Shown here: piece by piece, positions 1 through 64,000 of the stretch | Numbering within the stretch: the stretch's first letter is position 1 | How the letters are laid out: each line of letters opens with the position of its first letter | Assembly (NCBI GenBank): GCA_018396535.1 | Contig: JAGTQC010000003.1 | Coordinates: forward strand, 96,001-160,000 | Source: Candidatus Bathyarchaeota archaeon | GTDB taxonomy: Archaea > Thermoproteota > CALKCG01 > B24 > DRYS01 | DNA: 64,000 bases | Reading direction: 5' to 3' | Made by a program: the position numbers and the translations under genes | Notes under the pieces: generated by a model | Seen by the model: the letters and a program-made list of their open reading frames with translations, nothing else | What the model was told of the DNA's origin: nothing | Database searches by the model: none

Positions 1-70
1 CCTAGAAGTACTGGAGTATATGGATCCAGAGAAGGCTAAGGATATAAGATCTAAGTGTGGTCTCCAATAG
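1..70 (+). CDS. 3' end of a CDS entering the window (...LEVLEYMDPEKAKDIRSKCGLQ*)
   Basis: Open frame 2 from position 2 to TAG at 68-70 with typical codon usage; function unknown. Confidence 0.45.
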   Translation, partial: LEVLEYMDPEKAKDIRSKCGLQ

Positions 71-83
71 GGGGTTATCCTAT

Positions 84-1079
84 ATGAAGTTTGGTGTAGA
101 GTTTGTTCCTAGAGAACCCTTCTGGAGGACGACTCTATATACTATAGAAGCTGAGAGGCTTGGATTCGATTACGTATGGATTACAGATCATTATAATAAT
201 AGGAACGTCTTCACTACGCTCACTACCGCAGCGATATATACTAGAAGTATAAAGCTAGGTGTAGGTGTAACGAACCCGTATATAAGGCATCCGGCTGCTA
301 CGGCATCAGCTGTAGCATCCCTAGCTGAGATGGCTCCTGATAGGGTGGTCTTAGGTATTGGAGCAGGGGATAGAGCTACACTTGAAGGTATCGGTATCGA
401 GATAATTAAGCCTTTATCAGCTGTAAAGGAGTCTGTACATATAATTAAGGAATTACTAGCTGGAAACCAGGTCTCCATCGATGGGAGTGTATTCAAAGTT
501 AAATCTGCTTCGTTAAACTTCAAATGTAGATCTCATGTACCCATCTATATAGGTGCTCAAGGCCCGCTGATGCTATCCCTAGCCGGTGAGATCGGTGATG
601 GTGTGCTCATAAATGCAAGTCATCCCAAGGATTTCAGGTATGCTATAGAATATGTTAAGAAGGGGGTTGAGAAAGCTTCGAGAGATGTTAAGAGCGTGGA
701 TATAGTAGCTTATACATCCTTCTCGGTAGCGGATGATGAAGCTAAAGCTGTGGAAGCATCTAAACAGGTGGTAGCTTTCATAGTAGCTGGAAGTCCTGAA
801 GCTGTACTAGAGAGGCATGGTATAAATCTCGAGACTGCTTCTCGTATAAGAGAGCTTATAGTATCTGGGCGTTTCGGTGAAGCATTTAAATCCGTAACTA
901 CCGATATGATCGATGCATTCAGTGTTTCAGGTAGCCCATCATCTGTAGCTAAGCGTATAGATGAATGCTTAAAGGTGGGTGTGACGCAATTCGTAGTAGG
1001 TTCACCTATAGGTCCACAGCCTTATGAAGCTATGAGGATTATCAGCTCTAAGATAATACCTATGTTTAAAGCTGAATAG
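84..1079 (+). CDS. mer: 5,10-methylenetetrahydromethanopterin reductase (F420-dependent, LLM family)
   Basis: KFGVEFVP start, WITDHYNNRN, GVTNPY, PIYIGAQGP, GDGVLINASHPKDF motifs of the Mer clade; ATG at 84 follows GGGGG SD. Confidence 0.85.
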   Translation: MKFGVEFVPREPFWRTTLYTIEAERLGFDYVWITDHYNNRNVFTTLTTAAIYTRSIKLGVGVTNPYIRHPAATASAVASLAEMAPDRVVLGIGAGDRATLEGIGIEIIKPLSAVKESVHIIKELLAGNQVSIDGSVFKVKSASLNFKCRSHVPIYIGAQGPLMLSLAGEIGDGVLINASHPKDFRYAIEYVKKGVEKASRDVKSVDIVAYTSFSVADDEAKAVEASKQVVAFIVAGSPEAVLERHGINLETASRIRELIVSGRFGEAFKSVTTDMIDAFSVSGSPSSVAKRIDECLKVGVTQFVVGSPIGPQPYEAMRIISSKIIPMFKAE

Positions 1080-1158
1080 CACTTCTAACACATTATTTTA
1101 GTCTCTATAAATAATTCTTAAGCCACGTATCTATACCGACATCCTATCGGTGTAGTCT

Positions 1159-2166
1159 TTGAAGAGTGTAAGATACGCTGTTATCGGTCTAGGTAGGATA
1201 GGTAGATTGCATTGTGAAACGCTTAGATCGAGAGTCGATAAAGCCGAGCTTGTAGCTGTATGCGATCTATCAGAGGATCTAGCTAGATCTATAGGTGAAA
1301 AGCTTGGTGTAGAATGGTGTTCAGATTATTCGAAGATTCTTGTAAACCAGTATATAGATGCTGTAGTCGTAGCTACACCTACCTTTACCCATAAATCTAT
1401 AGTCTTAGAAGCTTTAGAGGAGGGGAAGCATGTATTCGTAGAGAAGCCTCTAGCTCCATCATCAAGCGAAGCTAAGGAGATAGTTTCTATAGCTAATAGG
1501 AAACGTCTTAAGGTTATGGTAGGTTATCAACGTAGATTCGATTACGCGTATAGGGAGGCTAAGCTTAGGATAGAGGAGGAGGGTATAGGTAGGCCTATAT
1601 GCTTCATCGATATAGCTAGGGATCCGCAACCCCCTTCAGGCTGGGCTGCTGATCCGAAGCTGAGTGGAGGTATATTCGCAGATATGCTTACACACGACTT
1701 TGATATAGCGAGATGGCTCCTAGGCTTGGAAGTATTGAAGGTATACGTATTAGGTGGAAACTTCTTCTATAACGATTTGAAGATGCTTGGAGACTTAGAC
1801 TTCGCTAATATTATGCTTGAATTTGAAAACGGTGTTCAAGGTTTAATACAGGGTTGTAGGAGATCTGTATACGGTTATGATTTGAGGACAGAGATTCTAG
1901 GGACAGATGGCACGATCTCTATCGGTTGCAGCTTCGATTACTCATTCTATCATGGTACTCCTGAAGGTGTAAGGTTTCGCGGGGCTCCGTGGTTTGAGAG
2001 AAGGTTTTATGAAGCTTACGTCGATGAGTTGAGGAGCTTCACAGAAGCTATACTAAACGACTCACCTCCTCAGGTTACCGTGGAGGATGGGTATAAAGCT
2101 CTATGTATAGCGGATGCATGTTGGAAGTCCTTTAGAGAGGGGCGAGTTGTATCTGTAGTCTATTAG
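1159..2166 (+). CDS. iolG: Gfo/Idh/MocA oxidoreductase, probable myo-inositol 2-dehydrogenase
   Basis: GLGRIG, EKP, GYQRRFD, SGGIFADMLTHDFD, YGYDLRTEI motifs; first gene of the iolMNO cluster. Confidence 0.75.
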   Translation: MKSVRYAVIGLGRIGRLHCETLRSRVDKAELVAVCDLSEDLARSIGEKLGVEWCSDYSKILVNQYIDAVVVATPTFTHKSIVLEALEEGKHVFVEKPLAPSSSEAKEIVSIANRKRLKVMVGYQRRFDYAYREAKLRIEEEGIGRPICFIDIARDPQPPSGWAADPKLSGGIFADMLTHDFDIARWLLGLEVLKVYVLGGNFFYNDLKMLGDLDFANIMLEFENGVQGLIQGCRRSVYGYDLRTEILGTDGTISIGCSFDYSFYHGTPEGVRFRGAPWFERRFYEAYVDELRSFTEAILNDSPPQVTVEDGYKALCIADACWKSFREGRVVSVVY

Positions 2167-2226
2167 AGTATTTGAGCTTTAAATCCCTAATACTCATTAG
2201 TCTACTCGTAGTGGGGGATAGGTGGG

Positions 2227-3417
2227 ATGCTAGCTGCAGTTCTCTATGCAGATTTCGATCCACGTAGAGGTTATGCTATATCTAGGGATGAAGTTGCTTC
2301 TCGTAAAGTTCGTGAAGGTAGTAGTGTATGGAGGAATCCTAGGCTTAGGCTAGAGGAGAGAGATATTCCAAAACCTAGGGGTAGGGAGGTGTTGATTAGG
2401 GTTAAAGCTGTAGGGATATGCGGTAGCGATATCCATATGGTGGAATCCGATAGCGAGGGCTATATGCTATACCCGGGTTTAACCAGGCTACCTGTAGTAT
2501 TAGGGCATGAATTTAGTGGTATCGTAGAGGAGGTTGGTGGAGGGGTTAGAAGCGTTAAACCTGGCGATATGGTTACTAGTGAGGAGATGCTTTGGTGTGG
2601 TGAGTGTTTGATATGTAGATCGATAGATGTGAATCATTGTACTAGGCTTAACGATCCCGGAGACCTTGAGTTTGGGGAGTTAGGTTTCACACATGATGGC
2701 GCTATGGCTGAATACGTCGTAGTTCATGAAAAGTATCTATGGAGTATAAACTCGCTTCTAGATAGGTATAGAAGTGAGGATAGGGTTTTCGAAGCAGGTA
2801 GCCTAGTGGAGCCTGCATCTGTAGCGTATAGAGCGATATTCAATAGAGCTGGAGGATTCGATCCAGGTAGTTATGTAGCTGTATGGGGTGCAGGACCTAT
2901 AGGCTTATCGGCTATAGCTTTAGCTAAAACTGCAGGTGCTAGTAGAGTTATAGCTTTCGAAGTAAGTTCTATCAGGATTGAGCTAGCTAGATCTATGGGT
3001 GCGGACTACGTATTCAATCCTATAGAGCTTGAGAGGATGGGTGTACAGCCTTGGGAGAAGATAATCGAGGTTACAGATGGATGGGGTGTAGATCTACACG
3101 TAGAAGCTTCGGGTGTACCTGAGCTACTTACTCAGATGGAGCGAAGTCTAGCTATAGGAGGTAAGATTGCATGGATAGGTAGAGCTCCTAGATCTGTATC
3201 GATGTATCCTGAGATATTCCAGGTTAGAAGGGGGCAGATATATGGTAGCCAAGGCCATTCTGGATGGGGTATATTCAGAAATGTTATAAGGTTAATGTCC
3301 TCTGGATCTATAGATACTACGAAGATGATAACTAGCAGGTTTAGGTTGAGTGAGATATTCAAAGCATTCGAGAGAGCTAGGCAGAGGGTGGATGGTAAGA
3401 TAACGTTGAAGCCTTAG
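2227..3417 (+). CDS. iolM: scyllo-inosose 3-dehydrogenase (Zn-dependent ADH family)
   Basis: Distinctive N-terminus (ADFDPRRGY...GSSVWRNP), CGSDIHM...GYMLYPGLT.LPVVLGHE and GSQGHSG, as in Thermotoga IolM. Confidence 0.85.
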   Translation: MLAAVLYADFDPRRGYAISRDEVASRKVREGSSVWRNPRLRLEERDIPKPRGREVLIRVKAVGICGSDIHMVESDSEGYMLYPGLTRLPVVLGHEFSGIVEEVGGGVRSVKPGDMVTSEEMLWCGECLICRSIDVNHCTRLNDPGDLEFGELGFTHDGAMAEYVVVHEKYLWSINSLLDRYRSEDRVFEAGSLVEPASVAYRAIFNRAGGFDPGSYVAVWGAGPIGLSAIALAKTAGASRVIAFEVSSIRIELARSMGADYVFNPIELERMGVQPWEKIIEVTDGWGVDLHVEASGVPELLTQMERSLAIGGKIAWIGRAPRSVSMYPEIFQVRRGQIYGSQGHSGWGIFRNVIRLMSSGSIDTTKMITSRFRLSEIFKAFERARQRVDGKITLKP

Positions 3418-3475
3418 GATATAAGGATAGAGTTATTTCCTCAGATTATACCTGCATATATTCTGGTGTCTAGGC

Positions 3476-4435
3476 ATGACCTGTATAGTTAGTAGCCGTT
3501 GGTCTCAGCCAGTACTAGATCGCTTTAATCGTAAGATATACCTAGATCAGATGAGTACTAGTGAACTTGAAGGGAAGGTGAAGGAGAATGATATAGTCTT
3601 CCTTCCAGTCGGATCCTTAGAGGCTCACGGTCCTTTTGCACCGTTAGGTGAGGATACTATAATAGGCGTCTCCATAGCTGAGAGGGTAGCCTACGAGACA
3701 GGTGTTACGGTAGCACCACCTATACCTTACGGTAGTCATCCTAGTCATCACTACGGTATACCCGGTACTATCCCTGTTAAAGCTACGCTGCTAGCTGAGT
3801 ATGTAGCAGAGGTTATTAGATGGCTTTCTAACGCTGGGTTTAAGAAAATATTCATATGGAATAGTCATGGGCAGGAGTATGTTCTTCCGATAGCTAAGGA
3901 TTTAGCTATAGTAGAGAAGAGGGTACATGCGCTTATACTCGTTACTAGCTGGTGGGCTTGGGTTCAAGATATATTGAGGAAAGCTGGTAGTGGTGAAGAA
4001 GTAGCTCCGGGTGTAAGGATAGAAACACCGTTTATACATGCAGATGAGGTCGAGACAAGCATCATATGGTATCTAGCTCCGGATCTAATCGATGAAGAAA
4101 AGTTGAGGAAGGAGGGTGAATGGGGTGTATATAGGCCGCTACCACCTAGGTGGGTTAATACAGCTGGTAACGTGTTTACGGATAGACCGTTTAACTGGTA
4201 TGATGTAAGCGCTCTACCCGAGTTCTACTATTATCGTAAGGGTTTCGTAGGCTACGCTAATCTCGCAGATCCGGCTAAGGGTAGGATTATAGTCGAGAAG
4301 GTTATCGAGAGGGTTGTAGAATTTGTCGAATGGCTTAAGAGGAGTTATCCAGCTGGTAGGATACCTAGGACTTGGATAGAGTTTGAGGAGCTGTATTTCG
4401 ATAAGCCTAGATCGTGGTGTGAACCTAAAGGTTAG
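3476..4435 (+). CDS. iolN: 3-dehydro-scyllo-inosose hydrolase (creatininase family)
   Basis: PVGSLEAHG, GEDT, YGSHPSHHYGIPGT, NSHGQE, ETPFIHADEVETS; follows iolM. Confidence 0.8.
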   Translation: MTCIVSSRWSQPVLDRFNRKIYLDQMSTSELEGKVKENDIVFLPVGSLEAHGPFAPLGEDTIIGVSIAERVAYETGVTVAPPIPYGSHPSHHYGIPGTIPVKATLLAEYVAEVIRWLSNAGFKKIFIWNSHGQEYVLPIAKDLAIVEKRVHALILVTSWWAWVQDILRKAGSGEEVAPGVRIETPFIHADEVETSIIWYLAPDLIDEEKLRKEGEWGVYRPLPPRWVNTAGNVFTDRPFNWYDVSALPEFYYYRKGFVGYANLADPAKGRIIVEKVIERVVEFVEWLKRSYPAGRIPRTWIEFEELYFDKPRSWCEPKG

Positions 4436-4453
4436 AAGTTTACGGTTGATGAT

Positions 4454-5263
4454 TTGTTGAAGCTATCCGTAGTATATCTATTAACATCGGATCCCAGGTT
4501 TAGTCTAGGTGTAAGAGGCCCCCTAGATAGTCTACTACCGAAGATTAGATCTTTGGGTATAGATGGCGTAGAGTATAATATACCTAATCCTTTCGATATC
4601 GACGGCGTTAGGTTACGTAGGATTACCCACGATTACGGGTTAGATATACCTGTGCTATCGACAGGCTTATCGCATATCCTATATGGGATTAGTCTATCTA
4701 GTATAGATGAATATTCTAGATTGAAAGCTGTGGGGTGGATACGTCGATATATAGACTTGTCTTGCGTACTTGAATCGTATAGAATCGTCCTAGGATTGGT
4801 TAGGGGTAGGTGTGACGATCGTGATCTAGGTATGCGGTTTCTGATATCCTCCTTAATAGAGCTTGATCGTTATGCACATGATAGGGGTGTGGATATATTG
4901 TTAGAACCGTTAAGTAGTAGTGAAACAAATCTTGTGAATAATGTGGGGGAAGCTTTAAGACTTGTAGATATGTTTAGATCTGTACGTATCCTATTCGATG
5001 TTTATCATGTGTTAAACGAAGAGGGTGATATAGCTAGATCTCTAGAGTATGCTGGAAGATATATAAGGCATGTACATATAGCTGATAGGTGTAGAGGGGT
5101 ATCTGAGTTAGGGAAGCTTCCTGTAGATCAGCTTCTAAAGACTTTAAGTTTGATAGGGTATAGAGGATATATAAGCTTGGAAGCTAGGATCGAGTATAGT
5201 ATCGAAGAATCTATCAAGAAATTTGTAGATATTGTTAAAGGCTTCTCTCAGATTATAGGTTAG
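4454..5263 (+). CDS. iolO: sugar phosphate isomerase/epimerase TIM barrel, probable 5-keto-L-gluconate epimerase
   Basis: GLVRG, LLEPL..ETN, FDVYH, HVHIAD, GYISLE metal motifs; operon context. Confidence 0.6.
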   Translation: MLKLSVVYLLTSDPRFSLGVRGPLDSLLPKIRSLGIDGVEYNIPNPFDIDGVRLRRITHDYGLDIPVLSTGLSHILYGISLSSIDEYSRLKAVGWIRRYIDLSCVLESYRIVLGLVRGRCDDRDLGMRFLISSLIELDRYAHDRGVDILLEPLSSSETNLVNNVGEALRLVDMFRSVRILFDVYHVLNEEGDIARSLEYAGRYIRHVHIADRCRGVSELGKLPVDQLLKTLSLIGYRGYISLEARIEYSIEESIKKFVDIVKGFSQIIG

Positions 5264-5350
5264 CTCTAGGATTACTCTAAGGTTATTATTATGGATAGGT
5301 AAGGGTAGAGGTAAAGTTATTAGTATAGATTAAACTCGTATAGATATAGC

Positions 5351-6412
5351 TTGTGGAGCTTTACTAGATCAGCATACCTAATCCATATACTACTCATCTA
5401 CACAGTTATAGGATCGTCTACGTATCTTAACCCTGGGTTAAGATACGTTGAGTATAGAGTTTACGATGTTAAGGATATAGCTGTCCTAACCTATCTAGGT
5501 TCTAACAAGACTGTTTATGTAGATTGGCTTGTACCTATGAATAATAGCCATCAAGTATCCTATATACTAGATTTGAATCCTAGCGTGTACGAAAGGTTTA
5601 CCGATAGATGGGGTAATACTATTTATAGGTTTAGGATCGATATAGATTTATATGGATCAACCTTCAGGATGGAGGGAAGATATCGCGTCGTATGCTATAC
5701 TTCTATACCTGCTATAGCAGCTGGAGGGTATGGTAGGGTTGAGGATATTCGCTTAGATGATCTAGATCCGATATACCTAGCTCCGAGTTTCTGGTGGAAT
5801 TTCACAGATCCAATGATATCCAGACTCATCGACAGGGTTAGATCAGCTCTACCAGGAGAATCTCGTATAGATGTATTGATCTTAGAGGCTAAGAGGATCG
5901 TCAATTCTAGACTATCATATAGGAGGGTGGATGAGAGGCTCGGTGCTTCTGAAGCTTTAAGGAAAGGTTATGGGGATTGCTCCGAGTTTTCAGATCTGCT
6001 AATATCTATAGCTAGGGGTTTGGGTATACCTGCTCGAAGGGTTTTAGGCGTGTACGTAGAGGATTCCGAAGTTAAAGGATGGCATGCATGGGTTGAGGTG
6101 TGGAGCCCATACTTAGGATGGATACCTATAGAAGCTACCGAACCCGTATTCCAAGCTAAAACTCTAGGCTATATCACATCGAATTATCTAGCTCTATATG
6201 TAGAAGGGTATCCTGAAGAGGTATCTAGTGATGATTTCAGGGATGAGGAGATAGTATTCGATGTTAAATTAATCGAGTATAGGAAGCTTATAGATGATCC
6301 TATTCTAGTTATAGCTAGGGATCTCGCTATATCATTATCGATAGCTGTGGTAGCTATAATATCCATCCATACAGTTGTTAAGAGGGTTTATAGGATTAGA
6401 AGACTCTGTTAG
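5351..6412 (+). CDS. membrane-anchored transglutaminase-like (Cys-His-Asp/Glu) protein
   Basis: GDCSEFS, GIPARRV, HAWVEVW...GWIPIEAT; hydrophobic N- and C-termini. Confidence 0.8.
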   Translation: MWSFTRSAYLIHILLIYTVIGSSTYLNPGLRYVEYRVYDVKDIAVLTYLGSNKTVYVDWLVPMNNSHQVSYILDLNPSVYERFTDRWGNTIYRFRIDIDLYGSTFRMEGRYRVVCYTSIPAIAAGGYGRVEDIRLDDLDPIYLAPSFWWNFTDPMISRLIDRVRSALPGESRIDVLILEAKRIVNSRLSYRRVDERLGASEALRKGYGDCSEFSDLLISIARGLGIPARRVLGVYVEDSEVKGWHAWVEVWSPYLGWIPIEATEPVFQAKTLGYITSNYLALYVEGYPEEVSSDDFRDEEIVFDVKLIEYRKLIDDPILVIARDLAISLSIAVVAIISIHTVVKRVYRIRRLC

Positions 6413-7821
6413 GCTTCGTAGAGTCTGAATTCATCATGTATCGCTCTCACAGCTTCCTCTCCATCCTCCTCTTTAACTACGAATGATATATTGTATTCTG
6501 AGGAACCTTGCGCTATCATACGTACGTTTATCCCTTTCGAAGCTACAGCTTTAAATACCCTAGCTGCTACACCCGGTGTCCCCCTCATGCCAGCTCCTAT
6601 CACGGATACTATGCATACATCCGGCTCATAGTATATACTGCTAACTAGCGAGCCTGTAACAGTCGATTCTAAAGCTGAAACCCCTTTATCTAGTGAGCTT
6701 CTATCTACGACCATAGTTATATTTGCTTCAGAACTACTTTGTGAAATCATGAGTATATTCACGCCAGCTCTACCTAATGCTTCGAAAACCTTAGCAGCTA
6801 CTCCTGGTAGGCCAACCATACCCGTGCCTTCGACGGCTAGTAAGGCTACATCTCTTATCAATACCACAGTCTTAACTATACGTCTATCGATCTCAGGTTT
6901 ACCAGGTCCTATAAGTGTCCCTTGCCTACTCTTATCGAATAGATTCCTGATTCTAACAGGTATACCTTTAGAGATCACAGGGTCGAATACCCTTGGATGT
7001 AAGCCTTTAACACTGAATCTAGCTAGTTCTACAGCCTCCTCGTAGCTTAACCTATCTATAGTCCTAGCCTTCCCTTCGATCTTAGGATCGGCTGTCATTA
7101 TACCATCTACATGAGTCCATAGGCAGACTTCATCTGCATCTAAACATGCAGCTAAGATTGTAGCAGTGTAATCAGCTCCCCCACGTCCAAGGGTTGTTAT
7201 ACTACCATCAACCGTCGCACCGGAGAAGCCTGCTATTACAGGTATCGTACCGCGATCTACTAGAGGCTTTAATCTTCTAGAAACTTCTACTCTACTATTC
7301 TCTATCAGTGGGGTAGCATCTCCGAATCTACTATCTGTAACTATCCCAGACTCCCACCCTGCTAGATCTACAGCTTCGACCCCCTCCTCCCTTAACCTAC
7401 TAGCTACTATTATAGATGATAGAACCTCGCCGGTGGAGGCTATGTAATCCCTAGCTCTAGGAGTAACTTCTCTAAGCTTCAGACAGGTGTATAGAGTCGA
7501 TTTGATATCCTCTAGGACTTTATCTATCCTCTTAGAGACCGATTCCCTAGACTCGACTCTACGTAGAGCCTTCTCTACTAGACTTGAATGGGTTCTCCTA
7601 ATCAAATCTAAGTATTCTTCGATCTTCCCTTCGATACCTAGTTCGCTATACCTGCAGAGTGTTAAGAGACTATCTGTTACACCTTCGATAGCTGCTACGA
7701 CTACTACAAGCTTCCATCCGCTACCCACAGTGTCTCTTACTACATCGACTATCCTATCTATACCGTCAGCTGTAGCTACACATTTCTCACCAAACTTATA
7801 GACCAATATATCACTACCCAT
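6409..7821 (-). CDS. aspartate kinase family protein with tandem ACT domains (degenerate catalytic motifs)
   Basis: AAK fold (YKFG, GE.LS, TLGRGG, VDGIMTADP) plus two ACT repeats (GMVGLPGVAAKVF, GMRGTPGVAARVF); start moved to ATG 7821. Confidence 0.85.
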   Translation of the reverse strand: MGSDILVYKFGEKCVATADGIDRIVDVVRDTVGSGWKLVVVVAAIEGVTDSLLTLCRYSELGIEGKIEEYLDLIRRTHSSLVEKALRRVESRESVSKRIDKVLEDIKSTLYTCLKLREVTPRARDYIASTGEVLSSIIVASRLREEGVEAVDLAGWESGIVTDSRFGDATPLIENSRVEVSRRLKPLVDRGTIPVIAGFSGATVDGSITTLGRGGADYTATILAACLDADEVCLWTHVDGIMTADPKIEGKARTIDRLSYEEAVELARFSVKGLHPRVFDPVISKGIPVRIRNLFDKSRQGTLIGPGKPEIDRRIVKTVVLIRDVALLAVEGTGMVGLPGVAAKVFEALGRAGVNILMISQSSSEANITMVVDRSSLDKGVSALESTVTGSLVSSIYYEPDVCIVSVIGAGMRGTPGVAARVFKAVASKGINVRMIAQGSSEYNISFVVKEEDGEEAVRAIHDEFRLYEA

Positions 7822-9106
7822 GACGAGCCTCCCATCTTCTAGGTAATCCGTGTAGAGCTTTAAGTTTAGCCAGCTCGTCTGCGAGCATTGGTAGAAATAC
7901 ACCTACATCCGATATTACGCCTATAGATTGAGCTGTCCCTCTATCGAGGAGTTTAATCGGTACAGCCGGGTTTATATCTACGCATACGACCTTAACCGTG
8001 GAGGGTATCATATTCCCTACAGCTATAGAGTGTAGCATAGATGCTAGCATCAAAACTAGGTTAGCATCCCTAAGATGCTCTCTATACGCCTTCTGTGCTT
8101 CAACCATATCCGTTATAACATCTGGTATTGGACCATCATCTCTTATCGAGCCTGCTAGTACGTATGGTACACCGTTAACTATACACTCGTAAAATATCCC
8201 GCTTCTCAATACACCTTTCTCCACTATCCCACGTAGACCACCATACTTTATCACTTCGTTTATAGCTACTAGATGATTCCTATTCCCACCGGGTACTCTA
8301 TATCCTTCATCAACCTTTAATCCGAGTGATGTACCGAATAGAGCGTATTCTACATCATGGACTGCTAACGCATTACCAGATAGTAGAGCATCGACGTATC
8401 CCATACGTATGATTCGAGCTAGGTGTTCAGCACCTCCTGTATGTACTACTGCAGGTCCAGCTACGACTACGATCTTACCTCCAGAAGCCTTCACTTTATG
8501 CATCTCCTCAGCTACCCTTCTAACTATGGTAGGTGTAGGCTTCTCTGATGATGCTCTACTACTCATAAACTCGAAGATACCGGCACCAGTTCTAGGATAC
8601 TCTGGAAGTTTAACTCTTACCCCTTCATCACCTACTACTATGAGATCTCCTCTACGTACATCCCTAATACCTTTACAATAAGCTTTACAATTCACTGGGT
8701 CTACGACTATAATTTTATCCATACATATATCCTCGACCGGTATCCATCTACCCTTATACCTTACCCATGTAGGATGATTCGTAGTAACATAGAATCCATC
8801 TGGTAGAACCATATCGTTCGGCGCCTCCTCTAACCTAACATCCTCTATACATGCTGGTACAGCTCCTAAGCTTCTAAGCTCTTTAAGCATGTATTCAAGA
8901 TGTTCACGACTCCTACCTCTAACCATTATCCTAGCATAGCTTACCTCATCCTTCCTTCTCCCTATACGAAATTCTAATACCTCGAATTCTCCACCTAGAT
9001 CCATAATCCTATCGAAAACCTTCGGGAGTATATACGAATCTATAAGATGACCTTCAAGTTCGACTATCTCTGAATATTCATCGCTAGGTTTTTGGAAGGT
9101 AGTCAC
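7814..9106 (-). CDS. TIGR00300 family / ArgZ(AgrE) C-terminal-like protein, putative ornithine cyclodeaminase
   Basis: EGHLIDS, FYVTTNHPT, SSEKP, GPAVVHTGG, GNALAVHDVE, LAGSIRDDGP, SMLHSIAVGN. Confidence 0.85.
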   Translation of the reverse strand: MTTFQKPSDEYSEIVELEGHLIDSYILPKVFDRIMDLGGEFEVLEFRIGRRKDEVSYARIMVRGRSREHLEYMLKELRSLGAVPACIEDVRLEEAPNDMVLPDGFYVTTNHPTWVRYKGRWIPVEDICMDKIIVVDPVNCKAYCKGIRDVRRGDLIVVGDEGVRVKLPEYPRTGAGIFEFMSSRASSEKPTPTIVRRVAEEMHKVKASGGKIVVVAGPAVVHTGGAEHLARIIRMGYVDALLSGNALAVHDVEYALFGTSLGLKVDEGYRVPGGNRNHLVAINEVIKYGGLRGIVEKGVLRSGIFYECIVNGVPYVLAGSIRDDGPIPDVITDMVEAQKAYREHLRDANLVLMLASMLHSIAVGNMIPSTVKVVCVDINPAVPIKLLDRGTAQSIGVISDVGVFLPMLADELAKLKALHGLPRRWEARHG

Positions 9107-9245
9107 CTGTCATATATACCACCTTAGTATGCCGGTTATACAGGGATGATCATAAGATCTATCTACACAGGTATTTAACGTTTCCTCCTATAGAAGTTAG
9201 CTTAATAAGATGTAGAGTTGCTAGTCTGTTATCGGTGATACATAG

Positions 9246-10403
9246 TTGAATCTGAGAGAAAGATTTCTTGAAGTAGCTAGATTCGGTAGACCCGATAGGA
9301 TACCGCTATCGCTTTGGGGTATTAGACCAGCTACGCTTAAGAGATGGTGGAGGGAGGGTCTACCACCCGGTATGGATGCAGCTACATACTTTAGGTTCGA
9401 TATATATGATATGAAATCTTTCAATTTGACATCCTGGCCTTCAGAGGGTTTCCTATGGGAGCCTAGTGATAGGCTTGTAAACCTAGGTCCTATACCCCCA
9501 TTCGAGTATAGGATTCTGAGGGAGGATGAGAGGTATAGGGTTTGGGTTGATAGTTTAGGTATAACTCAGTTAGGTTTTCAGGATGATTGGAAGGATGGGT
9601 GGAGCGGGTTTGCTACGAGGACATTCATAGATTTTCCAGTTAAGGATAGGGGTGATTTCGAACGTATAAAAACTAGGTATGATCCCCATCATCCGGATAG
9701 ATACCCGTCCAGATGGAGTGAAACCGTGGATTTCCTTAGGAAGAATAACGATGGAAGCTTCCTTACACATATGTCGTTGAGAGGAGCGTTCTGGTGGGCT
9801 AGGGATATGATGGGATTGGAGGCTACTCTTAAAAGCTTCTTTAAGGATAGAGCGTTGATCAATGATATACTCGATCTATACCTAGACTTCCATATAGAGG
9901 TTTTGAGAAGAGCTGTAGAAGAGGTTGAAGTAGATTATGTTACGCTTAACGAGGATATGGCGTACAAGCATGGACCTATGATCTCCCCACGTATGTTTAG
10001 AGAATATATATCGCCCATCTATCGGGAGCTTATAAAATTTCTCAGAGATAATGGTGTTAAAGTTGTTATAGTCGATAGTGATGGATATGTAGAACCGTTG
10101 ATACCTGAACTTATGTCTGTAGGTGTTGATGGTGTATCTCCGTGTGAAGTAGCAGCTGGTATGGATATAGTTGAGCTTAGAAGGAGGTATCCTAGGCTAG
10201 TTATGATGGGTGGTATAGATAAGAGGATGCTAGCATCATCTAAATCTGATATAGAGAGGGAGGTGTATAGGAAGGTTCCGCCACTAGTCGAGAGTAGAGG
10301 ATACTTTCCAGGTGTGGATCATGCAGTCCCGCCAGATGTATCCTTCGATAACTTCAGCTATTTCGTAGAGCTTCTGAAGAAGCTGTGCGGCTGGGTCGAT
10401 TAG
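9246..10403 (+). CDS. uroporphyrinogen decarboxylase / MtaA-CmuA methyltransferase superfamily protein
   Basis: EDMAYKHGPMISP, DSDG, PCEVAAGMD, GGIDKR, GVDHAVPPDVS. Confidence 0.8.
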   Translation: MNLRERFLEVARFGRPDRIPLSLWGIRPATLKRWWREGLPPGMDAATYFRFDIYDMKSFNLTSWPSEGFLWEPSDRLVNLGPIPPFEYRILREDERYRVWVDSLGITQLGFQDDWKDGWSGFATRTFIDFPVKDRGDFERIKTRYDPHHPDRYPSRWSETVDFLRKNNDGSFLTHMSLRGAFWWARDMMGLEATLKSFFKDRALINDILDLYLDFHIEVLRRAVEEVEVDYVTLNEDMAYKHGPMISPRMFREYISPIYRELIKFLRDNGVKVVIVDSDGYVEPLIPELMSVGVDGVSPCEVAAGMDIVELRRRYPRLVMMGGIDKRMLASSKSDIEREVYRKVPPLVESRGYFPGVDHAVPPDVSFDNFSYFVELLKKLCGWVD

Positions 10404-10452
10404 GATGGGTGGGTTTTATCCTCGAGTGATGTATTTTACTCCATATCGTTGA

Positions 10453-10929
10453 AGGACACTATGTAATCTAGTTATTAAGCTATGTGCTAGGATGGCTAAG
10501 ATTAGGAGATCTGCGGATGTCGTAGTCGCGGATTTGGTTAGGCTTAAATGTATGGATGTGGTGGCTATGGGGAGAGGCTTGCATGCCCCTCATACTCTCC
10601 GACATCTGATGAGACTAGAAGGAATACTGAGATTGTAATACTGGTAGAATTTCTAATTGAAGCTGATATCCATAGGGTTATGGCTAGATTTGAGAAGTAG
10701 GTTTTTCCTAGCTGAGTAATACTCTGCTTTCGCTGTGACTGTAGGTTCGTGTGAATTATATGAGGAGTGTACACTTAAGGATTGTAGATATCCGGAGATA
10801 GCTAGGCCATCGATGGAGGTGTGTGGTATATATTTCTACTTTACGGTTAGGAAGACTGGCTTCGATATAAGACTTCTCAAATCTCGCATGGATATCTCAA
10901 AATACTTCGGGTTACTAATAGCTAGATAG
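10453..10929 (+). pseudogene. DUF2284 (Cys-rich metal-binding protein) pseudogene
   Basis: Fragments in different frames: DVVVADLVRLKC / YGCGGYGERLACPSYSPT..ETR / GSCELYEEC...CRYPEIARPSMEVCGI...YFGLL, with frameshifts and an in-frame TAG. Confidence 0.75.
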
Positions 10930-10942
10930 GTATGGATGATAT

Positions 10943-11968
10943 CTAGCTGATCCACTTTACCTCTACATCCTCTATCCTCCATCTAGGTTTAACCACACTC
11001 TCCTCTATGCTTATCGTATCTCCTACGCTATAGTGTAGAAGCCCTGTCCAAGCTATCATAGCACCGTTATCTGTCGCATACTCATCCCGAACTACGTATA
11101 CCCTAGCTCCATGAGCTTTAGCCATCTCTGATAGCATCTCCTGTAGTCTCCGATTACGTGCAAACCCTCCTATAACTAGTATCTCTGATTTACCTGTATG
11201 TGCTAGAGCTCTCTCCGTAACTTCAACCAGCATGGATAGAGCAACCTCTCTTAGACTGTAGGCTACATCTTCAAGCCTATACCTCCCACTCCTATAGGCT
11301 TTTAGAGCAGCTGTTAGGAGTCCTGAGAACTGTAGATCCATCCCCTTCACAGTGTATGGTAGAGGTATATACGTAGATCCTTTATCAGCTACCTCATCGA
11401 ATACTGGTCCAGGCCAGGGATTCGATGGATCGTATAACCCGACCTCTCTAGCGAATACATCGAAACAGTTAGCTATCGTTATATCTAGGGTTTCACCAAA
11501 TACTCTATACCTTCCATCCTCGTATCCAAGGATCTGGGTATTCCCCCCAGTAACCAGTAGTGTAAGAGGATTCCGTGCATTCGTAGTAACCCTACCTATC
11601 TCTATATGTGCTAGTAGATGGTTTACCCCGACTAACGGTTTACTTATAGCTAGAGCTATAGCTCTAGCTACAGTCGCAGCTACTCTTAGGCATGGGCCTA
11701 ACCCAGGCCCCTGGGAGAAGGCTACTACATCTACATCCCTAACCTTTAGATTAGCTGAATCTAATGCTGTACGTATAGCTTCTCCTGCAACTATACTATG
11801 GTGTTGAGCTGCATCCCTAGGATGTATACCCATACCGGGTGGGGGTTTATACGATCTCCTAACGTTAGCTAGTATTCTTCCATCGCTAGTAGCTAATCCT
11901 ACACCGAAGGTATGAGCTGTCCCTTCTATTCCTAAGCAAACCTTAATATCTCTATCCACCTCTGTCAC
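10943..11968 (-). CDS. kae1: KEOPS N6-L-threonylcarbamoyladenine synthase Kae1
   Basis: LGIEGTAHTFGVG, GIHPRDAAQHH, GPGLGPCLR, HLLAHIE, GETLDI, DNGAMIA. Confidence 0.95.
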   Translation of the reverse strand: MTEVDRDIKVCLGIEGTAHTFGVGLATSDGRILANVRRSYKPPPGMGIHPRDAAQHHSIVAGEAIRTALDSANLKVRDVDVVAFSQGPGLGPCLRVAATVARAIALAISKPLVGVNHLLAHIEIGRVTTNARNPLTLLVTGGNTQILGYEDGRYRVFGETLDITIANCFDVFAREVGLYDPSNPWPGPVFDEVADKGSTYIPLPYTVKGMDLQFSGLLTAALKAYRSGRYRLEDVAYSLREVALSMLVEVTERALAHTGKSEILVIGGFARNRRLQEMLSEMAKAHGARVYVVRDEYATDNGAMIAWTGLLHYSVGDTISIEESVVKPRWRIEDVEVKWIS

Positions 11969-12128
11969 CTACCCCTAGGTTATGTATGGTAGAATAGAGG
12001 GTTAGCTATGCTATATCTAAACCTTCTAGATTATCCTCCGTATTATAAATTTAGCGGGGGTAGCGGATCTATATTCGTCGATCAGATTTATCTTTAATAC
12101 TATTCCTCAAATAATCTGTAGATAGACT

Positions 12129-12554
12129 TTGCCGTCTAATATCGATGTGGAAAGCGAGGTTAGAGGTACTACACTCAAAGTATACCTGTATATAATGGTT
12201 AACGGGCCTACTAGGATTAGGGATATACAGAGGGGTCTCGGTTTTTCTACGCCTAGTCTAGCATACTATCATGTAGAGAAGCTTGTTAAGCTAGGTCTAG
12301 TAGAGGAGGATGAGGATGGATTTTATAGAGTTTCGAAGAAGATAGAGCTATCGATACTAAAACCATACATAGTATTCAGTGGTAGGCTTATCCCTAGATT
12401 GATGTTCTATGCTGTATTCTTCATAAGCTTCCTCGTATCCTATATAATACTTTCATGGAGCGATCTAAACCTCTATACGATCATAGTTACGGCTATAGCT
12501 ACGGTTATCTTCTGGTATGAGACTATAAAGGCTTGGAGGAATAAACCCTTCTGA
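12129..12554 (+). CDS. winged HTH protein with two C-terminal transmembrane helices
   Basis: RDIQRGLGFSTPSLAYYHVEKL HTH followed by two hydrophobic segments. Confidence 0.75.
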   Translation: MPSNIDVESEVRGTTLKVYLYIMVNGPTRIRDIQRGLGFSTPSLAYYHVEKLVKLGLVEEDEDGFYRVSKKIELSILKPYIVFSGRLIPRLMFYAVFFISFLVSYIILSWSDLNLYTIIVTAIATVIFWYETIKAWRNKPF

Positions 12555-12610
12555 TCTTCTTTTCAAATAATTAGAGTTATAGCCTACCTAGTACTTAATC
12601 TATAATCGAA

Positions 12611-12934
12611 TTGAAGATCCTAGTAGCATACATGCTTCTAGCTTCTATACTAGGTTTAGCTACCGTATACGCTTTGAATCTAGTATTAGAGGGGTATGGA
12701 AATGCTGAACTGAAGCCTGTTGAATATACGCCTAGTAGGGCTAGCGATCTAGAGGAGCGGAAGAGCTTAACTATAGGTGGGGTTAGGGTTGTAGGTTTCG
12801 AATTCTATAGTCTTGTCATAGCTTTAATCTCAGCATCCATAACCTTCTATATCATTAAGCGTAGATCTCCTAGAATCTATGGATCTCTTAAAGCTTCTAG
12901 GATCTCCTCTAACCTATATGCTCCGTATGGGTAG
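12611..12934 (+). CDS. hypothetical membrane protein
   Basis: Two hydrophobic segments; 3' end overlaps sua5 convergently. Confidence 0.5.
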   Translation: MKILVAYMLLASILGLATVYALNLVLEGYGNAELKPVEYTPSRASDLEERKSLTIGGVRVVGFEFYSLVIALISASITFYIIKRRSPRIYGSLKASRISSNLYAPYG

Positions 12935-13509
12935 ACTCTCTCTATCTTAGGTGGATCATAGGTTAAATCTACTATAGTGGATACGGGTCTTATAGGTAGT
13001 GATCCCTGATCGATTATCAAATCTACGCTACTACCTATCTGTCTCAATACATCCTCTATACTATATGGGTTTGCTTCTCCATGAATATTTGCGCTCGTAG
13101 CCGTTATAGGTTTTCCAAGCTTCTCAGCTATCATAGTAGCGATTCTATGACTCGATATTCTAGCAGCGAAAGCTCTAGGGTTAACTATATCTGGGAGTCT
13201 AGGCTTCTTCCATGTAGCTATGGTTAGTGGTCCTGGGTTGAATCGATCTATGAGTTTAAAAGCTCTCTCATCTAGGTATGCATACTCAATCCACATATCT
13301 ATACTAGATACTATCGCTGTAAGCGATCTATCTAACGGCCTCCTTTTCACCATATAGATTCTAGCTATAGCTTCTTCATTCGTTACATCCGCTGCAAGTC
13401 CGTAACATGTTTCTGTAGGGTATACTATTAATCCTCCCTGCTCTAGTATAGCTGCAGCCTCCTCTACTATCCTCTCTAAACCCTTCCCTACCCTTACTAT
13501 TCTAACCAT
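12877..13509 (-). CDS. sua5: threonylcarbamoyl-AMP synthase (TsaC/YrdC domain only, no SUA5 domain)
   Basis: YPTETCYGL, KRRP, PGPLT, ATSANIHG, STIVD. Confidence 0.9.
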   Translation of the reverse strand: MVRIVRVGKGLERIVEEAAAILEQGGLIVYPTETCYGLAADVTNEEAIARIYMVKRRPLDRSLTAIVSSIDMWIEYAYLDERAFKLIDRFNPGPLTIATWKKPRLPDIVNPRAFAARISSHRIATMIAEKLGKPITATSANIHGEANPYSIEDVLRQIGSSVDLIIDQGSLPIRPVSTIVDLTYDPPKIERVYPYGAYRLEEILEALRDP

Positions 13510-13591
13510 TAGAATCTGGTGGGAATATGTGGAGAGTAAATATTAAAGTTTAAAGGGAGGGTGAATACATTTTCTTTCTTCTGGTGTCTCT

Positions 13592-14122
13592 ATGGCTGAT
13601 AGCTTAGCCCCCTTCGTACCATCACCTATAGAAGTGGTTAGACGTATGCTCTCTCTAGCAGAGGTCGATTCCAAGGATGTTGTCTACGATCTAGGATGTG
13701 GTGATGGACGTATACTTACGACCGCTATCACAGAGTTTAACGCTAGGAAGGCAATCGGATACGAGATAAGGACTGATCTATACCTTAAGATATTATCGAC
13801 TATACAGGAGCTTAAGCCAGTTATACCGGATATAGATAGTAGGATTAGGGTGTATAATAGCGATGCTATGAAGGCTGATCTATCAGAGGCTACTGTAGTA
13901 ACGCTATACCTTACGACTCTAGGTAATGAGAAGCTTAAGCCTAAATTTGAATCCGAGCTTAAACCTGGAGCTAGGATTGTAAGCCACGATTTCACGATAC
14001 CCGGATGGACTCCTGTGAAGATAGATAGATTCCAGGGTCACGTTATATACCTCTATATCGTACCTGATAGTTTTAAAGATCAATCGCTTAAAGCTAGAGA
14101 GAGGGTTTGGCGTCTATTCTAG
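13592..14122 (+). CDS. class I SAM-dependent methyltransferase (archaeal protein-lysine methyltransferase-like)
   Basis: APFVPSP, YDLGCGDGR, ATVVTLYL, LKPGARIVSHDF. Confidence 0.8.
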   Translation: MADSLAPFVPSPIEVVRRMLSLAEVDSKDVVYDLGCGDGRILTTAITEFNARKAIGYEIRTDLYLKILSTIQELKPVIPDIDSRIRVYNSDAMKADLSEATVVTLYLTTLGNEKLKPKFESELKPGARIVSHDFTIPGWTPVKIDRFQGHVIYLYIVPDSFKDQSLKARERVWRLF

Positions 14123-14775
14123 GAGGTAGCGATCTAAAACTCATATATAGGGGTGCTGAAGCCGAGGTTTATGTAGGCTTATGGTATGGGAGGAAAGCTG
14201 TATTCAAGTATCGTAAACCTAAAAGCTATAGGATAAGGGAGATCGATGAGTATATAAGGAGTAGGAGAACGATACTTGAAGCTAGGATTCTGAGAGATGC
14301 TAAGAATGCTGGTGTACCATCACCAACGGTATACTATATAGATCCATCTGAAGCTCTACTAGTTATGAGCTATATAGATGGGCTTAGACTTAGAGAATAC
14401 ATAAACTCTACGAGTGTAGATGAAGCAGTATCAGTATGTAGAAAGGTAGGCTACTATATAGCTAAACTACATAAAGCAGGTATACAGCATGGGGATCCGA
14501 CAACATCTAACATGATACTGGTAGGTGATGGTAGAATATTCCTAATAGACTACGGATTATCACAGTATACATCTAAAGCTGAGGATAGAGCTGTGGATTT
14601 GATACTATTCGAGAGAGCGTTACTGAGCGTGCACTACAAGGTTTACGAATACTGTATGAAGGCTTTCATCGAAGAGTATGAGAGAATCCTAGGAGAAGAA
14701 TTTAGCGAGGTTAAGCAGCGTATAGGTGAGATAAAGGCTAGGGGTAGATATATATCTAGACGCTTAATGAGATAG
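14107..14775 (+). CDS. bud32: KEOPS kinase/ATPase Bud32
   Basis: GAEA, KYRKPKSYR, HGDPTTSN, IDYGL, EDRAVDL, RGRY C-terminus. Confidence 0.93.
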   Translation: MASILGGSDLKLIYRGAEAEVYVGLWYGRKAVFKYRKPKSYRIREIDEYIRSRRTILEARILRDAKNAGVPSPTVYYIDPSEALLVMSYIDGLRLREYINSTSVDEAVSVCRKVGYYIAKLHKAGIQHGDPTTSNMILVGDGRIFLIDYGLSQYTSKAEDRAVDLILFERALLSVHYKVYEYCMKAFIEEYERILGEEFSEVKQRIGEIKARGRYISRRLMR

Positions 14776-14849
14776 GTTGCCTACTTGGTATCCATAGATT
14801 TAGGATAGAAAGATTTTTTAGATAGATGCAGCCATAGCTTTAGCCAGAT

Positions 14850-17432
14850 ATGAACATCAGGAAAAACCTTCAGACGTTATTATATGTGGTGCTCATCATC
14901 CTACCTACGATCCTAGTATGCGTTACATCATTATCAGCTGAGCAAGTACCATACGGGCCGTTCCCAGATAGAATCATAATATTTAGGCATACAGATGAAT
15001 CCACCGTCGTACCGATGATGGAGAAGGGTGAGATGGATGCATGGCTATACTATCTACGTCTCCCAGAGAATATAAAGAAAGCTGAGGAATCCCCCTATGT
15101 GAAGATAGTTGGTACATATGGAGGAGGCATCCAGCTGCTTGTAAACCCGCTAGAAACGACTGAAGGCTTTAACCCATTCTCTATAAGAGAAGTTAGAGAA
15201 GCTTTAAACTGGCTTATCGATCGTAGCTATATTGTTAGCGAGATATATCATGGTAGGGGTGTTCCTCGATGGACTATGTTCAGAGCTGTATCACCAGATT
15301 ATTCTAGGATAGTAGATTTCGCTAAGATACTCGAATCCAGGTATAGCTACGACTTCGAGAAAGCTAAGGTACAGATATTCGAGGCTTTATCGAAAGCTGG
15401 AGCAGAGTACAGAGAAGGGAAATGGTATTATGAAGGTAAGCCTATCACGATAAACTTCCTGATAAGACCTGAAGATGAGAGGAAGGATCTAGGAGACTAT
15501 GTAGCTTCACAGCTTGAGAAGCTAGGATTAACCGTAAACAGGTTGTATAAACCTAGTAGAGATGCATTCCTACTCTGGGGTGCTTTCGCACCTACTAAGC
15601 GTGGCGACTGGCATATATACACCGCTGGATGGGCTTTCACAGCTATAACAGCATACGATGATAGCGATCCATGGTTCTGGTACTCACCAGATAACGCACC
15701 GCTCTTCGAAGAATATAGCGGCCCACCGCTTCTCAGAGAAGCTATAAACAAGCTTAATAATGCTGAGTATAAGTCTATGGAGGAGAGATTAGAGCTCATT
15801 AAGAGGATTTGCGAACTAGCTTTAGAAGATGGGGTTCACGTATGGGTTCTAGATCAGCTTCAAATATATCCCTTGAACGCTAGGCTTGGAAGCTTCGTGA
15901 CGGATCTCTACGGCGGTACCCAGAGCTTCTGGTTCCTACGCACTCTTAGGCTAGCTGGAGCTACTGGAGGGGATATTAAGCTTGGTAATAGAGCGATGTT
16001 TATAGAGGGGTTCAACCCTATAGCTGGCTTCTCATGGCTTTACGATGTATACGCATACTATCTCGTAGCTGATCCAGGTGTATTCCCGCATCCGCATACA
16101 GGTATATACATACCTATTAGGGCTGAGTATACGGTTACTACAGCAGGACCTGATGGGAAGCTTGGTGTTCCAGCGGATGCCTTAAAATATGATCTATCAT
16201 CTGAGAGGTTTATCCCTGTCGGTGAGGGTGTTAAAGCTACGAGTAAGGTTACCTTTAAGTTTACACTTGGTAAATGGCATCATGGCCAGCCTATAACTAA
16301 AGCTGATATACTTTACGGTATAGCAGAGACTTTCAAGGTTACGTTGGAAGAATCTCCTCTCTACGATCCGGTTGCAGCATCTCCAGGTAGAGTGTTATTT
16401 ACGAGTTTACTTAGAGGTGTTAAGTTTATAGCTGATGATACGGTTGAAGTCTATGTAGATTACTGGCATGTTGATAGTAGCTATATAGCTAGTATGGCTA
16501 GTGTATGGGTTGATACACCGTGGGAGCTGCTAGTATTGATGAATGAAGCTGTCCTCGAGAGGAAGCTTGCATGGTCAGTCGATATGGCTGATGAATGGGG
16601 TGTGGATCAGCTGGACTTAACTAAGGGTCCTTCGATAGAGATCCTTAAAGACATACTGTATAGGCTTGTCGAGGAGAATCGTATACCATCCGAGCTTGAA
16701 GGGCTAGTATCTTTGGATGAAGCTAGAGTTAGATGGAATGCTCTTAGAAGCTTCTACGAGGCTAGAAAACACTTCTGGGTTAGTAACGGTCCATACATAT
16801 TCGGCTCGGCTGATACTGTAGCTCTACAGATGACTTTCGAAGCTTTTAGAGACTACCCGTTCAGAGCTGATAGATGGGATGGTATGATAACTATGAAGGT
16901 TCCAGGTGTACGTGTAGTTAAAGCTCCAGAGGATGTTATCCCAGGGTTGGAGGCTACTTTCAACTTAGCAGTCGAAGTAGAGGGTAAACCATACGATAGA
17001 GCGGTAGTGAAATATCTGCTATTAGATAGCTTAGGTAACCTAGTCGCTTCAGGAATAGCTAAACCTAAAGGTGGAGGAGCCTTCGATATAACCCTTACAG
17101 GTATAGAGACTGGTAGACTTGCTTTAGGAACGTATACACTGAAACTTATAGCTGTAGGAGAGGAGGCGGCTCTCCCATCGACATCATCCTATACGTTCAC
17201 CGTTACATCTCCGATCGCATACTTCGAACGTCTAGTTAAAGCTACTAGAGCCGATCTAGAAGCTAGAATTTCGACTATGGAAAGCCGTGTAAACACTATA
17301 TCTAGCGATATAGACCGTCTATCCACTACTTTAACAGGTATTCAGAGTACGGTTAACACCGTATTAGCGTTATCGGTGGTAGCTATAGTCGTAGCTGTAG
17401 TAGCTATAGTATTATCGCTACGTAGAAGGTAA
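14850..17432 (+). CDS. Opp/Dpp-family ABC substrate-binding protein with C-terminal coiled coil and membrane anchor
   Basis: Signal peptide, NPFSIREVREALNWLIDR, WHHGQPITKAD, SNGPY; C-terminal TM followed by RRR. Confidence 0.9.
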   Translation: MNIRKNLQTLLYVVLIILPTILVCVTSLSAEQVPYGPFPDRIIIFRHTDESTVVPMMEKGEMDAWLYYLRLPENIKKAEESPYVKIVGTYGGGIQLLVNPLETTEGFNPFSIREVREALNWLIDRSYIVSEIYHGRGVPRWTMFRAVSPDYSRIVDFAKILESRYSYDFEKAKVQIFEALSKAGAEYREGKWYYEGKPITINFLIRPEDERKDLGDYVASQLEKLGLTVNRLYKPSRDAFLLWGAFAPTKRGDWHIYTAGWAFTAITAYDDSDPWFWYSPDNAPLFEEYSGPPLLREAINKLNNAEYKSMEERLELIKRICELALEDGVHVWVLDQLQIYPLNARLGSFVTDLYGGTQSFWFLRTLRLAGATGGDIKLGNRAMFIEGFNPIAGFSWLYDVYAYYLVADPGVFPHPHTGIYIPIRAEYTVTTAGPDGKLGVPADALKYDLSSERFIPVGEGVKATSKVTFKFTLGKWHHGQPITKADILYGIAETFKVTLEESPLYDPVAASPGRVLFTSLLRGVKFIADDTVEVYVDYWHVDSSYIASMASVWVDTPWELLVLMNEAVLERKLAWSVDMADEWGVDQLDLTKGPSIEILKDILYRLVEENRIPSELEGLVSLDEARVRWNALRSFYEARKHFWVSNGPYIFGSADTVALQMTFEAFRDYPFRADRWDGMITMKVPGVRVVKAPEDVIPGLEATFNLAVEVEGKPYDRAVVKYLLLDSLGNLVASGIAKPKGGGAFDITLTGIETGRLALGTYTLKLIAVGEEAALPSTSSYTFTVTSPIAYFERLVKATRADLEARISTMESRVNTISSDIDRLSTTLTGIQSTVNTVLALSVVAIVVAVVAIVLSLRRR

Positions 17433-17458
17433 ATCCACCCTGATCATCCTCTACTACA

Positions 17459-17468
17459 TTTTTTCTCC
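17459..17468 (+). terminator. oligo-T terminator/attenuator after the SBP gene
   Basis: TTTTTTCTCC 27 nt downstream of the stop, typical archaeal U-tract. Confidence 0.4.
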
Positions 17469-17552
17469 TCGACATATTTGTTGCCTACTCGATAGCTAGT
17501 GTGGAGAAAAGTTTATAGGTTAATGTATTAGCTTATGCTATGGTAAATCGGT

Positions 17553-18623
17553 ATGCGGCTGCCGCTAGCGATGTTAAAGTATCTAGCTAAGCGTATGATA
17601 CTGTTATTTGCTACGCTCGTAGTAGCTATATATCTAACCATAATCATAGCTAACGCTGGCGGTCTTATAGATGATATATTGAAGGCTCAGCTTAGATACG
17701 AGATAGCGAGTAATCTAGCTAGATCTCCAGGCTGGTCTCAGCTCACTGAGGAGGAACAGAGGAGGATTATAGATGAGAGATTTCAATCTGCTATAGAAGC
17801 TAAGGGGTTGGATAGACCGTTCCTAGAGCGTACGTTTAAATATCTCATAGATGCCTTAACGTTAAGTCTCGGTAGAGCTCTCTTCATAACGAGTGCTAGC
17901 GGATCTAAAGCGGTAGGCGATATAATACTGGAGAGGTTGCCGCAAACAGTGCTATTATTCACTACAGGTACCATACTTTACTCCATTATAGGTCTCCTCC
18001 TAGGATTGTATATGGCTAAACGTCCAGGCGGGTTTTTCGATAGGATATTCTCAGTCTTTGCTGTGGTAACTCAAGTTATACCTCCATGGTTCTTCGGTAT
18101 CCTCTTCATAATGGTGTTCGCATACTATCTCGGATTAGTACCGTTCGGGGGCATGGTGAGTGTACCTCCACCTAGGGATCCTCTGAACTATGTACTAGAT
18201 GTAGCTTACCATATGGCTCTACCGTTATTCACATGGATATTCTCGCTATTCGGTGCTTGGGCGTATATAGCTAGGAACCTTATAGTTCAGATAGCTGAGG
18301 AGGATTTCGTAAACACGGCTAAAGCTAAAGGTCTACCTGAGAATATTGTTATGCGTAGACATGTATTGAGACCTAGCCTCCCGCCTATCGTAACGGTTAT
18401 CTCGTTATCGCTTATAGCTTCATGGCAAGGAGCTATAATAACCGAGACTGTGTTCAACTGGCCTGGTTTAGGTACGTTATTCTATCAAGCGATAAACTCG
18501 TTGGATGCACCTGTAGTTATAGGGTTAACAGTTATATACGCTTACCTACTCGTAGCTACTGTACTCGTACTAGATCTAGTCTATAGTATACTAGATCCGA
18601 GGATAAGAGCTGGGAGGATTTAG
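17553..18623 (+). CDS. dppB: Opp/Dpp ABC permease (DppB-like)
   Basis: ERLPQTVLL, EDFVNTAKAKGL, ETVFNWPGLG, LDPRIR. Confidence 0.9.
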   Translation: MRLPLAMLKYLAKRMILLFATLVVAIYLTIIIANAGGLIDDILKAQLRYEIASNLARSPGWSQLTEEEQRRIIDERFQSAIEAKGLDRPFLERTFKYLIDALTLSLGRALFITSASGSKAVGDIILERLPQTVLLFTTGTILYSIIGLLLGLYMAKRPGGFFDRIFSVFAVVTQVIPPWFFGILFIMVFAYYLGLVPFGGMVSVPPPRDPLNYVLDVAYHMALPLFTWIFSLFGAWAYIARNLIVQIAEEDFVNTAKAKGLPENIVMRRHVLRPSLPPIVTVISLSLIASWQGAIITETVFNWPGLGTLFYQAINSLDAPVVIGLTVIYAYLLVATVLVLDLVYSILDPRIRAGRI

Positions 18624-18626
18624 ACT

Positions 18627-20009
18627 ATGAGTGCATCTAGGGGGTTACAAGATGTAGCGGATGCCGTACTAAGATCTAAAACCGGTTTGGTAGGATTATC
18701 CATCCTGGTAGCTATGGTGATCTTATCTATCCTAGCTCTAGCATATGTACCTTTCGACGTAGCTAGGGAGTGGAATAACCCATCATTCTGGCAGCGTAAT
18801 CCTAGACTTGCCCTACCGAGTTGGATAAATATATTCCTAGGTGGGAGACTCCCGGAGACTATAACACTCTCTAACGATAGCTTCCGTAAATACTCGTATT
18901 ATCTTGAAACAGTAGGATTGAAGTATTGTATACTCGAAGCGGATTTATCGTATTCGTATGGAGATTTCCCATCCGAACTGCGTCTCCTACTCTATATAAA
19001 AGGTGAGGAAGCTTTAACAACGGTGAGATGGATTCAACCTAACGGTGTGGATCTAACGGTATGGAAGGGTTCGTTTAAACGTGGTTCTAATACCATCTAC
19101 ATATCACGTCAGATAGATGTGCGTGAATTTATCAGGGATTCTTTGAAAAAGCTTAATCTTACAATACCATCAACAGTGAATCCTGAGGTAATCCTATTCG
19201 TAGATAATACTATGGTTCATAGCGAACTTACACCGGTTAACGGTAGGTATAGGATTAAGATAGAAGCTGTATCTTCAGATCCGTATACGGATGTAGAAGC
19301 TGAATTTATAGTCTATGGTAGGGTCTATGGTTTAGCAGGTACTGATGATAAGAGGCGTGATCTATTCGTAGGTCTAGTTTGGGGTGCACCTATAGCTTTA
19401 GCCTTCGGTTTAATCGCTGCTATAGCTACGAGCCTTCTACAGACGCTTATAGGTTCGTTGAGTGCGTGGTATGGAGGCTTTATCGATGAAGCTATCCAGA
19501 GGGTTACGGATGTATATATGATAATCCCCTTCCTACCTATACTTATCACTATATCGGTTATATATAGGATAGATATATGGACTCTTCTACTGGTAGTCGT
19601 AGGTTTAAGCTTATTTGGAGGAGCTACTAAGACTGCTAGGAGTATGACATTCCAGATTATGGCTGAGCAGTATATAGAAGCAGCTATATCCTATGGTGCT
19701 AGTCGTAGACGTATCCTTCTCCTATACATACTACCTAGGTTGATGCCTTATACTATGGCTAACATAGTATTATCTGTACCAGGCTATGTATTCCTCGAAG
19801 CAGCTCTAAGCGTATTGGGTCTGGGAGATCCTATGATGCCTACATGGGGTAAGATTATAAGCGATGCCTACTCTGGGGGAGCGGTTGTGCATGGGTTATG
19901 GTGGTGGATACTGCTACCATCAGCTCTTATAATACTTACAGCTATCTCGTTCGCATTCTTAGGGCTAGCTCTAGATAAGGTTGTTAATCCTAGGTTGAGG
20001 GAGAGGTAG
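18627..20009 (+). CDS. dppC: Opp/Dpp ABC permease (DppC-like) with large extracellular domain
   Basis: GTDDKRRDL, YIEAAISYGAS, EAALSVLGLGDP..PTWG, NPRLR. Confidence 0.9.
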   Translation: MSASRGLQDVADAVLRSKTGLVGLSILVAMVILSILALAYVPFDVAREWNNPSFWQRNPRLALPSWINIFLGGRLPETITLSNDSFRKYSYYLETVGLKYCILEADLSYSYGDFPSELRLLLYIKGEEALTTVRWIQPNGVDLTVWKGSFKRGSNTIYISRQIDVREFIRDSLKKLNLTIPSTVNPEVILFVDNTMVHSELTPVNGRYRIKIEAVSSDPYTDVEAEFIVYGRVYGLAGTDDKRRDLFVGLVWGAPIALAFGLIAAIATSLLQTLIGSLSAWYGGFIDEAIQRVTDVYMIIPFLPILITISVIYRIDIWTLLLVVVGLSLFGGATKTARSMTFQIMAEQYIEAAISYGASRRRILLLYILPRLMPYTMANIVLSVPGYVFLEAALSVLGLGDPMMPTWGKIISDAYSGGAVVHGLWWWILLPSALIILTAISFAFLGLALDKVVNPRLRER

Positions 20010-20015
20010 AACTGT

Positions 20016-20975
20016 ATGGATAGCCTCTTAAAGGTTAGGGGTTTGAAGCTATACTATAGGACTAGGAGAGGTATCGTTAGAGCTGTTGATGGTGTTAGCT
20101 TCGATCTACGTAGGGGTGAAACTCTAGCTATAGTAGGGGAATCCGGATGTGGTAAATCCTCTATGGCTATAGCTATAATACGGATACTCCCTAGAAATAT
20201 CGATACGTATGATGGTGAGATAATACTGGATGGGGTTGATATTATGAAGATCGATGATGGTAGATTTAGAGAGGAGGTAGCTTGGAGGAGGATCTCTATG
20301 GTATTCCAGGGTGCTATGAATGCTTTAAACCCTGTTATGAAGGTTGGATTCCAGGTTGCGGAGCCTCTGATACTTCATGGTAAAATGGATAAGGGTGAAG
20401 CCTTAGGTAAAGCTAGGACATTACTAGGGTTGGTAGGTCTACCTCCGTTTATAGCTGATAGGTATCCTCATGAACTTAGTGGAGGTATGAAGCAGAGGGT
20501 TGTTATAGCTATGGCTCTAGCTTTGAATCCAGAAATAGTTATACTAGATGAGCCTACATCTGCGTTAGATGTTATAACTCAAGCTAACATAATGAACCTG
20601 CTTAAGAAGCTTAAGAAGGAGAGGGGTCTCTCATACATATTTATAACGCATGATCTAGCTCTCGCAAGCGAGCTTGCAGATACAGTCGCGGTTATGTATG
20701 GGGGTAAGATAATGGAATATGGGGCTGCAGAACAGTTATACCTAGATCCGAAGCATCCATACTCTCAGAAGCTACTAGCTAGTATACCTACTTTGAGAAC
20801 TGATAAGAAGCTTGAATTCATACCTGGTGCTCCTCCAGATCTAGTATCTCCTCCACCAGGATGCCGTTTCCATCCTAGATGCCCCTACGCTATGCCTGTA
20901 TGTAGGGAGAGGGAGCCTATACTCGGAGAGGTTGAGAAGGATAGATACGTAGCATGCTGGCTATACGGTGGGTGA
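20016..20975 (+). CDS. dppD: Opp/Dpp ABC ATPase (DppD-like)
   Basis: [25 protein letters not shown]-terminal GCRFHPRC Fe-S tail. Confidence 0.93.
20076..20155 (+). repeat. 80-bp exact repeat A, copy 1 (copy 2 at 21058-21137)
   Basis: gttagagctgttgatggt...ggatgtggtaa identical in dppD and dppF. Confidence 0.95.
20856..20967 (+). repeat. 112-bp exact repeat B, copy 1 (copy 2 at 21829-21940)
   Basis: ccaggatgccgtttcc...tggctatacg identical in dppD and dppF. Confidence 0.95.
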
Positions 20976-21948
20976 TTTGAGCATAGCTAATCTACTCGAA
21001 GTTCGAAATCTAAGAGTCTGGTTTCCTATAAGAAGGTTGTTTAAAGAACCTTTATTTGTTAGAGCTGTTGATGGTGTTAGCTTCGATCTACGTAGGGGTG
21101 AAACTCTAGCTATAGTAGGGGAATCCGGATGTGGTAAGACGACTCTAGGTAAGGCATGTCTTAGGCTAGTCGAACCGACATCCGGTTCGATATTATACGA
21201 TGGGAGGGATATTACTAGTATACCGGATAAGGAATTGAAGTGGTATCGTAGAGAAGCTCAGATAATATACCAGGATCCATTCAGTAGTCTAAACCCATTC
21301 TTCACAGTATACAAGATTCTGGAGGAGCCTCTAATAGTAAACGAGGTTGGAGATGATAGATCTGAGCTTGTATATAAAGCTCTAGAAGATGTTAAGCTCA
21401 CACCGATCGAGGAGTTTGTAGGTAAGTATCCGCATATGCTGAGCGGTGGGCAGAGGCAGAGGGTTGCTATAGCTAGAGCTTTAATCTTGAAACCGCGTTT
21501 CGTAGTAGCTGATGAACCAGTATCTATGCTCGATGTATCGGTTAGGGTAGAGATACTCTACCTTCTCAAAGAATTGCAGGAGAGGTATGGTATAGCCTTC
21601 CTGTATATAACCCATGATATAGCTACGGTGAAATACTTCTCAGATCGTATAGGAGTTATGTATGCAGGTAACTTTGTCGAATCAGGTTTGATTAAAACCG
21701 TGGTATCGGATCCGCTACACCCGTATACGAAGGCGTTGATAGAAGCTATACCGGATCCGGATCCGAAGAATAGGTTTGTGGAGAGAAAGGTTGTAGCAGG
21801 TGAACCGCCTAACCCTATAGATATACCTCCAGGATGCCGTTTCCATCCTAGATGCCCCTACGCTATGCCTGTATGTAGGGAGAGGGAGCCTATACTCGGA
21901 GAGGTTGAGAAGGATAGATACGTAGCATGCTGGCTATACGATCGGTAG
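20968..21948 (+). CDS. dppF: Opp/Dpp ABC ATPase (DppF-like)
   Basis: [33 protein letters not shown]. Confidence 0.93.
21058..21137 (+). repeat. 80-bp exact repeat A, copy 2
   Basis: Identical to 20076-20155. Confidence 0.95.
21829..21940 (+). repeat. 112-bp exact repeat B, copy 2
   Basis: Identical to 20856-20967. Confidence 0.95.
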
Positions 21949-21993
21949 GATAACTAAGAAATGGTATGGTTGGAGATTGTTTAAGCTATCCTT

Positions 21994-23115
21994 CTAACCT
22001 GTAAGTATTATCTTCTTAACGACGTCTATAATCCTAGCTTGATCGCCAGTCTCCCTAGCCTCCTCCAGCTCATCTCTCCTAGCGTATATTAGTAGAGCTT
22101 TCTTCATCAAGTTTCCGAATATCTCTTTACTAAGCTTCATAGCCTTCACCGGATCCATCCTATACGTGAATTGATCCTCTCCAAACCATCCATCGTAGCC
22201 TATATCTATAGCTGCGTATAGGTAGTCTACGAAACGCCATATATCTCCTGTACCGAATACCCTATCTTCATCGTTACTATGTAGTTTAGCAGTATTTATA
22301 TGGAATCCCACTATGGGTACACCCATACCATGTAATGCGTATACTGTGAATGCTGGTTCGACTGCATACATCTGTTCATGCCCATAATCTATGGTTACAC
22401 CCATAACCTTAGACCCCACCTCCTCGTTCACCTTATAGGCTATCCATCCAGCTAGGTGTGTTGTAGGAACTATCATATTCCCCTCTTTAGGCTCCTTAAG
22501 CTTAGCTTCGACACCGAATTTTAGATCAAGCTCTCTACACCTCTTCGAAGCTTGTCTACAAGCATCGAGGAACCATTCGAATTTACGTAGATAGTTTGAT
22601 TCGAAGTTGTAATCCCACCCATCCTGACCTGGCCATAGGCTTAGGCTAGGGCTTCCAACTTCTCTAGCTAGATCTGCAGCTTGTAGTAGTATTTCGAATG
22701 CCCTCTCCCTAACCTCTCTTATAGGGTTTGTTACAGATCCAAGCTTCCATCTGGGATCTGTGAACATATTTATATTCATATTCGATACCTTGAGGCTAAG
22801 CTTTTCGAGGATCGATTTAACCTTCACAACCCTATCCTCATCTATCCTTAGATTCTCATCTAGGAATAGTACATCGTGGAACTCAACCCCTTCTATACCT
22901 GCTTCAGCTATCCTCTTAAGCTGTGCTTCTATACTCGAATCCAACTCTGGGAAGTATCCTCTAGTAGCGAATCTATCTAGAAAATCTCCTGCAGACCAGT
23001 GTCCAGCTGCGAATTTTATATCGAAATCCTTGAAGAATCTATCCAGTACATCGCCTTCAAGATAACCCTTATACTCTGTTTCAAGCTTCGCAAGATTATT
23101 CTTAGATACCTTCAA
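21994..23115 (-). CDS. xylose isomerase / L-rhamnose isomerase-like TIM-barrel protein
   Basis: GVEFH, LWPGQDG, EAKLKEP, DYGHE, FH.N...DEDR, EDQF; TTG 23115 follows GGGGTGA SD (ORF track start 23157). Confidence 0.8.
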   Translation of the reverse strand: MKVSKNNLAKLETEYKGYLEGDVLDRFFKDFDIKFAAGHWSAGDFLDRFATRGYFPELDSSIEAQLKRIAEAGIEGVEFHDVLFLDENLRIDEDRVVKVKSILEKLSLKVSNMNINMFTDPRWKLGSVTNPIREVRERAFEILLQAADLAREVGSPSLSLWPGQDGWDYNFESNYLRKFEWFLDACRQASKRCRELDLKFGVEAKLKEPKEGNMIVPTTHLAGWIAYKVNEEVGSKVMGVTIDYGHEQMYAVEPAFTVYALHGMGVPIVGFHINTAKLHSNDEDRVFGTGDIWRFVDYLYAAIDIGYDGWFGEDQFTYRMDPVKAMKLSKEIFGNLMKKALLIYARRDELEEARETGDQARIIDVVKKIILTG

Positions 23116-23165
23116 GCCGCTATCACCCCGAATAGAAATTGTCGAATCTTTAACCAATATTAAAC

Positions 23166-24980
23166 TTACTCCTCCTCGATAGTAGCGGCTGTATAGTAGT
23201 ATTCACCCATCTCCTTCTGTATCCTATCCAGTCTCGAACCCTCCTTATTAGCTCTAGGCCTATACGTTTGTCTATCCCTTCTAAACGTTACTCCAAGCTC
23301 CTTGAGGAACATATTCATACCACTCCTCATATCCATAGGCTGATGCCCGTAACCATCGACTCCAGGTATACCTGAGAATACCATAAGCCTATCAGCTATG
23401 AAATCTTGGACTAGTATATCATGCTCGACGACGAAGGCAACCCTACCGAGATTTTCTACGATCCTACGAACAGCTCTAGCCATAGCTAACCTCTCCTCTA
23501 CATCTAGATATGCGCTAGGCTCATCGAGTAGGTATATATCAGCATCCATGGATAAACATATAGCTATAGCTAGCTTCTGAAGCTCACCGCCGCTTAGATC
23601 TGATACCCTCCTATCTAAGATCTTATCCAATCTGAAGGGTCTATATATCTCCTCTCTGAAGAAGCTGGACTCCATCCTATCGCCTAGAGTCTTCCTCAAT
23701 AATACTTCTACAACCCCATCGTAATCCCCGGATATATACTGAGGCTTATAACTAACCTTAACTCCACCTGGTAGGGCATCCCCCTCGTCAGGCTTCTCCA
23801 ACCCGGCTAGAAGCTTAACGAACGTAGTCTTACCGATACCATTCGGTCCTAGTATACCTATAACCTCGCCTCTACGTATGAATCCAGGTTCAACTCTCAG
23901 AGTGAATCCTCCAAGCTTCTTAACCATGAAGCCCCAGCTATACTCTATATCGATAGACTCAGCTACCTGGGTAGGTGGTTTAACCTGGAATCTTATAGGT
24001 TGACTCCTAAACCTTACATTATCGCTTGGAATATATCCTTCGAGAAACATGTTTATCCCATCTCTAACAGCTCTAGGATAGGATACTATACCGTATACAC
24101 CTGGATCACCATATAGAACCGATATCATATCAGACATGTAATCCAATACTATCAGATCATGCTCAGCTACGACTACCATAACATCCTGTTTAGCTAGCCA
24201 TCTGATAACCCTAGCTACCTTAATCCTCTGACGTACATCTAGATAGCTTGAAGGCTCGTCGAATATGTATACATCAGCATCTCTACATACAACCGCTGCT
24301 ATAGCAACCCTCTGTAGCTCTCCACCGCTAAGTACATCCACCCTTCTATCGATAACTTCTCTAAGCTCTAGGATCGATACGATATAATCCATAACGCCCC
24401 GCTCATCTAGCTTAGATAGGAGTCTACTAGCTTCGCCCTTAAACACTCTAGGTATAGCATCTATATACTGAGGCTTATACGCTACTCTAAGATTACCCGA
24501 GGCGAGTTTAGCGAAGTAGTCTTTAAGAGATGTACCTCCGAAGTACTCTATTATACTATCCCAGTCTGGCGGATCACCCTCCACTACTCCTAGGTTAGGT
24601 TTAAGCTTACCTGCAAGTATACGGAGGGATGTAGATTTACCTACACCATTCTTACCTACTAGACCTAGTACGGTAGATCTAGCTGGTATAGGTAGTCTGA
24701 ATAGTTTAAACCCGTTAACACCATATCTATGGATACATTCACCTTCAAGCTCTCCTGGAAGATTAACTATCGATATAGCTTTAAACGGGCATTTATTAAC
24801 ACAGATACCGCATCCTATGCATAGCTCCTCAGATATTATAGGCTTACCCTTATCATCCACCTTGATAACTTCGATCTTATTCCTAACGAGTGGGCATAGA
24901 CGTCTGCATAGTAGTCCACAATCTTCTACACGGCAGCTATCTCTATCTATTACAGCAATCCTGTTAGTCATAGCCGACAC
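23166..24980 (-). CDS. rli: ribosome recycling ATPase ABCE1 (RLI)
   Basis: N-terminal Fe-S Cys motifs, two ABC domains (GKNGVGKS, GPNGIGKT, LSGGELQ x2), TFRRD...RPRANK..S.LD..QK..GEYYY hinge. Confidence 0.97.
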   Translation of the reverse strand: MSAMTNRIAVIDRDSCRVEDCGLLCRRLCPLVRNKIEVIKVDDKGKPIISEELCIGCGICVNKCPFKAISIVNLPGELEGECIHRYGVNGFKLFRLPIPARSTVLGLVGKNGVGKSTSLRILAGKLKPNLGVVEGDPPDWDSIIEYFGGTSLKDYFAKLASGNLRVAYKPQYIDAIPRVFKGEASRLLSKLDERGVMDYIVSILELREVIDRRVDVLSGGELQRVAIAAVVCRDADVYIFDEPSSYLDVRQRIKVARVIRWLAKQDVMVVVAEHDLIVLDYMSDMISVLYGDPGVYGIVSYPRAVRDGINMFLEGYIPSDNVRFRSQPIRFQVKPPTQVAESIDIEYSWGFMVKKLGGFTLRVEPGFIRRGEVIGILGPNGIGKTTFVKLLAGLEKPDEGDALPGGVKVSYKPQYISGDYDGVVEVLLRKTLGDRMESSFFREEIYRPFRLDKILDRRVSDLSGGELQKLAIAICLSMDADIYLLDEPSAYLDVEERLAMARAVRRIVENLGRVAFVVEHDILVQDFIADRLMVFSGIPGVDGYGHQPMDMRSGMNMFLKELGVTFRRDRQTYRPRANKEGSRLDRIQKEMGEYYYTAATIEEE

Positions 24981-25021
24981 CTAGAATGATTCCGCTATAG
25001 GTGAATGATAGTGGAAAGGGG

Positions 25022-25048
25022 AAAAAAGGTAACGGAAGGAGTGGAAGG
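25022..25048 (-). terminator. pyrimidine tract and T6 terminator after the acidic microprotein
   Basis: Minus strand CCTTCCACTCCTTCCGTTACCTTTTTT follows the stop codon. Confidence 0.55.
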
Positions 25049-25061
25049 TTGGGGGGCTAAG

Positions 25062-25169
25062 CTACCACTCCTCCTCTTCCTCTTCCTCCCACTCTTCCTC
25101 CTCCCACTCCTCTTCCTCCCATTCCTCCTCCCATTCTTCCTCCTCTTCCTCCTCTTCGAATCTGAACAT
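25062..25169 (-). CDS. 35-aa hyperacidic Glu/Trp microprotein MFRFEEEEEEEEWEEEWEEEEWEEEEWEEEEEEEW
   Basis: ATG 25169 with GGAGGTG SD 7 nt upstream, BRE-TATA at ~25220-25234, TAG at 25062-64; only GAA/GAG/TGG codons after codon 4. Confidence 0.8.
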   Translation of the reverse strand: MFRFEEEEEEEEWEEEWEEEEWEEEEWEEEEEEEW

Positions 25170-25219
25170 GATCTAACACCTCCCCCTTAGCGGGGCTAAA
25201 GAAGCATCCCCACCGCTAG

Positions 25220-25234
25220 TTTAAAAACTTTTTG
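25220..25234 (-). promoter_or_regulatory. BRE-TATA promoter of the acidic microprotein
   Basis: Minus strand CAAAAAG-TTTTTAAA, consensus-like archaeal BRE/TATA about 50 nt upstream of the ATG. Confidence 0.7.
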
Positions 25235-25264
25235 ATCATGAACGATCGCCATACATTCCCTCTC

Positions 25265-25378
25265 AATCTAAACTATACTAGTATGGGATTGGGGTGCTTA
25301 GCACACTCAAGATCCCGCTCATCAGGATCGCAAGGGCCAGAGCTGCCATCGCACCCCGAGACTAGTATATATTAGATT
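25265..25378. ncRNA. candidate structured RNA / nested inverted-repeat element
   Basis: Nested stems AATCTAA/TTAGATT, TATACTAGT/ACTAGTATA, GGGGTGC/GCACCCC, GATCC/GGATC; CTGATGA on the minus strand. Confidence 0.35.
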
Positions 25379-25386
25379 CTTCTAGA

Positions 25387-26361
25387 TTAGCGTTTCCTCG
25401 ATACATCGTTCACAGGGTATCTGGGGGGCTCTCCATGTAGAACCCTTAGTATATCCTCCACAGCTGTCAGAGCCATCCTCCTCCTACATTCTGAAGTATT
25501 GGAAGCTATATGTGGTGTAAGTATTACGTTATCGAGATCTAGTAGAGGATCATCTAGGGGTAGAGGCTCCTCCCAGAATACATCTAATCCAGCTCCAGCT
25601 ATCCACCCCTCCTTTAAAGCCTTTACTAGAGAATCGTGATCCACTATAGGTCCTCTAGCTATATTAACTAGGATAGCTGTAGGCTTCATAAGCTTAAGCT
25701 CCTCCTCCCCTATCATACCGCGTGTATACTCTGTTAACGGACATGATACTACTATGAAATCGGATTCTCTAAGTAGATCTTCTAGAGATCTATACTCTAC
25801 TCCAAACTCTGCTTCTAGCTGAGGCTTCCTAACGATATCGTAGTATAGTATCTTCATAGAGAATCCTCTAGCACGTTTAGCTATAGCCGATCCTATCCTT
25901 CCTAAGCCTATTATACCTATAACCTTACCCCATACATCCATCCCTACGAATAGGAATGGATCTCTAATCCTCCATAACCTAGATTTGACATACTGAGATG
26001 ATCTACAGATATTCCTAGCTAAGCAGAGTATGTGAGCGAAAGCCATATCCGCTACGGTTTCATGGAGGACTGGGGTTATGGTAACCCATACCCCCCTCTC
26101 GGTAGCAGCATCTACATCAACATTATCGTATCCAACCCCATGCCTAGCTATTACTCTAAGCCTAGATGCCGATTCTATAACCCTCCTACTCACTCTCTCT
26201 ACATTAAGTGTTACGAGTATAGCGTCAGCATCTCTAACCGATTCTATAAGCTCATCCTCGGTAGGAGGTTTATCGAATACATATACATCAGTATACTTCT
26301 TCAATAATTCTAAAGCCTCGCTATGTATGGGAGCTGTTATTACCACATGGTATCTACCCAT
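25387..26361 (-). CDS. gyaR: D-2-hydroxyacid dehydrogenase (glyoxylate reductase / D-glycerate dehydrogenase)
   Basis: GVGYDNVD, GLGRIG, NIARG, AGLDVFWEEP, TPHIAS. Confidence 0.85.
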   Translation of the reverse strand: MGRYHVVITAPIHSEALELLKKYTDVYVFDKPPTEDELIESVRDADAILVTLNVERVSRRVIESASRLRVIARHGVGYDNVDVDAATERGVWVTITPVLHETVADMAFAHILCLARNICRSSQYVKSRLWRIRDPFLFVGMDVWGKVIGIIGLGRIGSAIAKRARGFSMKILYYDIVRKPQLEAEFGVEYRSLEDLLRESDFIVVSCPLTEYTRGMIGEEELKLMKPTAILVNIARGPIVDHDSLVKALKEGWIAGAGLDVFWEEPLPLDDPLLDLDNVILTPHIASNTSECRRRMALTAVEDILRVLHGEPPRYPVNDVSRKR

Positions 26362-26497
26362 TCATCCATCCCCCGAATAGTATCCTACTACTTAACCCCA
26401 TCTACATCATACGGCTAGTACTAGGATAAAGGATTTAACTATAATATCACACCGTTAACTTCGATCCAGAACTAGCTAAATCTACTAATATGCATAT

Positions 26498-27787
26498 CTA
26501 TGTGTAGAGCTTCCTATCGAGTATCTTATAGACGCAGTATTCTCCACACATGGTGCATGTACCGCTCCTAGATTTCACTCTCCCATGAATCTCCGAAGCT
26601 TTCTCAGGATCCATAGATAGCTTAAACTGTGTTACCCAATCTAGACGTGCTCTAGCCTCCCCCATAGCTTTATCGATATCTAAAACCCTACCTCCAACCC
26701 TGTATAAATCTACAGCGTGAGCTGCGATCTTAGAAGCTATAACACCATGCTTTATATCTTCAGGTAGGGGTAAGCCTAGATGCTCTGATGGAGTAACTAC
26801 GCATAGGAAATCTGCACCAGCAAGCCCAGCTATAGCGCTTCCGATAGCAGCTGCTATATGATCGTATGGGGTTGCTATATCGGTAACTATAGGTCCTAGT
26901 AGATAGTATGGGGCTCCTTTACATACAGCCTTCTCTAAAGCTACGTTAGCAGCTATCTGGTGTATAGGCATGTGTCCAGGTCCCTCAACCATACACTGAA
27001 CATCCATCCCCCTACTCCTCTCTACGAGCTCCGCTACTGTTAGTAGCTCCATATTCTGAGCTATATCGTTCGCATCAGCTATACATCCAGGTCTAAGACC
27101 ATCACCTAAACTTATACATACATCATATTCTCTAGCTAACTCTAGTATGTAATCATAGTTCTCGTATAACGGATTCTCCCTACCATGATGTAGCATCCAC
27201 GATGCTATGAATGCTCCTCCACGGCTAACTATACCAGCAACCCTTCTACCCTTCTTCAAAGATTCTAGAGCTTTATAGGTTATACCACAGTGGAGTGTAA
27301 CGAAGTCTACCCCATCCTTGAAATGCCTCTCTATAGTGTTTAACACATCATCCTCGCTCATATCTATGATGGAGCCATACTTTCTAATAGATTCTATAGC
27401 AGCTTGGTATATCGGTACAGTACCTATAGGAGAGTCAAGTTCTCTAATAAGTAGTCTACGAGTATAGTCTAGATCTCCTCCAGTAGATAGATCCATAACC
27501 GTATCTGCTCCATATCTCAAACCAATCCTAGCCTTCTCGAGCTCCAGATATGGGTCGGATAGATCGACCGAAGTACCGACGTTAACGTTAACCTTCACGG
27601 TTAACCCCTCTCCTATAGCTACCGGTTTACCCAGCTTCCTATCCCTAGATGAATTACACGGTATAACAGCTACACCCCTCGCTACCATACTGGTAAGCTT
27701 TTCAGGATTAACCCCCTCTGATCTAGCTACCTCGACTACTATACCCGGTATAATACCCCTCCTAGCTTCACTCATGATAGTACCCAT
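26498..27787 (-). CDS. thiC: phosphomethylpyrimidine synthase ThiC (short archaeal type; Bza paralog not excluded)
   Basis: KVNVNVGTS, DTVMDLSTGG, IVSRGG, LGDGLRPG, EGPGH, CTMCGEYC. Confidence 0.88.
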   Translation of the reverse strand: MGTIMSEARRGIIPGIVVEVARSEGVNPEKLTSMVARGVAVIPCNSSRDRKLGKPVAIGEGLTVKVNVNVGTSVDLSDPYLELEKARIGLRYGADTVMDLSTGGDLDYTRRLLIRELDSPIGTVPIYQAAIESIRKYGSIIDMSEDDVLNTIERHFKDGVDFVTLHCGITYKALESLKKGRRVAGIVSRGGAFIASWMLHHGRENPLYENYDYILELAREYDVCISLGDGLRPGCIADANDIAQNMELLTVAELVERSRGMDVQCMVEGPGHMPIHQIAANVALEKAVCKGAPYYLLGPIVTDIATPYDHIAAAIGSAIAGLAGADFLCVVTPSEHLGLPLPEDIKHGVIASKIAAHAVDLYRVGGRVLDIDKAMGEARARLDWVTQFKLSMDPEKASEIHGRVKSRSGTCTMCGEYCVYKILDRKLYT

Positions 27788-27859
27788 AACTAACCTAGAT
27801 TAGATCAACCTACATCTCAAGATAAATCTTCCCATAGGCTAGGCGTTGGAGAATCGACC

Positions 27860-28384
27860 TCACTGTTTAAGCTTCTCTAACGTATAGTATCTAGCTATAT
27901 ATACGATCTCATCACCTCGATATAGGTCTCTTATAACGGCTTCCTCTCTAGCTCCTAGAACATTCTCATATAATCTACGAGCAGCTTCATTCGAAGAACT
28001 CGAGGATACTAGGATTAGTTTAAGCCTAGATCTAGGTTGACGTTCATCTAGATATATCTTAAGATAGCCTAACGAATCCTCTATAAGTCTACGACCTACA
28101 CCTAGCCTTCTAAACTCCGGATCAACAGCTATCTGCTCCAGCTCCCAGACGGATTCCTCTCTAAACCCACCCTTCTCAACCCAGAGTATATAACCGATAA
28201 CCCTCCCCCTATACAATGCTACGAAATACTGCATCCTAGGATAAGCTTTCATATTACATTCAAACCAGCGTTTAACGAGATCTTCACTACGCATCCCTTT
28301 GAAGGATGATAGGTATATCCTAACTACATCATCGATATCATTCTGCTCCATAGGTTTAACATAGATTTCAACTACTCCACTCAT
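27860..28384 (-). CDS. GNAT family N-acetyltransferase
   Basis: IAVDPEFRRLGVGRRL motif A, NEAARRLYE. Confidence 0.85.
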   Translation of the reverse strand: MSGVVEIYVKPMEQNDIDDVVRIYLSSFKGMRSEDLVKRWFECNMKAYPRMQYFVALYRGRVIGYILWVEKGGFREESVWELEQIAVDPEFRRLGVGRRLIEDSLGYLKIYLDERQPRSRLKLILVSSSSSNEAARRLYENVLGAREEAVIRDLYRGDEIVYIARYYTLEKLKQ

Positions 28385-28539
28385 ATCGATTACTAAATTT
28401 TACTATATAAAATTTAAACTATTCTCAAAATCTAATTTTGATATATAACTATTCCTTTATAAAATGTATGGAGGTATACTGAAAATACTCTTTAATAGTT
28501 AAAAAATATTTTAAGTATATGGTTAGCTCGGTAATATTC

Positions 28540-29610
28540 CTAGACTAGCTTCACATCCTCGTTACCAACCCTAACCTTTATAGAAACCTCCCCCTCGTAT
28601 ACTCTACCGATAATCCATGCTTTAATCCCCATCTTCTCACAGAAGTCTACTATATCCTCAGCTTCACTCTTAGGTGCTATCGTACAGAAGCCTACACCCA
28701 TATTGAAGGTACGGTACATCTCCCTATCGCTTACACCCCCCAACTCCTGTATTAGTTTAAAGATAGGTGGGGGTTTAGGCATAGAATCTAGATAGAAGCC
28801 TACTCTAGCTATTCGTGCTAATCTTATAAGCTTACTGAAAGCTCCACCAGTTATATGAGCTAATCCGTGAACTTCATATCTCTTCAATACATCGAGGATA
28901 GGTTTAACATAGATCCTTGTAGGTTTTAGCAACTCCTCACCTATACTACACCCGATTTCATCTAGATAATCATCGATTCTATACCTAGATAGGAGTATTC
29001 TCCTAGCTAGGGTTAACCCGTTGGAGTGTATACCACTACTAGCTAACCCTACGATACAATCTCCGATACCGATCCTATCCCCATAAACGATTTTATCTCT
29101 ATCCACAACTCCTATACACATAGCTGCTAGATCGAATCCGTAACCATCTCTAACACCTTTAACGATATCCTTCATCACAGCTGTCTCCCCACCTACTATA
29201 GCTACTCCAGCCTCCTCCGCTCCCTTAGCTAAGCCCTCCATTATAGGTACTACTAGATCCTCTCTAGGCTCCTCGACTACTAGATAATCTACTAAAGCTA
29301 CGGGTTCAGCTCCTATACATATAACATCGTTTACACACATAGCTACACAATCCACTCCTATAGTATCGTATCTACCCATCATCTGAGCTACGAGGATCTT
29401 AGTACCGACGCCGTCGACGTGCATCGCTAACGCTTTACCCCCACCGATATCTATGAGACCAGCATAATGCCCCACCTCTATCAATACCTCACCCCACCTA
29501 CCTCTCCTAGTTTTAAACGTCCTCTCCGCTATCCAAGCTATACGTCTATGAATCTCAGCTACCCTATCCACATCTACACCTGCTTCCCTATAACTTCTAG
29601 GTATACCCAT
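28540..29610 (-). CDS. purM: AIR synthase
   Basis: YREAGVD, DGVGTK, GGETA, SSGIHSNG, HITGG, TFNMGVG; start moved to ATG 29610. Confidence 0.95.
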   Translation of the reverse strand: MGIPRSYREAGVDVDRVAEIHRRIAWIAERTFKTRRGRWGEVLIEVGHYAGLIDIGGGKALAMHVDGVGTKILVAQMMGRYDTIGVDCVAMCVNDVICIGAEPVALVDYLVVEEPREDLVVPIMEGLAKGAEEAGVAIVGGETAVMKDIVKGVRDGYGFDLAAMCIGVVDRDKIVYGDRIGIGDCIVGLASSGIHSNGLTLARRILLSRYRIDDYLDEIGCSIGEELLKPTRIYVKPILDVLKRYEVHGLAHITGGAFSKLIRLARIARVGFYLDSMPKPPPIFKLIQELGGVSDREMYRTFNMGVGFCTIAPKSEAEDIVDFCEKMGIKAWIIGRVYEGEVSIKVRVGNEDVKLV

Positions 29611-29614
29611 ATCC

Positions 29615-30475
29615 TCACCTAAACTTCTCACCTGTAAGCCTTTCGTAAGCTTCTATATACCTTCTACTAACCTCTTCTATAAGCTCTCTAGGTAGGCTTG
29701 GAGGTTCAGGTATCGGATCCCCCCTCCTCCTAGCTTCCTCTAACCTCCTTCTATACCCTACCCTATCAAGCCAATCTCTAACAGGCTGTTTATCAAAGCT
29801 ATCCTGTAGGCGTCCCGGAGCGTAGCTAGATTTAACCCATAACCTAAACTCATCTGGACCTATAGAATCGCCTAGGATAATACTATCGCCATACCTACCA
29901 AACTCGATCTTCAAATCTGCGAGTATAAACCCAGCTTCCTCAGCCCTCCTATTCATAACTTCGTATATAGCTATAGATAGATCCTCTAACATATCATACT
30001 CAGAAGATGTAACCCATCCTCTAGCTATAGCCTCCCCCCTGGTTATAGGCCTATCCTTCTCTTCAAACTTAGTCGTAGGATCCAGTATCGGTTCAGGAAG
30101 TCTAGCTGCTAGTACCGGCTCTACAGGTAGATTAACCTCCCCTCTCAGCATCCTCTCATATAGGCTTCCATAGATGTAGCCGCGGACGATAAACTCTATA
30201 GGTATCATATCTAACCTCTTCACAACCATACAGTTAGGAGGCTCGATCCATAGCATATGATGCTTCACTCCAACCCTATCCTCTAGGTATCTAAACCAGA
30301 ATGCAGCCATCCGACATAGTACCTCACCCTTAAACGGTACGATAGAAGGTAGTACTATATCGAAGGCTGAAATCCTATCGCTAAAATAGAATAGTAGCCT
30401 ATCGCTATCTACAAGATAGATATCCTTAACCTTCCCCTTCTTAACCAGCTTAAACATCGATAGATCGAAACTCAT
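29615..30475 (-). CDS. purC: SAICAR synthase
   Basis: GKVKDIY, DRISAFD, PTTK, DLKIEFG, SFDKQPVRDW. Confidence 0.95.
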   Translation of the reverse strand: MSFDLSMFKLVKKGKVKDIYLVDSDRLLFYFSDRISAFDIVLPSIVPFKGEVLCRMAAFWFRYLEDRVGVKHHMLWIEPPNCMVVKRLDMIPIEFIVRGYIYGSLYERMLRGEVNLPVEPVLAARLPEPILDPTTKFEEKDRPITRGEAIARGWVTSSEYDMLEDLSIAIYEVMNRRAEEAGFILADLKIEFGRYGDSIILGDSIGPDEFRLWVKSSYAPGRLQDSFDKQPVRDWLDRVGYRRRLEEARRRGDPIPEPPSLPRELIEEVSRRYIEAYERLTGEKFR

Positions 30476-30486
30476 AGCAAAACCTC

Positions 30487-30975
30487 CTAGACAGCTTCTA
30501 AAGCTTTAGCATCCTCCTCAACCCTACGTTTAAGATTAACCCTATACTGTATAAGCCTCTCCCTAACATCAGATCTAGATAAAGCTACTATCTCAGCTGC
30601 TAATACCGCTGCGTTAACAGAATTATCGACGCCTACACATGCTACAGGTATACCTGGAGGGGATTGGATAGAGGATAGGAGAGCATCCAAACCCATGAAG
30701 CTCCTATTCAACGGTAGCGAAATAACAGGTTTAATAGTATACGCGGCAATCAATCCGGGAAGCATAGCGGATAAACCAGCTATAGCGATAAATACTTTAA
30801 CACCGTTAGCATCAGCCTCCTCCACGATCTCCCTTACCCTATCTGGGTGACGATGAGCTGAGGCTACTGTCAACAAGTATTTCACACCCAGCTCCCTTAA
30901 TATTCTACATACCGCTTCCCCATACTCTCTATCAGATAGACTACCCAGTACTACTAGAACATCCACATCATCCAA
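30487..30975 (-). CDS. purE: AIR carboxylase / N5-CAIR mutase
   Basis: GSLSD, SAHR, AGLSAMLPG, GLDALLS..Q.PPGIPVA. Confidence 0.92.
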   Translation of the reverse strand: MDDVDVLVVLGSLSDREYGEAVCRILRELGVKYLLTVASAHRHPDRVREIVEEADANGVKVFIAIAGLSAMLPGLIAAYTIKPVISLPLNRSFMGLDALLSSIQSPPGIPVACVGVDNSVNAAVLAAEIVALSRSDVRERLIQYRVNLKRRVEEDAKALEAV

Positions 30976-31049
30976 GCTATATACACCCGGGAGGCTAATA
31001 GTTGAATACCTAGTTTAAAAATATTCGTGAAACCAGTATACGTTAAGCT

Positions 31050-31838
31050 TCATAATATATGAAGGTATGTATACTCTACAAGCGTCTTAAAGAATCTAAG
31101 ACAGTTATCCTCGAGTATGTTATCAAACCTGGTCCAGCTTGGATGTGTATATGGGTGGATATACTTCTCAGGATGAGGCATTAAACCTATTACATTACCA
31201 TCCCTATTACATATACCTGCTACATTATTCATCGAACCGTTAGGATTCCACCCCCTAGATATGCATCCACTAGGATCTACATACCTGAATACTATGTATC
31301 CATCATCTTCGAGTATATCAAGTATATCAGGTGGAGCTATGAACCTTCCCTCAGCATGATTTATAGGTGCATGGAGTATAGCTCCAGCTAGATCCTTCAA
31401 AGGTTTACAACGTGTAACTTCCTCACACCTAATATATACCCACCTATCTATGAAGAATCCCCCCTCGTTTAAAGCTAGAGTCGCTTCCTGCCTACTAAAT
31501 AACCCGCTCAAACCTGGTAGTAATCCTGCTTTAACTAAAGCTTGAAAACCATTACAAATCCCGAGTATAATCCTCCCCTCTGATACAATCCTCTCTATAG
31601 GCTTCCTAAGCCTATACTTAAGCTGGCATGCAAGTATCTTCCCAGCTCCGAGATCGTCTCCATAGCTAAACCCGCCAGGTATGCAGAATATATGATACTC
31701 ATCCAGGATTGACGGATCTTTTAAGAGACTATTTATATGCTTCACTTCTACTCGAGATCCAGCTTCTTCGAATGCTTCGATAGTCTCCTGATCACAGTTA
31801 GTACCCGGAGCTCTGAGTATAAGAGTCTTCACCTTCAT
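31050..31838 (-). CDS. purQ: FGAM synthase glutaminase subunit
   Basis: PGTNCD, PGGFSYGD, GICNGFQ, MPHPE; start ATG 31838. Confidence 0.95.
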   Translation of the reverse strand: MKVKTLILRAPGTNCDQETIEAFEEAGSRVEVKHINSLLKDPSILDEYHIFCIPGGFSYGDDLGAGKILACQLKYRLRKPIERIVSEGRIILGICNGFQALVKAGLLPGLSGLFSRQEATLALNEGGFFIDRWVYIRCEEVTRCKPLKDLAGAILHAPINHAEGRFIAPPDILDILEDDGYIVFRYVDPSGCISRGWNPNGSMNNVAGICNRDGNVIGLMPHPEKYIHPYTHPSWTRFDNILEDNCLRFFKTLVEYTYLHIL

Positions 31839-31845
31839 AGATGCT

Positions 31846-34206
31846 TCACCAGTTGAAAGTGGATTTCCAAGCATCCTTCAAACTCCATATATCCTCCTCG
31901 TATACTCTACCGTTAACCCCATGAATTACAAGCCTCCCCTCTCTCGTAGTATACCCGATCCTCCTATATGGAAGATTATAGAATATCCTTTCGAAATAAT
32001 CCTCCATACCCTTCCTAACCTCGACTATAAACCTAGTATTAGATTCCGAGAATAGAATCTTATCATCCCTTACTAAGCCTAGTCTAGGTACCTCTGATAG
32101 CCATACCTCCACTCCTAAGCCTCCTGAGAAACTTGATTCGGCTAACGCTACTGCTAACCCCCCCTCCGAGCAATCATGACAAGATCTGATACATCCAACA
32201 TCTATAGCTTCTACGATCCTATCCATGATTAGTTTAGCATTATTCAAATCCACAGATGGTATCACACCGCTATCTATACCCATGATAGAGTAGTAGTATG
32301 ATCCACCTAACTCACACCTAGTATATCCCACAACATATACAGGATTTCCAGGCTCCTTAAAATCCATAGTTATAGCCTTCCTTATATCCGGTATTATACC
32401 TATAGCTGTTATGAGTAGAGTACCCGGTATAGATCTATAACTCCCATCTGGAAGCCTATACTCGTTGTATAGGCTATCCTTACCAGATATGAATGGTGTA
32501 TCGAATGCTTTAGCAGCATCATAGCATCCCTTAACAGCTTCGACTAAAGCTCCGAGTGTCTCCTCCCTCTCAGGATTACCCCAACTGAAGTTATCTAGGA
32601 GAGCTATCCTACGTCCACCTACTGCTACGTTATTCCTTATAGCTTCATCTACAACCGATAAAGCCATCTTATAAGGATACCTACTATACTTAGGGTTAAC
32701 ACCGCATGAAACAACAACACCTATCCAACTATCCTTTAAAGGCTTTAATACGCATGCATCGCTAGGTCCATCTCCATGAATACCAACCATAGGTTTAATA
32801 ACAACCCTAGCCTGTACTTCATGATCATATTGACGGATAACCCATTCCTTACTAGCTACATTTGGATCACTCAATATACGCCTGAGTATATCCATAAGAT
32901 CTGTAGGCATAGGGAAATCCGGATCCCACTCACGAAGCGGATTCCAATAAGCTCTCCTCCTAACCCTTGGTATACCCTTAAAGAGGAATTCTAAATCTAG
33001 ATCACAAACAACCTCTCCTTCATAATATACTCTAAGCTTCCCAGTCGAGGTAAACCTACCTATAACAGTCGCTTCACAATCCTCCTCTCTGAATATCTTC
33101 ATCAACTTATCTATATTTCCCTCAGGTACAGCTAGTACCATACGCTCTTGAGATTCTGAAAGCCATATTTCCCAAGGTTCAAGCCCCTCATACTTCAAAG
33201 GTACTAGTGATAATTCCACTTCTGCACCGATTTTTTTCGCCATCTCCCCTACAGCTGATGATAAACCTCCTCCACCACAATCGGTTATAGCTGAGTATAA
33301 TGGTTCACTATATTCATCTCTAGCTCTCATTATAGCATCTAGAAGCTTCTTCTCCTCTATAGGGTTGCCTATCTGTACAGATATAACTGATACCTTCTCA
33401 GATTCAGGTGTAAGTTCCGTACTTGCGAATGTAACACCTCTAAGTCCATCTCTACCAGTCCTTCCACCCACTAATACTATCAAATCTCCAGGCTTAGGCT
33501 TCCTAGTATACCTACTAAACGGCATTATACCTACACATCCAGCATAGACTAACGGGTTACATAGATATCCCTCATCAAATCCTATAGCACCGCATGCTGT
33601 AGGTACACCCATCTTATTACCATAATCCCTAATACCTGCTACAGCTCCTCTCATAACCCTTCGAGGATGCATAACTCCTTGAGGAAGTAGCTCGTAAGGA
33701 TAATCTAGAGGACCGAAGAATAGTACATCTATGGATAGTATCGGCTTTGCGCCTACACCTATAACATCTCTAAAAACTCCTCCAGTCCCGGTTCCTGCCC
33801 CTCCATATGGATCTAAAGCTGTCGGATGATTATGCGTCTCAACCTTAACTGCTATAGACCAATCACCTTCAAGTCTCACTATCCCAGCGTTATCCTCGAA
33901 TACTACTAGACACCATGGCTTAGAAAGCTCCTTAGTCACTCTGAATATATAGCTTTCGAGTAAGTTATCGATAATACCATCGTTTGTCTCTATTATCCCC
34001 TTAAAGGTCTTATGATAACAATGTTCAGACCATGTCTGAGCGATGGTGTTTAACTCTACATCCGTAGGATCTCTACCTATACTTATGAAATATGCTTTTA
34101 TAGCTTTCATCTCATCCAGCGATAAGGATAACATATAGCGTCTACTAATATCCATCAACTCCTCATCTGTAGCTTCTCTTACATGTATTACACTAACCTT
34201 CGCCAT
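31846..34206 (-). CDS. purL: FGAM synthase synthetase subunit
   Basis: AQTWSEHC, KVETHNHP, GGRTGRDG, SESQERM, QYDHEV, HDCSEGG. Confidence 0.96.
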   Translation of the reverse strand: MAKVSVIHVREATDEELMDISRRYMLSLSLDEMKAIKAYFISIGRDPTDVELNTIAQTWSEHCYHKTFKGIIETNDGIIDNLLESYIFRVTKELSKPWCLVVFEDNAGIVRLEGDWSIAVKVETHNHPTALDPYGGAGTGTGGVFRDVIGVGAKPILSIDVLFFGPLDYPYELLPQGVMHPRRVMRGAVAGIRDYGNKMGVPTACGAIGFDEGYLCNPLVYAGCVGIMPFSRYTRKPKPGDLIVLVGGRTGRDGLRGVTFASTELTPESEKVSVISVQIGNPIEEKKLLDAIMRARDEYSEPLYSAITDCGGGGLSSAVGEMAKKIGAEVELSLVPLKYEGLEPWEIWLSESQERMVLAVPEGNIDKLMKIFREEDCEATVIGRFTSTGKLRVYYEGEVVCDLDLEFLFKGIPRVRRRAYWNPLREWDPDFPMPTDLMDILRRILSDPNVASKEWVIRQYDHEVQARVVIKPMVGIHGDGPSDACVLKPLKDSWIGVVVSCGVNPKYSRYPYKMALSVVDEAIRNNVAVGGRRIALLDNFSWGNPEREETLGALVEAVKGCYDAAKAFDTPFISGKDSLYNEYRLPDGSYRSIPGTLLITAIGIIPDIRKAITMDFKEPGNPVYVVGYTRCELGGSYYYSIMGIDSGVIPSVDLNNAKLIMDRIVEAIDVGCIRSCHDCSEGGLAVALAESSFSGGLGVEVWLSEVPRLGLVRDDKILFSESNTRFIVEVRKGMEDYFERIFYNLPYRRIGYTTREGRLVIHGVNGRVYEEDIWSLKDAWKSTFNW

Positions 34207-34233
34207 ACCACACCACCGAGATGGTAAGACTAT

Positions 34234-35337
34234 CTAAATCCAGATTACAGGTGTTATCCCGAATACTCCTAGATCGACTCTATCTCCCTGCTCGACTCCA
34301 GGATACAGTATAACTCTTAAACCTATAGGTCTACCTTTAAGCCTACTCACCTCGTACAGATCTAGCATTACACCCTCCAACACCTTCTCAGATATATCGA
34401 TCGGTATGACCACCATATCGACACCCGCTACACAGAAGCATGAAAGAGCTACTAGATCCCTTAATCTAAGCATACCCTCACATACCCTCTCCTTAAGTAT
34501 ATTATCCTCAGCTACAGGCAGCATTATTTCGCAAAATCCTGTAGAGGATATACTACACTCGCTAGCTATTCTACGTATGAAGTGGTTAATCTTAGAGATT
34601 GTATGCATAGATCCAGGGCTTGGTAGGGCTACCCCAGATAATTCTTCTACGAGTAGAGCTACAGAATCATCCATCCATGGGGATAGCGAGTAATCTAATC
34701 CATAGTAGTCTACACCAATCCTCGAAGCTATACGCTTACCTATGGACTCTGTTTCTGATAATATCCTACGAACTGCTTCGCTCATACCATTCACCCCTCC
34801 ACCCCTATAAGCTTCGATTAGATCTCTAGCATAGAGTAAGGCTAATGCAACCCCCTCCCCACGCTTCACATTCATAGATAATGGAAAATACGGTGTGAGA
34901 AGATCATCTCCTCCAAATAGTATAGCGATTTTAGTCAGCAATATAGGATCTCTATACGAAATCTTCTTCAACAACCTTACGATCCTACCATAATATTCAG
35001 GTGATCCAGGTTTAATCGAAGTATATACGCCTATAGTAGATAAATCCTCCGCTATCATTGGATCATCGTTTGTTGCATCGTATACGAACCCTGATACCAT
35101 ACTAATACCGATACTCTCGCACACCTCTCTAACTATCCTTGCTATAATAGTCTTCCCTCCACTAGTATGTAGATGCGATAGAGATATCCTTACACCTCTA
35201 TCCCATATAACTCCTCTAGATCTAAAATCATCTATAGCCTCTAGGAAGGATTGAATTCTACTTTCAAGATATTCCCTTATAGCCAGCGGGCCCCTATCCG
35301 CTAGATCTAGAAATAGAGTTACCGCTCTTACCTTCAA
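34234..35337 (-). CDS. DUF711 family protein
   Basis: KVRAVTLF, TPYFP, DYSLSPWM, GFCEIMLPVAED, CVAGVDMV. Confidence 0.8.
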   Translation of the reverse strand: MKVRAVTLFLDLADRGPLAIREYLESRIQSFLEAIDDFRSRGVIWDRGVRISLSHLHTSGGKTIIARIVREVCESIGISMVSGFVYDATNDDPMIAEDLSTIGVYTSIKPGSPEYYGRIVRLLKKISYRDPILLTKIAILFGGDDLLTPYFPLSMNVKRGEGVALALLYARDLIEAYRGGGVNGMSEAVRRILSETESIGKRIASRIGVDYYGLDYSLSPWMDDSVALLVEELSGVALPSPGSMHTISKINHFIRRIASECSISSTGFCEIMLPVAEDNILKERVCEGMLRLRDLVALSCFCVAGVDMVVIPIDISEKVLEGVMLDLYEVSRLKGRPIGLRVILYPGVEQGDRVDLGVFGITPVIWI

Positions 35338-35345
35338 GTCTAAAT

Positions 35346-35831
35346 TTACACCGGTGGAAGTATCTTATAATCGTGTATTATAGGATTTGCTAAACATCTT
35401 CTAGCGACTAATTCAACTTTATCATAATTTAAGCATCCATTAAGAACGTATAGCGTGAAAGTCTCTGCATGCGATAACCTATCGATACCTATGATTCTCG
35501 AAGCTTCTAATACGCTAGAAGCTAGGCTATCGAATACACCAGGTTTATACTTAACCTCTATAATCCATCCATCTAGTCTTATATTGGATTCACCTTCTAG
35601 AAAGTATACATACTCTTGGATTATAGGATCATGAAGGAGCTCCTCGCATATCAATTTAACATCATCCTCGGAAAGATCCCCATCTAATCTAAAGCCTTGA
35701 ATAACCTTCACCTTCTCAACCCCCTTTACATCCATATCCCTTATCTCCCACTGTATCCTCATGCTAACTGGATCTAGTGTATCCTGCTTATAACTAACAT
35801 AGACTCTCCAAACTCTATGAGTATCTTGCAT
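35346..35831 (-). CDS. purS: tandem (two-domain) PurS
   Basis: Two PurS-like repeats: DPVS...LLHDPIIQEY and YKPGVFD...LANPIIHDY. Confidence 0.75.
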   Translation of the reverse strand: MQDTHRVWRVYVSYKQDTLDPVSMRIQWEIRDMDVKGVEKVKVIQGFRLDGDLSEDDVKLICEELLHDPIIQEYVYFLEGESNIRLDGWIIEVKYKPGVFDSLASSVLEASRIIGIDRLSHAETFTLYVLNGCLNYDKVELVARRCLANPIIHDYKILPPV

Positions 35832-35836
35832 AGCAG

Positions 35837-37207
35837 TTATACCCCCTCATTTAAGCTTCTACCTAAAATCGTATTCCTAGGAAACCATATCTCCCTAGCT
35901 TCACCTACTGTAAAAACCGATCCTGTAACAAGTATAACATCATCTTCCGATGAGAGCTTTTTTGCCATCATAACAGCATCCTTTACATCCTCCACCACCA
36001 TAGCCTTCCTACCGTAAAACTCTGCTCTAGACGCCAATATATTAGGATCTAAACCCCTACCCATAACCTTATGTCTACACGCGATTACCATATCTGAAAA
36101 GCTACAAAACTCTCTCATCATACTCTCATAATCCTTATCGGAAGATATACCGACAACTAGTATCACCCTTCTACTTGAGAATAATCTTTCAAACTCCCTT
36201 CTAATAGCTGAAGCAGCTCTAGGATCCTTAGCACAATCCAGTATGATCATAGGCTTTCGTTCGACTATCTCAAACCTACCAGGCCAGAAAGCATTCCCTA
36301 ACCCTCTCCTAATAGATTCCTCATGTACCTCGATCCCCCTTAACGAAAGGAGCTCGATAGCACCTACAGCTGTAGCGGCGTTGACTACTTGATGTAACCC
36401 TATCATACTTAGGGTTAAATCTTCATATATACCCAGTAAACCCTTCAGATCGAATACCTCTCCATCTAATCCAGCAGATTTTATGGTAAATACCAAATCT
36501 CTACAAACCTCTACGAGCTTTGCTCTCCTCCTTTGAGCTATCATCTCTAGTACTCTTAGTGCTTCGATCTTATCAGCAGCTGTGATAGCTAGTCCTTCAC
36601 GCTTAATTATACCTCCCTTCTCCCTAGCTATCTTATCTACGGTATTCCCTAGTATATGTGTATGTTCTAGATCTACATTAGTTATGACAGAGACTAGGGG
36701 GTTTAAGACATTAGTAGCATCGAGACGTCCTCCAAGACCAACCTCTACCACTGCTATATCCACCTTCTCCTCTTCGAATAGTTTAAACGCTATAGCAACC
36801 GTAACCTCAAAAAATGAAGGTCTACCATAACGTTTACATCTACTCATCCTCTCTACGTATGGTAGTATCTCCTCGCATACTTCTAACAGTTTATCCTCCC
36901 TTATTGGTTTACCATCTACTACAAACCTCTCCGTATAACTTGATAGATGAGGTTTGGTAAACATCCCTACATGGAAACCTTCTTCTAGGAGTATGGAGGC
37001 TATCATCGATACAGTAGACCCTTTCCCGTTAGTACCTCCTACAAGTATAGAGTCAAACTTCTCATGCGGATTATCTACAAGTTTAAGTAGTCGCTTTATA
37101 TTTCTCAGATCAAATTTAGCTCTATCCCTTCTAAGATTGTATATATAGTTTACAATTTGATCATAATCAGTTATATTGTACGCCATAGAATCACCAATAT
37201 TAGTCAA
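35837..37207 (-). CDS. folC: folylpolyglutamate synthase / dihydrofolate synthase
   Basis: GGTNGKGST, EVGLGGRLDATN, LEHT..LG.T...IAREKGGI, WPGRFE, TGSVFTVGE. Confidence 0.93.
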   Translation of the reverse strand: MTNIGDSMAYNITDYDQIVNYIYNLRRDRAKFDLRNIKRLLKLVDNPHEKFDSILVGGTNGKGSTVSMIASILLEEGFHVGMFTKPHLSSYTERFVVDGKPIREDKLLEVCEEILPYVERMSRCKRYGRPSFFEVTVAIAFKLFEEEKVDIAVVEVGLGGRLDATNVLNPLVSVITNVDLEHTHILGNTVDKIAREKGGIIKREGLAITAADKIEALRVLEMIAQRRRAKLVEVCRDLVFTIKSAGLDGEVFDLKGLLGIYEDLTLSMIGLHQVVNAATAVGAIELLSLRGIEVHEESIRRGLGNAFWPGRFEIVERKPMIILDCAKDPRAASAIRREFERLFSSRRVILVVGISSDKDYESMMREFCSFSDMVIACRHKVMGRGLDPNILASRAEFYGRKAMVVEDVKDAVMMAKKLSSEDDVILVTGSVFTVGEAREIWFPRNTILGRSLNEGV

Positions 37208-37860
37208 CCATAATTTAATATCTTAACACGACGCCCTTCAATCCTTATTATTCTCTCCTGAAAAATCTTTATAGCTTCGATTAAAGCCTCCTGCTCCTTC
37301 TCCTGAACCTTAGCTTTAAGAGTTAACGGCGTATCATCATCGCTTACTTCTACAACCTTCTGTATAAGTATCGGTCCAGTATCAACCCCTTCATCGACAA
37401 AGTGTAGTGTACATCCTGTAACTTTAACACCGTAATCTAGAATAGCTTTATGAACTTCTAGATCCATACCTCCGGAGAAAGCCGGTAATAGAGATGGATG
37501 AATATTGAGTATCCTCCATCTAAATCTATCTACGAAAAACTTACTGAGTATCCTCATATATCCTATGAGCAATACTAGGTCTATCGGCCCCCTCTTTTCA
37601 AGCTCGCCTACGATGATCTTATCATACTCCTCTCTCGAAAGACCCTTAGGATCGATGAATATCGCTTCTATTCCGTTCATCCTAGCTCTCTCTAGTATAT
37701 ACGCATTCCTCCTATCGCTTATAACACACACTATCTCTGCATAAAGCTCTCCACTCTTTATAGAATCTATTATCGCTTGTAGATCAGTCCCCCTAGTGGA
37801 TCCTAAGACTGCTATTCTTAATGGTCTATCCTTGACTGGGTATATGACATTTGATTCCAA
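37204..37860 (-). CDS. purN: GAR formyltransferase (10-formyl-THF dependent)
   Basis: GTDLQAII, GYMRIL, NIHPSLLP, GCTLHFVDEGVDTGPI. Confidence 0.95.
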   Translation of the reverse strand: MESNVIYPVKDRPLRIAVLGSTRGTDLQAIIDSIKSGELYAEIVCVISDRRNAYILERARMNGIEAIFIDPKGLSREEYDKIIVGELEKRGPIDLVLLIGYMRILSKFFVDRFRWRILNIHPSLLPAFSGGMDLEVHKAILDYGVKVTGCTLHFVDEGVDTGPILIQKVVEVSDDDTPLTLKAKVQEKEQEALIEAIKIFQERIIRIEGRRVKILNYG

Positions 37861-37861
37861 T

Positions 37862-38728
37862 CTACATCAACCCCTGGAGCTTCATAGCTTGGAAGAGGTT
37901 ATCTACAACCATAGCTACAGTTACCGGACCTACACCTCCAGGTACTGGTGTTATCATCGAAGCTTTACATCCGACATTCTTGAAATCGACATCGCCTACT
38001 ATTCTCCCCTCAACTCTGGATATACCTACATCCACCACTACAGCCCCATCACGTACCATAGAAGCCTTTATGAGCAGTGGAACACCAGTAGCTGATACGA
38101 GGATATCCGCATTAGAGGTATGCGATGGTAGATTTCTAGTTTTAGCATGACATATAGATACTGTCGCAAACCTATTCGTTAAAACCATTGAGAGAGGTTT
38201 GCCTACAAGTATGCTATTGCTTACTACACATACCTCAGCCCCTTCTAATTCCACACTATAGTACTCCAGTATTTTCACAACAGCTCTAGCTCCGCATGGT
38301 ACTAGAGTCTCATCTCCATGCATAAGCTTACCTAGATTAACAGGTGTTAACCCATCCACATCTTTGCTCGGATCTAGGATAGAGAATACTCTATAAGGAT
38401 CGATATGTTTAGGTAGTGGTAGCTGTACCAATATTCCGTTAATGCTTGTATCATCGTTTAGAGATCCTATTATCTCGAGAAGAGTTTTGAGGTCGATCGA
38501 ATCTGGCTTACGTATAACTATAACGTCTATACCAACTTTTTCGCAATAACTAACCTTATTCTTGACGAATAGTTTTGAAGCTGGATCATCACCTACCATA
38601 ACTATAGATAGTCTTGGTTTTAGCCCTCTATGGGCTAACTCTAACACGTTCTCTCTATGTATCCTACACATATAATCTGCTATAATTCTACCATCCATAA
38701 TCTTAACCTTACTTTGTTGTCCAATCAT
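37862..38728 (-). CDS. folD: methylene-THF dehydrogenase/cyclohydrolase
   Basis: [31 protein letters not shown]. Confidence 0.95.
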
Positions 38729-39938
38729 AGATTGGAAACCTCCTACACATATCCACTACGTCTTTTCTCACATCCTCTATAGCAGCTTGGTCACCATTAT
38801 TCCTTATAACATGGTCTATCATCTTAGCGATATCAACCATCTCGCACTCAGTCATACCCCTAGCTGCTACACAGGGTGTTCCAAGTCTTAGACCGCTAGT
38901 AATATATGGAGGTTTATCATCGTATGGTACGAGATTCCTATTAACATATATTAATGCCTTCTCTAACATCTTTTGAGCTTTAAGTCCACTCATACCTTTA
39001 CTCCTTAGATCAACCAACAGTAGATGGTTATCCGTTCCACCGCTAACAATTCTATAACCTCTATCTAATAGACTTGAAGCTAGAGCTTTAGCATCCCGTA
39101 CTATTAGGCGTTGATACTCTCTAAACTCTTCTGTAGCCGCTAATTTGAAACATACAGCTTTAGCTGCAATTATATGCATTAAAGGCCCGCTTTGTATACC
39201 TGGGAATACTGCCCTATCTACAGCTTCACTCCACTCTTTACGACAGAGTATAAACCCGCCTCTAGGACCTCTCAAAGTTTTCTGCGTAGTAGATGTAACG
39301 AAATCCGCATATGGTGTTGGATTCATATGTATTCCAGCTGCTACAAGCCCAGCAATATGTGCCATATCGACCATAAATAGTGCTCCTACCTCATCACATA
39401 TTTCTCTGAATCTTTTAAAATCTATCTCCCTAGGATACGCACTTGCTCCAGCGATGATTAGTTTAGGCTTATACTCCCTAGCGATACTCTCTATCTCATC
39501 GTAATCTAAAACTTCTGTACTTCTATTTACGCCATAGAATGCGAATTTGTAAAAAATACCTGAAAAGTTTATAGGACTTCCATGGGTTAAGTGACCTCCA
39601 TGTGCTAGATCCATAGCTAGTACTCTATCTCTAGGCTTTAACGCTGCAAGATATACGGCTTGATTAGCCTGACTACCTGAATGAGGTTGAACATTAGCGT
39701 GCTCCGCACCGAATAATCTCTTCGCTCTCTCTACAGCTATCCTTTCTATTTCATCGTAGTATTCGCATCCACTATAATATCTCTTCCCAGGGTATCCCTC
39801 TGCATACTTATTAGTTAGTAGGCTTGCCTGTGCTTCTATAACTGCTTCGAATGCATAGTTCTCAGATGCTATAAGATCTATACCATACACCTGTCTTTCA
39901 CATTCTTTCGTAATCAATTCTGCTATCTCTGGATCCAC
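38709..39938 (-). CDS. glyA: serine hydroxymethyltransferase (bacterial THF type)
   Basis: [60 protein letters not shown]. Confidence 0.95.
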
Positions 39939-39983
39939 ATCGACAAGTTTCAGAGCATGCTTTACGATAGCCCAGCACCCCCT

Positions 39984-41453
39984 CTACAACTCTATCTTTC
40001 CTCTACCTGGTATCCAATCTATACTACGGCCTAGCATACCCTTCCTCTCTCTATACTGGTATATCTCGCGTACAAGGTCTGCTAGAATCCTCCTCTTCTC
40101 TAAAAGTCTAGGAGTACCTATGTCGCTTCTATGGAATAGTCTCCATCCATCTAAAAGCCTCACGTAGGATATACATCGTTCAGCTATTTCCGAAGCTTCC
40201 TCTATACTATCAGCTTCAGCGTATATTTCACATGCTCTAGATCCACCTGTTAAGAGCTTTCCATCAACCATATCTACAGAGCTCCAGAAAAGCTTTCCCC
40301 CCCTCCTAGTTATAGCCTCCTCATCCACAGCTACGGGATGGCCCCTCGCTAGATCTCTTCTATCAGGATAACCTAATGGAGCTATACATTTAACTACTGT
40401 AGCTTTTTCGCGAAATTCGAGTTTAATCTTCGAAAGCTTCCGCTCGAGTATAGCTTCGCATATCTCTACCATATCTGTTTCAAGTATTGGAAGGATATTC
40501 TCCCCTTCCGGCTGCCCGAATCGGCTATACATCTCTATTATTGTTGGACCCCACTTATCTGTTAACATCATCTGCCCAGCGATTACCCCACGATAAAGCT
40601 CACCTGTCTCACTCTGTACAGCTTCGACCATTTTCCTAACGATCTCAACTGATCTATAGTATTCCTCCATAGTTATGAATGGTAGGGTTAATCCTTTACC
40701 ACATATAGAACCCATACCACCAGTTTCAGGTCCTAGATCATCCTCATATGCATGTTTATTATCCTGGACTAGGGGCATGGGAAGTATGGTCTCCCCATCG
40801 CTAAAGCATTGAAGTGTATATTCAGGCCCCTCAACCTTCTCTTCCAGTAGGATTTTCTCCTCTACATCTCTATAGTCTCTCATATGCTCTTTAACAACTC
40901 TCTCAGCATGTTTAGCTTTGACATCCCTCTTCTCTCTAGAAAGGTATACATGCATATCCGCTATAACCTTGACACCTTTACCTCCAGCTTGCCTAGCAGG
41001 CTTTATAGCTAAGCTCTCAGCATACTCGCTTATGTACGCTATAGCATCCTCTATGTTTTTGAATGCTTTAAATCTAAGCCTTCCTGGAATTTCATACTTC
41101 CACATAAGCTTTCTCATATAGGCTTTAGACATCTCTACTTCAGCTACAGCTTTACGTGCACCTATACACCCTATACCTCTTCGTTCAACCTCATCAGCTA
41201 CTCCATGGAATAGAGGCTCCTCAGGACCTACGAATACAAAATCCACGTTCAGCTCTTCAGCATAGTCTGCCACCTGTACAGGATCTATCGGGGAGCCTCT
41301 ACGATACCTACCCATGCTCTGTTCGCATATCCTAGCTATCCCAGGGTTGATGAGATGCATTAAAGCATAGATTCTAGGCTCCTTTACGCTTCTGGCTAAT
41401 GCTTCTGCTATCGCATGTTCTCTAGATCCATCACCTACGAGTAGAATTTTCAT
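39984..41453 (-). CDS. purD: GAR synthetase
   Basis: GDGSREHA, VGPEEPL, AGGKGV, GPETGGMGS, SRFGQPE. Confidence 0.93.
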   Translation of the reverse strand: MKILLVGDGSREHAIAEALARSVKEPRIYALMHLINPGIARICEQSMGRYRRGSPIDPVQVADYAEELNVDFVFVGPEEPLFHGVADEVERRGIGCIGARKAVAEVEMSKAYMRKLMWKYEIPGRLRFKAFKNIEDAIAYISEYAESLAIKPARQAGGKGVKVIADMHVYLSREKRDVKAKHAERVVKEHMRDYRDVEEKILLEEKVEGPEYTLQCFSDGETILPMPLVQDNKHAYEDDLGPETGGMGSICGKGLTLPFITMEEYYRSVEIVRKMVEAVQSETGELYRGVIAGQMMLTDKWGPTIIEMYSRFGQPEGENILPILETDMVEICEAILERKLSKIKLEFREKATVVKCIAPLGYPDRRDLARGHPVAVDEEAITRRGGKLFWSSVDMVDGKLLTGGSRACEIYAEADSIEEASEIAERCISYVRLLDGWRLFHRSDIGTPRLLEKRRILADLVREIYQYRERKGMLGRSIDWIPGRGKIEL

Positions 41454-42740
41454 CTAGCTACCTCCACCATCTGGATATACGCCTGTAAAACATCCAAGGC
41501 ATAGTGAATCTTTAGTTAAGCCTATAGCTTCTACAAGCCTATCCACAGGTAGGTAACTGAAACTATCTGCACCTATAACATCTGCTATTTCCTCAGGTGT
41601 TAATGCCCTACCTATAAGTTCATCCTCTGGTGGGACAGCTGTGCCATAAGGGCATCTAGCCTTTATAGCAGGGCTACCTATCCTAACATGAACTTCCTTA
41701 GCCCCCCTCTTCCTGAGTATATATACGGTATTCCTTAGCGTAGTACCCCTTACAACGCTATCATCTATCAAAACAACTCTCCTACCTCTTACGGCACTCC
41801 TAATAGGGTTTAGTTTAAGCTGAACACCCATCAATCTCTCAATCTCCGTAGGCCTTATAGCTGTTCTCATACTTCTTCCAGTCCTATAGAACCCCATTTC
41901 TACAGGTATACCTCTAGCTTGAGCATAAGCCATAGCGAATGGTATCGCAGTCTCTGGTACACCTATAACTACGTCAGCATCTACAGGATCGATATCAGAT
42001 AAAAATACCCCTATCTTCTTCCTAACATCGTAAACATGTATACCGTTGATTATGGAATCTGGCCTAGCATAGTAGACATACTCGAATGAACAGTAGGCTC
42101 TCATTCCACTATTTACAACATTTCTCCTTACATCAAACTTCTCGATAACGAATACCTCACCGGGCTCTATATCTCTAGATAGATCGGCTCCGACTACGTC
42201 TAAAGCAGAAGATTCTGAAGCTAGTATAGCTAGATCGAATCCAAGCCCACCTATACATAGAGGTTTAACACCTAGTTTGTCTCTTGCTGCCATCATACGT
42301 CCATCGCTAGTAATGCATACAAAGCTATACCCTCCCCTAAACTTCTCGATCGTCGCCTCTCCAGCTTGCTCTGCATTATTCTCTATAAGCTTACTTAGTA
42401 AGAATTCCGCCATCCCACGGAAGTTTGCATTGATTAAACCTCCCGAAGCATATAGGATAAGAGTTAATCCATTCTTGGATACGATTAGAGGTCTCCCCAT
42501 TTTCTTGCTAGTAGCTGTACACCCGCATCCTACGTATCCTTTAAGCCTACTAATACTGGTTTCTGTGAACCCCTCTTCAACTAAGCCCGCCACTGTCTTA
42601 GTATATATCCCCCCTTCCTTCCATGTCGTTATGGAGCTATACTCTTGTCCTCTATGCTGAAGCCCCATTAGCCCATAGTATATGAATCTAGATACTGACC
42701 ATAAGTCATCGAATGCATATATGCCTAGAATACCACTCAC
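41454..42740 (-). CDS. purF: amidophosphoribosyltransferase paralog with Ser in place of the catalytic N-terminal Cys
   Basis: MSGILG, LQHRGQE, CSFEYVYYARPDS, DDSVVRGTT, CLGCFTG. Confidence 0.85.
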   Translation of the reverse strand: MSGILGIYAFDDLWSVSRFIYYGLMGLQHRGQEYSSITTWKEGGIYTKTVAGLVEEGFTETSISRLKGYVGCGCTATSKKMGRPLIVSKNGLTLILYASGGLINANFRGMAEFLLSKLIENNAEQAGEATIEKFRGGYSFVCITSDGRMMAARDKLGVKPLCIGGLGFDLAILASESSALDVVGADLSRDIEPGEVFVIEKFDVRRNVVNSGMRAYCSFEYVYYARPDSIINGIHVYDVRKKIGVFLSDIDPVDADVVIGVPETAIPFAMAYAQARGIPVEMGFYRTGRSMRTAIRPTEIERLMGVQLKLNPIRSAVRGRRVVLIDDSVVRGTTLRNTVYILRKRGAKEVHVRIGSPAIKARCPYGTAVPPEDELIGRALTPEEIADVIGADSFSYLPVDRLVEAIGLTKDSLCLGCFTGVYPDGGGS

Positions 42741-44137
42741 TCCTTAACCCACCTCCCACTTAAAATTTTAGGATCAATTTCCATAGGATAGACACCTGTC
42801 AGACATGCTAAACAGAGTTCAGATTCATCTATACCTATAGATTCGATCAATCCATCTATTGTCATATATGTTAAGCTATCTGCACCTATATTCCTTCTAA
42901 TATCCTCCATACCTTTATCACACGCTATAAGCTCGTCATATGTCGGAAAATCTACACCCATATAGCATGGCGAGACTATAGGAGGACATGTAACTGCTAG
43001 ATGGACTTCTCTAGCACCAGCCTTACGTAAAATAGATACTAGCACCTTAGAAGTAGTTCCTCTTACTATACTATCATCAATCATTATTACACGTTTATCT
43101 TTCAAAACTTCCCTTATAGGATTGAATTTCATGGTTACATATTCACCCCTATCCTCAGGCATTATGAAGGTCCTCCATACGTATCTATTAACACCGAAAC
43201 CTTCTGCTAGAGGAACCCCGCTTCTTTTAGAAAAACCTAATGCAGCTATCCTACTAGTCTCAGGTACTGGTATAACTACATCAGCATCTACATTACAGAG
43301 CTCTGCAAGCTTTTCACCAAGCCTATACCTCACCCTATATACACTTATACCCTCTATCATAGAGTCTGGGCGAGAGAAATACACCCACTCAAACATACAA
43401 TGTGCATGTCTATCACATTTTACCCACTCTACTTCCAGTAGTTCATCATCTGCTACAATTATCGTACCTGGAGGTATATCTCTAGCGAATTTAGCTCCAA
43501 CAACATCTAAAGCTGAACTTTCAGATGAGAAAACGTAGTTTGAATAATCTATAAGGCCTATACATAGAGGTTTGACCCCGTATTTATCCCTGAAAGCTAT
43601 CAGTGCACCATTATCAAGGAGGAGTAACGCTGAATAGGATCCAACAAGCTCCTGCATAGCATATCCGATGGAGTCTATTATACCCCAACCCTTCTTGATA
43701 TATTTCGATATAAGGTAGCCTATAACTTCTAAATCAGATGTTGTCGAAAAACTATACCCTTCACTTTCCAGTTTTTCTCTAAGCTCTCCATAGTTAGCGA
43801 TATTCCCGTTAAAACATAGTGAAAACTTTTGTGTAGAATTAAACTCCATAGGCTGGCTATTTTCGATTCTATTCATACCGCGAGTAGAGTATCTTACGTG
43901 TCCTATCCCGCATTTTCCATCGAGAAGCTTTAACCTTTTAGGATCAAATACCTCTAGCACTAATCCTAAGCCTTTATAAGTATGTATTCTACCGTGATTG
44001 ATTATACTTATACCTGCAGATTCTTGCCCCCTATGTTGAAGGGCTAATAACCCTTGGAATATGACTTCCGCTACGTTTATATTGTTTAGGGTATTGGAAG
44101 TTATCCCGAATACTCCACAGCTTTCTCTTAACTTCAA
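42737..44137 (-). CDS. purF: amidophosphoribosyltransferase (propeptide MKLRES followed by catalytic Cys)
   Basis: ESCGVFG, LQHRGQESAG, GHVRYST, CMFEWVYFSRPDS, DDSIVRGTT, CLACLTG. Confidence 0.95.
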   Translation of the reverse strand: MKLRESCGVFGITSNTLNNINVAEVIFQGLLALQHRGQESAGISIINHGRIHTYKGLGLVLEVFDPKRLKLLDGKCGIGHVRYSTRGMNRIENSQPMEFNSTQKFSLCFNGNIANYGELREKLESEGYSFSTTSDLEVIGYLISKYIKKGWGIIDSIGYAMQELVGSYSALLLLDNGALIAFRDKYGVKPLCIGLIDYSNYVFSSESSALDVVGAKFARDIPPGTIIVADDELLEVEWVKCDRHAHCMFEWVYFSRPDSMIEGISVYRVRYRLGEKLAELCNVDADVVIPVPETSRIAALGFSKRSGVPLAEGFGVNRYVWRTFIMPEDRGEYVTMKFNPIREVLKDKRVIMIDDSIVRGTTSKVLVSILRKAGAREVHLAVTCPPIVSPCYMGVDFPTYDELIACDKGMEDIRRNIGADSLTYMTIDGLIESIGIDESELCLACLTGVYPMEIDPKILSGRWVKE

Positions 44138-44215
44138 TCCCCCCGATTATTAGCCCTCCTCTTAGTAAACCCTATCTGATTAACATTTTACACATATACA
44201 TGAAAAAACTATATG

Positions 44216-44230
44216 GAGAAATCTATATGA
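44216..44230. promoter_or_regulatory. 15-bp motif GAGAAATCTATATGA upstream of the pur operon (second copy at 46017-46031)
   Basis: Exact match at two intergenic sites. Confidence 0.35.
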
Positions 44231-44402
44231 AAATTTTTATCTACAATAGTTGCTTCCAGTATATTTTTACACATAAATGTCAATTATAGTCTAGGTAATA
44301 ATACTTCGACTATTGTATACATGCATCCGTAAATATGATGACCATCAGCGATTGCTTACTAGAAAGCTTATGATATACCGACTGGATAAAAGGTATATGG
44401 AT

Positions 44403-44951
44403 ATGGTTCTCATAAAACGCATAGATTTCTATTTTGATCGCTTCGGCTATGAAAATACGCTTTACGTGGTAGAGGCTGTTAGAGATAGAGTGAAAGAGCT
44501 TGGGTTAAAATGGGTCATAGTGGCTAGTACCAGTGGAGCTACAGGTTTAAAATTCGTTGAATCATTAAGAGGTTTAGCAGATGTTATAGTTGTATCATAC
44601 AAGAGTATGGATAGAAGCTTTGTGGAAAAGATAAGAGAGCTAGGGGGTCTTATAGTAGAGAATTGTGATACTCCGCTAAGTAATCCTAGGCTCAAACAAG
44701 CTAGAGATACACTGTATCTTATGGGCCAAGGGTTTAAAGTCGCTGTTGAAGTTGTATTGATAGCTACAGATCTAGGATTAGTAAAGATAGGTGCAGATGT
44801 GGTTGGAGTCGGAGGTACTGAAAGGGGTGCTGATACCGCCATAGTGATGAGGGCAGCCCCCTCAAATAGCTTGTTGAAAGGTCCTGGGGATAGAAGGCCT
44901 GTTATCAGGGAGATAATAGCTATGCCTAGAGTTAAAATGTGGTGGTTCTAA
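44403..44951 (+). CDS. standalone pyruvate kinase C-terminal (alpha/beta) domain protein
   Basis: YFDRFGYENT, VASTSGAT, GQGFKVAVE..LIATDLG, GGTERGADTA, REIIAMP; TATA-like AAAGCTTAT ~30 nt upstream. Confidence 0.8.
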   Translation: MVLIKRIDFYFDRFGYENTLYVVEAVRDRVKELGLKWVIVASTSGATGLKFVESLRGLADVIVVSYKSMDRSFVEKIRELGGLIVENCDTPLSNPRLKQARDTLYLMGQGFKVAVEVVLIATDLGLVKIGADVVGVGGTERGADTAIVMRAAPSNSLLKGPGDRRPVIREIIAMPRVKMWWF

Positions 44952-45942
44952 TCTTAGATTTCATCCTCCAGTAGCTTCTGATTATTTCAGTAGGTTCTCT
45001 AAAGGTCAGGGATATGCCAGTCGTACATGTAAGCCAGCATCCATCACAATGCTCTGCGATACGCATTATCATACTCCGTTCTCTATCTATTATCATTTCC
45101 AGCCTCTCCTTAATCAGATTTCCAAGTATTACGTCATCTCTAGTACTACAAGGTATCACCGCTCCATCTGGTTGTATTGATATGTAAAGTCTTCCTGCAT
45201 CGCATACTTTATGTATGTTTCCAGACATATAGCTAACCATTCCGTCTATGTAGCTTTTTGGAAGTGGTACAGGTGTATCGGTTCTCTTTTTAAATTCGTG
45301 CAACTCTTCAGCTAGCCTATACGCTAACTTCGCATCTATTATTTGCGGGGGGTTCACAGGTTGTATAGTAAGGAAATCTACCTTATCACTTATATTATTC
45401 CATAGCTCGATTATCCTCCAAATATTATCTCGTGTAACCACAGTATTAACACCTACAGTTGCTCCATGCCTCTTAAGTATGGTTATAGCTTTCAATGCTT
45501 TATCGTATGCTCCGTCTACGCCTCTTACCTTATCGTGTAATATGCCTATATCATCTATGGATATTATTATGTAATCGAAGACTTTGCTAAGTTTTTGTGC
45601 GTTACCTTCGTTTACAAGTGTACCGTTAGTATTTATGGATGTTAACATACCATAATTCTTTGCTTCGTATGCGAGCTTCACTATATCTAACCTTAAAAGC
45701 GGCTCTCCGCCACTAAACCCTAAGCTAGGTATACCTGCATCTCCCACATTCTTCACTATCCTAGTAGCCTCCTCATAGTTAGCTTCTCTACATGCACTCT
45801 GTCTCCATACGCTGCAGAAACTACACCTCAGGTTACACCTTAAAGTAACGTTGTAAAACGCTGCTAAGGGTTTCCATGCTTTAAGCTTTAACTCCATGTA
45901 CCTAGCTAACATTCTTATGTATGGAATCATCAATCGCTTCAT
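44932..45942 (-). CDS. radical SAM protein with SPASM/twitch domain
   Basis: CNLRCSFC, SGGEPLLR, NTNG, C-terminal C.AG...PC...CDGCWLTC. Confidence 0.88.
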   Translation of the reverse strand: MKRLMIPYIRMLARYMELKLKAWKPLAAFYNVTLRCNLRCSFCSVWRQSACREANYEEATRIVKNVGDAGIPSLGFSGGEPLLRLDIVKLAYEAKNYGMLTSINTNGTLVNEGNAQKLSKVFDYIIISIDDIGILHDKVRGVDGAYDKALKAITILKRHGATVGVNTVVTRDNIWRIIELWNNISDKVDFLTIQPVNPPQIIDAKLAYRLAEELHEFKKRTDTPVPLPKSYIDGMVSYMSGNIHKVCDAGRLYISIQPDGAVIPCSTRDDVILGNLIKERLEMIIDRERSMIMRIAEHCDGCWLTCTTGISLTFREPTEIIRSYWRMKSKIRTTTF

Positions 45943-46016
45943 ATAATAATACTATTCTTAACTTGTTATTAAGCTAAATTTCTCATAGAGTTATATCAGA
46001 TCATAGACTACAAATA

Positions 46017-46031
46017 GAGAAATCTATATGA
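46017..46031. promoter_or_regulatory. second copy of GAGAAATCTATATGA, upstream of the radical SAM gene
   Basis: Exact match to 44216-44230. Confidence 0.35.
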
Positions 46032-46048
46032 TGGTTATATAAATGCTT

Positions 46049-47830
46049 CTAGGAGGTTGTATCTATAGAAGTTTCCTCCTCTATCGTCTTAAGCTGCATT
46101 CTATACATTTCAACGATCTCTGCGGTTGTGGTAGCATCTTCTGGCCGTTTATCTTCTCTAAACCTTATGAGTCTTGGAAACCTTATAGCTAAACCACTTT
46201 TAGGTCTTATGATACCAAACCCGCATGTATGCATTGGACTTAGTGTTATTTCATCGCCTATAACCTCCGCGACGATCGCAGGTATAAACCAGTAATCGGC
46301 TTCCATATTGGATTCCACACGTGGATGTTTATGGCTTATAAGATATGGCTTGAATATCTCAGGTAGCCTTGCAAGATCTTCATCAGTAAAACCTGAACCT
46401 AGTTTACATATTGTTTCGAATCTATCCTTTTCCGGATTATATACGGCCATGAGGAGTGCACCATATGTTCCAGCCCTCTTACCTCTGCCTGCGAATGCTC
46501 CTACAGCCACGAGATCTACTGTATCAACCATCTCAGACCTATATGACCTCTTCCATTTAATCCATTGCCATCCCCTTTTACCTGCCTCATATATACTATC
46601 TGGAAGTATAGATTTACATATGAGCCCCTCAGTCCCGTCCTGTATAGCTTTATGGAAGAAATTCTCTATCTCTTCAATATTCCCACTTATGATATACTGT
46701 GCTAGTTTAACCCTATCCGTTTCTTCGATCACTGTCTCCAACACCTTCTTCCTCTCTAAGTATGGTTTAACAGTTAAATCAATTCCATCTAGATAAAGGA
46801 TATCGAAAAGGAATAATGTTACAGGGATTTCTTCAGCATACCTATCTATATCATACTTCCTCCTTCTCTGAGCTACAACCTGGAATGGTAATAGTTCTCC
46901 TGTATTAGGATCTACTGGTACAGCTTCTCCATCGAGTATAGCTTCACGAGCCTTTAGACATTTCCTAAGAACTTCGACTATATCTGGAAATTGCTTCGTT
47001 ATGTTCTCTTGTCTTCTAGAGAAGAGGAGAACGGTTCCATCGGATATATGTGCTTGAATCCTCAGCCCGTCATACTTGTATTCCGCTATACATTTCCCGT
47101 TAAGTTTTCCTAAAATCTCGTTTAATGATGAGAGTCTCTCAGCTAACTGTGGTTTTATAGGTCTTCCTACAGTTATCCTTATGCTTTTTATAGCGTCTAC
47201 ACCGCCTTCGGCTAGAGCCTTAGCGATGAGTCCTATATCCGACGTTATATTGTATGCTCTTTCTATTATATCCCTAAGTTCTCTACTACCTCCGTATGCT
47301 ATCGCTAACGCATCTAGTATAGTCATCTCCGCTACACCAAGTCTAAGCCTACCTGATGCTATTCGTGAAAGATACTTAGCTTCCTTTGGTGTAGCATCTG
47401 TTAGTAATCCAGCAAATAGCTTAATTTTTGTATCCTGAGCCCCCTCACCAGAGATTCTACACATTTTTTCAAACGTAGAATAAACCTTCTCGACCGTGAG
47501 CGGTTGACTGAATAACGCAGCTTTACGTCTAGTAGAAAGTAGCTTCTCGGCTACAAGCCCAGAATCCCCTAAAGTTTTATACTCTTGCTCCACCCTACTA
47601 TCTTGTATACCTGTAGCTAGAGATATCGCTCTCAATACAAGTTTATCTGCTAATCCTATCTCTAATCCTACATAGGGTGGATAAACTTCACCTAGCGTAA
47701 GATATACTACCTTATCCATAAGGTTTGGAGGAGTCTCGCGGAATAGGTGTACTAATATATCCATCATAGCAAGTCTACTAGTGGTGGCTTCAAGCTTTTC
47801 GAAATGTTCAGTTAATGTTTTAAAAAACAT
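46049..47830 (-). CDS. lig: ATP-dependent DNA ligase
   Basis: EYKYDGLRIQ, DGE, FDILY, EGLICK, WIKWK, RFPR; start ATG 47830. Confidence 0.97.
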   Translation of the reverse strand: MFFKTLTEHFEKLEATTSRLAMMDILVHLFRETPPNLMDKVVYLTLGEVYPPYVGLEIGLADKLVLRAISLATGIQDSRVEQEYKTLGDSGLVAEKLLSTRRKAALFSQPLTVEKVYSTFEKMCRISGEGAQDTKIKLFAGLLTDATPKEAKYLSRIASGRLRLGVAEMTILDALAIAYGGSRELRDIIERAYNITSDIGLIAKALAEGGVDAIKSIRITVGRPIKPQLAERLSSLNEILGKLNGKCIAEYKYDGLRIQAHISDGTVLLFSRRQENITKQFPDIVEVLRKCLKAREAILDGEAVPVDPNTGELLPFQVVAQRRRKYDIDRYAEEIPVTLFLFDILYLDGIDLTVKPYLERKKVLETVIEETDRVKLAQYIISGNIEEIENFFHKAIQDGTEGLICKSILPDSIYEAGKRGWQWIKWKRSYRSEMVDTVDLVAVGAFAGRGKRAGTYGALLMAVYNPEKDRFETICKLGSGFTDEDLARLPEIFKPYLISHKHPRVESNMEADYWFIPAIVAEVIGDEITLSPMHTCGFGIIRPKSGLAIRFPRLIRFREDKRPEDATTTAEIVEMYRMQLKTIEEETSIDTTS

Positions 47831-47916
47831 ATACCCACCTATCTTATGAAATATGATAGTCTGGTCGATATAAGGATTGTACACCCAAATATACTCCTCC
47901 GAATGTTATCCACGTA

Positions 47917-49038
47917 TTAGTATTTGATCGTAAAGCTGAGTACATCCCTGTATCCTAAGGATCTAGCTGTATCCTCTGCTTTATTCAAATCATCGAATTC
48001 TGTGTGGATGAGAATTCTACCTTTACTAAATCTTTTAGAGAGCTTGACTATATTGCTAGGTTTAACTCCTAGAAGTACTAAGTTTAATCCAGCTTCCAGT
48101 ATCTTATCGTATAGATGAAACCAGCATGGGTCATCTACATCAGGTTTCCCAGCTCCAGGAGTCCATTGTATAGCTTTCAACCCGGGTAGAGAGCAGATCC
48201 TATTAATATGCTGGATTTCACCAAGCCCATCGAGATGGTATACAGGATACTCTAGTCTTTCACATAATCTAGCTAGGGGTTTAAAAGCTAGATCCTCGAA
48301 TAATGTAGGTGACATATAAACTGAAAGGTCACATTGTATAGGGTATCCTAAACCTGGATATAGAATATTCATCCAGCATGACATTACGCTAAGGTTCGAA
48401 AGTATCATTTTTGAGTGGCGATTATATACTTCAAGCCATGCATCCACTACTATATCTAATAACTTTACTACTTTAGATCTATTCCTAAAGCTATCTATGA
48501 ATAATCTTTCAACTCCTCTAAGCATACCTGCCACATCGGTAGGTCCACCTATATCGGTAATACCTACTATAAATTTCCCCCTCCCTCTTCTACATGCTTC
48601 TATGGTAAGTCTATCTGTAAGTTCCCAGTAATCTCCTTTAGGTTTAGCTTCAAGCTTATCTAAGTAGCTCCAATCGAATCCCCCATCAAACCATACAGTA
48701 TCTTCCATGAGTATAGGTTTAGCTCCAAGGAAAGCCGAAAGGGCGCCTGGCCCTAAATTTATCCATAGCCTCGGAAAACCGTCTCCGATAAATACTGTTT
48801 TATCCACCCATTCCTCAAATAGATCTATAACCCTATTAGGGTTCTCCCCATGTCTGATTAATTTAACTATACTCCATGAATCCCACGATTTCCAAGATCC
48901 TATATACATAGGATTGGGTGCCGAGGCTACCAAAAGCGCATCTGTATAGGTTTCTCCTTCAAACCATGCTTTAAAATCGTCTATTAATCGATTTATATAA
49001 TCCATTCTGTTATTAGACTTCACTAGTTGACTATCCAT
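47917..49038 (-). CDS. UroD/methyltransferase-like TIM-barrel hypothetical protein
   Basis: NLGPG..AFLG, TDIGG..D, RG.E.L, QCD...MSP, YHLDG, AIQWTPGAG. Confidence 0.6.
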   Translation of the reverse strand: MDSQLVKSNNRMDYINRLIDDFKAWFEGETYTDALLVASAPNPMYIGSWKSWDSWSIVKLIRHGENPNRVIDLFEEWVDKTVFIGDGFPRLWINLGPGALSAFLGAKPILMEDTVWFDGGFDWSYLDKLEAKPKGDYWELTDRLTIEACRRGRGKFIVGITDIGGPTDVAGMLRGVERLFIDSFRNRSKVVKLLDIVVDAWLEVYNRHSKMILSNLSVMSCWMNILYPGLGYPIQCDLSVYMSPTLFEDLAFKPLARLCERLEYPVYHLDGLGEIQHINRICSLPGLKAIQWTPGAGKPDVDDPCWFHLYDKILEAGLNLVLLGVKPSNIVKLSKRFSKGRILIHTEFDDLNKAEDTARSLGYRDVLSFTIKY

Positions 49039-49090
49039 ATAAATCTTACTATGATTATAGGTTATGTTTAGGTTATGTTGCTGATATATT

Positions 49091-50587
49091 TTAGCTTAAG
49101 CATATCTTAATTTTAGTATCCAAATCTATGTTATCAAATCTAAATGAGACTATACTATCTCTAAATGCTGATAGATCCACGTATTCACCATACTTTATCG
49201 TATAATGGTCTTCCTCTGCCTTAAGGACTGGTAGACTTACGTCATAAGAATATATGGTAAGTTTAGTATACTTATCCCTCCTTGGATAGATAACGATCCT
49301 AGGGTTTTTATAACCGTATAAAGGTATGCCGCCCCATGGCATGTCTCTTATATGTTTACCGAGTAGCTGGAAGTATACAGGTTTAGCTATAGAGGTTAAT
49401 AGCTTACCCTGATCTAATGCTATAAGTTCTCTCGTACCTGTATCATTAGGAGTAGCGTCCTCTGCTGCGAGATTTGCTTCATTCGACAGAGCTACGATCA
49501 ATCTATCACCTATACTTTCGAATCCCGTTATTCTTGCTCCAGCAGTAAACACTATACGTGCTATTGGAGGAGTTATGTAAAGTAGTATCGATGGACCAAC
49601 TATGAAGTTGAAAAACTCTTTAAGCTTCTCTTCAAACTCGTTTCTAGGATGCACTATTCCATGCGTATAACTATTAAAAGCTACGAGTATACCTCCAGCT
49701 ATCGATTTAGCCATAGTTCTAGAAGGACTATACCCTGTATATCCGAAATCAAAGAGTCTTACAAAAGTTAATCCGTCGATATCACCTATAGGATCACCTA
49801 TTATCGCACCACCTCTAACGAAGAAGAAGATGCGTGAATAGGCTGAGGTAGCGCATCCGGAATATGGCCACCATACAGTTCCACCATCTATAGACGCCTC
49901 TCTGTAGTCTATCTCCTTCACTTCAAGACTCTTAGTAACGAGATCTATCGTCTGTATAGCTTCAACACCTTTCACCCAACTTCTAGTAACGTCAAAGCAT
50001 ACTTGATCGAGATACCTTGTACCTTTTAAACCAGGTATACAGCTTATACACTTCATATAACCCCCCCTTCTATCTATATAGTATATACCTAGATTTCTAT
50101 GTCCATCAGCTCTACCCATGAATAATCCATCGCCTACAGGATCGTATATTATCTCCGATACTTCACCAGTCCATTCTGTTTCATGTCTTATAGAATCTGT
50201 CCATAAGACCTTCACCCTATCCTCACATACATTGTATGAATGTAGATGGCTAAACTTATTATGGAAAAGTATCCTCCCTCTTCTATCAACCTTACCCGAA
50301 TATATCGCTGGTGCATGGACCCATCCTCCAAAGTATATTTCATCATCTATAGTCTCAACTGCGTTATACGTATCCCCGCCTGAGCGTGGACCATGCCCCT
50401 CTCCCACGAGATCAAATCCATATACTCTACTCCGATTTAATCCTATGAAGTAGGCTTCAGCTTCAAAAGCCAGCGTGAAGTATAGTATACCCTTATAGTA
50501 TCTAAGTCCAAATATGCCTCCCGACCCCCATTCAGGACTATATCGTGGATTATACCGAAAATCCATTATTCTATCGATTAAATTCAT
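49091..50587 (-). CDS. DUF2139 family archaeal protein
   Basis: PRY.PEWGSGGIFGL, SGGDTYNAV, FGGWVHAP, WGGIPL.GY. Confidence 0.75.
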   Translation of the reverse strand: MNLIDRIMDFRYNPRYSPEWGSGGIFGLRYYKGILYFTLAFEAEAYFIGLNRSRVYGFDLVGEGHGPRSGGDTYNAVETIDDEIYFGGWVHAPAIYSGKVDRRGRILFHNKFSHLHSYNVCEDRVKVLWTDSIRHETEWTGEVSEIIYDPVGDGLFMGRADGHRNLGIYYIDRRGGYMKCISCIPGLKGTRYLDQVCFDVTRSWVKGVEAIQTIDLVTKSLEVKEIDYREASIDGGTVWWPYSGCATSAYSRIFFFVRGGAIIGDPIGDIDGLTFVRLFDFGYTGYSPSRTMAKSIAGGILVAFNSYTHGIVHPRNEFEEKLKEFFNFIVGPSILLYITPPIARIVFTAGARITGFESIGDRLIVALSNEANLAAEDATPNDTGTRELIALDQGKLLTSIAKPVYFQLLGKHIRDMPWGGIPLYGYKNPRIVIYPRRDKYTKLTIYSYDVSLPVLKAEEDHYTIKYGEYVDLSAFRDSIVSFRFDNIDLDTKIKICLS

Positions 50588-50628
50588 TGAATAAACCTTT
50601 CATTAACCTGGTTTTTAATATTTACGGT

Positions 50629-51852
50629 TTACTCTCCATAACCTTTAACCATAAATATAAAGTCGTCTACTCCATCAGAGTATATAGAGGCTACTAGTGT
50701 ATCACCAACTTTTATGATGGTATCAGGCTTCGCTCTTATCCATCTTCCATCCCTCATAATCGCGACGATCCATACACCTGTACTACTCTGCATACTTATC
50801 TCTTTCAAAGTTTTACCAATTATAGGCGACCCTTCTGGGACATCTACCTTAACTATTACTTCATCTGCCTCCTCCAAGCTTTTCTTCAATACTGGATGTA
50901 GTCCTCGAGCTGAAATCAACGTATCCGCTATTTTAGCTGCAGCATCAGCTATTTCTTCAGTTGCTAGGGACATTCTTATTAATCCTAGGACACCCTTTGT
51001 ATCATCTAGCATAGGCTTCATAGATAATATATATAGCTCAAACTCGGTATGCTTCTCATCCATATACTCCTCTAAGAATAAAACTTCCTCTGCAAGTTCA
51101 CTACTACCTAGCAATATCGATGAGTATGCTAGATCTAGCATAAGCTCTGATGTATCCTTAAGCTCTACAAGCTTTTTAACAGCTTCCTCCAGCTCCTTAG
51201 GAGTAATTCCTTCAATACCTGTATACCTGCACTCCACCTCCTCCCCTACCTCTTCAAGCTCTTCTATACTTTTAGCAGTCCCCCTCGCGTATAATACATC
51301 CCCTTCTATTATCACATCATCTTCATCAGGATCCACTATCAAATTCTTCCCTCTCCTTATAGCTATTATATCAACGCCTATATCTGATAGTATCTTTGAA
51401 CCTCCTATTTTCGTACCAGCTAGCTCTGAATCTGTTTTCACTCTAATGCACGTAAGCTTCTCGCTTGCACGGCTAAATGCTTCTCTTACTAATGGGTGCA
51501 CTTTTATCTTCTTGAGAGTGATTATTGCTAAATCTCCAGCTGCATCTGATATCTTATCGATAGCCGATGCTATACTAAGTATCGGTAGCAGGTTTTCAGC
51601 ATCTTTCACACTTCTACTCGCTGCCATACAGTTTATCTGTAGAAGTTTAACTAGATAATCCATCCTCTTCTCCAACTCCAACACTTCCTCTGCAAGTTCT
51701 TCATCATCGAATAATATCGATGAGTATGCTAGATCTAGCATAAGCTCTGATGTATCCTTAAGCTCTATTAGGAGCTCTCTAACAGGTATAGGCTTATAAG
51801 AGATCTTCTCCTCATCCTCATTGTGAGAGTTGAATTCTGAAATACGTTTCAA
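50629..51852 (-). CDS. tandem PhoU + TrkA-C (RCK_C) domain protein
   Basis: Two repeats of ELKDTSELMLDLAYSSIL...IADAA followed by RCK_C (IIAIRRG, IVAIMRDG). Confidence 0.85.
   Translation of the reverse strand: MKRISEFNSHNEDEEKISYKPIPVRELLIELKDTSELMLDLAYSSILFDDEELAEEVLELEKRMDYLVKLLQINCMAASRSVKDAENLLPILSIASAIDKISDAAGDLAIITLKKIKVHPLVREAFSRASEKLTCIRVKTDSELAGTKIGGSKILSDIGVDIIAIRRGKNLIVDPDEDDVIIEGDVLYARGTAKSIEELEEVGEEVECRYTGIEGITPKELEEAVKKLVELKDTSELMLDLAYSSILLGSSELAEEVLFLEEYMDEKHTEFELYILSMKPMLDDTKGVLGLIRMSLATEEIADAAAKIADTLISARGLHPVLKKSLEEADEVIVKVDVPEGSPIIGKTLKEISMQSSTGVWIVAIMRDGRWIRAKPDTIIKVGDTLVASIYSDGVDDFIFMVKGYGE
51113..51167. repeat. 55-bp exact intragenic repeat (second copy at 51713-51767, exactly 600 bp away)
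   Basis: aatatcgatgagtatgctagatctagcataagctctgatgtatccttaagctcta present twice. Confidence 0.95.
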
Positions 51853-51962
51853 TTTACCCTTTTCCTGTTATGATTTTTCGACCCTATCTTCTAAATAAAT
51901 TTTTAGGTTAGTATTACACCACTACGTCTAGGTCCAGATATCCCCCTAGTAGAGTACTTAGA

Positions 51963-53159
51963 GTGTGGATCCTAGCTATGACGAAGAGAGTAGATTCGGA
52001 TGGTAGGAGACTTAAAGTATTCAAAGAGACCTTATTAGCACTTCAAACAGACCTAGGGGGTCTCCTTGCTGGTAGTATAGCGGCTCTTTGGATCTCCGCG
52101 TTAACAGCCTATTATTGGACTGTGATTCTCTACCCTATGATTTTAAGTGTTAGAGGGGCTATCAACGGTATTTTAAGCGGAAGACTGAGTACTGGACTGC
52201 ATCTAAAACTTGTAAACCCGAAGCTTAAGGAGAATACAGAATATTTTCACGCCATCCTATCTGCTCTATTTACCACAACAATGCTTATGAGTATTCTAGG
52301 TAGCTTCATAGTATTCTTACTCTCGCATATACTTTACGGTATAGAACTTCAACTTCTCCCTATAATAATATCCGTAGCTATAGTATCGCAGTATGCTACC
52401 ACTCTAATAACAGAACCCTTAACATCTTTTCTTTCATTTACATTCTATAAACGTGGAATAGATCCGGATGTAGTAACTTACCCTATTTCATCTACAATGA
52501 CTGATATAGTGGTTACCTTCATGTATATTTCAGCAATACTTTCCGCTATAAAGGGTTATACATGGATCATATTCTTTCTAACATTAGTATTCGTATCTGC
52601 AACCATCTACATAATCTTTAGTTTCAGAAAGAATGAGGATTATACAAGGATTATACGTGAAGCTTTCTTCGTTGTCTGTATAACCTTGCTTATATCCTCT
52701 ATTGGAGGAGTGTTTCTATCTAGAATTAGAAGAATTATCGAAGAAAAACCTGGTGTAGTAGTCGTTTATCCAGCACTTATAGATACGATAGGAGATATAG
52801 GAGCAAGCTTTGGATCCATGTGTACTACAAGGATTATGTTAGGTTTAATCGAATTAAAGATTAGAGGTGTTATAAAGCTTCTATGGGAGATCATTCAGAT
52901 GGTATCTGCTGCATTGATAATGTTCATACTATACTCGATGTTATCTTTCGTTGCTGGTGGAGGCTTCGTCTCGATTCTAGCTGTACTTTTAACATTCCTC
53001 CTAGTTGCACCGTTTACAATCGTTTTCTCATTTATTATGGCGATAGTTACTTTTAGATTCGGTTTAGATCCTGATGATTTTGTAATACCTTTAGAAACGA
53101 CGTTTACCGATATGGCGTTAACTGTTGCTCTATCGTCGATTCTGTACGTAATGGCTTAG
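51963..53159 (+). CDS. MgtE/SLC41-like divalent cation transporter (duplicated MgtE domain)
   Basis: RGAINGILSGRLSTGLHL, GIDPDVV..P...TD, GLDPDDFVIP...TD. Confidence 0.85.
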   Translation: MWILAMTKRVDSDGRRLKVFKETLLALQTDLGGLLAGSIAALWISALTAYYWTVILYPMILSVRGAINGILSGRLSTGLHLKLVNPKLKENTEYFHAILSALFTTTMLMSILGSFIVFLLSHILYGIELQLLPIIISVAIVSQYATTLITEPLTSFLSFTFYKRGIDPDVVTYPISSTMTDIVVTFMYISAILSAIKGYTWIIFFLTLVFVSATIYIIFSFRKNEDYTRIIREAFFVVCITLLISSIGGVFLSRIRRIIEEKPGVVVVYPALIDTIGDIGASFGSMCTTRIMLGLIELKIRGVIKLLWEIIQMVSAALIMFILYSMLSFVAGGGFVSILAVLLTFLLVAPFTIVFSFIMAIVTFRFGLDPDDFVIPLETTFTDMALTVALSSILYVMA

Positions 53160-53322
53160 ATATAAGTTCTTTTCCATGCTCAGACACTCTATGATTAATA
53201 CATATTTTACCTTATATAATACTACAATTTATATTGTATTACTATGGATATTTAACTTCTAGATATTCATAGTAACAAGTTTAGTTTCTATAAATTTGTC
53301 ATTTATTTCAAATCATTAGAAT

Positions 53323-54453
53323 TTATATCAATCCTAGTTCTTCAAATACATATATTTTAATATTCTGTGGTTTTCTAGCTACTTCAGCCATCCTACGGCC
53401 TACTACTACATTAATTTTCTTTTTAAGAGCTAGATCAAGTATTCTTTGTGATATTACCCCATCGAATACTATAGCTCTTACATTTTCAACAGATTCTAGT
53501 CTTTCGGCTAACTGACTTACAGATACCCTTTCCATAACATCACCTTTCTCATTTAATAGTAATCCTTCAAGTGTATCCTTCACATCGGATGCAAGTTTCT
53601 TCAAGAGATCTACATTAAGTTCTACCCCTCTATAGGCTTCTATGGGTACTTTCCGTTCTAGAATTTCGAGTATCTCTTTCGGTGTTAGATCTTCAACCTC
53701 TCTTCCCGATGGTGCTCTAGCTACATAATCTATTTTAATATCTCTTTGCAAAAGTTCTTGTAAGATTAGGTCGCCAGCTCTATCACCATCTAAGAGAACA
53801 GTAACTTCCCTCTTACTCTTTGTTAATTTAGCTACTGATTCAGGTATCTTAACGCCTTCTATAGATACCACATTTTCTATACCTGCTCTAAGTAGGTTTA
53901 TAACATCAGCACGACCTTCAACAAGTATAAGCGTGTCATCTTGAAGAGCTTTAGGACCCATAGGTATATCCTCTTCGCCAAACGATATAACCTCAGCTTT
54001 ACCAGATGCAACCTTCTCCAGTTCTCTACGTATATTCTCTATAGTTGTAGCCGAATCTATATTCCAACTCTGCAAGATCTCCTTCGCTCTTTTAACGATG
54101 AATTTAAGCTTCTCTTCTCTAACATCTTCTATCCTATCTAACTTTATCTCCGCTTTATATGGACCTACCCTATCTATGCTTTCAAGTGAAGCTGCTATTA
54201 GTGCTACCGAAACTCTATCTAGCGAAGTGGGTATTATAACCTCTCCTACTGTCTTATTCTGCTTCTTCGAAAGTTTTATCTCTATCCTTCCAACTCTACC
54301 ATTCTTCTGAAGTTCTCTAAGATCGAGTTCAGCCCCAAAGAGCCCCTCAGTCTGACCGAAAATAGCTCCTACAACATCCGGTTTCTCGACTAACCCATCT
54401 ACTTCGAACCTAGCGTAAACGATATACTTGAGAGATAAGCTTTGTTCACTCAT
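53323..54453 (-). CDS. dnaG: archaeal DnaG (primase-like, exosome-associated)
   Basis: VEKPDVVGAIFGQTEGL.G.ELDLRELQK.GR.GRI, VEGRADV, DGDRAG. Confidence 0.95.
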   Translation of the reverse strand: MSEQSLSLKYIVYARFEVDGLVEKPDVVGAIFGQTEGLFGAELDLRELQKNGRVGRIEIKLSKKQNKTVGEVIIPTSLDRVSVALIAASLESIDRVGPYKAEIKLDRIEDVREEKLKFIVKRAKEILQSWNIDSATTIENIRRELEKVASGKAEVISFGEEDIPMGPKALQDDTLILVEGRADVINLLRAGIENVVSIEGVKIPESVAKLTKSKREVTVLLDGDRAGDLILQELLQRDIKIDYVARAPSGREVEDLTPKEILEILERKVPIEAYRGVELNVDLLKKLASDVKDTLEGLLLNEKGDVMERVSVSQLAERLESVENVRAIVFDGVISQRILDLALKKKINVVVGRRMAEVARKPQNIKIYVFEELGLI

Positions 54454-54689
54454 ACCCTACACCAGTATACTGTAAGTTAAGTAGAGATGGAAATCTCGCT
54501 AAAAAATATTTTGACTTAAGCATTATGAATCTTAGGTGAACCTCTCGTTCTGATAACCTTACCTAGATTAAACTAGCATTGTATTCTTACTTTTTCATCA
54601 ATTACTAAAAATATAACTATATAAGTTTTACTATTGTGTATTAAGTGTATCTATTCATAATTCTATGTAAATTGGATCATTTAGTTAAG

Positions 54690-54797
54690 TCGGGGGCGGC
54701 TGTGTCCCCATACACTAACGGCCAGATTTCATCGACCGGGTGCTCCACCCTGCTCCATCCGGTACTCTTCGTATGGGGCTTAATACGCCGCCCCCGA
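54690..54797. ncRNA. candidate ~108-nt structured ncRNA
   Basis: GC-rich island in an AT-rich intergenic region; 11-bp terminal stem TCGGGGGCGGC/GCCGCCCCCGA, internal loop, 8-bp CCCCATAC/GTATGGGG, inner ACCGG/CCGGT. Confidence 0.55.
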
Positions 54798-54837
54798 GAT
54801 AAAGTTATTAGGGCTCCCTACGAATTAAGGTTTATCT

Positions 54838-55932
54838 TTGAGGGAGATAGCGGTGGATGTAGAGGATAAACTCCGCATAATCACTAGAGGGCTAGAGGAG
54901 GTTATAACAGAATCTAGACTTAGATCGATGCTAGATGAAGGGAGAAAGCTTAAGGGTTATATTGGCGTGGAACCCTCAGGTTTATTCTCCATCGGATGGC
55001 TTATATGGGCTGAGAAGTTTAAGGAACTTGTAGATTTAGGTATAGATATGATCTTATTAGAGGCAACATGGCATGCATGGGTAAACGATAAACTTGGAGG
55101 TAATCTTGAGAATATAAGACTTTGCGCTGATTACATAGAGCATTGCCTTAAAGCTATAGGTGTAGATATGAGTAGAGTTCAACTCATCAGAGCTGATAGT
55201 ATCGTAGAAGATTCAGATTACTGGGCTCTAGTATTGAAAGTCGCTAAGAATCTTAGTTTAGCTAGGGTTAAGAGAGCTATAACTATAATGGGTAGGAAAT
55301 CTAGTGAAGCATCCATGGATTTCTCGAAGCTTATATACCCATGTATGCAGGTATCCGATATATTTTACCTTGGATTAGATATATGTCTAGGAGGTATGGA
55401 TCAGAGAAGAGCTCACGTATTAGCTATAGAAATTGCTGAGAAGCTCGGTTATAGGAAGCCTATAGCGTTACATACACCGCTCTTAATAGGTTTATCAGGT
55501 GTTGGTAGGATGGATGTAGCTAGTATGAGTGAGGATGACTGGGTTTCTGTTAAGATGAGTAAATCCAAGCCTGAAACCTGCATATTCATTCACGATAGTG
55601 AGGATGCGATTAGAGGTAAGATTATGAAAGCATACTGCCCTCCGAGAGAAGTTAAAGGTAACCCTATAACTGAGATATGTAGACTTATAATTTTTAGAAA
55701 AGATGGATATAAGCTTACGGTAAAGAGAAGAAATGCTCCTTGCTTAGAAGTTGAATCCTACAGTGAACTTGAATCCATGTATATTAAGGGGGATATTCAT
55801 CCACTAGACTTAAAGGAAGCTGTAGCCGAAGCCTTAATAGAAAGACTTAAGCCAATCAGAGACTATTTCAATAGTAAGAGCGATGCATATAAGTTACTTA
55901 AGGTTGTAGAGTGTATGAGTATAACGAGGTGA
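54838..55932 (+). CDS. tyrS: tyrosyl-tRNA synthetase
   Basis: YIGVEPSG, ATWHAWVNDKLGG, YPCMQVSDIF, GGMDQRRAH, KMSKS. Confidence 0.95.
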   Translation: MREIAVDVEDKLRIITRGLEEVITESRLRSMLDEGRKLKGYIGVEPSGLFSIGWLIWAEKFKELVDLGIDMILLEATWHAWVNDKLGGNLENIRLCADYIEHCLKAIGVDMSRVQLIRADSIVEDSDYWALVLKVAKNLSLARVKRAITIMGRKSSEASMDFSKLIYPCMQVSDIFYLGLDICLGGMDQRRAHVLAIEIAEKLGYRKPIALHTPLLIGLSGVGRMDVASMSEDDWVSVKMSKSKPETCIFIHDSEDAIRGKIMKAYCPPREVKGNPITEICRLIIFRKDGYKLTVKRRNAPCLEVESYSELESMYIKGDIHPLDLKEAVAEALIERLKPIRDYFNSKSDAYKLLKVVECMSITR

Positions 55933-55938
55933 ACCTTA

Positions 55939-56334
55939 TTGAATCGATGTATGATGGAACGTTATGAGGAAGCTTATAGAATCCTAAAGGAGATGGAATC
56001 CTATTGTAACGGTAAGATTCTTCTAGTAGAAGGTGTTAAGGATCGTGAAGTTCTTAAAGCTTTAGGTTTGAATTTTAACATTTTAATTATTAGAAATGGT
56101 GAAAAACTGGAGAGTATATTTGAAAAATTAGAAAATATGGATGAAGTTGTCATACTTACAGATTTTGATCCCCAAGGTGTAGAGTTAGCATACAAGATAC
56201 TGAATAGACTAGAGTCAGTTGGTGTTAAAGTCAACTTAACATATTGGCTTAAACTTAGAAATCTATTAAAAAGCGAGATTAAAGATGTAGAGGGTTTAAG
56301 AAAGCTACTTGAAGTTCTACCCTTTATAAGGTAA
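55939..56334 (+). CDS. small Toprim domain protein
   Basis: LVEGVKD, ILTDFDPQG, KDVEGL. Confidence 0.85.
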   Translation: MNRCMMERYEEAYRILKEMESYCNGKILLVEGVKDREVLKALGLNFNILIIRNGEKLESIFEKLENMDEVVILTDFDPQGVELAYKILNRLESVGVKVNLTYWLKLRNLLKSEIKDVEGLRKLLEVLPFIR

Positions 56335-56394
56335 GGTTAACCTTCTCACTCAAAACATATATAGTCGTTTTAAGCATTATATGATCGAGGAGTT

Positions 56395-56679
56395 ATGATA
56401 ACGGTAGTTAAAAGGGATGGTAGGAGAGAGGAGTTTATACCTGAGAAGATAGTCGTAAGCTGTTTGAAATCGGGGGCCTCCCTTGATTCTGCTAGAAAGA
56501 TAGCTAAGATAGTAGAGGGTAGGATACTAGATCGTGGTTTAACAGAGATTTCAGCTAGAGAATTAACAAGAATGGTCTTAGATTTATTGAAGAAGGAGAA
56601 TGAGGAGTGGTATAGAAACTGGATAGTATTTGATAGAGCTGTTAAGAAGAGAGCTACAGAAGAGGAGATTAAAGCCTAA
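56395..56679 (+). CDS. standalone ATP-cone domain protein
   Basis: VVKRDGRREEFIPEKI; GAGGAG SD. Confidence 0.85.
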   Translation: MITVVKRDGRREEFIPEKIVVSCLKSGASLDSARKIAKIVEGRILDRGLTEISARELTRMVLDLLKKENEEWYRNWIVFDRAVKKRATEEEIKA

Positions 56680-56753
56680 GATAACTAGTGTAAACTAAGA
56701 TCGTATAGAAATTATGTCTATATCTAGGCTAGATTATCCTAGTGGGATAAGCT

Positions 56754-57437
56754 ATGTCTAGCTTTGATTCTATCCTAAAATATATTAAGGAGAATCTCAG
56801 GCTACCCATAGAATTGTATCTTAAGTTAGCTTCATACATTAGAGATATACTCGGCTTCGATACTGCTGGTCATGGATGGTTACACATCGATAGAGTTTCT
56901 AGATTAGCTATCAAAATAGCATTGAAGGAGGGTGGCGATCTAGACGTTATTATACTAGCAGCGCTACTACACGATATAGCTATCCTTAGGGAAATTGATG
57001 AAGGTATAGATCATGCTGAGGAAAGCGCTAAGATTGCGTACTCAATCCTCAGAAACTATAACGTTCCCGATGATATAATCGAGAAGGTCGTCTATAGTAT
57101 AAGAGTTCATAGATTCGGGGCTGGTATACCTCCAAATACTATCGAAGCTAAAATTCTTCAAGATGCTGATAGGCTGGATGCACTAGGTGCTGTAGGTATA
57201 GCTAGGGCGTTTACTTACGGTGGCTTTAGAAAGCTACCCATGTATATCCCTGGTGAGAAGCCTGAGGTATACGATCCATTTAAGCTTAAGTCTACTCTTA
57301 CGCATTTCTACGAGAAGATACTCAGATTAAAGGATGGTATGAATACAGAAACTGCTAGGCAGATAGCTGAAGATAGACATAGATTCGTACTAGTTTTTCT
57401 AGATAGGCTTCTACATGAAGTTGAGGGTGAGGTCTAG
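56754..57437 (+). CDS. HD domain phosphohydrolase
   Basis: H...HIDRV, LLHDI, DHAEESA, QDADRLDALGAVGIAR, HFYEKIL. Confidence 0.88.
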   Translation: MSSFDSILKYIKENLRLPIELYLKLASYIRDILGFDTAGHGWLHIDRVSRLAIKIALKEGGDLDVIILAALLHDIAILREIDEGIDHAEESAKIAYSILRNYNVPDDIIEKVVYSIRVHRFGAGIPPNTIEAKILQDADRLDALGAVGIARAFTYGGFRKLPMYIPGEKPEVYDPFKLKSTLTHFYEKILRLKDGMNTETARQIAEDRHRFVLVFLDRLLHEVEGEV

Positions 57438-57439
57438 TT

Positions 57440-58228
57440 ATGCTTAAGCTCATAGGGCTGGGACTGAATGTATACGGTATAACACTTGAAGGGTTATCTG
57501 AAGCTAGGTCTTGTGATAAAATATACGTAGAATTGTATACGAGTATCATACCTAATTTAAACTTAGATACTCTTAGACAAATCATAGGTAGGGACATAAC
57601 ATTACTTAAACGTAGGGATATTGAGGAAGGGTCTGATTATATCATAGAAGAAGCTGGTAGATATGATGTGGCACTATTAACTCCGGGAGATCCGCTTGTA
57701 GCTACTACGCATATATCCCTAGTAATTGAAGCACGCAGGAGAAGCATACCTGTGAAGATAGTTCACTCCTCCTCTATTATCTCAGCGATCTCTGGTGCTA
57801 CTGGTCTTCAAATATATAATTTTGGTAGAGTTATAACGTTAACCAGAGCTGCGGGCGGCTCCCTTCCTTTATCTGTATACGATGTCGTAGAAGATAACCT
57901 AGGTAGAGGTCTACATACGTTAATTCTCCTAGATATAGACGTAGAAGCTGGATATTGGATGAGTATAAGTGAAGCTGTAGGGATACTAGAAGCTATGGAG
58001 AGTATAGTTGGGAAAAACATATTTTCAAATGATAGGCTAACAGTAGGTGTCGCTAGAATTGGATCTACGGACGCTGTAGTTAAAGCTGATAAGTTATCTA
58101 AGATTAAATATTATGATTTTGGAGGTCCTCCACATAGCTTAGTTATTCCTGGTAGGCTACACTTTATGGAGGTTAAAGCATTAATATGTCTCGCGGATGC
58201 TCCTCAGGATCTCTTGAAGATAGCTTAA
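57440..58228 (+). CDS. dph5: diphthine synthase
   Basis: LIGLGL, ELYTS, GDPLVATTH, GLQIYNFG, GLHTLILLD, GGPPHSLVIPG.LHFME. Confidence 0.95.
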   Translation: MLKLIGLGLNVYGITLEGLSEARSCDKIYVELYTSIIPNLNLDTLRQIIGRDITLLKRRDIEEGSDYIIEEAGRYDVALLTPGDPLVATTHISLVIEARRRSIPVKIVHSSSIISAISGATGLQIYNFGRVITLTRAAGGSLPLSVYDVVEDNLGRGLHTLILLDIDVEAGYWMSISEAVGILEAMESIVGKNIFSNDRLTVGVARIGSTDAVVKADKLSKIKYYDFGGPPHSLVIPGRLHFMEVKALICLADAPQDLLKIA

Positions 58229-58476
58229 AGACTAGAGCTTTAAGGTATATAGAGAATATGCGTAGGATCCTATCGGAGGTTGAAGTTACGCAAACAGCTA
58301 TAGCTATCGATCCGTTAGAGGTTGAGAAACTATTGGATTGGGTTAGAAATTACGTAGAGGACTCATACCATTTCCTAGATAAAGGGGATTTAGCTTCAAG
58401 TTTAGTAGCTATATGTTATGCTGAAGGTATAATGGAAGCTTTAAGACTTCTCGGATTAGCTAGATTCGAGTGGTGA
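58186..58476 (+). CDS. DUF357 family protein
   Basis: YVEDSYHFLDKGD...SL..I.YAEG..EAL..LG; usual neighbour of dph5; start uncertain. Confidence 0.75.
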   Translation: MSRGCSSGSLEDSLKTRALRYIENMRRILSEVEVTQTAIAIDPLEVEKLLDWVRNYVEDSYHFLDKGDLASSLVAICYAEGIMEALRLLGLARFEW

Positions 58477-58482
58477 ACATGT

Positions 58483-58923
58483 ATGGGTAGGAGGGTTATA
58501 GCATCTGGAGTTTTTGATATAGTACATATGGGGCATATCTACTTTCTAAAGAAGGCTAAGGAAATAGCTGGCTGTGATGGGGAGCTTATAGTCGTGGTAG
58601 CTAGAGATTCTACTGTGAAAGCTAAGACTGGTAGACTACCTATCATACCTGAGGAGGAGAGGCGTGCGATAGTAGAGGAGCTAAAGTCGGTTGATCGAGC
58701 AGTCTTAGGATATGAACCCCCTTCTATCCGTAGGATAATAGAGGAGTATAAACCTGATGTGATAGTTTTAGGATATGATCAAGATGAAATCGAGAAAGAG
58801 GTTAGAAAGATTGTGGAGGATCTAGGTATTGGTATAGAAATAGTTAAGTTAGGTAGGTTTACATCTTCAAGTATATTAAGCTCCACTGATATTAGAGAGA
58901 GACTTTCATCTTATAGGAGGTAA
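58483..58923 (+). CDS. ribL: archaeal FAD synthase
   Basis: GVFDIVHMGH, VVVARD, PDVIVLGYDQ, SSTDIR; adjacent to ribK. Confidence 0.85.
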   Translation: MGRRVIASGVFDIVHMGHIYFLKKAKEIAGCDGELIVVVARDSTVKAKTGRLPIIPEEERRAIVEELKSVDRAVLGYEPPSIRRIIEEYKPDVIVLGYDQDEIEKEVRKIVEDLGIGIEIVKLGRFTSSSILSSTDIRERLSSYRR

Positions 58924-58930
58924 TGGATAG

Positions 58931-59608
58931 ATGATAGATGGTAAGAGGATGAAGCCTCTATACCTGTTAGCTCTAATCAAGCTTATAGAGTTGGGTGCTC
59001 ATAGAGGGTTTATCGAGATATCTACAAGAAGACTCGGCTCCACCCTAGGATTAAGCCAGCAATCCGCCTCCCGGCTTCTAAGAAAGTTGGAAGCGGAAGG
59101 ATTAATAGAGAGGAATAGGGAGCTTAGGGGTAGTAGAGTTAAAGTGACTATGGAGGGCTTCGTTCCCCTCATAGATCTCTACAATCTACTCAAGAATATC
59201 TTAGAGAAGCCATCCGCACTAGTGTTTCGTGGTATAGTCTTCTCGGGTCTAGGTGAGGGAGCATACTATGTAAGGATATATTCTAAACTTTTCCTAGAAA
59301 AGCTAGGCTTTATACCGTATCCTGGTACGTTGAATCTTAAACTCAAAAGCCTAGATGATATTAAGGTAGCCAGAAGCATACTTATGTTTCCAGCTATAGA
59401 GATTAAAGGTTTTAGTAACGGTAGTAGAAGCTATGGAGATGTTAAATGCTATAGGGCATATATCAGAAGTGAAGAGGTCTACATAGTATTTCCTGAGAGA
59501 ACGCATTATAGAAACGATGTAGTCGAGGTCATCTCTGCTGAAAATATTCGTGAAAAGCTTAGACTTAGAGACGGTGATATAGTGGATGTTGAAGTCCCGG
59601 TTTCATAA
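58931..59608 (+). CDS. ribK: HTH-fused CTP-dependent riboflavin kinase (RbkR type)
   Basis: N-terminal HTH (SQQSASR), SGLGEGAYY, PYPGTLN, PERTHY. Confidence 0.9.
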   Translation: MIDGKRMKPLYLLALIKLIELGAHRGFIEISTRRLGSTLGLSQQSASRLLRKLEAEGLIERNRELRGSRVKVTMEGFVPLIDLYNLLKNILEKPSALVFRGIVFSGLGEGAYYVRIYSKLFLEKLGFIPYPGTLNLKLKSLDDIKVARSILMFPAIEIKGFSNGSRSYGDVKCYRAYIRSEEVYIVFPERTHYRNDVVEVISAENIREKLRLRDGDIVDVEVPVS

Positions 59609-60260
59609 TATAAATTTAAGTAAGTTTGAAAATGTTCAAAGAGTAATAGCTTCTAAGATAATTCTTTCCGATATGTTCCATAAGCCCTTGAGGAGGGTTG
59701 CTGGTGTAGATGTAAGTTTTAAGAATAATTTCGGTTGCGCTGCTTCAGTTATACTAGATATCCAGGATATGAGTATCGTAGATGTAAGCTATGCTTCAGG
59801 TAAAGTTTCAGTACCATACTACCCCGGCTTTCTAGGTTTTAGAGAAATTCAATTATCGATGAAATCTATTAAGAAGCTGAATGAATGGTTCGATATACTA
59901 CTCTGTAATGGTCATGGTATAGCTCATCCTAGATCGTGTGGGTTAGCATCACATATAGGCGTAGTACTTAACTCACCTACAATAGGTGTAGCTTTAAATC
60001 CTTTAAAGGGGTTTGAATATGAGGAGCCTTCTAAAGATGGAGAATCTAAGCCTATATTCTATTCAGGTAGACATGTTGGCTATATTCTCCGCCATCATGC
60101 AAGATATATCTTCATATCGCCAGGCAATATGGTTTCACTCGACTCTTGCTTAGAGATTGTTAGATCTTGTATGGATGCACATATACTCCCCGAACCCCTA
60201 TATCTTGCCCACGCACTTTCCAAGAAGTACATGAATAGCTTATACCCTGGTTTAACTTGA
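59586..60260 (+). CDS. nfi: endonuclease V family protein
   Basis: AGVDVSF, PYYPGFLGFRE, NGHGIAHPRSCGLASHIG, ISPG, PEPL..AH. Confidence 0.88.
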   Translation: MLKSRFHNINLSKFENVQRVIASKIILSDMFHKPLRRVAGVDVSFKNNFGCAASVILDIQDMSIVDVSYASGKVSVPYYPGFLGFREIQLSMKSIKKLNEWFDILLCNGHGIAHPRSCGLASHIGVVLNSPTIGVALNPLKGFEYEEPSKDGESKPIFYSGRHVGYILRHHARYIFISPGNMVSLDSCLEIVRSCMDAHILPEPLYLAHALSKKYMNSLYPGLT

Positions 60261-60337
60261 ACATGTCAAATATACACGTTTAATATAAAAGTATTTATAT
60301 CAAAGTTGTCTTATAGAATGGTATCTAGTGAAGATAT

Positions 60338-61642
60338 ATGAAGCTTCATGTAAAAATGCTAGCTCTAGCTTTAGCATGTCTTATAGTAGGCGGTGTAGTA
60401 GGTTATGTTATCGGTAGTACCATCGGTGTAGTCCCAATGGTAGAGTATGAGAGGATAAAATCTGCGTACGATGATCTATCAGCAAAATATAATAGGTTAA
60501 TTAGCGACTATAACAATGTTATAGCTGAACTTAATGCTTTGAAGAAACCATTAAAAGTTGGCTTTATATATGTAGGACCTGTTCTCGACTATGGATGGAC
60601 ACGTGCTCATGATGATGCTCGTAAGTATCTAGAACAGATATTCCCATGGATTAAGACTATAGCTGTAGAAAGTGTTCTAGAAGCCGATTGTCCTAGAGTC
60701 ATAGATAGGCTCATATTAGATGAGAAATGCGATGTCGTATTCACGACGAGCTTCGGATTCATGGATGCAACATATGAAGCTGGTGTGAAGTATCCAGATA
60801 AGATATTCTTCCATTGTTCAGGTTATAGGAGGAGAGCGAATGTAGGTACATATTTCGCAGAATTCTATCAGTTATACTATCTTAACGGTCTTATAGCTGG
60901 TGCTTTAACAAAAACTAATAAGATAGGGTATGTAGCAGCTCATCCGATACCTGAAGTCGTTCGTCATATAAACGCTTTCGCTCTAGGTGTTAAGGAAGTT
61001 AACCCTGAAGCTAAAGTTGATGTTAGATGGCTATTCGAATGGTATAATCCATCGAAGGCTAGAGAGGCTGCTGAAGCACTTATATCATGGGGCGCTGATG
61101 TTTTAGCGTTTACAGAGGATTCTCCTACAGTTGTCGAAGTTTGTGAAGAATACACTACTAAGCGTGGTAAACCCGTATACTCCTTTGCTCACTATAGTCC
61201 TATGCTTAAATTTGGGCCAAACTCATGTGTTAGTGGGCAGCTCGTACACTGGGAGGTTATATACGCTGATATTCTTTCGAAGATAAGAGCTGGATACTAT
61301 ACCAATAAGAATCTAGAGAATGTAGATTATTGGTGGATGCTTAGGGAGGGTGCTGTAGAGCTTGGATGCGATTATGGCGTTCCTATAAACCCGAAGTTCA
61401 TACCTATGCTTAAAGAGAAGTATATAGATCACCCAGAGTTCGGTAGGATAAGCATATACGATCTAGTGATGAAGAGATTGGAGCAGATGTCCGAGGATAC
61501 AGTCGTATTCGACCCCTTCACAGGGCCGATCTATGATAATAAGGGTAGGCTTAGAGTTGAGCCTGGGCGTAGAATGACTCATGATGAGTTATGGACTATA
61601 GACTGGTTTGTGGATAATATTATCGCTGAAGTCCCTAGGTGA
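60338..61642 (+). CDS. BMP family ABC substrate-binding protein (nucleoside/purine type) with N-terminal TM and coiled coil
   Basis: KVGFIYVGPV.DYGW..AH, TTSFGFMD, PIPEVVRHINAF. Confidence 0.9.
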   Translation: MKLHVKMLALALACLIVGGVVGYVIGSTIGVVPMVEYERIKSAYDDLSAKYNRLISDYNNVIAELNALKKPLKVGFIYVGPVLDYGWTRAHDDARKYLEQIFPWIKTIAVESVLEADCPRVIDRLILDEKCDVVFTTSFGFMDATYEAGVKYPDKIFFHCSGYRRRANVGTYFAEFYQLYYLNGLIAGALTKTNKIGYVAAHPIPEVVRHINAFALGVKEVNPEAKVDVRWLFEWYNPSKAREAAEALISWGADVLAFTEDSPTVVEVCEEYTTKRGKPVYSFAHYSPMLKFGPNSCVSGQLVHWEVIYADILSKIRAGYYTNKNLENVDYWWMLREGAVELGCDYGVPINPKFIPMLKEKYIDHPEFGRISIYDLVMKRLEQMSEDTVVFDPFTGPIYDNKGRLRVEPGRRMTHDELWTIDWFVDNIIAEVPR

Positions 61643-61688
61643 TCCATACATCCTTCCACTCAACCCTCGTCTTTAAATTTCTTTTTAT

Positions 61689-63185
61689 ATGGTGTCTACG
61701 GATATGATGGAAGAACTAGTAAGGATGGTAGGGATAACGAAACATTTCTCTAATGTAGTTGCTAACGATTCTATAGACTTTACGCTGCATAAAGGTGAAG
61801 TTCACGGACTGCTTGGTGAGAATGGCGCTGGTAAATCAACTCTCATGAATATACTATACGGATTGTATAAACCTGATTCTGGTGAGATCTACTTTGAGGG
61901 AAGGAGGGTTTATATAAATTCACCTAGGGATGCTATAAGGCTTGGTATAGGTAGGGTCCCCCAGATCCCGGAGCTTGTCGAAAGTTTAACCGTAGCCGAG
62001 AATTTAGCGATGCTACTACCAGGTCTTACTATGGGTAGAAGGTTAGATTATGTGAAGGAGGTAGCAGAAAGGTACGGTATCTCACTCGATTTAGATGCTT
62101 TAGTATGTAATCTATCTTTTGGAGAGAAGCATAAGATCGAGCTTATTAAAGGTATAATGAGAGGATCTAAGGTACTCATACTAGATGAATCTACTACTAT
62201 GCTTTCACCTCGAGAAATCGATTCACTCTTCGGTTGTATATCTAAGATGAGGGATGAAGGTAGAGGCATAGTCTTCGTATCGCATAGGATACCTGAAGTC
62301 CTAAGGATAGCTGATAGGATTACCATACTAAGAAAGGGTAGACGTATTGCCTCCGTTATGAGGAATGAAGTGGATGAACATGAACTTGTTAGACTTATGA
62401 TCGGTACGGATATCGATAAGTCTATAGCTAAAGATAAGGTGAGTTTGGGTGAGGAAATACTTCGAGTCGAGGACCTTCACGTACTCGATGACATCGGTGG
62501 AGAAGCTGTTAAAGGCGTAAGCTTCTCTATTAGAAGAGGTGAAATATTCGGTATAGCTGGTGTCGCTGGTAATGGGCAGAGAGAACTTGTAGAAGCTATT
62601 ACAGGTTTGAGAGATATTGAGAAGGGGAGGATTCTTATAAAAGGTAAGGAGCTATCCTCTCCAAGATGCTTCCGTCTATATGGATCGCATATACCAGATG
62701 AACGTATAGGGCTAGGTGTATTACCTTCGCTTACGGTTTTAGAGAATATCGCTTTAATCTTCTACAAAAGTTTCTCGAATAACGGTTTCATTAGGTTTAA
62801 TGATCTAAGATCGTATGCCAGAAGACTTATCGAAACATACGGTGTCGTAACTCCTAGTCTAGAAATCCTAGCGGGTAAACTTTCTGGAGGTAATATAGCG
62901 AGATTAATCTTAGCTAGGGAGCTTTCAGCTGATAAAGATCTAATCGTAGCTTTTCATCCAACTTTCGGTTTAGATGTTGCTTCAGCCAGTATGATTAGGA
63001 GACTTATACTGGAGCTTAGAAGAAAGTCGGCTATACTTCTAGTATCCGAGGATCTAGATGAAATACTTCAACTTAGCGATAGAATAGCCGTTATGTATGG
63101 AGGAAGGTTTATAGGAGTTATGGATTCAGATGAAGTGGATCTTGAGAAGATAGGTTTAATGATGGGTGGTGTTGTAGCTTCATGA
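61689..63185 (+). CDS. CUT2-type ABC ATPase (two NBDs)
   Basis: GENGAGKSTL, GIAGVAGNGQREL, LSGGN, SEDLDE. Confidence 0.92.
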   Translation: MVSTDMMEELVRMVGITKHFSNVVANDSIDFTLHKGEVHGLLGENGAGKSTLMNILYGLYKPDSGEIYFEGRRVYINSPRDAIRLGIGRVPQIPELVESLTVAENLAMLLPGLTMGRRLDYVKEVAERYGISLDLDALVCNLSFGEKHKIELIKGIMRGSKVLILDESTTMLSPREIDSLFGCISKMRDEGRGIVFVSHRIPEVLRIADRITILRKGRRIASVMRNEVDEHELVRLMIGTDIDKSIAKDKVSLGEEILRVEDLHVLDDIGGEAVKGVSFSIRRGEIFGIAGVAGNGQRELVEAITGLRDIEKGRILIKGKELSSPRCFRLYGSHIPDERIGLGVLPSLTVLENIALIFYKSFSNNGFIRFNDLRSYARRLIETYGVVTPSLEILAGKLSGGNIARLILARELSADKDLIVAFHPTFGLDVASASMIRRLILELRRKSAILLVSEDLDEILQLSDRIAVMYGGRFIGVMDSDEVDLEKIGLMMGGVVAS

Positions 63186-64000
63186 AGATTAGGATTACAC
63201 GATATTTAAGAATAGAGAGGAGAGGGGAGCTGGGGTTAATGGGTAGAATACTCATGAAGATTCTAGCTATACTTCTCGCCCTCCTCTTTTCGGCTATGAT
63301 ATTTGCTATAAGCGGGGTTGACCCGTGGTATGCATACACGCTTATATTTGTAAAATCCTTCACATACTCAGGGTTAACCGAGATAGCAACTAAGCTAATC
63401 CCTATACTACTATGTACGGTAGGCCTTACTGTAGCGTTTAAAGCTGGTGTATGGAATATAGGTGCTGAGGGACAGCTACTCCTAGGAGCTATAGGTGCAA
63501 CTTGGATAGCTTTATTCGTAGATGTATACGATCAGCTTCGTCTACCTCTAGCCATACTAGTCGGTATGGTATCTGGGGCTTCATGGGGTCTTATACCCGT
63601 AATATTAAAAGTTAGATTAAACGTAAATGAGGTGGTCTCCACGCTTATGATGAATTATATAGCTAGTGGGATAGTGGATTACCTAGTTTATGGACCGTGG
63701 AAGGGTGCTCGTGAATGGGGATTCCCGTACACAGATAAGTTTCCTGATACAGCTTGGCTTCCACTCATACCAGGTACAAGGATACATTGGCCTACACTTC
63801 TACTTAGCGTACTCTCATCCATACTGGTATACATACTTCTATCTAGGACTGCTCTAGGCTTCGAAATTAAGGTATGTGGTCAGGGTAAGAGAGTTGCAGA
63901 CTATCTAGGTATACCATATGGTAGTAGATTGATAATAGCTATGATCATAAGCGGGGGGTTAGCAGGTTTAGCAGGTGTGGGTGAAGTATGTGGTGTACAT
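63182..64000 (+). CDS. nucleoside-type ABC permease (partial, runs off the window end)
   Basis: ATG 63182 overlaps the ATPase stop; AFKAGVWNIGAEGQ, NEVVSTLMMNY, SGGLAGLAG. Confidence 0.88.
   Translation, partial: MKIRITRYLRIERRGELGLMGRILMKILAILLALLFSAMIFAISGVDPWYAYTLIFVKSFTYSGLTEIATKLIPILLCTVGLTVAFKAGVWNIGAEGQLLLGAIGATWIALFVDVYDQLRLPLAILVGMVSGASWGLIPVILKVRLNVNEVVSTLMMNYIASGIVDYLVYGPWKGAREWGFPYTDKFPDTAWLPLIPGTRIHWPTLLLSVLSSILVYILLSRTALGFEIKVCGQGKRVADYLGIPYGSRLIIAMIISGGLAGLAGVGEVCGVH

Follow-up and report, generated by a model that had tools for sequence, protein, structure and literature searches.

A Glu/Trp microprotein gene upstream of archaeal ABCE1 and its hyperacidic family in the Thermoproteota

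Neither archaea nor eukaryotes can do without ABCE1, and archaeal recycling probably uses very few factors. Acidic N-proximal runs destabilise translating ribosomes, a process known as intrinsic ribosome destabilisation and represented by MgtL. In eIF3j, the acidic N-terminal motif carries a conserved and functionally essential Trp that mediates partner binding (PMC2824034), and the N-terminus of the protein is found at the NBD1/NBD2 cleft of ABCE1 on the small subunit (PMC7780240). PMC7780240 also cites a co-crystal structure of archaeal ABCE1 and an 18-mer fragment, in which the fragment lies at a similar place to the eIF3j N-terminus. Eukaryotic Rli1/ABCE1 requires Yae1–Lto1, and the C-terminal Trp of Lto1 is essential (PMC4523923). 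The CIA signal, [LIM]-[DES]-[WF]-COO-, binds in a pocket on Cia2, a DUF59 protein, mainly through its aromatic side chain and carboxylate (PMC10245660; 10.64898/2026.04.06.716496), with the upstream residues only modulating affinity (10.64898/2026.04.06.716496).

The window analysed here is a stretch of 64,000 nt from a hot-spring Bathyarchaeia genome (G000), and all positions refer to it. It holds a Glu/Trp microprotein gene, hereafter the microgene, which lies ahead of ABCE1 in the following order:

25220-25234, minus strand: microgene promoter, with a BRE-like CAAAAAG (25234-25228) and the TATA box TTTTTAAA (25227-25220), read from the sequence
25170-25200, minus strand: probable 5' UTR with the Shine-Dalgarno (SD) sequence GGAGGTG (25183-25177), 7 nt before the ATG
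25062-25169, minus strand: coding sequence of the Glu/Trp microprotein, ATG at 25169 and TAG at 25064-25062, translated
25022-25027, minus strand: T6 tract 35 nt past the stop, a likely archaeal oligo-T terminator that is possibly leaky, predicted from the sequence
24972-25021, minus strand: spacer ahead of ABCE1, containing CTATAG (25000-24995, TATA-like) and AGGTG (24982-24978, SD-like)
23166-24971, minus strand: ABCE1 (RLI), the downstream neighbour, with two 4Fe-4S motifs and two ABC ATPase domains (Pfam ABC_tran twice, and Fer4)

The reading frame encodes MFRF-E8-W-E3-W-E4-W-E4-W-E7-W (full translation MFRFEEEEEEEEWEEEWEEEEWEEEEWEEEEEEEW), a peptide of 35 amino acids with 26 Glu (9 GAA and 17 GAG codons), 5 Trp and a net charge of about -26. 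It lies 90 nt upstream of ABCE1 (ATG 24971) on the same strand. An earlier sequence-only reading had described an unannotated hyperacidic Glu/Trp frame at this place with BRE/TATA, SD and T6 signals, and the frame, its composition and the signals were all recovered when the sequence was read again. Among the ORF calls of this region just one is longer, a 61-aa antisense frame (25005-25190, plus strand). A pattern search found one real microprotein gene in the genome; the single extra match to a looser EEEW-stop pattern was a 4-codon chance frame. The TATA box is located about 54 nt 5' of the ATG, and the transcription start site was placed from the usual TATA-to-TSS spacing of about 25 nt. When the three genomes of the genus (G000 and its two congeners, G001 and G002) were compared, AAAAGTTTTTAAA was unchanged and the sequence further upstream diverged; the 70 nt upstream of the microgene are approximately 80-85% identical, compared with 56-67% for the downstream spacer. 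The 5' UTR stretch conserved in the genus reads TTAGCCCCG(C/T)TAAGG(G/A)GG, and a small stem (CUUUAGC/GCUAAGG) lies immediately 5' of the SD. Both congeners have a T5-6 run at the equivalent position. Judged from these elements, the microgene has a promoter, an SD sequence and an oligo-T tract of its own. ABCE1 is also preceded by candidate signals: CTATAG is about 26 nt 5' of its ATG, and the three genomes share TATA-like elements 26-30 nt, and AGGTG 7-11 nt, ahead of that ATG. ABCE1 is 87% identical to that of the congeners across the first 190 aa and is present in 40/40 relatives.

The peptide is identical in G000, G001 and G002, and the pairwise nucleotide differences in the microgene (16, 9 and 11) are all at codon position 3. 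The frame stops at the same place in each genome, with TAG, TGA and TAA. A constraint on polypurine only would let A and G interchange at codon positions 1 and 2 as well, which is never seen in the genus; selection acts at the protein level. In another family, the differences among 14 orthologues of a 22-aa form are distributed 19/0/205 over the three codon positions; Trp columns are invariant, and Glu/Asp swaps (GAR to GAY) interrupt the purine run but keep the charge. Among 122 distinct genes of the microprotein family, 111 have an SD-like 5-mer 4-17 nt ahead of the start, and 96 have a run of at least five T within 80 nt past the stop (median offset 24 nt), compared with 15 of 122 in a control region, the 70 nt upstream. 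More than 100 distinct genes retain the start with its SD and a stop codon that immediately follows the last Trp, and all three stop codons are in use. No frame-breaking indel was found among the 122 genes, although these were collected by requiring an intact frame. Our comparisons show that the minus-strand frame 25062-25169 is a genuine gene, absent from the annotation, whose protein product is under purifying selection. The earlier proposal of selection on the protein, rather than a microsatellite, is therefore supported both by the all-synonymous differences in the genus and by the codon-position pattern in the other family.

Two further claims of that reading concerned the flanks, and they did not survive comparison. 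The 3' trailer had been proposed to fold back on the last codons, but the fold is no stabler than dinucleotide shuffles (z = -0.4 and -0.9 for G000, -0.9 and +1.5 for the congeners, -0.8 to +0.6 in another family). TTAGCCCC had been noted to flank both ends of the gene; the second copy, past the stop, is replaced by CTAACTCCC and CTAAGTCTCCC in the congeners. An Rfam scan of 24000-26500 gave only sub-threshold miRNA-like hairpins (17-33 bits, compared with gathering scores of 60-100).

Members of the family are 18-90 aa long, and Glu and Trp make up approximately 62% and 13% of their residues. They begin with a short N-terminal segment, hydrophobic or basic, and continue with Glu runs that Trp interrupts, mostly every 5 residues. 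With so simple a composition, a generic polyanion role is possible. Lys or Arg occurs beyond residue 12 in only 2 of 101 peptides. The terminus is E4-7-W, except for Phe in one f13 genome and E6 appended after the Trp in one f16 genome (f numbers denote families of genomes); an EEEEW pattern had itself been used to retrieve many of the loci, which makes these terminal statistics partly circular. The EEEEW-stop pattern is present in 153 of 400 Thermoproteota genomes, usually once per genome, and the reversed control in 12 of 400. Taken together, the sequences indicate that the microprotein is a member of an undescribed, Thermoproteota-wide family of hyperacidic microproteins whose C-terminal Trp carboxylate is free. 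Scans of seven members against Pfam and NCBIfam (E<=10) gave no match. A homology search with a 59-aa member returned 535 word-sharing candidates, none at E<=0.01, probably because of composition correction. An exact look-up of nine members in a collection of 15 billion proteins found none of them; the ESM Atlas contains the exact 35-aa sequence, with feature neighbours at <=0.80 that are uninformative. The AF2 model of the microprotein alone is a single helix (pLDDT 94), which is typical of poly-Glu and was not counted as structural evidence. A literature search found no description of this family. In Sulfolobus acidocaldarius, ABCE1 is saci_0672 (PMC6335949) and saci_0671 is 'FBP' (PMC4569737); no mention of saci_0673 was found in the literature.

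The sequence-only reading had suggested looking for recurring synteny with ABCE1, and across genomes the microgene does neighbour ABCE1 in many families. It is located upstream on the same strand at 52 of 80 Bathyarchaeia ABCE1 loci. A second set of 68 loci, anchored on the peptide pattern, was classed by the position of ABCE1. At 34 loci ABCE1 is downstream on the same strand, 54-1368 nt away; at 6 loci (f7 and f39) the microgene is divergent from a neighbouring ABCE1; and at 28 loci ABCE1 is absent within 1.4-2 kb. The same-strand upstream arrangement is thus the commonest. Unlinked microgenes occur in f14, f19, f24, f26, f27, f32, f45 and f47. In f14 the microgene is kept in 23/23 genomes despite being unlinked from ABCE1 at all 10 loci examined, and an AdoMet_dc-like gene (polyamine pathway) lies 116-246 nt downstream of it at 8 of these 10. 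Over all loci compared, the distance from the microgene stop to ABCE1 spans 31 to more than 1000 nt. An RPB9-type Zn-ribbon gene sometimes lies between the two, as does a VapBC-like pair at some ABCE1-anchored Bathyarchaeia loci and an 85-aa membrane protein gene in some lineages. Further neighbours of the microgene are a YGR210-like Obg GTPase and Sua5, and the bathyarchaeon G041 has an additional copy unlinked from ABCE1. When 35 ABCE1 sequences from lineages that have the microgene were compared with 10 from lineages that lack it, no distinguishing basic or aromatic surface patch was found; only five columns were mildly associated, mostly conservative, and the charge of the Fe-S domain did not differ. 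A complex prediction for ABCE1 and the peptide, without controls, gave no answer (score 0.00, below the mark) and speaks neither for nor against binding.

Our best explanation, to which we assign a probability of roughly 60%, is that the product of this real gene is a trans-acting, Trp-studded polyanion coupled to ABCE1 or to translation, which would dock by a mechanism that we propose by analogy. The trans action and the coupling are what we infer from comparative gene order. The family is widespread and is usually but not always beside ABCE1; therefore, the microgene most likely makes a tiny acidic protein that acts freely and is linked to protein synthesis, and not a leader peptide. The neighbourhood of ABCE1 is kept in three arrangements across many families, which suggests a link to translation, and the YGR210-like Obg GTPase and Sua5 among the other neighbours point the same way. 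The polyanion, disordered or helix-prone, would be steered by its charge to a basic surface on ABCE1, the small subunit or a partner factor. The Trp side chains, together with the carboxylate of the last Trp, might hold it in place, and the anchored microprotein might tune the hand-over from recycling to initiation. The docking step is modelled on the acidic, Trp-bearing N-terminal motif of eIF3j/Hcr1 and on the acidic stalk tail. A narrower form of this explanation is that the microprotein is a dedicated trans-acting cofactor of ABCE1, a free-standing counterpart of the eIF3j acidic Trp motif or of Lto1, which docks by its Trp and carboxylate and controls ATPase cycling, 30S release or Fe-S loading. 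We regard this form as possible but hold it only tentatively. The earlier suggestion of a dedicated ABCE1 modulator fits the frequent linkage, but the linkage is not universal, since the microgene is unlinked or divergent in several families, and such a modulator is therefore something that we infer rather than observe. The other roles which that reading suggested, as a mimic of the stalk tail or as a chaperone for histone, Alba or ribosomal proteins, are conjectural, and the family lacks the hydrophobic terminus that defines the stalk tail. About 40% of the pattern-anchored loci are not beside ABCE1, and the conserved neighbour in f14 is AdoMet-decarboxylase-like; the link to ABCE1 may therefore be indirect.

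Alternatively, the acidic frame could work in cis as a leader or uORF. Its translation would govern read-through of the T6 tract or re-initiation and so set the level of ABCE1 as a feedback sensor of recycling capacity, and the trigger would be destabilisation of the ribosome on the poly-Glu run or slow termination or recycling at the Trp-stop. The layout in this genome, on the same strand with T6 between the genes and AGGTG before ABCE1, is in keeping with such a leader, the same placement is the commonest elsewhere, and MgtL shows that acidic N-proximal runs can destabilise ribosomes. A trans role would also be compatible with a cis effect confined to some lineages. An obligate leader in cis is nevertheless unlikely, because of the unlinked and divergent loci, the whole genes inserted before ABCE1 and a fold-back hairpin no better than shuffles. 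All 23 f14 genomes keep the microgene, although it is unlinked from ABCE1 at each of the 10 loci examined, the unlinked microgenes of the other families and the divergent ones of f7 and f39 agree with this, and the distance to ABCE1 varies widely. The hairpin is also not conserved across families (z -0.9 to +1.5), the amino acid conservation, N-terminus included, far exceeds the needs of a uORF, and ABCE1 has a TATA-like element of its own 26-30 nt before its ATG. The idea that the locus is not a gene at all, but a purine-rich simple repeat (a GAR microsatellite) or a structural tract of DNA or RNA that is open in one frame by chance, is strongly disfavoured. Tandem Repeats Finder does report imperfect periods of 9, 12, 15 and 24 over 25065-25157, the GAR/TGG tract is stop-free in all three frames, and HMMER-based searches are unable to score it. 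A purine tract would, however, tolerate A/G changes anywhere, and within the genus codon position 3 accounts for 36 of 36 pairwise differences; Asp codons (GAY) stand in for Glu codons in relatives, the start with its SD and the stop after Trp are kept, and there is usually one copy per genome, with few matches in the reversed control.

Two other explanations accept a trans-acting protein but assign it a different task. The microprotein might be a generic acidic chaperone or buffer for basic ligands such as ribosomal or chromatin proteins, polyamines, Mg2+ or other cations, with its proximity to ABCE1 reflecting inherited gene order only. The charge and the near absence of Lys and Arg after residue 12 would suit such a role, as would the AdoMet_dc gene next to it in f14 and its separation from ABCE1 in many families, and the free variation in length and repeat number is expected if bulk charge is what matters. 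We consider this rather improbable, since inertia poorly explains why ABCE1 proximity recurs in tandem, tandem with an insert and divergent forms in deep families, and since the strict Trp positions and the terminal E-E-W-COOH point to specific docking, with the proviso that the terminal statistics are partly circular. A role in Fe-S maturation is very doubtful. The microprotein would then be an adaptor whose terminal aromatic residue and carboxylate recruit a cluster-delivery protein to the Fe-S domain of ABCE1, in the manner of CIA clients or Lto1. The need of eukaryotic Rli1/ABCE1 for Yae1–Lto1 and its essential terminal Trp makes the idea attractive, the family terminus is E-W-COOH (E-F-COOH in the one f13 genome), and G000 encodes a stand-alone DUF59 protein. 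But the antepenultimate residue is Glu and not Leu, Ile or Met, and the nearly Gly-free peptide has no deca-GX3 motif and no Pfam match. Orthologues of the G000 DUF59 protein (with this query, E<=1e-8) were found in 0/8 f3 genomes and 0/3 f14 genomes, which have the microprotein, and in 3/3 f5 genomes, which are without it. In many lineages the microgene lies away from ABCE1, and the CIA signal is reported to be absent from archaeal homologues of CIA clients (PMC10245660).

With the trans-acting polyanion as the preferred explanation, the microprotein might be an accessory factor so far missing from ribosome recycling or initiation, a possibility that its frequent adjacency to ABCE1 supports. 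If the cofactor reading were true, it would be a previously unseen component of the archaeal recycling/initiation pathway. The microgene was missed by annotation because of its tiny size and extreme composition, and gene callers and HMM searches with low-complexity filters overlook such genes. Trypsin-based proteomics would probably miss the peptide as well, because it has almost no Lys or Arg.

The known systems resemble the microprotein in different respects. MgtL-type leaders share with it, in this genome, a short ORF with an N-proximal acidic run directly upstream of a gene, which in the MgtL-type case is regulated. Unlike these leaders, the microprotein family persists where it is unlinked or divergent from ABCE1, and its peptide is conserved across families; folding against dinucleotide shuffles in this genome, the congeners and another family detected no alternative RNA structures at the microgene. 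DSS1/Sem1 is likewise very small, acidic, Trp-containing and probably disordered, and both would dock on larger partners, but the composition of the microprotein is far simpler and its context different, and Pfam DSS1_SEM1 did not match any of seven family members (E<=10). Lto1 and the CIA tripeptide have in common with the microprotein a terminal aromatic residue with a free carboxylate and a preceding acidic residue, and Lto1 is functionally tied to ABCE1, an Fe-S protein (PMC4523923, PMC10245660). Compared with the CIA signal, the last residue (W, with F in a single f13 genome) and the E before it agree, and E at -3 falls outside L/I/M, a position at which residues are reported only to modulate affinity (10.64898/2026.04.06.716496). 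Lto1 pairs with Yae1 via deca-GX3, a domain that the microprotein does not have, and we know of no CIA targeting complex in these archaea.

Two further comparisons are with acidic peptides placed at ABCE1 itself. The tail of the stalk protein aP1 (P1/P2) is a flexible docking peptide in which, as in the microprotein, a poly-Glu run is followed by a hydrophobic or aromatic terminus, and the 18-mer co-crystallised on archaeal ABCE1 is presumably this aP1 tail. The stalk terminus, however, is rich in Leu and Phe (GLxxLF-type), whereas the microprotein has no such motif and ends in EEEEW; the tail belongs to a ribosomal protein and has no periodic Trp, whereas the microprotein is a free peptide. 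Pfam Ribosomal_60s (E<=10) matched none of seven family members, and the same scan gave no homology to eIF3j (Pfam eIF3_subunit). To our knowledge, the eIF3b RRM, the partner of the eIF3j N-terminal acidic motif, does not exist in archaea. This motif of eIF3j/Hcr1 is, like the microprotein, an acidic stretch with conserved Trp, and both are associated with ABCE1 and the transition from recycling to initiation, in the case of the microprotein by gene order. eIF3j is much longer, at about 250 aa, and has a helical dimer core besides a C-terminal tail that lies in the mRNA channel, whereas in the microprotein the motif is the whole protein, and it ends in Trp.

The DNA just upstream of ABCE1 very probably (about 0.9) contains a real, conserved and unannotated gene for a 35-aa microprotein. 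The one longer ORF call in this region is an antisense 61-aa frame on the plus strand. The features of the locus are listed below; the promoter, Shine-Dalgarno (SD) and putative terminator signals were read from sequence and the identity of ABCE1 comes from Pfam.

25234-25228, minus strand: BRE-like CAAAAAG, abutting TTTTTAAA
25227-25220, minus strand: TTTTTAAA, adjoining the BRE-like CAAAAAG
25183-25177, minus strand: GGAGGTG, ending 7 nt before the ATG
25062-25169, minus strand: microprotein ORF, ATG at 25169 to TAG at 25064-25062, translation MFRFEEEEEEEEWEEEWEEEEWEEEEWEEEEEEEW
25027-25022, minus strand: T6 run, 35 nt past the stop
24971, minus strand: ABCE1 ATG

Glu accounts for 26 of the 35 residues (9 GAA and 17 GAG codons) and Trp for 5. 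Checked directly in the window, the description of the ORF and its surrounding signals in the sequence-only reading was accurate.

The source genome is a Bathyarchaeia MAG of 1.41 Mb in 14 contigs; among public genomes, Bathyarchaeota bins from hot springs are closest to it. It has one real copy of the microgene, and the arrangement around this copy is the same in two congeneric genomes. All three genomes encode the same peptide, and the coding DNA of the three pairs differs at 16, 9 and 11 positions, every one of them at codon position 3. The stop codon stays in the same place, as TAG, TGA and TAA. A mere constraint on the purine tract would let A and G interchange at first and second codon positions as well; the three genomes show no such change, which argues against such a constraint alone. 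Identity within the genus is approximately 80-85% over the 70 nt upstream (promoter, UTR and SD) and 56-67% over the 81 nt downstream. Better conservation upstream than downstream, together with changes confined to codon position 3, is the sequence signature of a gene that is translated and whose promoter is conserved.

An ABCE1-anchored search found Glu/Trp ORFs with the same EEEEW-stop end upstream of ABCE1 in further families of the same order and in several more across the phylum. Among Bathyarchaeia, 52 of 80 ABCE1 loci carry one, usually in a 22-aa form, M-[IV]-F-EEEDEW-EEGEDEEW-EEEEW. In 14 orthologues of this form, differences at the three codon positions numbered 19, 0 and 205, all three stop codons were used, and Glu/Asp exchanges (GAR to GAY) broke the purine run but kept the charge. 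The members collected here amount to 122 distinct gene sequences and 101 distinct peptides of 18-90 aa (median 27), composed of 62% Glu, 13% Trp and 5% Asp, with 5 as the commonest Trp-Trp spacing. An SD-like motif precedes 111 of the 122 genes and a T5 or longer run lies within 80 nt after the stop in 96, compared with 15 in an upstream control, so that the complete transcription unit first noted in the window is a property of the whole family. Statistics on the terminal residues are partly circular because many loci were retrieved through the EEEEW pattern; the ABCE1-anchored loci, chosen without it, have the same ending.

Of 400 genomes sampled from the phylum, 153 had the EEEEW-stop pattern, mostly once per genome, and 12 had its reversed control. 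Nearly all members of families f14 (23/23), f15 (21/25), f7 (13/16) and f12 (21/32) had it; there was no match in f5 (0/57), f10, f13, f16, f18, f25 or f29. This strict pattern undercounts the family. A looser search found a variant member in f13 (L220 in G024, MFGEKILWAEEEEEFEEEWEEEDFEEEEWEEEEEEEF) with a terminal Phe, ending EEEEEEEF, and in f16 (L229 in G028) an acidic Phe/Trp peptide ending FWEEEEEE, in an 87-codon open frame whose start was not set; neither is linked to ABCE1. Families scored negative with EEEEW may therefore carry divergent forms; in those f5 and f18 genomes that the looser search covered, it found no member.

Gene order bears on whether the microgene acts in cis or in trans. 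At 34 of 68 pattern-anchored loci ABCE1 follows on the same strand at a distance of 54-1368 nt; at 6 the two genes are divergent neighbours (f7, f39), and at 28 there is no ABCE1 within 1.4-2 kb. ABCE1 is absent from the vicinity of all 10 f14 loci examined, and in complete f14 genomes hundreds of kilobases separate the two genes. One Bathyarchaeon has an unlinked copy. Where the genes are linked, whole genes can come between them, such as a small membrane protein gene in individual Bathyarchaeia. The proposed fold-back of the 3' trailer on the last codons was not more stable than dinucleotide shuffles (z -0.4 and -0.9 in the source genome, -0.9 and +1.5 in the congeners, -0.8 to +0.6 elsewhere), and the second TTAGCCCC copy, reported as part of a repeat flanking both ends, is not conserved in the two congeners. 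Unlinked and divergent loci, inserted genes and a non-significant hairpin make an obligate leader-peptide or attenuator role unlikely and action of the product in trans most probable. In the source genome ABCE1 may still be affected locally in cis: the T6 tract could be leaky, an SD-like AGGTG precedes ABCE1, and a TATA-like box lies 26 nt before its ATG.

In 8 of the 10 f14 loci (L144-L153) an AdoMet_dc-family gene (PF02675) lies 116-246 nt downstream, followed by a conserved 202-205-aa ORF, and a polyamine-pathway gene thereby adjoins a polyanionic-peptide gene. In f12, f37 and f61 (L021:1171-1473:+, L183:1656-1931:-, L174, L179) a protein of ~92-100 aa, whose N-terminus is a Zn ribbon of the RPB9/TFS type (PF02150) and whose C-terminal tail is acidic, lies between microgene and ABCE1 in a recurrent three-gene cluster. 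One Bathyarchaeia MAG has a VapB-like and PIN/VapC-like pair there (L069:676-1438), called by sequence reading rather than family scan. Genes for a YGR210-like Obg GTPase and for Sua5 are further neighbours. The source genome has one copy of a 68-nt imperfect hairpin (25291-25358, minus strand; GGGGTGCGATGGCAGC...GTGCTAAGCACCCC; consensus fold -33.6 kcal/mol), placed between the gene for 2-hydroxyacid dehydrogenase and the promoter of the microgene, with an ATATA-like box 5-8 nt upstream. Across the three genomes of the genus the hairpin varies only in its apical loop, the stems being invariant. It has no match in Rfam, and may represent a structured small RNA or an element of a 3' end.

HMMER-based searching is unsuited to the composition of the microprotein, and no Pfam or NCBIfam family matched it. 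None of nine family members was found in a collection of 15 billion proteins; the exact 35-aa sequence is present in the ESM Atlas. Literature searches found no description, and in the literature they covered the family is undescribed. A functional tie to ABCE1 or translation is somewhat favoured, because the ABCE1 neighbourhood persists in three different arrangements across deep families. The strictly conserved Trp positions and terminal E-E-W-COOH argue for specific docking, not bulk charge. Direct binding to ABCE1 is a doubtful proposal. No surface patch distinguishes ABCE1 sequences of lineages with the microgene from those without.

Two observations were made in relatives. G051 (f14) has three paralogues of a ~105-aa protein built on an unassigned 70-residue domain; in the two that were read (L205:1213-1530:+, L207:1050-1355:-) this domain continues into a Glu/Trp tail that is almost the same as the genome's own microprotein (EELWEEFEEEWE...EEEEEW). 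Neither Pfam nor NCBIfam has a match for the domain, and a search of 29 f14 genomes found it in this one only, so the domain may be cargo of a mobile element and have captured the tail. In G031 (f18; C2:72661-74175), within a 925-aa ORF, an open frame of ~950 nt interrupts the match to the ABCE1 N-terminus, dividing it into query residues 3-59 and 56-188; this resembles an insertion of the intein type at the second Fe-S motif.

Tested against family criteria, the microprotein could be placed in none of the eIF3j/Hcr1, stalk-tail or Lto1/CIA families. The source genome has one stand-alone DUF59 (Cia2-like) protein; the distribution of its orthologues does not track the microprotein, although an Lto1-like role predicts that it would. 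The nearest working analogies are the acidic tail of the ribosomal stalk; the Trp at the C-terminus of Lto1, an adaptor of Rli1, together with the CIA tripeptide (PMC4523923, PMC10245660, 10.64898/2026.04.06.716496); and an acidic N-terminal motif that contains Trp in eIF3j/Hcr1 (PMC2824034), a protein whose N-terminus is located at the NBD cleft of ABCE1 (PMC7780240).
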